DNA from: a virus
Taxonomy: Duplodnaviria; Heunggongvirae; Uroviricota; Caudoviricetes
DNA: 19,211 nucleotides
Strand: one strand, 5' to 3'
IMG/VR virus record: IMGVR_UViG_3300048670_001104
Shown: positions 1 to 19,211 of the stretch, in pieces
Numbering within the stretch: position 1 is the first letter of the stretch
How the letters are laid out: each line of letters begins with the position of its first letter
Program-made: the position numbers and the translations under genes
The notes under the pieces: generated by a model
Seen by the model: only the letters and a program-made list of their open reading frames with translations
What the model was told of the DNA's origin: nothing
Database searches by the model: none

Positions 1-2758
1 CATCATCGTCATCCATGTTTTCTTTGATGTAGTCGTAGATCATTTGTTCACTGTCTGACTCCCACCGAGAGTCAAATGCTTCGGATTGCCAGTCTGAAAA
101 ATCAGTCATCATGCTGTCGATCAGGCTGTCAACACTTCTGCGGGTGTTGTAATCACCGTCATAGAAAAAGTCTCGGATGTCTCTGGGGCTGCTGGCCCGT
201 TCATCTGAGTCGTAGTCAGGTTCCAGATCTCCGCCTTCGTCTTCACTTTGAGTATTGGGCACGATCATCTCAAATTCCATGCCGGCCAAGGCACCTGTTT
301 TGGCTGCTTCTTTTCGCAGGTTCTTACCACCCATGTTGATCTCAAACAGGTCCTGCTCTTTGAACTCACGCAACAGTTTTTGTAATCCTGCTGTGAGTAA
401 CGCAGGATGACCTTGTGAGTCTGTTTGTAATCCCAGTTTGTTGGCTTCTTTGCCCACAGCACCGGGACGCACATCTTTAGTTAGTGCCATAACGAATCGT
501 GGATCCCGAGCCTGCTTCCGCGTGGGGATGTAGCCTGATGCTTCGGACATGGTCTGCTCTGCGAATCCCATACCCTCGGCACCATACCTTGCATTGTCTT
601 GGGCTTTTAAATGTTCTAATACCGCAGGTAAATTATCAGTCTGTTGTATTTTCCACCCTTGCTTTTTAATATATGCAAATGGATCAGTTATGCGTTCTTG
701 CTTGATCGGGCGTCCCGGATTGCTGCTGAAATATTCACCGCTGGGCTTCTTCTCAAAATTTCCAGCATCAAAAACAGTGAGGTAAGATTGTTTATTTTTC
801 AGTTTAGGTATATCATTCTTGTCAAACCACACAGTGGGTTGTCCAGGACCATACTTGGCCACATACCGAGTTTCTGCACTGCTGCCAGTTGCATACAAGG
901 CGGTGAACAGTGGATCGCCGGCAAAAACTCCTTTAGTAGTATTAGTTTTAAGATTTTTATTCTTCCAATAACTATCGTCACCTGTGTCTACACCACTTTG
1001 GCTCCAATCGTCGGTGTGGCGGTAAGTATTCATTTTGGTAGAGAAATTACGGATACGATGCGGATCAATTCGAGTAACTACCGCAGTTTCATTGCCGATG
1101 CTTTCTTCCAGTGTAGCACCATCAAACATCTCGGGCTGTTCTTCTGCCCAGTCTCGCATGATACGACCGGCCATGGCATTGGCTTGATCTTCATACGGGC
1201 TACCAGTCTCACCTGCATCTGCGGGCAACGGACTCTTTTCGTCCTGCTGACGATGTGTCATCTCATGTGCCATGGTGCGAAGTATATCCAACACATGGCG
1301 ATTGGCAGTGGCCAAGATCAGTGTGTTGCTTTCTGGTTGGTATTGACCAAAACTGCCATTATCTTTGCTCCATTCCGGAGTGGTTTCCAACCGCAGTCTA
1401 GGTGGATTCTCTAACTCTAACTTGCTCACACAACTCCGGTAGAAACGATGCAGGATCTTCTTCAACTGATCTGGATCTACTGATTCCATGATGCCCGGCT
1501 TTGCAAATTTCGACAAGGCGGCCTGTGCCACTGCTTTATAATTTTTAGGATGTAGTCGATCTCCAGTGGTCGCTACATCAGCAAGACTCACATAAGCATC
1601 CCCACCAATGGCTGACAGCACATCGTCGCGAGCCGTTTCATAGAAAGGCAATATCCAAACATATTGTTTGGCTTTGAGAACATCTCGTATGCGACCGATA
1701 TTTTGTATCGTGGCCTTGCGGTTGGGGTTCTTGCCGCCGCCCTTCAAAATAGCATAATCATTGGTTCCGGCACTAACAATGGCCACATCAGCACCTTGCA
1801 CCTGGGGATTTGAACTAGCCGCATCAAGGATTTGTCTAGTGCTACGACCCACCACTGCTTCGTATGGTAGACCAGCAGCCTGTGCGATGCCCACGGCGAT
1901 GCTGTCTCCCACTACCACAATCCGGGGACCACTCACTGCTTCATCCACTTGCTCGGATTCAGTGCCGGCAGGATGATCTTGGCCAGCATAGGCTGTGCCC
2001 GGGAACCAGTAATCACGCATGCCATAATTCACACGCTTGCGAGGCTTGAGTGATTGTTCTAGACTGAGTTCACGATCACGAATGGCTGTCTTGGCATCTT
2101 TCAATCGACCAATGCAACCCATGTTCCGCAACAGTTTAAATGTGATATTCTCGCAGCCAAACTCGCCATTCTTTTCCAGGCCAGTTTTACGCATGTCCTT
2201 GATGCGATCCCACAGTCGATTGATGGCATCTGCATCACCCGATTCAACAGCGGCATGAATACGAGCGTCAAGATCTGCTGTTTTGTTCTGTACACATGAA
2301 TCATCTATCCGAGCTCGTCTGCGTTGTGGAACTTGATTCCAATCACCATTCTTTACACTGTAGATGCCTTGGCTCACATGTTTTTGATCCGCCGGCTGCA
2401 CATACAGTTCCACGGGCACGCCACCAATCCGGATGTCATGTTCGTCATTATATTGGTACTTTTTGGCGTTGAACAATTCCTGATACACAGGATCGTCAGG
2501 CATTTCTACCACAAGGTGTAGATCAATGTCGGAGTGGGGAGTGTAACTATAGGCAGCATTGCTGCCCGAGATGGTGATGTCCTGGACCGTGAGATCATCC
2601 ACGCCCAGGAACTCTTGGAAATCTGCTGCTATGGCCTGAAGTTTCTCTTGCACCTCTGGCAACAAGTGCTCGTCTGAACCCCATATTCTAGGGTTCAGAC
2701 GGCTATGGAATTTTACAGCATCGGCGAGATTAAAGTTGTCAAGATCATGGAAATTCAT
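1..2758 (-). CDS. Large multidomain (polyvalent-type) protein, >919 aa, 3' end beyond the window edge: Pol-beta-like nucleotidyltransferase + SGNH/GDSL hydrolase + HEXXH metallopeptidase + unknown module + putative amidoligase N-terminus
   Basis: Manually translated. ATG at 2758, bounded by an upstream in-frame TAG (2762-2764). No in-frame stop down to base 2, so the ORF track omits it. Motifs: ISGSNAAY..SDIDLH (G65/S66, D77/D79); VVGDS(284-286)..GTND(331-334)..DRLH(400-403); AHEMTH(498-502)..YEDQANAMAG; AGMEFE(826-830). TAAATA lies 4 nt upstream. Confidence 0.92.
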   Translation of the reverse strand, partial: MNFHDLDNFNLADAVKFHSRLNPRIWGSDEHLLPEVQEKLQAIAADFQEFLGVDDLTVQDITISGSNAAYSYTPHSDIDLHLVVEMPDDPVYQELFNAKKYQYNDEHDIRIGGVPVELYVQPADQKHVSQGIYSVKNGDWNQVPQRRRARIDDSCVQNKTADLDARIHAAVESGDADAINRLWDRIKDMRKTGLEKNGEFGCENITFKLLRNMGCIGRLKDAKTAIRDRELSLEQSLKPRKRVNYGMRDYWFPGTAYAGQDHPAGTESEQVDEAVSGPRIVVVGDSIAVGIAQAAGLPYEAVVGRSTRQILDAASSNPQVQGADVAIVSAGTNDYAILKGGGKNPNRKATIQNIGRIRDVLKAKQYVWILPFYETARDDVLSAIGGDAYVSLADVATTGDRLHPKNYKAVAQAALSKFAKPGIMESVDPDQLKKILHRFYRSCVSKLELENPPRLRLETTPEWSKDNGSFGQYQPESNTLILATANRHVLDILRTMAHEMTHRQQDEKSPLPADAGETGSPYEDQANAMAGRIMRDWAEEQPEMFDGATLEESIGNETAVVTRIDPHRIRNFSTKMNTYRHTDDWSQSGVDTGDDSYWKNKNLKTNTTKGVFAGDPLFTALYATGSSAETRYVAKYGPGQPTVWFDKNDIPKLKNKQSYLTVFDAGNFEKKPSGEYFSSNPGRPIKQERITDPFAYIKKQGWKIQQTDNLPAVLEHLKAQDNARYGAEGMGFAEQTMSEASGYIPTRKQARDPRFVMALTKDVRPGAVGKEANKLGLQTDSQGHPALLTAGLQKLLREFKEQDLFEINMGGKNLRKEAAKTGALAGMEFEMIVPNTQSEDEGGDLEPDYDSDERASSPRDIRDFFYDGDYNTRRSVDSLIDSMMTDFSDWQSEAFDSRWESDSEQMIYDYIKENMDDDD

Positions 2759-2762
2759 GATC

Positions 2763-2768
2763 TATTTA
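2763..2768 (-). promoter_or_regulatory. Late-promoter-like TAAATA motif, 4 nt before the ATG at 2758
   Basis: Minus strand reads CGATAAATAGATC-ATG. Matches the core of the T4 gp55 late promoter TATAAATA and recurs before many genes here. Confidence 0.65.
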
Positions 2769-2771
2769 TCG

Positions 2772-3719
2772 CTATTCAGCAGTAGCGGTTGTCTCTTCAG
2801 CAGTAGCGGTTGTGTCTTCAACCTTCTTGTTGGTAGCAATCACTGTGGCTTCCACAGGTGTGGCAGGTGCATCTAACTCGGCTGCCGCAGGCGTTGGCTG
2901 CATCACAATCTGTGGTTGGTTGGCTTGATTGGCCAAGGCAATTTCATGCAGATCTGCATACAGTTTGTCTTGTGTTTGGTAATCAAACACATAGGTGCCG
3001 GTGTGCTTGAGCAGCACACGCTTGTCCACAAACACTTGACCGCCAATATCACGCCAGTTTTCACAGAAGGTCCAGTCTTCACTGTAGTAACGATTTTCAC
3101 GCACTGCTGTGTCAAAGTAGGTTTTCATGTAAGGATTCAACACAGGGTCCAGACCAATGTCATTGATAAATGGCTTCACAGCAGGATGTGCATTGAGTTT
3201 CTCAAACACATCGCGCTTCATCAACAAGAAACCTGTACCGGTCTTGGTCACCTCAATCAAGCCTGATGGATCATTCTGCTCGGCACCGGGAATTCCATTA
3301 ACACACCACTTGACCGGCAGGCTTTTCATGGGATACAATCCACCCACTACATCTTTGTCGTGATTCAGCATGACCAACAAGTGCCAAGGTTCCCAGCCAA
3401 TGTCAGCGTCCACAAACATCAAGTGCGTGGATTCTTTGGTGTGCAGGAACTTGGCAGTGAGTGTGTTTCTTGCACGGGAGATCAGGGATTCATTGGTCAT
3501 GGTCTCCACAGTCCAATCCAGGCCCAGTTGGCGTGCTACATTGGCCCACTTGATGTAACTCATGAATGTAGATTCTGTGAGTTGTCCCCCGTAGCATGGC
3601 ATGCATATATGAACTCTTGTGGTTTTCAAGTAGTCAATGTTGACTTGGATGCTTTGTTGACCATTTGCTTGATCCACAGGGGATGCGTTCTGGTAAGGTA
3701 ATTGTTGTTCGTCTGCCAT
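2772..3719 (-). CDS. GT-A fold (GT2-like) glycosyltransferase with low-complexity A/T/E/P C-terminal tail
   Basis: 315 aa. VHICMPCY N-terminal strand, SLISRARN, HLMFVDAD (DxD motif), VVGGLYPMK, GTGFLL, SEDWTFC. AAAGGG SD-like sequence before the ATG. Confidence 0.8.
   Translation of the reverse strand: MADEQQLPYQNASPVDQANGQQSIQVNIDYLKTTRVHICMPCYGGQLTESTFMSYIKWANVARQLGLDWTVETMTNESLISRARNTLTAKFLHTKESTHLMFVDADIGWEPWHLLVMLNHDKDVVGGLYPMKSLPVKWCVNGIPGAEQNDPSGLIEVTKTGTGFLLMKRDVFEKLNAHPAVKPFINDIGLDPVLNPYMKTYFDTAVRENRYYSEDWTFCENWRDIGGQVFVDKRVLLKHTGTYVFDYQTQDKLYADLHEIALANQANQPQIVMQPTPAAAELDAPATPVEATVIATNKKVEDTTATAEETTATAE
2775..2816. repeat. 21-nt tandem repeat, 2 copies with 1 mismatch, encoding DTTATAE/ETTATAE
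   Basis: ttcagcagtagcggttgtctc followed by ttcagcagtagcggttgtgtc, then a partial ttca. Confidence 0.9.
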
Positions 3720-3742
3720 AAGGCCCTTTCAATGTTGTAGAA

Positions 3743-3748
3743 TATTTA
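3743..3748 (-). promoter_or_regulatory. TAAATA late-promoter-like motif upstream of the glycosyltransferase
   Basis: Intergenic. Minus strand reads CATTAAATATTCTAC, 23 nt before the ATG at 3719. Confidence 0.55.
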
Positions 3749-3775
3749 ATGGAGTATAGCAGGCCGGTAGAATTT

Positions 3776-5389
3776 CTACGACCTGGCTTCGTCCAGATAA
3801 TCTTCCATCATGGGCTGATTGTATTTGCGTTGATAACTGGCCCGCAGGCCGCCTTGACTCATCTGGCGTGTGACTTGTTCAGCCATGCCTTGTTCGCCAA
3901 TCTGACGATATTCAGTGGGCCAATCAAAAACTATATTGTCGTATGCATCAAACACACCTTCAAGATAATCTCTCAATTCGTCGGGCACACGCTCTTTGCT
4001 CCAGTGACGGGGCATTTCTGCATCAGGACCATACCACAGTTTCCAAACGTCGGGAGTCCAGTAATCTAACGCATCACTGTCTAGATTGCCTGCTTTCTGT
4101 AATGCTGGTGCAACAGACTTATATCCCTCTCTGTTGGCCCAGTGAGCGAAGATTTTATGATACGGCTTGTGATTTTCCACAGCCCAATGATATAGATCTT
4201 TTACATCAGTCGGCGGCATCTGTGAGTCAGGGATCCGTGGTTCTCGTTGCATCCTGCCCATCAAGTTGTCAAATCTTTCATCGCCTGTGGCCTCTGTGAC
4301 TTCTGCACTCATGGCAGATTTGATTGCTCGGCGATTGTATATAGCAAATTGCCCGGCATCATCAGCGGTGCTGGACCAACCAGGCAGATCAGGCAAAATT
4401 CTTCGTATGATTCTGGCATACAATGCTCTACGATTGGGTTCCGCGGCTTGGAAATACAACAATGCAGGTCTGGCTTTTTTCACATACTGTATTATGGCAT
4501 TGATCACAATGCCAAATACTTCTGCGGCTGACCCTGTGCCTTCGATACCCTGCTTGGCCACTGGATGTCCGCCTTTCATGTCCTGTGTGATTTGTTCAAA
4601 ACTAACAAACTTGCTTTTGTTATATACCTCATCAGAATCAAAGAAATCATATGGGCTCATTTCATCTGGACCAATGTATGGTTCCAGGAAATCCAATTGA
4701 TATCGTACTCCATTGCTGGCAGTGAAGTTGAATTTGACCATGTCTGAATCACTGGTGTCCCACTGCGAAGTTGTGTTGCTTGCCTTGGTGTCTAATACTT
4801 CTGTCAACTCCGCACCCATGGCAGTGTCCAACATTTTAACCACTGTGTTGGCCAGTTTGGGGTTCTTCTGTGTGTTGGGATATAGACTCATGACCAATGC
4901 CATGCGTCGACGCTCATCCAGTTCGGGCCATGCTGTGCGAATCTCTGTGGCTGACCGCATGCCAGGCCCAAATGTAACTGTGGGCAGATAAGCCATGTAA
5001 GCGTGTTGAGTCATGGGTGCCATGCGGTCACTCACGGGTTGCAGATATGATGGGTTGCCATCCTTCTTCGTACCGCCGGCTTGTGGTGGTTTGGCAGCGT
5101 CTTTCTCACTACGCACAAAGATCAACTGTGTGTCGGCAGGATCATAGTTCCGTGTGATTTCTTCTGCGCGGAATGGACTCTTCACTTGATAGAAATCGCC
5201 AGGTGGCACCCCGGCCAACTGTGCTAGTTTCTCTTTTAGTCGGAATGGAAATGGGCGATTAGAAGTGTCGTTGGTGGCTGCCACTTTGACATCAGCACCA
5301 GGAAACGCCTGCAATGCAGACTGATAAAGTGCTAGGTGACCTGCGTGAAAAGGATGGAACCCACCGGGAATGATGACTAACTGTTTCAT
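3776..5389 (-). CDS. Multidomain protein: N-terminal HxGH (cytidylyltransferase-like) nucleotidyltransferase plus two uncharacterised domains
   Basis: 537 aa. IPGGFHPFHAGH (HxGH) and SATEIR (SxTxIR) delimit a class I NTase domain (aa 1-~190). Linkers AELTE/V (195-197), AEVTE/A (364-366) and EQGMAE/Q (499-504) separate further modules. Confidence 0.85.
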   Translation of the reverse strand: MKQLVIIPGGFHPFHAGHLALYQSALQAFPGADVKVAATNDTSNRPFPFRLKEKLAQLAGVPPGDFYQVKSPFRAEEITRNYDPADTQLIFVRSEKDAAKPPQAGGTKKDGNPSYLQPVSDRMAPMTQHAYMAYLPTVTFGPGMRSATEIRTAWPELDERRRMALVMSLYPNTQKNPKLANTVVKMLDTAMGAELTEVLDTKASNTTSQWDTSDSDMVKFNFTASNGVRYQLDFLEPYIGPDEMSPYDFFDSDEVYNKSKFVSFEQITQDMKGGHPVAKQGIEGTGSAAEVFGIVINAIIQYVKKARPALLYFQAAEPNRRALYARIIRRILPDLPGWSSTADDAGQFAIYNRRAIKSAMSAEVTEATGDERFDNLMGRMQREPRIPDSQMPPTDVKDLYHWAVENHKPYHKIFAHWANREGYKSVAPALQKAGNLDSDALDYWTPDVWKLWYGPDAEMPRHWSKERVPDELRDYLEGVFDAYDNIVFDWPTEYRQIGEQGMAEQVTRQMSQGGLRASYQRKYNQPMMEDYLDEARS

Positions 5390-5395
5390 ACCCAG

Positions 5396-5401
5396 TATTT
5401 A
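5396..5401 (-). promoter_or_regulatory. TAAATA late-promoter-like motif, 6 nt before the ATG at 5389
   Basis: Minus strand reads CTAAATACTGGGT-ATG. Confidence 0.65.
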
Positions 5402-5402
5402 G

Positions 5403-5837
5403 TTACATGTTTTCTAATAACCAGAGATAGATCGGCGTGGTGAATTTCAGACTCACCGTACCATTGCAGCCCATTTCACCATAAAATCTGTCAATGGTGG
5501 GTTTGCCGGTGCCGTTAAAATCATGCTGATATTGGGCCAATTTCACTGTGAGATATTGACAGTCAATGTCGTCAAATCGAATGTCACTCACCATCACTGT
5601 GGCATCACTGACAATATTACCATCGGCATCCACTTGTGTGTGATCTGACAGTTTGTTCTTTAGAACAAATCTAAGTTCGTGATCGCCATCGTCATCGGGC
5701 ATTTCATACTCCACTGGGCAAGCATGATCCACATGATCCTGATCAAATAATTTGTGATTATCTAGCCATATTTCCATGCCCACAGGCACAGTGATATTGC
5801 TACTGCTGATCACACAGTTAAATTTAATTGTATCCAT
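5403..5837 (-). CDS. Hypothetical beta-rich protein (144 aa; start revised to ATG 5837)
   Basis: MDTIKFNC... starts 1 nt after the TAA of the upstream gene. The track's GTG at 5864 overlaps that gene. Confidence 0.75.
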   Translation of the reverse strand: MDTIKFNCVISSSNITVPVGMEIWLDNHKLFDQDHVDHACPVEYEMPDDDGDHELRFVLKNKLSDHTQVDADGNIVSDATVMVSDIRFDDIDCQYLTVKLAQYQHDFNGTGKPTIDRFYGEMGCNGTVSLKFTTPIYLWLLENM

Positions 5838-5838
5838 G

Positions 5839-6216
5839 TTAGTACGTGGCTTGCACCACTTCAATCACACCGTCTTTGAAATTTGTTACCACTGCTCGCA
5901 ACCATACAAAGTTACCCATCACTGCTTGTATGTAAGTGTCTGTTATGGTGCTGGAATCAGCAGAGCTGCCATCACCATACGACGCTATATCAAACCAACG
6001 AGACTCGGCAGGATCATTGTCCAGAGTGGCCTGTATCACTACTTCGCCTTGCACACCACGGAACACCCAACGCAGAGTTTGGATACTGCCACGACCGCGA
6101 TAGTAGTTGGCTGCCTTCTGTGGATCACCGATAAAGTCTTCACTACTACCGTCATAGTTGCCCGATGGTACACCGTATTCAGTGAAGGGCACTAGTGTGA
6201 CGGTGGTGATGGCCAT
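5839..6216 (-). CDS. Hypothetical beta-sandwich-like protein, possibly virion-associated
   Basis: 125 aa. Alternating beta-strand patterns (VVIQATL, WFDI, GNFVWLRAVV). TAATG coupling to the upstream 54-aa gene. Confidence 0.75.
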   Translation of the reverse strand: MAITTVTLVPFTEYGVPSGNYDGSSEDFIGDPQKAANYYRGRGSIQTLRWVFRGVQGEVVIQATLDNDPAESRWFDIASYGDGSSADSSTITDTYIQAVMGNFVWLRAVVTNFKDGVIEVVQATY

Positions 6217-6380
6217 TATGCCCGTTCCACTTCCACGATAATGTGCTCACCAGCAAGTTCTTCTACCACTGATGTCAGTGCAGAGATCATTTCCTCTGTG
6301 GCGATGTCAGCAGTTACTGCACCGTCCTTGATCAATTTTGATAGCTTGATCACAACTATTTCTTCATGTATTTTTGCCAT
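6216..6380 (-). CDS. Small hypothetical protein (54 aa) below the track's length cut-off
   Basis: MAKIHEEIVVIKLSKLIKDGAVTADIATEEMISALTSVVEELAGEHIIVEVERA*. Preceded by an exact TATAAATA, fills the gap between clpA and the next gene, and overlaps it as TAATG. Confidence 0.8.
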   Translation of the reverse strand: MAKIHEEIVVIKLSKLIKDGAVTADIATEEMISALTSVVEELAGEHIIVEVERA

Positions 6381-6381
6381 A

Positions 6382-6395
6382 CTGTATTTATACAG
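6382..6395 (-). promoter_or_regulatory. Exact T4-type late promoter TATAAATA (6385-6392) inside the inverted repeat CTGTAT-AA-ATACAG, overlapping the clpA stop
   Basis: Minus strand reads CTG-TATAAATA-CAGT-ATG. Confidence 0.7.
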
Positions 6396-8658
6396 GCAAT
6401 GGCACAGAGATTTCTGTTTTCACCGCAGTCTCAAACTCAATCTCATCGCCATTCAACACCACATTCAATGTGCAGTCGGTCAATTGATCAAACAAGATAC
6501 GCTTTGACAGCGGCACACGGATCAATTCATCAATCTTGCGATTCAACGGCCGAGCACCCATCTTGGAATCATAACCCTTTTCTGCCAGCAATTCAATCAC
6601 AGGCTCTGAAAAGAACAATTTAATATTCTTTTCCGCCACACTTGATTTGAGCTGATCCAAGAACTTCACCACAATCTTCTTGATGGCCAGTGTGTCCAGC
6701 TTGGTGAACTTGCAGATACGATCAATACGATTGCGTAGTTCTGGGCGGAAGAACTCTTTCATGGCACGATCTTCTTCTCCGGACTTTTCCAAATCTGTTG
6801 AGAATCCAATGTTGTTGTTTTCATTGTCTCGCGCACCCAGATTGCTGGTCATGATGATGATGGTGTTCTTGCAGTCCGCTCGCTTGCCATTGGCACCTGT
6901 CACATGACCCTCGTCCAGCATCTGTAGCAGGATGTTGGTAACATCACTGTGTGCTTTTTCGATCTCATCAAACAAGATCACAGAGAATGGATGCTTGCTC
7001 AAGTCCGAAATCAGTTTGCCACCGCCCACATTGCCATCTTCAAATCCCACATAGCCCGGAGGTGCACCAATCAGGCTGCTGACAGAGAACTTCTCCTGGA
7101 ACTCACTCATGTCATAGCGCAACAGATGCATGTCCAGATTCTCACTCAACAGCTTGGCCAATTCAGTTTTACCTGTACCTGTTGGGCCCAGGAACAAGAA
7201 TGACGCCATGGGCCGGTTTGGAGTACCAATGCCCGAGAAGTTGATGTACACACGCTCTAACACAGCATCCACAGCAGTTTCTTGACCGTACAGCTTCTGC
7301 TTGATGTTTGATTCCAGGTCCACTATCTTCACACTGCGCTCATTCTGCAGTCGATCTGTGGGCACACCGGTCACACGAGACAACTGTTCTTCGATCATGC
7401 CTTTGTTCACAGTGGTCATACCTGAATCTTTCACACGCTCTCGGGCACAGGCAGCGTCCAACAAGTCAATTGATTTGTCAGGATTCTTCTTGTCATGGAT
7501 GTATCGGGCTGCTAGATCCACAGCGGCAGTCATGGCCTCTGTGTCGATCAGCACATTGTGGAATGCTTCCAATCGTGGTGAGAGTCCGATCAAGATCTTC
7601 TCAGTGGTGTCACGGTCCGGTTCGTCAATTGACAACCTGTAGAAACGGCGCATGAGGGCACGATCTTTCTCGAAACTCTCGTAATACTCTTCCCATGTGG
7701 TCGACGCAATCACCTTCAAGTTGCCCTTGGTGATGGCAGGTTTCAACATGTTGGCAAAGTCCAGGCTGCCTGAACTGCCTGCCCCTGCACCTTTCATGGT
7801 GTGTGCTTCATCAATGAACAAGATCGATTTCTTCTTGCTTTCCAGTGCAGAGATTACTGCTTTGAACTTTTCTTCAAAGTCGCCGCGATACTTGGATCCT
7901 GCCACAAGACTGCCAATCTCCAGGCTCCATACTTCGTGATCCTTCAAGAACTCGGGCACACGGCCCTGTGTGATCTCTTGTGCCAGTCCTTCGATGATGG
8001 CAGTTTTGCCCACGCCCGGATCGCCTACCATGAGCACATTGCTTTTGAATCGGCGTGCCAACACAGCGATCATTTCTTCTAGTTCTGTAGCGCGACCAAT
8101 TAAGGGTTCCAGTCGATCTGTCCGGGCCAGCGTGGTGAGGCTGGTGCAGTATTCTTCCAGCACTTCTGTGGCCTGTTGATCATTCATACCAGCTGACTTT
8201 TCTGACTTGTAATGACGTTTCCAGAACTCAGCAAATTCGCCCTTGGTCACTCCAAACTTCAGCAAGAAGTAGTGTGCATGGCTGTTGGTTTCACTCATGA
8301 TGGCCAGATAAAGATCTATGGTGACGATCTGTCTGCGTCCCGAAAACAGCACTTGCGTGAGCGCACGGTTGAACACACGCTCCAGGCCCTGCGTCTTGCG
8401 TGGTGTGGCTTCGCCATCTGTTACCAGACTCTGGCAACTGTCGAGATAGCCGCACAGTTCTGTTTCCAGCATGGCCACATCGCAGCCAAATTTGTTTAGG
8501 GTTTTGCGAAATGGTTCGTGACGTATCAGGCTCAACAACAGATGTTCTGTGAGCACATATTCATGCCGCCAGGTTCGTGCGATGGTCACTGCGCCTTCGA
8601 TGATGGCGTCGATTTCGGGATTGTCTTGCATAGCGTTTTGTCCGTGTGAGTTGCTCAT
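6388..8658 (-). CDS. clpA: ClpA-like Hsp100/Clp AAA+ ATPase
   Basis: 756 aa. Clp N-domain (HEYVLTEHLLLSL), NBD1 GDPGVGKT and ILFIDEAH, NBD2 GPTGTGKT and ILFDEIEKAH, GAPPGYVGF pore loop, NIGF ClpP-docking loop, GARPL. No ClpB-type long middle domain. An alternative start at ATG 8631 (MQDNPE) is plausible. Confidence 0.93.
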   Translation of the reverse strand: MSNSHGQNAMQDNPEIDAIIEGAVTIARTWRHEYVLTEHLLLSLIRHEPFRKTLNKFGCDVAMLETELCGYLDSCQSLVTDGEATPRKTQGLERVFNRALTQVLFSGRRQIVTIDLYLAIMSETNSHAHYFLLKFGVTKGEFAEFWKRHYKSEKSAGMNDQQATEVLEEYCTSLTTLARTDRLEPLIGRATELEEMIAVLARRFKSNVLMVGDPGVGKTAIIEGLAQEITQGRVPEFLKDHEVWSLEIGSLVAGSKYRGDFEEKFKAVISALESKKKSILFIDEAHTMKGAGAGSSGSLDFANMLKPAITKGNLKVIASTTWEEYYESFEKDRALMRRFYRLSIDEPDRDTTEKILIGLSPRLEAFHNVLIDTEAMTAAVDLAARYIHDKKNPDKSIDLLDAACARERVKDSGMTTVNKGMIEEQLSRVTGVPTDRLQNERSVKIVDLESNIKQKLYGQETAVDAVLERVYINFSGIGTPNRPMASFLFLGPTGTGKTELAKLLSENLDMHLLRYDMSEFQEKFSVSSLIGAPPGYVGFEDGNVGGGKLISDLSKHPFSVILFDEIEKAHSDVTNILLQMLDEGHVTGANGKRADCKNTIIIMTSNLGARDNENNNIGFSTDLEKSGEEDRAMKEFFRPELRNRIDRICKFTKLDTLAIKKIVVKFLDQLKSSVAEKNIKLFFSEPVIELLAEKGYDSKMGARPLNRKIDELIRVPLSKRILFDQLTDCTLNVVLNGDEIEFETAVKTEISVPLPV

Positions 8659-8664
8659 GTGAGT

Positions 8665-8693
8665 AGTATACTATATTTTTTGGGTATGATCAA
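8665..8693 (-). promoter_or_regulatory. Sigma70-like promoter (TTGATC-N17-TATACT) upstream of clpA
   Basis: -35 at 8693-8688, -10 at 8670-8665, exactly 17-nt spacer, intergenic. Confidence 0.55.
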
Positions 8694-8705
8694 CCTATCA
8701 TGTAC

Positions 8706-9485
8706 TTATTTGGCAGATTCCTGCTGTATAGCAGCCAATAATTCTTCAGGTATCTGTGTGGGGATCTCGGCCTGCATGCGTACCAGCATGTCACCCCGGG
8801 TGCCGGATCGATCCGGAAATCCCCTACCACGTGCTCGCAACAGGCTGCCGGGCTGTGTTCTGGGTGGGATGCTGAGCTCAATCCTATTACCTCGGATGTC
8901 CATCATGGTCATAGTACCACCGGAGATCAATTTCCAAATACTGGTCATATGTTCCACAGTGACATTGTTGCCTGTGCGTTGCCAGATTCGGTCTGGATGG
9001 ATTCGGAATGTGATCACAAGATCCTGCCCGCCAGGGCCCAGTCCAGAAAACTGCACATTGTCGCCGTCCTGTATACCATTGGGAATGGTGATTTCAATGT
9101 TGTGTGTGCCGGTATTGGTACCCATGGCCACCACTCTAGCACCGGGATTGGCCACATCTTGCGTGGTTATCCACAAGGTCATCCTGGCATGGCCACGCTG
9201 CTGTGGTTGTTGGAATTTGGCACCAAACATGTTGAAGATTTCATTGAAGTCAAAACTCTGATGGAATCCTCCTGCACCCGGTGGCATCTGAGGTTGCGGA
9301 TTGTTATAAGCCGCACGTTTCTTGTCATCGCCCAGTGTGTCGTAGGCTGCTTGTATCTCTTGGAATTTCTTTGTGTCCCCGCCCTTGTCCGGATGATGCT
9401 GGCTGGCTAGTTTTCTAAAAGCCCGTTTGATTTCATCGGCTGAAGCGGTGCGGGCAACACCCAGTGTGGCGTAATAATCAGTCAT
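8706..9485 (-). CDS. dnaJ: DnaJ/CbpA-type J-domain co-chaperone (J domain + DnaJ C-terminal domain, no zinc finger)
   Basis: 259 aa. DYYATLGV..EIKRAFRKLASQHHPDKGGD (HPD motif), short G/F region, C-terminal LRARGRGFP..GDMLV. Confidence 0.9.
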   Translation of the reverse strand: MTDYYATLGVARTASADEIKRAFRKLASQHHPDKGGDTKKFQEIQAAYDTLGDDKKRAAYNNPQPQMPPGAGGFHQSFDFNEIFNMFGAKFQQPQQRGHARMTLWITTQDVANPGARVVAMGTNTGTHNIEITIPNGIQDGDNVQFSGLGPGGQDLVITFRIHPDRIWQRTGNNVTVEHMTSIWKLISGGTMTMMDIRGNRIELSIPPRTQPGSLLRARGRGFPDRSGTRGDMLVRMQAEIPTQIPEELLAAIQQESAK

Positions 9486-9486
9486 C

Positions 9487-9504
9487 GTGTGTAATTATAC
9501 ACAC
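9487..9504 (-). promoter_or_regulatory. TATAATTA (late-promoter variant) inside a perfect 7-bp inverted repeat immediately before the dnaJ ATG
   Basis: GTGTGTA-TAAT-TACACAC, then G-ATG on the minus strand. Confidence 0.6.
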
Positions 9505-9513
9505 AACGTGACA

Positions 9514-9741
9514 TCATTTCTTTTCAGGGACCTTGGTGCCTTCAAGTTTCTCATGTTTCTTCATGGTCTTGCATGTTTGCTTGACCTTGCCGGATTTGTC
9601 TTTTACAGGGTCGCCGGCTCGGTCCTTAACATCCACACACACTTGCTTCATCTCGGCCCACACAGGTTGATTGTGTGTGAGAGTTGCGATACACAGTATT
9701 AGACAGAATCCCAACAGAAGGTTTTTAAGTAAGTTTTGCAT
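9514..9741 (-). CDS. Small secreted Lys-rich protein with two Cys (75 aa; start revised to ATG 9741)
   Basis: MQNLLKNLLLGFCLILCIATLTHNQPVWA/EMKQVC... has a signal-peptide-like N-terminus. TGATG coupling to the upstream gene. The track's longer version overlaps 9741..10037. Confidence 0.7.
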   Translation of the reverse strand: MQNLLKNLLLGFCLILCIATLTHNQPVWAEMKQVCVDVKDRAGDPVKDKSGKVKQTCKTMKKHEKLEGTKVPEKK

Positions 9742-10037
9742 CAATTGCTCCAAGGTACGCCGGCAGCAGTTACCGGATTTTGCAGGGCCACGATCTGTGC
9801 AGTGAGATTGGCCTCTGTTGCATCTTTGTCTACACAGTTGGCCCAGCACCAGTCCAGGACCTCTAGTTCTGTGACCTGATCATAGGGTATGGCTGGATCA
9901 GTACCAGCAAAGCTGCACTGGCCATAGCACCCGGCAGTGTACACGCCATCCACGGCATTTGCAGTCCAATTGGCCACGGTGATAAAACCAGTGGCTATCA
10001 CATAATCAGTCTGTATAATTTTCCAAGTTATGACCAT
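9741..10037 (-). CDS. Small conserved phage protein, likely virion or fibre-associated
   Basis: 98 aa with the pattern TWKI..GFITVANW..DG.Y..IPY..VT..EVL.W..NP...G.PW, which I recall from small aquatic-phage proteins (not searched). Confidence 0.65.
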   Translation of the reverse strand: MVITWKIIQTDYVIATGFITVANWTANAVDGVYTAGCYGQCSFAGTDPAIPYDQVTELEVLDWCWANCVDKDATEANLTAQIVALQNPVTAAGVPWSN

Positions 10038-10040
10038 GAT

Positions 10041-10949
10041 TTACTTCTTGCTTTTCTTTTTAGTGGAGATCACGCTGTCGGCAGTCACAACCACATTGGA
10101 GATACTCCAATAAGATCCCACTGAGTTGCACAATGACCCCCAACCGCAGGTGTTGTTCCACCAAGGTGCTGAACCGGGACCGGTTGGGCTGTAACCCTGC
10201 CAGAAACTCAATTGTAACCAATATCCATTGGCCATGCTGGCGGTGAGATCACTCATGTCTACTGTACCGCTGCCTTGTGCTCCTGTGCCAACTGCGCTGT
10301 TGTATACTATCACGCTGCGACCGCTTTGTGAATAACTCACCACCATTGAGGGTGCAGTTCCGTATGTGAATTCTGTGGTGATATCAAATGGCTGAGACAT
10401 ATCAATCACCGTGACCAAGCTGTGCAATCCATTGGTAGCAGTGGGTGATGACAACATGCTTGAATAGTTGTAGCAACTGTTATCGGCTGTGGCAGCAAAC
10501 GCATATTCATAGCGTTGTGGTGCAGCAGGACCGCCGTTGCCCAGGTGCAGGGTGGTCTGTGTGATCTTGTTGCCATTGGTTTCAAGCAAATCAATTTCGC
10601 GGCAATTCCATGATGTGTTGTTGCCACCGGCATCACAGTAGTTGCTGCCTGCGGGCTGCACTGTGGGTTGTGTGGGATTTGATATCATGTAGAAACTGGC
10701 ATTCACATAGTTCTGTGACACTCGAGAAAGATCCACAGTGGCAGTGATCTTGCTTATGTTTCGGTATGCTTGTTGTGATACCACACGACCAGCATTGCAA
10801 GTTGTGCCCGCGCCAAATGTGACAGAGTTGCCGGACACCACAGGCTTGTTGCCGCAGGTCTGATAGTCCACTGTGAATGCTGGTGTGTATGTGGCTGCTT
10901 GAGCCACGGCTGCGATGCCAAGTGCTAGTGTTGCGAGTAGTTTTTTCAT
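10041..10949 (-). CDS. Secreted clan GH-B glycoside hydrolase, GH7-like
   Basis: 302 aa. Signal peptide MKKLLATLALGIAAVAQA/A. VDLSRV..VNASFY, YCDA (104-107), CREIDLLETN with E118-x-D120-x-x-E123, TLH135, IDMSQPFDITTEF, GYWLQLSFW, SISNVVV. Confidence 0.75.
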   Translation of the reverse strand: MKKLLATLALGIAAVAQAATYTPAFTVDYQTCGNKPVVSGNSVTFGAGTTCNAGRVVSQQAYRNISKITATVDLSRVSQNYVNASFYMISNPTQPTVQPAGSNYCDAGGNNTSWNCREIDLLETNGNKITQTTLHLGNGGPAAPQRYEYAFAATADNSCYNYSSMLSSPTATNGLHSLVTVIDMSQPFDITTEFTYGTAPSMVVSYSQSGRSVIVYNSAVGTGAQGSGTVDMSDLTASMANGYWLQLSFWQGYSPTGPGSAPWWNNTCGWGSLCNSVGSYWSISNVVVTADSVISTKKKSKK

Positions 10950-11477
10950 TTAGATCTCTGGAAAGTCCGGTTCAGGAGGTGCCTTCTTGCCACCCCAACC
11001 TGTTGACACAGGTGCTGTGTTGTAGCCAGTATTTACACCGGCCTGTGGTGGTACTGCGCCAAATCCTGGCGTCACAGTTCCATATCCTGTGGTCATCCTG
11101 GGCTGATTACCCAGGTTGATATTGGTGTTAGTGTTGCTGCTGGGCGGAACATATGTTGTGCCTGCGTTGGATGGCAATTGTATGCCACCGTTGTTGGCGC
11201 CACCCAGTTTTTCCTGTGTGCGACCATAAGCAGCGATACCCAGCACAGCACCCATGGCGATGTGGAACAGGCCTGCACCTTGCAGTGTGAGTGGTTGCCA
11301 TTGTGTTTGCACCGATCCCTGGCTGAAACTTTGCAGCAGGCTCCACAGTATGGGTGCAATCACAAAGTCAAATGAACACACCACCATGTACATCCAACCC
11401 ATCATGGGCCGCCATTTTGAATTCATCCAGTCTTCTTTTTGTTGTTCAGACTGTGTTATTTTTGATTTTCTTGTCAT
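10950..11477 (-). CDS. Holin-like membrane protein (GTA 3TM holin family) with long G/N/P/T-rich C-terminal tail
   Basis: WRPMMGWMY..FDFVIAPILW and LFHIAMGAVLGIAAYGRTQEK hydrophobic segments typical of this family. AAGGAG SD. Located near the endolysin. Confidence 0.75.
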   Translation of the reverse strand: MTRKSKITQSEQQKEDWMNSKWRPMMGWMYMVVCSFDFVIAPILWSLLQSFSQGSVQTQWQPLTLQGAGLFHIAMGAVLGIAAYGRTQEKLGGANNGGIQLPSNAGTTYVPPSSNTNTNINLGNQPRMTTGYGTVTPGFGAVPPQAGVNTGYNTAPVSTGWGGKKAPPEPDFPEI

Positions 11478-11488
11478 GAGTCTCTCCT

Positions 11489-12211
11489 TTAATATCCAAA
11501 TCTAGCCTTGTATTGAGCATACAATCCCTGTATGTCTGCTGTGGTGAATACTCCACTGTAGGCCTTTACCAGTCCTATATTGCCGGTTTGCGTTTCAGTG
11601 CCACTGGATCTGCTGAACAATCTCAACTGATTGAAACCACCACCGCCGGCATTGGTGCCTGTGTATGTAAAGGTGGTGGGCTGGGTGTTGGTTGCTATCC
11701 AAAGTTGCCCTGTGCTGGTTGTGGTATTCCATGTTGCCCATCCAAAATGCCACACAAGATCAGCACCTGACCCAGGCAAGTTCACCGAGAAGTTGGGATA
11801 GAACGTGTCAGGATTGCCATTGTACAGGCCCATCAACCAATCCTTGCTGGCTTCATTCTGGGTGTTTAACAGTCTACCACTGGCTGTGGCAGTTCTTTGA
11901 TACACCATAAACACACTATAACTCTGTCCGGTAACCCAGTTGGGGCCGCCATACATGGTATCTGTGGTTGAGCCACTGGCACCAGTGAATGAGAACACAC
12001 CACCATTGGAGCTGCCCCAGCTGAGTCTGCTGGTGCTGTTGGTCACTGTTATAGGAAAGCCGCCTGTGCCATCTACCACACTTCCGTTCACGGGCAATGC
12101 TGAATAATTAGCTGCGTCAAGATTGTACACCAAGGTCACACTTGGAACAAAATCACCGGCAAAAGTGATTCCGCCTCCCATGGTGATTCCTGGTCCAACA
12201 ACTATTGGCAT
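11489..12211 (-). CDS. LamG/ConA-like lectin-domain protein, putative fibre or decoration protein
   Basis: 240 aa. N-terminal MPIVVGPGITMGGGITF, then LVYNLDAANY, GGVFSFTG, WHFGWATWN, GNIGLVKAYSGVFT..I..LY..YKARFG. Confidence 0.65.
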   Translation of the reverse strand: MPIVVGPGITMGGGITFAGDFVPSVTLVYNLDAANYSALPVNGSVVDGTGGFPITVTNSTSRLSWGSSNGGVFSFTGASGSTTDTMYGGPNWVTGQSYSVFMVYQRTATASGRLLNTQNEASKDWLMGLYNGNPDTFYPNFSVNLPGSGADLVWHFGWATWNTTTSTGQLWIATNTQPTTFTYTGTNAGGGGFNQLRLFSRSSGTETQTGNIGLVKAYSGVFTTADIQGLYAQYKARFGY

Positions 12212-12212
12212 G

Positions 12213-12833
12213 TCACACTCCCATCACATGCAGGGCATGTTCATAATGCCGGATGCGATCTTCCAGTCCAATGTATCCACCATTGATGGCTCTTGTGAGT
12301 CCTTTGATATCACCGGAGTCAGCAAATCGATTCAGGTTGTTGGTTTCCCAGAACCAGCAGGCACTTTGTGCTGCACCTTCAAAGGTGGCCAGATATTCTG
12401 ACGCTTCTTCCACAGGAATATCAAGACTACCCGCAAAGAATGTGTAGTTGTCACGGCCTGTTAACTGTATCAGCCCACGGCCACAGAAACGATATCCATC
12501 GCCCGATGCTTCGTCACCATTGCCCATTCTATTGGCATACACTCTGTTGGCGATCTTTTCTGGACGATTGGCATATTGTGCAGCCAGTTCCTGTGTGGGG
12601 AAATACTTGCCAAATGTTTTCATTAAACTGGCAGCCCGGTAATTGAGATTTTCTTTTATGAATGCAAAGCTACCAGATTCGTGAGCACATTGTGCAACGA
12701 ATGCTGCCACACGCTCGGGTGTGTTTATATCGTAGTCCGGCAGCAGTTGATCAAGAGCTTCATACCAATGGTCAATGTGCGGATTTTTGACCATTTGTTT
12801 TAATTGACTCGATGTCAGTATTGAATTGCTCAT
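12213..12833 (-). CDS. GH19 family endolysin (206 aa; start revised to ATG 12833)
   Basis: AAFVAQCAHESGSF, ENLNY, YANRMGNGD..GDGYRFCGRGLIQLTGRDNY, INGGYIGLEDR. ATGA overlap with the o-spanin stop. Confidence 0.9.
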   Translation of the reverse strand: MSNSILTSSQLKQMVKNPHIDHWYEALDQLLPDYDINTPERVAAFVAQCAHESGSFAFIKENLNYRAASLMKTFGKYFPTQELAAQYANRPEKIANRVYANRMGNGDEASGDGYRFCGRGLIQLTGRDNYTFFAGSLDIPVEEASEYLATFEGAAQSACWFWETNNLNRFADSGDIKGLTRAINGGYIGLEDRIRHYEHALHVMGV

Positions 12834-13117
12834 TTCATTTGCTCCCATATTTTCTTTTGTTGACCATACCAATCAATCCAGGCATCCGTTCGGCCTGCAC
12901 ATTGATAATAAGTTGTATAGTTTTCACTCACAGTTTTTGTGAATTCTATTATAGTGACCTTTTCGCCCTGGATGGTCTTTAATTCAGGACATTTTTCTTT
13001 AAGCATGGCAGGTGCTTGAGGAAAATTCTGTGTGACCGGCACAGCGGTCGAACATGCTGTGATTAAAAATGCCAACACAATAAAGATCACAAGAATAAAC
13101 AGACGCACTAGATTCAT
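12830..13117 (-). CDS. Putative o-spanin (outer-membrane lipoprotein)
   Basis: Signal peptide with lipobox LITA-C22, Pro-rich PQAPAML followed by further Cys residues, 4-nt overlap with the i-spanin, directly upstream of the endolysin. Confidence 0.8.
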   Translation of the reverse strand: MNLVRLFILVIFIVLAFLITACSTAVPVTQNFPQAPAMLKEKCPELKTIQGEKVTIIEFTKTVSENYTTYYQCAGRTDAWIDWYGQQKKIWEQMK

Positions 13118-13587
13118 TTCTTTTCCTCAATGGGTTGATTCCGTGCAGCGGCATTATGTGTGTTGATAATGATTTCTGGAATAGGGCAGTTCTCCACGAA
13201 CCGGATCACTTCTTGATCTCGCACAACTTCACGGTCCACATACCGAATAATGTCATCGCCACGCTCTCGCACTATCTTGGTCTGGGTGACTACCCGGGTC
13301 ACAATCTCTGTATTGACTTCTGCGCTGCGGGTTTCTGCTGCCGCTAGTTTGGCTTCTACTTCGGCCACACGCTCACGCCAGGCCATTTCTGTGGTATAGC
13401 CACCATGAAAGTACACGCCCGTGGTCAACAGTAGTATACCCGCTATCTGCACAGGGACCCTGTAGGTATTAACAAACGGAATGAAACGCACGAAAAAGCC
13501 GGCCACAGTGACTGCCGCGCCGGCTATTAAAATTGTGTTGACGATCCAGGCGATCAATGCGTCTGGTAAAAGATGTAATATCCACAT
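13114..13587 (-). CDS. Putative i-spanin (157 aa; start revised to ATG 13587)
   Basis: N-terminal TM segments, periplasmic coiled coil (WRERVAEVEAKLAAAE), C-terminal C-P-IP..H..AA, paired with a lipoprotein gene. Confidence 0.78.
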   Translation of the reverse strand: MWILHLLPDALIAWIVNTILIAGAAVTVAGFFVRFIPFVNTYRVPVQIAGILLLTTGVYFHGGYTTEMAWRERVAEVEAKLAAAETRSAEVNTEIVTRVVTQTKIVRERGDDIIRYVDREVVRDQEVIRFVENCPIPEIIINTHNAAARNQPIEEKK

Positions 13588-13604
13588 GCAGATATTTATC
13601 TGCA
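13587..13604 (-). promoter_or_regulatory. TAAATA (13593-13598) inside a perfect 8-bp inverted repeat that includes the A of the i-spanin ATG
   Basis: Minus strand reads TGCAGATA-AA-TATCTGCA-TG. Confidence 0.7.
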
Positions 13605-13608
13605 CAGT

Positions 13609-14466
13609 TTAGTTCAAGCCCATACTCCGACGGATTTCCGTTCCGGATATACTCGTAATAGATTCATCAAACTTTTCTTCTTCTATTGTATATCCTACTC
13701 CGCGACCGTAACCAATGTGAGTAATATTAGGAACTACTAATATTTCATATTGCCCTTGATATAACGGATCAAGATCTCGTTTAATAGCATGTTTAACCTG
13801 GACAATGGCAAATGGATTACTATTTTGCCAGCCTTGACAGTCGCGAATCATGATGCATACCTGCCCCGTTCTTTGTATCAATCTATCAAACAATGCACGA
13901 TGTCCGGCATGCCACGGTTGCCATCTGCCAAGTTGTTCAACCGTTTCTTTTCGCCAGTCAAACACAGGTCGTCGTCGATTTGCCAATATATGTTCACCAA
14001 TGAATTCTGCCCAGTGGTCGGCATTTTGTTCTGTTATACGGAAATCATACACTTCAGGCGGCACAAACACTTGATTGGTATCCGCATAACGACCTGCATC
14101 AATGGTGTCCATCCATATGCACCAGTCGGCTTTGAAGTTGTTGCGCTGTTCCGCCAATGGTGCCACAAAGTCACAGATCACATAGTCACCTGTGCATTTT
14201 AGCGCAAAATCGGCCATGCGGAGACTTTGACGTATGCGGCCTTCCCGGCTGAAGTCCCAGTCATTGTAGCGTTTGCGTATTTCGTCGGCGTTGAACCAAT
14301 CCACCTGTGAATGATATGTGACAGGTGTGTGTTCCATGTTTATGCTACGATACCAGGGCATGGTTTTGACACTGCTGTTTGTTTCCAGATACTGTTTTAA
14401 TGCCGTGGCAAGATATGTTTTGCCCGAGCCCGGCAAGCCCATTATGAGTATTTTTTGTGCGTTCAT
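13609..14466 (-). CDS. APS-kinase(CysC)-like P-loop kinase fused to a C-terminal HxGH nucleotidyltransferase-like domain
   Basis: GLPGSGKT, WFNADEIR, VICDFVAP, FVPP..YD; then LGRWQPWHAGH and ISGTEIR. Confidence 0.8.
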   Translation of the reverse strand: MNAQKILIMGLPGSGKTYLATALKQYLETNSSVKTMPWYRSINMEHTPVTYHSQVDWFNADEIRKRYNDWDFSREGRIRQSLRMADFALKCTGDYVICDFVAPLAEQRNNFKADWCIWMDTIDAGRYADTNQVFVPPEVYDFRITEQNADHWAEFIGEHILANRRRPVFDWRKETVEQLGRWQPWHAGHRALFDRLIQRTGQVCIMIRDCQGWQNSNPFAIVQVKHAIKRDLDPLYQGQYEILVVPNITHIGYGRGVGYTIEEEKFDESITSISGTEIRRSMGLN

Positions 14467-14487
14467 GACGATCTTCCCCTGTTGGGA

Positions 14488-14493
14488 TATTTA
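14488..14493 (-). promoter_or_regulatory. TAAATA motif upstream of the kinase/NTase gene
   Basis: Intergenic. Minus strand reads CAGTAAATATCCC, followed by a GGGGAAG SD-like sequence. Confidence 0.55.
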
Positions 14494-14518
14494 CTGGAGA
14501 TCAATGCCAGGGATATTT

Positions 14519-15067
14519 TTAAAGGATTCCAGCTGCTGATTGCAGAGCCTGTAAGTCTCGACTCACAGTGGTATAAACGGGTTTGGTATCAATGCCAGCT
14601 GCCACACGCATTTCGTTCAAGTCGCCTTCTGTGCGTTCGCGATATTCGTTGGGTGTGAGTGGCACCAGTTCAGCAAAGGTTTCGGGACTCCAGTCGTGCC
14701 GCTTCTTTTTGTACACCATGGTCCAATCATCAGAGTCGTATTCTGTGAGCGTGCCAAGATCGTCCAGGATTTCTTCAATCTGTCTGGGTGCTGAATTGCG
14801 CCTACGCATTTCGATGTACACAAGATATCTATTGGGTTTGATTTCGCCTGGGCTGGTGTCGGCATCCAGCACAAAATCATAGCCCTTTTCAAACCATGCC
14901 ATGAGGTCTCGGGCTGCTTGTTTGTCACGCACAAAGAAGCTCACCACGATCACATCAGCATCTTCGCCCATCTTGCTTGAAAACTCGTCGATATGCACGG
15001 TGGGCTTCATCATGCCCTCCATGTCTTTGTAGCCTAGGCCTTCTTTAAGCTGCTGGCGGTGGTGCAC
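14519..15067 (-). CDS. Conserved hypothetical protein (probable GTG start 15067; ATG 15115 or 15121 are alternatives)
   Basis: AGGAGG lies 5 nt before GTG 15067. Begins ..QQLKE/GL, then KPTVHIDEFSSKMG..FEKGYDFVLDAD. The track's start at 15199 would overlap the upstream gene by 155 nt. Confidence 0.7.
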   Translation of the reverse strand: MHHRQQLKEGLGYKDMEGMMKPTVHIDEFSSKMGEDADVIVVSFFVRDKQAARDLMAWFEKGYDFVLDADTSPGEIKPNRYLVYIEMRRRNSAPRQIEEILDDLGTLTEYDSDDWTMVYKKKRHDWSPETFAELVPLTPNEYRERTEGDLNEMRVAAGIDTKPVYTTVSRDLQALQSAAGIL

Positions 15068-15647
15068 CGAGACCTCCTGGGGCTGTTGGTTGTTGAAGTT
15101 GTTGTTGTGCTGCATTTGCATTCTCTTCATTTTTGTATTGATCTTTGTCCATATCTTCTGCGTAAGCATCATCAAGATCCTGGAGATCAATCTCTTCACC
15201 TTCTAGATCGATACTGCCGGTGCGTATGTCTGCTATGAGATTCTTGGGCATGACAATCTCTACCAACCATACTTTTTTAGTTATCAGTCTGGCTATGTGT
15301 GTGCCTGCTTCGTAGTCGCTGGGTTCCTCAACCTTGATGGGGATCTTCATGTCCACTTTTTTGAACTTTACATCACAATCAAATGGCAGCAAGCGTCGTC
15401 CACCGCGTGGATCGGGCATGAGATTCTCGGGCCACATGAATATGCAGCCCACTTTGTATTTGCCTATGTCCGGTCCTTGCACCAGTTCACCGCGATCCCA
15501 GTTGCGAAATGCGTACATATCCAGTTCGTCCAGCACACGCTCAAAGTCCAACAGCGTGAGCAAGCTACCTTCACTCAAGTAAAGATCACGGATGTTGTCG
15601 GCCACCATCCAGTAGTCTTGATGGTTCTTAAAGATGTTTTCGTCCAT
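15045..15647 (-). CDS. Conserved hypothetical protein with acidic and Q/P-rich C-terminus
   Basis: 200 aa. LLDFERVLDELDMYAFRNW..GELVQGP..MPDPRGG..VWLVEI.MP. TAAATA lies 4 nt upstream. Confidence 0.8.
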   Translation of the reverse strand: MDENIFKNHQDYWMVADNIRDLYLSEGSLLTLLDFERVLDELDMYAFRNWDRGELVQGPDIGKYKVGCIFMWPENLMPDPRGGRRLLPFDCDVKFKKVDMKIPIKVEEPSDYEAGTHIARLITKKVWLVEIVMPKNLIADIRTGSIDLEGEEIDLQDLDDAYAEDMDKDQYKNEENANAAQQQLQQPTAPGGLGAPPPAA

Positions 15648-15651
15648 GCCT

Positions 15652-15657
15652 TATTTA
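15652..15657 (-). promoter_or_regulatory. TAAATA motif 4 nt before the ATG at 15647
   Basis: Minus strand reads CGGTAAATAAGGC-ATG. Confidence 0.65.
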
Positions 15658-15685
15658 CCGAAAAATTAAATATAGTTGCAGTTTT

Positions 15686-17398
15686 TTAGCCCACATACCA
15701 AGAAGTGCCGTTGCTCCATACTGGCATTGCATTGCCTGACCCACCAGTGTAAAGGTTGCCAAACGTAACGCTGTCAGCATCAGTCACAAACGCTCTGGCA
15801 CCTGCTCCCACCCCGGATGCGGTTGGGATAGTACCTGTGACAAATGATCCAGTTTTGACTACTCCGGCAGTTGAAATATTACCACCGGTGATGTTACCGG
15901 TTGCACTAATCAATTGACCAATTGTTAATCTATCAGCATTGATATATTGACTGTATAAAATTGAGTTTAATGATGTGCCAGCAAATGTGGAGTTTGCTTT
16001 GTCATAAACAGCGTTTAGAATAGAATAGAAACCACCAAAACTATTTCTTGCTACATTTGTTAAATCAGGTATCAGAGTTTGGCAATTGTTTACTGTTATT
16101 ACTGAACCAACACTTTGTGTTATGGCATTGCCTGTATTAGCAGCGGCATAAATCAGCGTGTCAGAAAGTTGTAGCGTTCCTGCTGTCAGCGTCACTGGTC
16201 CCATTGAAACAACTGATTTGGCCAAAACTCCAGCAGCCGCATTGTTCACAGCGAGTGTAAAATAATTACCACCAACCATAACAGTTGTACCTGTACCAGT
16301 GATACTTAATGAGGCCGAAGATATATCACATCCTCTAAAATTTGTATATGCACTTGAAGTTTTTGTTACCGCAGTTGTTACTGTACAACCAATAATATCA
16401 ACTGACCCAGTTGCTGAAGTTGCCGAGATAACAAGATTGGACATCTTTAAACCATCAATGGTACATCCTGTTGTAATAGTCAATGTACCAGTCAGTGTGG
16501 TATTTTTACCCACCAACTCGTGTGTGGTTAACACAGTGTATTGAGTATCAATGGTTACATTTTCTACATAATCACCTGGATGCAACACGATTGTTTTTCT
16601 TTGTCCCGCAGCAGATGTTTCAAAGGCTTGCGCCAATAATACCTTGGCTCTAGCAATGGTTTTGACTGGGGTGCCAATAGTACCGTTACCAGTATCATCA
16701 AGAGCACTAGGGCTAACATGAATTTCTATTGCATATCCTGTGATGTATATGCTTGACGCATCTATATAGTTGCTGTATGTGACAACTCCTGTTCCTTCAA
16801 CATACTGTAAAACTCTTTTGGTTGCATACGCACTGGTAGCACCACTTTGAGCAAATATATAATTACCCAGTATTTTTCCGCCAGTGTTAATATTACCACC
16901 AGTGATGTTACCAGTCACTGAAATTTCTCCGTTAACATTCACTCCATCTTCGATAGTGACAAAACTGGAATCATCACTGCGAATGCTGTTGATCACTAGA
17001 TTGACCGCAGCAAGATTGTTGGCTGTGACATTACCGGTCACTGATACTAATGTACCGGTATGACTTGCTACGTTCACAATGTTAGTGAACATACCATTGT
17101 TGGCTGTGACATTACCGGTCACTGATAACAACCCATTGATATACTCACCTGTGGTGGCAAACACTGCTATGTTTGATATGCCACCAATGCTAATGTTTGC
17201 ATTGCCATTGGCAGTTTGGATATCAATGCTGGTTGTGCCATTTTGAATTCTATCGCCCAGGATGTTGCCACTTAATGTGGCGTTACCAGTCACACTCAGA
17301 TTACCAGTGATTGCTACTGCACCTGTAATTGATAGCGTGTTTGCTCCAGAGTTTAAATCTATCAAATGATTGCCATTGGTTACAAAAGATGACGACAT
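15686..17398 (-). CDS. Tail-fibre-like protein with (S)VTGN(V/I)T repeats and a central beta-helix-like module
   Basis: 570 aa rich in G/T/N/S. Repeats LSVTGNA, LSVTGNVTANN, VSVTGNVTANN, ISVTGNITGGN, ISATGNITGGN. IHVSP..DD.GNGT..PVKTIARA..LHPGDY is typical of the start of parallel beta-helix domains. Confidence 0.75.
   Translation of the reverse strand: MSSSFVTNGNHLIDLNSGANTLSITGAVAITGNLSVTGNATLSGNILGDRIQNGTTSIDIQTANGNANISIGGISNIAVFATTGEYINGLLSVTGNVTANNGMFTNIVNVASHTGTLVSVTGNVTANNLAAVNLVINSIRSDDSSFVTIEDGVNVNGEISVTGNITGGNINTGGKILGNYIFAQSGATSAYATKRVLQYVEGTGVVTYSNYIDASSIYITGYAIEIHVSPSALDDTGNGTIGTPVKTIARAKVLLAQAFETSAAGQRKTIVLHPGDYVENVTIDTQYTVLTTHELVGKNTTLTGTLTITTGCTIDGLKMSNLVISATSATGSVDIIGCTVTTAVTKTSSAYTNFRGCDISSASLSITGTGTTVMVGGNYFTLAVNNAAAGVLAKSVVSMGPVTLTAGTLQLSDTLIYAAANTGNAITQSVGSVITVNNCQTLIPDLTNVARNSFGGFYSILNAVYDKANSTFAGTSLNSILYSQYINADRLTIGQLISATGNITGGNISTAGVVKTGSFVTGTIPTASGVGAGARAFVTDADSVTFGNLYTGGSGNAMPVWSNGTSWYVG
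17015..17127. repeat. Perfect 32-nt direct repeat (17015-17046 and 17096-17127), 81 nt apart
   Basis: attgttggctgtgacattaccggtcactgata occurs twice and encodes SVTGNVTANN. Confidence 0.9.
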
Positions 17399-17438
17399 TG
17401 CATTTGCCTTTAAAGTAAGTAGATTTTATCTAACTTGG

Positions 17439-17444
17439 TATTTA
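17439..17444 (-). promoter_or_regulatory. TAAATA motif upstream of the fibre gene
   Basis: Intergenic. Minus strand reads GAATAAATACC, about 40 nt before ATG 17398, with an AAAGG SD-like sequence in between. Confidence 0.55.
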
Positions 17445-17541
17445 TTCAGAACCGGTCTGCTTTGGTTTCTCCCCGCCGAGCCTAATACTTACCCCGATAA
17501 TCTCCAAAATGTCGATACATAGATCTCTGACTATACGGGTC

Positions 17542-17547
17542 TAAATA
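17542..17547 (+). promoter_or_regulatory. TAAATA motif upstream of phoH, followed by an AGGAG SD (17576-17580)
   Basis: Plus strand reads CTAAATATTC in the divergent intergenic region. Confidence 0.55.
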
Positions 17548-17588
17548 TTCGTGTTATCGAGAGGTAACTTAACCTAGGAGAAACGCAC

Positions 17589-18320
17589 TTGAGTAGACAA
17601 AGAGGGGCCAAGGCCCAAATCCAAAAACAAATCATGGTAGAAAACACAATTCCTTTTAACCAACCCAAGCAACGACAAAGACCTATAGAACTTATCCCAA
17701 AATCAAGAAATCAAGAAAATCTCATACTAAATCTACTCAACCAAGATCAAAGTATCGTGGTCGCAGTTGGACCCGCAGGCACAGGTAAAACCTACTTGGC
17801 CATGTTGGCTGCTGTGCGAGCGTTCAGATCAGGTGAAGCAAAACGCATCATCCTAACACGACCGGCCATTGGCGTAGAAGACGAACAGCACGGGTTCTTA
17901 CCCGGGAATCTCGTTGCCAAGATGGAACCGTGGACTCGTCCCTTGCTGGATGTGTTGCGTGAATACTATCGCCCGCCTGAAATTGCTGCCATGATAGACG
18001 ATGGCACCGTCGAAATATCACCCTTGGCTTACATGCGAGGTCGCACATTTAAACATGCGTGGATCATCGCGGATGAGATGCAGAACGCCACGCCAGCACA
18101 GATGAAAATGCTGCTGAGTCGCATAGGCACTGAATCACGCATTGTAGTCACAGGTGATGTTGAACAGGCTGACCGAGCCAAAGGCCAAAACGGTTTGTTA
18201 GATCTCTGCTCACGTTTAGAGCACTATCCAGTCACAGGAATGGCTGTTTGCAGGCTAAACGGACGAGACATACAACGTCACCCTATTATTGGAAAGGTGC
18301 TGGCTCTTTATGATCAATAA
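17589..18320 (+). CDS. phoH: PhoH-like ATPase
   Basis: IPKSRNQ, GPAGTGKT, ILTRP, GFLPGNL..KMEPW, PLAYMRGRTF, IIADEMQN, IVVTGDVEQ, DIQRHPII. TTG start with AGGAG. Confidence 0.93.
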   Translation: MSRQRGAKAQIQKQIMVENTIPFNQPKQRQRPIELIPKSRNQENLILNLLNQDQSIVVAVGPAGTGKTYLAMLAAVRAFRSGEAKRIILTRPAIGVEDEQHGFLPGNLVAKMEPWTRPLLDVLREYYRPPEIAAMIDDGTVEISPLAYMRGRTFKHAWIIADEMQNATPAQMKMLLSRIGTESRIVVTGDVEQADRAKGQNGLLDLCSRLEHYPVTGMAVCRLNGRDIQRHPIIGKVLALYDQ

Positions 18321-18331
18321 CTAACTGATAA

Positions 18332-18354
18332 GAACCTGGACCAGTTCCAGGTTC
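18332..18354. terminator. 9-bp hairpin between convergent phoH and radical SAM genes (possible bidirectional terminator)
   Basis: GAACCTGGA-CCAGT-TCCAGGTTC. No clear U-tract on either side. Confidence 0.5.
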
Positions 18355-19211
18355 ATTCTCCGCAGTTGTATTGGCAAGCTGAATGGTCAGACACTGTGCG
18401 ATGAAATTCTGCCACTGTGGCTCTGTTCAATATTTCGATCAGCGTGGTATCTGAGATGGCGTATTGTTTTTTATTTTTGCCAAATTCGTTTTTGTAATAA
18501 AATCTGTGATCTCCTATGAAACAACAGGGCATGTAATAGCCGTCGGCTGAGATATAATGTGTTCCCCCACGGTGACATTTGGGATTTATTTTTTTTGTTG
18601 ACTGTGATTGTTTCCAATTTTGTTGATTATTCCATTTTGTTCCAGGGTTGCTTTTGGTAGGCTTGAAATGCATGGTCTGCTCATCAAATCTATCACTGTG
18701 ATTGATATGGAATTGATCCATGCCCAAGTCTTGACTCAACTGTCTTGCTTGTTCTATGTTGTTTTCGTTGTAGGAAAAAGGAATAAAACTCCAGGCAGTG
18801 CTGCACGGTGATTCCACACAAACTTCAATGGCATCTTGTATGGTGGTCCAATCACCATTGATTCTGTACTGGGTGAAATTTTCCGGTATACCATCTATAG
18901 AAAATGTTATCAAGTCATCAGATGACAGCTCCTGAACCAGTGCTTGCCACCAACTTCGTTTTCGATGGCTGCCATTTGTGACTATTGATATAGTGGCACC
19001 GCGAGATTTAAGACTCCGGATCATTCCCGCTAGATCAGGGTGATAAATCGGATCACCATAATTTCCACACAGATCTATGCGAATGTCAGATAACTCAATA
19101 TCCAAAAACTTCAGCAATGATTGTGTGTCTAGGCTGTGATTTTTCCAATGGGCAGGCCATTGATTGATGAATCTGGTTCTGGCACATCCAGGACATTTTA
19201 ATGTACAAATA
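18353..19211 (-). CDS. Radical SAM protein with C-terminal SPASM/twitch-like Cys cluster; 5' end beyond the window edge
   Basis: The frame stays open upstream of the track's TTG. ICTLKCPGCAR gives CxxxCxxC at 19207-19184, followed by CGNYGDP, IVTNGS, FSIDG, KC..ISADGYYMPCC..CQYNC. Confidence 0.88.
   Translation of the reverse strand, partial: ICTLKCPGCARTRFINQWPAHWKNHSLDTQSLLKFLDIELSDIRIDLCGNYGDPIYHPDLAGMIRSLKSRGATISIVTNGSHRKRSWWQALVQELSSDDLITFSIDGIPENFTQYRINGDWTTIQDAIEVCVESPCSTAWSFIPFSYNENNIEQARQLSQDLGMDQFHINHSDRFDEQTMHFKPTKSNPGTKWNNQQNWKQSQSTKKINPKCHRGGTHYISADGYYMPCCFIGDHRFYYKNEFGKNKKQYAISDTTLIEILNRATVAEFHRTVSDHSACQYNCGE

Follow-up and report, generated by a model that had tools for sequence, protein, structure and literature searches.

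What does a reading frame of 919 codons without a stop encode when it begins at an ATG at position 2758, runs along the minus strand and remains open at the left edge of the window (2..2758; the window is the whole 19,211-nt stretch of viral DNA analyzed here), and is its product one working protein or several? An earlier sequence-only reading described this frame as uninterrupted from the ATG past the left edge and as absent from the track of open reading frames (ORFs). Both observations hold: the frame is missing from the default listing because open-ended ORFs are omitted there, and it is listed only when these are included. No frameshift was found to split the chain, which is collinear with full-length relatives of 2,560, 2,547, 2,006 and 2,017 aa. 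Since the relatives reach these lengths the window chain is incomplete, and by this comparison it is the N-terminal ~36-46% of the full protein. Identity to one relative (P0122) amounts to 93% over aa 1-555 and to 87% over aa 736-919. A megablast search of the window DNA against phage records returned no match.

Enzyme-type modules of the chain

The chain begins with a two-domain nucleotidyltransferase (NTase) of the Pol-beta superfamily, M1 (aa 1-245; 2024..2758, minus strand), which consists of an NTase core and a helical domain. The superfamily is marked by hG[GS], DxD and a third carboxylate on the alpha/beta fold of NTases, and these are found in M1 as G65-S66, D77-x-D79 and E117, in motif columns that are invariant in 16 and in 40 sequences. 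The assignment made earlier from the motif alone is confirmed by an AF2 model (pLDDT 82), for which Foldseek returned CdnE, AadA and AAD(9) at E 6e-5 to 9e-4 (prob 0.98-0.99) and VIA gave Z 7.3 to 2rff. M1 also matches PHROG 36119 (E 7e-44) and scores 15 bits against Pfam NTP_transf_2, for which the cut-off is 21. A linker follows (aa 246-273; 1940..2023, minus strand), composed of a basic patch and then a Gly/acidic stretch that ends in the joint QVDE/A (Glu273); homology of relatives to this region ends at aa 246-249 and at 274.

The SGNH/GDSL-type hydrolase cassette M2 (aa 274-425; 1484..1939, minus strand) ends in the joint GIME/S (Glu425). Blocks I, II, III and V are present in order (GDS 284-286, G304, GxND 331-334 and D/E-x-x-H403, with D or E as the acidic residue at His-3) and are all invariant in 14 aligned sequences, in agreement with the complete set of catalytic blocks reported before. 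Profile matches are sub-threshold (Lipase_GDSL_2, 14.7 bits, cut-off 32.9; Lipase_GDSL, 16.1 bits, cut-off 23.6; E 0.01-0.05), and the best PDB match of the M2 profile is the acylhydrolase 4hf7 (E 0.04), in register. M2 is missing from ~115 of the 120 relatives, and in most of them aa 274 is directly joined to aa 425. Elsewhere, SGNH modules of this type are fused to an Fe/Mn SOD (P0254) or to PG_binding_1 and a putative lysozyme-like region (P0256).

M3 (aa 426-552; 1103..1483, minus strand; joint TLEE/S, Glu552) is a small gluzincin-type metallopeptidase-like module found in essentially all 120 relatives, with H498-E-x-x-H502 and E523 invariant in the alignment. Its similarity to IrrE/ImmA-type peptidases, first proposed from the HEXXH motif, is supported by Atlas features, which place it at 0.95 to 'IrrE N-terminal-like' clusters, only 14-19% of whose members carry Peptidase_M78; by structure, the Atlas gave TM 0.82-0.92 to small viral proteins. 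The match to Pfam DUF6782 reaches 15.9 bits (E 0.008; cut-off 27), and a profile search of PDB sequences yielded one weak, irrelevant match only. The same small zincin also occurs in further phage proteins, joined there to different enzymes.

The 187-aa module M4 (aa 553-739; 542..1102, minus strand), which ends in the joint TMSE/A (Glu739), had been listed as unknown; its limits, set by the joints at Glu552 and Glu739, were placed correctly, but the module itself belongs to the DUF6886 superfamily. The DUF6886 profile (PF21820) matches 39 of 58 aligned M4 members (best E 5.8e-13) and one stand-alone relative exceeds the cut-off of 27, to which the M4 of the window itself compares with 17.4 bits. 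The shared fold comes from an AF2 model (pLDDT 92) that superimposes on a DUF6886 cluster of the Atlas with TM 0.73/0.71 over 163 residues, so that M4, taken with its relatives, combines profile match and fold. Its family counts 129 representatives in variable positions of proteins of ~70-1,470 aa, and by column conservation R563, D565, S588-G589, Y622, E675 and E728 are near-invariant. A tblastn search with M4 against phages returned a single uncultured megaphage.

The model of M4 faintly suggests an ADP-ribosyltransferase (ART)-like fold theme. Proteins of ART fold account for at least 17 of the 50 best VIA rows, all with Z < 5 (best 4.7), and the near-invariant R563, S588 and E675 lie on strands in the right order for an R-S-E ART; we take these residues to resemble the R-S-E toxin motif of ADP-ribosyltransferases. 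Foldseek against the PDB gave nothing at E <= 0.001, the M4 profile matched only de novo designed proteins among PDB sequences, no ART family was recurrent in a loose Pfam scan of the 58 members, and BFVD returned two unnamed viral proteins and no ART match.

The short module M5 ('ASGYIPT..DPRF..VRPG'; aa 740-806; 341..541, minus strand), recognized before and ending in the joint DLFE/I (Glu806), is a conserved, separate unit of 67 aa: it is present in essentially all 120 relatives, and in three of them (P0030, P0031, P0075) 130-338 aa are inserted between it and the amidoligase. At M6 (aa 807-919; 2..340, minus strand) begins the first strand of Amidoligase_2 (GMEFE) with an acidic insert, and the module continues past the left edge. 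The initial 113 residues of this unit lie inside the window, ahead of the part matched by the profile. The suspected GxEFE amidoligase start is supported through relatives, since four of full length exceed the Amidoligase_2 (PF12224) cut-off of 22 with 25.5-27.4 bits; P0122, with 25.5 bits, is 87% identical to the M5-M6 region over its aa 549-734 and runs into Amidoligase_2 at aa 822-969. No breakpoint cluster falls within P0122 aa 620-1098. Amidoligase_2 proteins are predicted COOH-NH2 ligases; in the family studied here the ligase is not a single-domain protein but the part of a giant polyprotein that stays constant at its core. Searches of the PDB gave nothing useful for the amidoligase unit and no match for the whole chain, and NCBIfam had no match to the window chain. 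Further cassettes are added in relatives, among them a deaminase, GNAT, a ParB-like motif, a second HExxH and small basic modules.

Joints, leaders and T4-type head genes

The five joint residues, Glu273, 425, 552, 739 and 806, all end a hydrophobic-x-Glu motif and coincide with homology breakpoints in the 120 relatives; the limits drawn in the sequence-only reading (~260/274, 424/426, 551/553, 738/740 and 805/807) match them. The survey of homologues for domain shuffling that it had proposed revealed entire modules that differ between relatives more than 90% identical, with every residue-exact breakpoint at hydrophobic-x-Glu. Between two full-length relatives, 5/5 breakpoints lie exactly at such sites, and the joints flanking M4 fit the motif in six different placements. 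A hydrophobic P3 is found for ~23% of the Glu of P0122 (38/168), yet for the Glu of every residue-exact joint. An automated breakpoint test gave an enrichment of about 2-4 fold, with many post-amidoligase breakpoints lacking the motif; plain divergence, too, can end a BLAST alignment, which makes this test noisy, and some x-x-Glu is expected by composition because the linkers are acidic. At the level of aligned sequences, these comparisons show the chain to be a string of independent cassettes gained, lost and moved exactly at the joints.

The joints are also present in proteins without a zincin, namely the SOD-SGNH protein P0254 (LVAE/G) and P0123, which points to a protease acting in trans. 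A neighboring protein of 537 aa (3776..5389, minus strand) has no HExxH and shows the same construction: a cytidylyltransferase-like module is followed by a cassette of 168 aa flanked by ELTE/ and EVTE/, and a further module forms the C-terminus; a relative of 83-88% identity is without exactly aa 198-365 and reads QVAE/ATGDERF there.

The same cassettes are also encoded singly, each preceded by an N-terminal leader, MRAxEF[IL]xE, which has EFIAE in common with MKTYQEFIAE, the capsid-targeting sequence (CTS) of T4 (PMC8442874). Ten Met-starting proteins with M4 first (~51% identity or more) begin MR[AI]xE[FI]..., and in 7 of these the leader ends in Glu at position 9, while MKILDILLE/S precedes the SGNH module of P0256. 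In eight loci of relatives, 3-7 leader-tagged ORFs lie downstream of the polyprotein gene only; none was found upstream of it, and the window and the head-gene locus have none either. One of these short genes (L005:17264-17458) combines the leader with a basic 'NFADGR' module that also occurs inside P0122 after GVAE/. The leader MRAxEFIxE was looked for on the window chain and is absent: the chain starts MNFHDLDNF and its relatives MNI[THN]EL. Stand-alone NTase homologues of cultured cyanophages carry no long leader, and the short N-terminal I-x-E of the family was considered as a candidate mini-leader.

In T4, the protease gp21 is active in the prohead during maturation and cuts after L/I-X-E, Asp at the P1 position blocks cleavage, and a CTS of 10 residues suffices for loading; the packaged, gp21-trimmed ADP-ribosyltransferase Alt is ejected into the host (PMC9026906). 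Peptidase_S77 (99.5 and 87.3 bits) and Gp23 (~330 bits) are encoded in two records of relatives, G005, which is 367 kb long and 100% complete, and G003, which also carries the 2,017-aa relative; three other, fragmentary records gave no match to Peptidase_S77. The head protease is shown for genomes of relatives only. In G003, hydrophobic-x-Glu sites make up 7.1% in a scaffold-like protein vs ~1.5% in the polyprotein, and LLE/G occurs twice at the N-terminus of the capsid protein. The T4 late-promoter motif TATAAATA has one match vs 0.3 expected, which is not significant. Upstream neighbors in the window are a Clp-type ATPase, DnaJ and lysis genes, with no head genes among them; a kinase-like protein and a radical-SAM protein are also encoded in the window.

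Predicted cargo and competing explanations

Most probably the chain serves as a precursor from which separate enzymes are cut, not as one working multi-enzyme protein. We consider it moderately probable that it is capsid-loaded, protease-cut and injected enzyme cargo of an uncultured T4-related giant phage, its cleavage, packaging and activities all being predicted. The polyprotein would enter the prohead core, where the head protease would cut after each joint Glu and free the enzymes; these would stay in the head, be ejected with the DNA in the manner of T4 Alt and IPI-III, and act at once on host molecules. The likely chemistries would be nucleotidyl transfer for M1, de-esterification, perhaps of cell-wall O-acetyl groups, for M2, proteolysis for M3, possibly NAD-dependent modification for M4 and amide-bond formation for M6. 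The idea of a delivered polyvalent toolkit put forward earlier fits this scheme, and its delivery part is now better founded, but the chain is more likely a cut precursor than the enzyme assembly then envisaged. Counting against the cargo reading are the lack of a canonical leader on the chain, the block by Asp at P1 in T4, the non-head upstream neighbors, the modest breakpoint enrichment of about 2-4 fold and the acidity of the linkers.

A broader proposal, tentative and in its entirety short of probable, is that the joints are universal boundaries, such that any cassette ending in hydrophobic-x-Glu could slot in or stand alone behind a CTS leader and would in either case be freed inside the capsid as a functional protein; that one gene would be a rapidly re-shuffled carrier bringing at least 10 different enzymes into each virion; and that DUF6886 would be a previously unrecognized ADP-ribosyltransferase clade in the role of T4 Alt.

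It is unlikely that the chain stays uncleaved as one large multi-domain enzyme in which hydrophobic-x-Glu is a recombination-tolerant style of linker. That the chain is cut at all is something we infer, and an N-terminus without canonical leader would suit an uncleaved protein; however, each joint retains the motif whatever modules flank it and however long its linker is, it is difficult to see why three spaced residues should be under selection in otherwise free linkers unless something reads the motif, and the identical motif ends the removable leader of single-module genes.

Autoproteolysis by metallopeptidase domains of this kind has been proposed for polyvalent proteins (Iyer et al. 2017; PMC5512222), and the zincins of the chain (M3, and the second HExxH near the C-terminus of P0122) might likewise cut the joints, in the head or after injection. 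This we regard as quite unlikely, although M3 is among the few modules kept in essentially all 120 relatives, its HExxH and Glu are invariant and other phage proteins carry this small zincin in fusion with other enzymes. The joints of the zincin-less P0254 and P0123, and those after the CTS-like leaders of single-module genes, speak against it, and the motif equals the known specificity of gp21, proteases of which type are encoded in related genomes. Moreover, we know of no hydrophobic-x-Glu specificity among ImmA/IrrE-like peptidases.

Cleavage in the infected cell, with enzymes that never enter the virion and serve phage replication (e.g. in the metabolism of nucleotides or of DNA modification), is improbable. 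Modules of metabolic type (deaminase, NTase, amidoligase and the cytidylyltransferase-like neighbor) and the kinase-like and radical-SAM proteins of the window are in line with it, but gp21 acts in the prohead (PMC9026906), so the motif would have no obvious reader in the cytoplasm; the tie to CTS-like leaders points to the capsid, and cell-wall partners (PG_binding_1 in P0256; chitinase and LysM on family members) suit entry over replication. That the long frame stems from chimerism or mis-assembly at the contig end, or from a pseudogene, is close to refuted: the window is a single metagenomic contig that ends within the frame, and the exact proteins P0124 and P0001 have no record elsewhere, but 2,757 bases run without a stop, the chain is collinear with and 87-96% identical to four independent contigs, the first 43 window bases are found exactly in four viral contigs of relatives, catalytic residues are intact in every module, and the order of zincin, M4 and M5 ('ASGYIP') is seen again in P0022 (48% identity), from an independent contig, which argues against an assembly chimera.

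Known systems and significance

Positive-strand RNA viruses obtain several enzymes from a single translation product, which a viral protease cleaves at short consensus sites. Unlike these polyproteins, the chain belongs to a dsDNA phage, it is predicted to be cut in trans, within the prohead, by the protease of capsid maturation, and its products would be delivered cargo, not replication enzymes. To our knowledge, polyproteins are not known from tailed dsDNA phages.

Polyvalent proteins, which unite at least three unrelated enzymatic domains in one polypeptide of a phage or conjugative element, are a closer parallel, as had been suggested: the window chain holds five unrelated enzyme-type modules (NTase, SGNH, zincin, DUF6886 and amidoligase), relatives add the deaminase and GNAT, and the context is that of a phage. 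Those described are likewise very large phage polypeptides with unrelated enzymes, a Pol-beta NTase and a zincin-like metallopeptidase among them, and are predicted to travel with the DNA and act in host conflict (Iyer et al. 2017; PMC5512222). They differ in that no amidoligase or SGNH domains are mentioned (PMC5512222), in a processing model of metallopeptidase autoproteolysis where the chain has the T4 head-protease motif at its joints, and in that the modules here are also CTS-tagged single genes, an island of which adjoins the chain.

T4 IPI-III and Alt (PMC9026906, PMC3012670, PMC8442874) are matched by relatives with gp21 and gp23 homologues, EFIAE leaders and a motif of L/I-x-Glu type; their cargo, too, is variable between related phages, and the small basic modules recall the IPs. 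T4 cargo, however, consists of single genes cut once or twice, whereas here up to ~14 units are strung on one chain with internal joints and no canonical leader. The inner-body and ejection proteins of phiKZ, 201phi2-1 and SPN3US (PMC9026906, PMC5694885) similarly come from giant phages with many head proteins, and are cut by a gp21-related protease behind the Glu of a three-residue motif, frequently at a number of sites in one protein; that motif is S/A-x-Glu, the substrates have not been portrayed as chains of unrelated enzymes, and the lineage here is T4-type.

Should the cargo reading be correct, a large, widespread group of uncultured T4-related giant phages would pack at least 10 changeable enzymes from a single gene, and leader plus joints would form a simple sequence rule for predicting injected phage proteins. 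The cassettes, including DUF6886, DUF6934 and the 67-aa module, would amount to a catalogue of first-minute host-takeover and anti-defense enzymes, and it becomes testable whether cargo diversifies through recombination at protease sites. T4-type capsids are already in use as delivery particles, and the joints and leaders would offer natural design rules for loading them with several foreign proteins. The family to which the chain belongs comprises more than 1,200 proteins, which are 505-1,609 aa long, mostly contain PF12224 and lie on contigs of up to 365 kb.

The open frame and its relatives

The frame at the left edge of the window is best read as part of a putative cargo polyprotein of the phage head, a reading that draws on its anatomy, exchangeable cassettes, joint motif, leader peptides, an accompanying gene cluster and a protease in relatives. 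As the sequence-only reading had claimed, a single minus-strand frame runs stop-free for 919 codons from an ATG at 2758 (window 2..2758) and leaves the left edge; it was missing from that reading's ORF track because such frames are shown only if open-ended frames are requested. Over its initial 43 bases the gene is identical to four viral contigs, whose full-length chains measure 2,560 aa (P0122, on L001), 2,547 aa (P0385, on L002), 2,006 aa (L007) and 2,017 aa (L004). The window therefore holds ~36-46% of the chain. A protein-collection search returned >1,200 relatives of 505-1,609 aa, most carrying PF12224 (Amidoligase_2) and many encoded on contigs of 100-365 kb.

Predicted enzymes of the chain

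All enzyme activities discussed here are predicted. Module M1 (aa 1-245; PHROG 36119, E 7e-44) is firmly a nucleotidyltransferase by motif and modeled fold, in agreement with the Pol-beta-superfamily assignment proposed earlier: G65-S66, D77-x-D79 and E117 are invariant in stand-alone and fused forms alike, and the AF2 model (pLDDT 82) resembles two-domain Pol-beta enzymes, matching CdnE, AadA and AAD(9) (E 6e-5 to 9e-4, prob 0.98-0.99), followed by ANT(4'), DncV, MNT and TENT5. A stand-alone homologue in Prevotella phage Lak-C1 (MK250029.1 488881-489588) is read through four in-frame TAG codons, which agrees with the recoded stop of Lak megaphages.

The SGNH/GDSL hydrolase and IrrE/ImmA-like zincin of the same reading are supported by their conserved motifs. 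M2 (aa 274-425) retains invariant SGNH blocks (I, II, III and V), and profile matches, though below threshold, are in register. Only ~4 of 120 relatives carry this module. Elsewhere an M2-type module lies downstream of an Fe/Mn superoxide dismutase, with the joint LVAE-G between them (hyphen, predicted cut), and in the relative P0256 it follows the leader MKILDILLE-S and precedes PG_binding_1 and a C-terminal region that we read as a putative lysozyme-like domain; this company suggests that the substrate may be a cell-wall ester. M3 (aa 426-552) has an invariant HExxH and an invariant Glu 20 residues downstream, gives a below-cut-off hit to DUF6782 (E 0.008), scores 0.95 in language-model features to viral "IrrE N-terminal-like" clusters, and is structurally close, at TM 0.82-0.92, both to small viral proteins and to fusions in which other nucleotide enzymes take part. 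At its C-terminus P0122 has another HExxH module (aa 2423-2487), with weak resemblance to Lit, a phage-exclusion protease (NCBIfam E 0.019), and to Peptidase_M10 (E 0.05).

M4 (aa 553-739), earlier called an unknown module, stands as a separate unit and can now be linked to DUF6886, which is matched by 39 of 58 aligned members and one of whose clusters resembles the confident AF2 model (pLDDT 92) at TM 0.73. Among its 129 representatives, ~60 share 49-64% identity and occupy any position within proteins of 170-1,470 aa; a tail of ~170-200-aa stand-alone proteins is also included. Solved structures gave no significant match (best Z 4.7). At least 17 of the best 50 structure rows are ADP-ribosyltransferase-fold proteins, and the near-invariant R563, S588-G589 and E675 are located on strands and follow the R-S-E triad order; none of the sequence methods tried confirmed this reading, and we consider the chances evenly balanced that M4 is an ADP-ribosyltransferase. 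M5 (aa 740-806) is a conserved 67-aa module, parted from the next unit by inserts in P0030, P0031 and P0075. M6 (aa 807-919) is the predicted beginning of an amidoligase unit, as its GxEFE start had suggested: at 87% identity it corresponds to P0122 aa 549-734, a stretch that continues into an above-cut-off Amidoligase_2 match.

Cassettes and their joints

In most relatives aa 274 directly abuts aa 425 and aa 555 abuts aa 736; thus M2 and M4 are precise insertions. Among family members M4 is found in at least four positions: the window's order recurs in P0022, P0385 lacks the module, and P0122 carries it ~1,450 residues further on at 54% identity. Between two full-length relatives, all five breakpoints fall exactly at hydrophobic-x-Glu (PVTE; AMAE/TVAE; QIKE/QIRE; GVAE/SVQE; SMVE/SINE), and the window chain's five joints are QVDE, GIME, TLEE, TMSE and DLFE. 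Every residue-exact joint Glu has a hydrophobic residue two places before it, whereas the P0122 background is 38 of 168 Glu (~23%). An automated test with ten queries, noisier than the residue-exact comparison, placed the motif at 6 of 8 breakpoint clusters in the window chain against 1.5 expected.

The neighboring 537-aa protein (3776-5389, minus) is built with such joints too, having a cytidylyltransferase-like N-terminus (HxGH), then a DUF6934-like 168-aa cassette bounded by ELTE and EVTE, and finally a C-terminal module; exactly this cassette (aa 198-365) is missing from a relative at 83-88% identity. Many relatives, including P0273, P0306, P0326, P0358 and P0365, carry one to three tandem "xPDGVxPxTxMFLxE" mini-units of ~17-20 aa with joint-like ends in the nucleotidyltransferase-zincin linker. 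These units, which the window chain does not have, may act as spacer peptides or as leader-like elements inside the chain.

Proposed links to the phage head

In T4, a 10-residue leader directs internal proteins to the prohead core and is cleaved off afterwards, the head protease gp21 cleaves after L/I-X-E, and Asp at P1 blocks cutting and not loading; the ADP-ribosyltransferase Alt is packed, gp21-trimmed and ejected (PMC9026906). The T4 leader is MKTYQEFIAE (PMC8442874). Proteins that open with M4 carry MRASEFIAE, MRATEFITE, MRAKEFLYE, MRIQEIITE or a similar leader in front of it; ten of the Met-starting ones (>=~51% identity) show this, and in seven the leader has its final Glu at position 9. 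At eight relatives' loci the polyprotein gene is immediately followed, on the same strand, by 3-7 ORFs with M[RK][AS]xEF[IL]xE starts (L001:13074-16681; L002:17894-21511; L004:15337-20501; L007:15301-20803; also L005, L006, L009 and L015); such ORFs are missing from the head-gene locus, from the window and from the region upstream of that gene. The window's counterpart would lie past the left edge. One tagged ORF (L005:17264-17458) encodes, on its own, the basic "NFADGR" module, which P0122 carries internally after GVAE.

Among related records, two T4-related giant phages, G005 (367 kb, 100% complete) and G003 (192 kb, source of the 2,017-aa chain), have genes for a Gp23-type capsid protein and for a prohead protease of the gp21 type (Peptidase_S77). 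The G003 scaffold-like protein has 7.1% hydrophobic-x-Glu sites, and its capsid protein starts with two LLE-G. In the best-supported mechanism the polyprotein would be loaded into the prohead and cut at its joints by the head protease, and the released products would stay in the head to be ejected with the DNA. The chief weakness of this reading lies in the start of the window chain: MNFHD, against MNI[THN]E in relatives, with no canonical leader.

The chain matches the description of polyvalent proteins in PMC5512222, a paper that proposes autoprocessing by a metallopeptidase and names neither amidoligase nor SGNH domains. Self-processing would have the chain's own zincin cut the joints, but joints are also present in zincin-free proteins, which favors a protease acting in trans. 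An uncleaved polyvalent enzyme is less well supported than a cleaved cargo, given that the joint motif persists where the flanking modules differ and also ends the leaders of single-module genes; a role in the cytoplasm would leave aside the leaders and tagged cluster. An artefact is the least supported alternative, given the long open frame and full-length relatives. The chain also fits the T4 system of capsid-targeting sequence and gp21, which uses single genes, whereas this chain is a many-unit polyprotein; in the literature searched, no paper on giant phages linked "polyprotein" to a prohead protease.

The window itself is of phage origin, with an endolysin, holin-/spanin-like genes, PhoH (17589-18320, plus) and virion-protein PHROGs. 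Its sole exact copy of the T4 late-promoter consensus TATAAATA (6385-6392, minus; 0.3 expected, not significant alone) sits upstream of a five-gene minus-strand block ending with the polyprotein gene. ORFs of 570 aa (15686-17398, minus) and 240 aa (11489-12211, minus) have no family matches and no hydrophobic-x-Glu sites; the former looks fiber-like, with a repetitive Gly/Asn/Thr-rich start. A P-loop kinase-like gene (PHROG 10255; 13609-14466, minus) and a radical-SAM domain protein (18353-19210, minus) recall phage DNA hypermodification pathways. A ClpA/B-type double-AAA+ ATPase (6388-8658, minus; PHROG 4871, E 1e-234) adjoins a full DnaJ homologue (DnaJ + DnaJ_C; 8706-9485, minus), a chaperone pair that could bear on the unfolding or refolding of packed proteins.

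Follow-up and report, generated by a model that had tools for sequence, protein, structure and literature searches.

The window analysed here, 19,211 nt of DNA from an uncultured T4-like giant (T4-type jumbo) phage, carries two neighbouring late genes whose polyvalent proteins chain together unrelated enzymes. The first is a giant open reading frame (2..2758; both genes and every feature placed below are on the minus strand) of which the first 919 aa are visible, its 3' end lying outside the window; its nearest relatives, of 2560 and 2547 aa, contain an extra deaminase and further modules. The second encodes a 537-aa cassette protein (3776..5389). Both proteins are built of cassettes with [LIVM]-x-E joints as their borders, and every module terminates in such a short, exposed [LIVM]-x-Glu joint. 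A TAAATA sequence was claimed to sit directly before both genes, and copies are indeed found at 2763..2768, 4 nt ahead of the ATG of the giant ORF, and at 5396..5401, 6 nt ahead of that of the 537-aa gene. Of the 11 TAAATA copies in the window, nine are on the coding strand and, as read from the ORF list, most of these shortly precede a start codon. The designation "late promoter" rests on likeness to that of T4, TATAAATA; with these copies before both genes and lysis and virion genes nearby, the setting looks late. The two cassette genes are always neighbours, and they adjoin the lysis cassette.

The visible part of the giant ORF comprises at least six modules, in the order nucleotidyltransferase, SGNH hydrolase, zincin, DUF6886-like, 67-aa basic module and amidoligase, and continues outside the window. 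Residues 1 to 230 (module A; 2069..2758) form a Pol-beta/AadA-like nucleotidyltransferase (phrog_36119, E 7e-44; a weak PF01909 match; AadA among the fold hits). By tblastn this module also occurs as a free-standing protein of ~230 aa in cyanomyophages, Maribacter phages and Lak phages; the same search of the giant protein against 50,697 phage records returned the N-terminal module only and nothing for the other modules. A disordered linker (residues 231 to 273; 1940..2068) ending in QVDE (E273) follows, with pLDDT <50 at 231-276 and a homology break at 273-275. The SGNH/GDSL hydrolase cassette (A274-E425; 1484..1939; ending IME) is filled by its fold, which spans residues 275-421 and matches 7e16_A (Z 11.2, rmsd 3.2, 147 aligned residues). 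Its catalytic motifs can be read in the sequence (GDS in VVVGDSIAVG, D-x-x-H in GDRLHP), and its Pfam score of 14.7 bits is under the cut-off of 32.9. This cassette is missing in most relatives, with an exact deletion in P0007-P0025.

The zincin-like metallopeptidase (module Z, S426-E552; 1103..1483; ending LEE) is present in all giant-family relatives. It carries HEMTH and then E523, with H498, E499, H502 and E523 nearly invariant, matches PF20573 at E 0.008, below that profile's cut-off, and shares a fold with 1oz9 (Z 8.7 over 429-539); it looks catalytically intact and is a putative peptidase. Next comes a DUF6886-like cassette (S553-E739; 542..1102; ending MSE), with a PF21820 match of E 0.041 here and 7.5e-5 in the relative P0124, for which leads from the Atlas make an ADP-ribosyltransferase-like fold possible. 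Most relatives lack it, and in the closest relative it lies ~1450 residues further along. The conserved basic 67-aa module (module C, A740-E806; 341..541; ASGYIPTKKQA..., ending LFE) is modelled as disordered and has a Glu joint on both sides. From I807 onward (INMGG...GMEFEM; 2..340) begins an amidoligase arm, cut off by the window end after its first 113 residues; PF12224 scores 25.5 and 27.4 bits in the full-length relatives P0124 and P0125 (cut-off 22), and most homologues bear a precomputed PF12224 annotation.

The 537-aa protein is ordered as a NadD-like adenylyltransferase, a GNAT-like module, a helical module and a conserved tail. Residues 1 to 197 (4799..5389; ending LTE at E197) are predicted by fold and motifs to be a NadD/NMNAT-type nucleotidyltransferase: the top Foldseek hits are NadD structures (E 1e-4), the motifs GGFHPFHAGH (HAGH) and SATEIR are present, and PF01467 scores 19.3 bits, below the cut-off of 21. 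Across the family, residues 1-188 hold 61 invariant columns and E197 is at least 90% conserved. The cassette V198-E366 (4292..4798; ending VTE) has a GNAT-like fold (DUF6934-like). The helical cassette A367-E504 (3878..4291; ending MAE) is absent or swapped out in many relatives. A joint sets apart the last 33 aa, a tail conserved in the family alignment (Q505-S537; 3779..3877; QVTRQMSQGGLRASYQRKYNQPMME/DYLDE/ARS). Its motif closes 109 of the 119 family members, with D530, Y531 and E534 invariant, making it a candidate targeting or cleaved peptide.

All ten [LIVM]-X-E motifs that the first-pass annotation had placed at domain junctions were found at the positions it gave. In the giant ORF the joints are SEQVDE/A (E273, 1940-1948), PGIME/S (E425, 1484-1492), TLEE/S (E552, 1103-1111), TMSE/A (E739, 542-550) and DLFE/I (E806, 341-349); in the 537-aa protein they are AELTE/V (E197), AEVTE/A (E366), QGMAE/Q (E504) and the tail MME/DYLDE/ARS. 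The accompanying caveat that the bare motif is common and also occurs inside domains is equally borne out: the 537-aa protein has 8 copies and the giant ORF 11. Of the latter, six are non-junction sites. Five of these (E35, E38, E85, E715 and E913) belong to helices or strands of the model, so the motif alone means little; the sixth, E798, falls in a low-confidence stretch just ahead of the E806 junction.

The junction position of the motif is not chance. Three independent measures, namely homology breakpoints, low-confidence AlphaFold linkers and the extent of the SGNH fold, set the domain borders precisely at the junction Glu. BLASTP blocks (120 and 119 relatives) end at residues 273-275/425, 552-555/732-740 and ~796-806 of the giant ORF and at 197, 354-370 and 504 of the 537-aa protein. 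Segments with pLDDT <50 span 231-276, 419-426, 547-558, 731-777 and 795-810 in the former and 192-206, 361-394 and 464-537 in the latter, and contain every junction Glu of both proteins. Exposed sites of the L/I-x-E type are thus present, with V, L, I or M at P3. The proposed enrichment of the motif in linkers holds for the two proteins, 12 of the 19 sites falling in the 24% of residues modelled with low confidence (binomial p = 3.5e-4).

Alignment of homologues, which had been suggested as a check, shows [LIVM]-x-E kept almost universally at variable-domain borders across diverged relatives. In the 537-aa family, all 92 distinct tails that follow module 1 have it, and a joint is carried by 26 different downstream starts (P3 = V16, L9, I1); in the giant family it precedes xSGYIP in 47 of 51 contexts, NFADG in 14 of 15 and INMG in 28 of 28, counts that are not fully independent because upstream joints are co-inherited with the conserved module. 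Of 268 cassette borders, 107 and 102 have the pattern no more than 10 aa away, compared with 66 +/- 7 for random positions. Glu at P1 and a hydrophobic P3 are conserved and P1' varies (G, V, Q, F, A, D, S), with a minority of joints having a non-hydrophobic P3 (QNE/S, ANE/S). In the junction DNA of the window the Glu codon is the sole common part, and selection on the joints as a peptide pattern, not as DNA, is supported.

Domains had also been proposed to be swapped like cassettes between the linkers, and relatives do gain, lose and move them, also across the two genes. Cassettes start right after one Glu and finish with their own. Where one is missing, relatives read ...QVDE|S(A/T)DPDQ and ...TLEE|ASGYIP, the left flank through its Glu being fused to the residue that follows the cassette's own Glu. 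Cassettes common to both protein families reach 66% identity, and giant-family lengths range from 562 to 2560 aa, with mosaic architectures among close relatives. Since each cassette brings its own C-terminal joint, its insertion, loss or transfer, even from one gene to the other, need not cost the chain its processability.

A prohead protease gene of the T4 gp21 type (S77) was located in relatives, but not within the 19 kb window. Every related record with a T4-type capsid gene also has a gp21-type (Peptidase_S77) prohead protease. In G001 (364 kb, with terminal repeats), G002, G004 and G009, the last carrying a giant protein 81-85% identical to this one, Peptidase_S77 scores 81-87 bits (cut-off 27) and the gene adjoins a gp22-like scaffold and the Gp23 capsid protein. 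T4 gp21 cuts after Glu in L/I-X-E, and Alt is trimmed at both ends (PMC9026906); the head-protease motif of SPN3US is A-X-E (PMC10052503). In the relatives the capsid protein reads ...YLKE/NASSG ~25 residues before ILPVIRR, a predicted maturation site of the same form as the joints, and the protease N-termini read MKYLQE/ or MSSKYLRE/.

The claim that these are late, capsid-packaged polyproteins cut by the maturation protease is partly supported, by the cassette build, the T4-type relatives and the internal signal peptides at P1' described below, but an N-terminal targeting propeptide, a defining T4 feature, is absent. Neither protein has a T4-style capsid-targeting propeptide in its sequence or AlphaFold model: no [LIVM]-x-E occurs before residue 35 of the giant ORF, whose first copies (E35/E38) sit inside a modelled helix, or before residue 53 of the 537-aa protein. 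Both N-termini are part of the first folded domain, and the 537-aa protein opens directly with a Rossmann strand.

Relatives carry signal peptides inside the chain. Of 14 distinct uncharged hydrophobic stretches within the chains, nine begin 3-8 aa past a joint and show the anatomy of a Sec signal or a lipobox; three Tat motifs come directly after VDE/ or VAE/, and position 1 of the Pfam TAT_signal profile falls on the residue just after the junction motif. Signal peptides after joints would be compatible with export from the producing cell too. Signal peptides of the Sec, lipoprotein and Tat kinds straight after a junction Glu are sensible only if the chain is cut there, and these internal signal peptides at P1' therefore argue for real cutting.

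The form of the joints fits the cutting rule of phage head proteases, and the chains are probably split into individual enzymes; the capsid is the likeliest place for this and delivery to the next host the likeliest purpose. The phage's own gp21-type (Peptidase_S77) prohead protease would cut the joints and free the modules as separate proteins, a step that the parallel with T4 Alt and the internal proteins would place in the prohead. One late gene would then yield a changeable enzyme kit, carried in the capsid and entering the next host with the DNA. Cassette exchange itself, including that between the two genes, is observed; we infer which protease cuts the joints and that the pieces are packaged and injected. 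All relatives are metagenomic, and fragment release and packaging are predictions from sequence and models. To this whole reading, with cutting in the prohead and a packaged and injected kit, we give roughly even chances. A bolder and more doubtful extension is that cutting also exposes new N-termini, each bearing an address label of its own. The chain would be packed in the head, cut in the capsid and injected, and, as signal peptides start at P1' in relatives, the new host's export machinery could sort the pieces to cytoplasm, periplasm or outer membrane. If true, this would be a phage-delivered, protease-programmed "secretome" made of cassettes exchanged freely between genes and phages.

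Three other explanations deserve weight. The embedded zincin could cut its own chain and the 537-aa neighbour in trans, leaving the prohead protease uninvolved. Iyer et al. 2017 propose autoproteolysis by MPTase domains, citing P1 DdrB (PMC5512222), and the nearly invariant HEMTH and E523, the presence of module Z in every giant-family relative and the constant adjacency of the two genes would all suit such an enzyme. A conserved P1 Glu and hydrophobic P3 with a variable P1' is, however, the documented rule of S77/phiKZ-type head proteases. Zincins usually read P1', which is variable here; moreover, the 537-aa family has the same joints without a zincin of its own, and the predicted capsid maturation site of the relatives shares the joint form. 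We consider cutting by the zincin unlikely. That the chains stay uncut seems slighter still, with joints serving as flexible acidic linkers or recombination-tolerant sites in intact multi-enzyme proteins. Some polyvalent proteins, N4 virion RNA polymerase, ArdC and TraC1 among them, are delivered without processing (PMC5512222), Glu is often abundant in linkers, and modelled helices or strands contain five of the giant ORF's 11 motif copies. Yet nearly all joints keep a hydrophobic P3 despite differing letters and DNA, a joint fences off the conserved 33-aa tail, and a signal peptide that starts at P1', 200-600 residues into a chain of cytoplasmic enzymes, would be useless without a new N-terminus there.

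The prohead protease or another late protease might instead cut the joints while the chains are in the producing cell's cytoplasm, with the pieces acting there or being exported to the envelope of that cell rather than serving as capsid cargo. This would account for the lack of an N-terminal capsid-targeting peptide in both proteins and for the genes adjoining the lysis cassette, and unmasked signal peptides could reach the periplasm through the living cell's Sec, Tat and Lol systems; prohead proteases are able to cut cytoplasmic CD-NTases late in infection (PMC12991175). Against it, the domain set of the family (zincin, deaminase, GNAT, GH19/LysM, HD, NAD-related, ART-like) is typical of injected polyvalent effectors (PMC5512222), takeover-type enzymes made late fit the next infection best, as with T4 Alt, and T4 gp21 is activated within the assembled prohead (PMC9958956). 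Cutting in the producing cell is judged improbable.

The nearest known concepts are the polyvalent proteins of Iyer and Aravind and the processing of T4 Alt and the internal proteins. Polyvalent proteins, described from phages and conjugative elements by Iyer, Burroughs, Anand, de Souza and Aravind in 2017 (PMC5512222), likewise join many unrelated enzyme or effector domains per chain (2 to 15), with a zincin-like peptidase and extreme domain shuffling; virion loading, delivery with the DNA and proteolytic domain release were proposed for them, as here. There the embedded MPTase is the proposed processing enzyme, whereas here defined, conserved [LIVM]-x-E joints match the head-protease rule and are used by a second, zincin-free protein as well. 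The scaffold of nucleotidyltransferase, zincin, 67-aa module and amidoligase is specific to the present family; in a term search, the text of PMC5512222 contains neither "amidoligase" nor "linker", and "prohead" once. With T4 Alt and IPI-III, processed by gp21 (PMC9026906, PMC9958956), the system shares an S77 head module (in relatives), the L/I-x-E fit and late enzymes. T4 cargo, however, is single-domain with a short N-terminal targeting propeptide, whereas here many enzymes are chained without one, and the only targeting candidates are the C-terminal tail of the 537-aa family or internal basic modules. In phiKZ, 201phi2-1 and SPN3US (gp175/gp245; PMC10052503, PMC5694885), also giant phages, many head and ejection proteins packaged in the head are cut after Glu in a three-residue motif, sometimes at several sites per protein; those cuts mostly remove propeptides, the motif is A/S/G-x-E, no series of enzymes arises from one chain, and cassette exchange at cut sites is undescribed. 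RNA virus polyproteins offer the parallel of one translation product divided by a viral protease at short conserved sites into separate enzymes, as proposed here, but they are unrelated: the present chains belong to a dsDNA tailed phage, would be cut by another protease class and would serve as cargo, not as replication machinery.

The giant ORF (nucleotides 2 to 2758, minus strand; 919 amino acids, continuing past the window end) and the second cassette protein, of 537 amino acids (3776 to 5389, minus strand), carry, at the coordinates given, all of the [LIVM]-x-E motifs that the first-pass annotation had listed at their domain junctions. The bare motif is frequent: the giant ORF holds 11 copies of it and the 537-aa protein 8, so the test is where the motif lies rather than whether it is present. 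Domain borders were located by three measures independent of the motif: homology, AlphaFold models, and fold extent. BLASTP comparison with 120 homologues divides the giant ORF into blocks at residues 1 to 275, 425 to 555, and 732/736 to 919. Where relatives lack the SGNH part, the sequence is ...QVDE|S(A/T)DPDQLKK, and where they lack the part from 553 to 739, it is ...TLEE|ASGYIP; these joined flanks indicate that the segments A274 to E425 and S553 to E739 each start after one Glu and end with their own. An additional insertion point, used in other relatives, lies at about residues 796 to 806. The homology blocks of the 537-aa protein break at residues 197, 354 to 370, and 504. AlphaFold assigns low confidence to residues 231 to 276, 419 to 426, 547 to 558, 731 to 777, and 795 to 810 of the giant ORF and to residues 192 to 206, 361 to 394, and 464 to 537 of the 537-aa protein, and every junction Glu sits within these segments. 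The SGNH fold match spans residues 275 to 421 (Z 11.2). Homology breaks, low-confidence linkers, and SGNH extent thus agree in placing the claimed joints at domain borders. Enrichment of the motif in linkers over domain cores, proposed for scoring genome-wide, was found for the two window proteins, in which 12 of the 19 copies fall in the low-confidence 24% of residues (p = 3.5e-4).

A raw profile of HSP ends peaked at offset 0 no more than fourfold (0.06 versus 0.015) because HSP ends are fuzzy; a cassette-insertion analysis and module-start logos took its place. For 268 insertion-defined cassette borders, the motif is no more than 10 residues away from 107 on the left side and 102 on the right, compared with 66 ± 7 for random positions. 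Joints in the giant family were counted over 80 non-redundant members, with the Glu taken as P1. Of 51 distinct contexts before the xSGYIP module (residues 740 to 806), 47 have the nearest Glu at -1 or -2 and a hydrophobic residue at P3. Glu precedes NFADG directly in 15/15 contexts, with V, L, I, or M at P3 in 14/15, and all 28 contexts before INMG, where the amidoligase arm starts, have L-x-E (mostly LFE). Similarly, all 92 distinct sequences of the 537-aa family have [LIV]-x-E within 9 residues after the NadD-like module, from which they run into 26 different continuations. In this family, the sequence leading into the conserved tail ends in x-x-E in all of the approximately 55 distinct contexts listed, with P3 read from the list as V, M, I, or F in nearly all. 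Alignment of homologues therefore bears out the proposal that the joint pattern is kept at variable-domain boundaries. The letters of the joint vary (ELTE, EVAE, GLNE, QVDE, SLTE, and others), and at the DNA level the ten junctions in the window have only the Glu codon in common, which argues for selection on the peptide pattern. A conserved DNA recombination site at the joint is ruled out in the window by the same ten junctions.

Megablast with 6 kb of the window found no DNA-level similarity in phage records, and among 50,697 phage records only giant residues 1 to 240 have relatives, in the form of a stand-alone protein of about 230 aa. Exact-match queries with both complete proteins found nothing, and a 40-mer had no match in IMG/VR and matched just a 2.3-kb contig in JGI metagenomes. 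At E ≤ 0.001, the giant family has at least 677 matches and the 537-aa protein at least 3367; family members lie on lake-metagenome contigs of up to 364 kb. Complete giants in IMG/VR are between 562 and 2560 aa long. They have in common a scaffold of nucleotidyltransferase, zincin, 67-aa basic module, and amidoligase, with variable cassettes (deaminase, GNAT, GH19/LysM, M48, and others) between and after these modules. Gains and losses of cassettes between joints are seen in relatives, as the first-pass annotation had anticipated, and so are moves. Further, the two protein families have cassettes in common in different phages, with up to 66% identity, indicating that the two genes form one system. 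The DUF6886-like cassette occupies residues 553 to 739 in the window (542 to 1102, minus strand) and about 2000 to 2185 in the giant at the related locus L004; its position about 1450 residues further on in this 93%-identical relative is a clear move within one gene. Between module A and the zincin, at about residues 256 to 342, 79 of 165 giants hold the element (P)DGV(S/N)P(S/T)T(K/Q)MFLxE, which in other subclades takes the place of the window's YGMRDYWFPGTAYAGQDHPAGTESEQVDE linker, in some with a tandem duplication.

Module A (giant residues 1 to 230) is AadA/Pol-beta-like, cassette 274 to 425 is a predicted SGNH esterase by fold match, and cassette 553 to 739 is DUF6886-like with weak ART-like leads. 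An ADP-ribosyltransferase is a lead for the latter (Atlas leads < 0.9; DUF6886 below cut-off). In the 537-aa protein, a NadD-like adenylyltransferase comes first and a GNAT-like module second. Foldseek with the whole 919-aa model returned mainly flavodoxin-like matches to the SGNH part, VIA-align resolved the SGNH and zincin parts only, and a PDB sequence search for solved structures gave no usable match. Three members of the 537-aa family (P0228, P0233, and P0235) instead carry a RelA/SpoT-type HD domain (PF13328, E 5e-17) as the cassette that follows the NadD-like module, a combination whose predicted domains point to nucleotide-signal or NAD-related functions.

From 1 to 17.4 kb of the window, every gene is on the minus strand. 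Between the two cassette genes lies a glycosyltransferase-like gene (2772 to 3719, minus strand; 315 aa), which keeps this place in relatives; its product matches phrog_1574 and, weakly, Anp1, and has a Thr/Ala/Glu-rich repeat tail with the terminus ...TTATAEETTATAE. Upstream of these three ORFs are genes for ClpB-like AAA+ and DnaJ-like proteins, a lysis cassette, two virion structural genes, phoH, and a radical-SAM gene. In distant relatives (L001 and L002), the ClpB/ClpA-like double AAA+ gene (6388 to 8658, minus strand) and the DnaJ-like gene (8706 to 9485, minus strand) lie, as in the window, a few genes upstream of the two cassette genes; they may encode chaperones that handle giant chains, or they may be unrelated.

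TAAATA occurs 11 times in the window (6.2 expected). Nine copies are on the coding strand, most of them just 5' of a start codon when compared with ORF starts; minus-strand copies so placed are at 2763 to 2768, 3743 to 3748, 5396 to 5401, 14488 to 14493, 15652 to 15657, and 17439 to 17444. The claim that both cassette genes follow TAAATA late promoters holds for the hexamer, which lies 4 nt (giant ORF) and 6 nt (537-aa protein) before the respective ATG; its reading as a late promoter would follow from analogy with the T4 late promoter, TATAAATA. In three cases, TAAATA is only 4 to 6 nt from the ATG, a gap too short for a ribosome-binding site. Leaderless late mRNAs or another role of the motif could explain this spacing.

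Internal signal peptides in relatives bear on whether the joints are cut. Within 284 proteins, 9 of 14 distinct uncharged hydrophobic stretches start 3 to 8 residues after a joint, and the post-joint stretches consist of a basic n-region, an h-region, and then AxA or a lipobox, as in ...EVDE/ followed by GIKSKLAAGALGAALALGAGGAKAQ and ...QLEE/ followed by SLKNKLAGAAAAACIAGSPGC. Three Tat motifs lie directly behind VDE/ or VAE/, and position 1 of the Pfam TAT_signal profile is the residue right after the junction motif (22.1, 21.7, and 19.8 bits, just below the cut-off of 22.7). Sec-, lipoprotein-, and Tat-type signals lie hundreds of residues inside the chains, for example in the giants at L032, L045, L037, and L015 and in P0079, P0104, P0111, P0122, P0209, and P0227. 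Because such signals need a free N terminus, their predicted presence directly after joints is an independent sign of cutting. This evidence comes from relatives only; no such internal signal peptide was found in the window's two proteins.

The search for a prohead protease gene succeeded in relatives, which carry a T4 gp21-type S77 protease. A T4-type head module of portal, acidic core protein, Peptidase_S77, gp22-like scaffold, and Gp23 capsid protein is present in three complete or near-complete genome contigs, G001 (364 kb, terminal repeats), G002 (349 kb), and G004 (332 kb), where Peptidase_S77 (the gp21 family) scores 81 to 84 bits (cut-off 27). A fourth contig, G009, encodes a giant 81 to 85% identical to the window's, together with Peptidase_S77 (87 bits) and the same capsid protein. 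Neither S77 protease nor Gp23 capsid gene was found on G003 (343 kb) or G005 (262 kb); since the capsid gene is missing as well, the head module lies off those contigs, and they have no bearing on protease absence. In the relatives' capsid proteins, ...YLKE/NASSG lies about 25 residues ahead of ILPVIRR, at a point that we take to correspond to the maturation cut of T4 gp23. Their proteases have MKYLQE/ or MSSKYLRE/ at the N terminus, reminiscent of the LIE-9 site in T4 gp21 (PMC9026906).

In the mechanism that we infer, the chains would be cut at the joints, the prohead protease would be the cutting enzyme, and the pieces would be packaged and injected. In T4, gp21 cleaves L/I-X-E on the C-terminal side of the Glu, and Alt is processed at its two ends (PMC9026906); the cleavage motif of SPN3US gp245 is A-X-E (PMC10052503). 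The main rival protease for joint cutting is the conserved zincin of the giants, which is the processing enzyme that Iyer et al. 2017 (PMC5512222) would predict, but we rank it below the prohead protease because the conserved joint positions are P1 and P3, with P1' free, and because the 537-aa family has the same joints without a zincin.

How the two proteins would reach the head is a matter of speculation. A joint sets off the last 33 aa of the 537-aa protein (3779 to 3877, minus strand; …QVTRQMSQGGLRASYQRKYNQPMME/DYLDE/ARS), a tail that persists irrespective of the cassettes before it; phi-x-E..DY-phi-x-[ED] lies within six residues of the C terminus in 109 of 119 family members. A string like it, DDFMAE/DYESMVE/A, occurs internally in the closest giant relative. 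We speculate that the tail might be a targeting or docking peptide and that the giant's 67-aa module, which is basic and disordered, might be a targeting candidate.

Cutting at the joints would mean that tailed dsDNA phages share a polyprotein strategy linked until now to RNA viruses, and one late gene would yield a swappable set of NAD- or nucleotide-related enzymes, esterase, peptidase, deaminase, acetyltransferases, and wall hydrolases. Cutting would also supply a rule predicting the mature products of uncultured jumbo phages, now annotated as one "hypothetical" giant protein, a natural cleavable-linker toolkit for bringing foreign proteins into T4-type capsids, and a direct test of polyvalent-protein processing, a question dating from 2017. 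In the features tested, the giant ORF and the 537-aa protein match polyvalent proteins. By analogy, they would work like T4 head cargo, but the lack of its N-terminal targeting propeptide, which was found in neither protein, speaks against a straightforward parallel. New relative to the literature compared are a defined, conserved joint matching the head-protease rule at every cassette border; cassette exchange at these joints, also between two genes; a conserved C-terminal tail; and signal peptides placed for unmasking by the cut.
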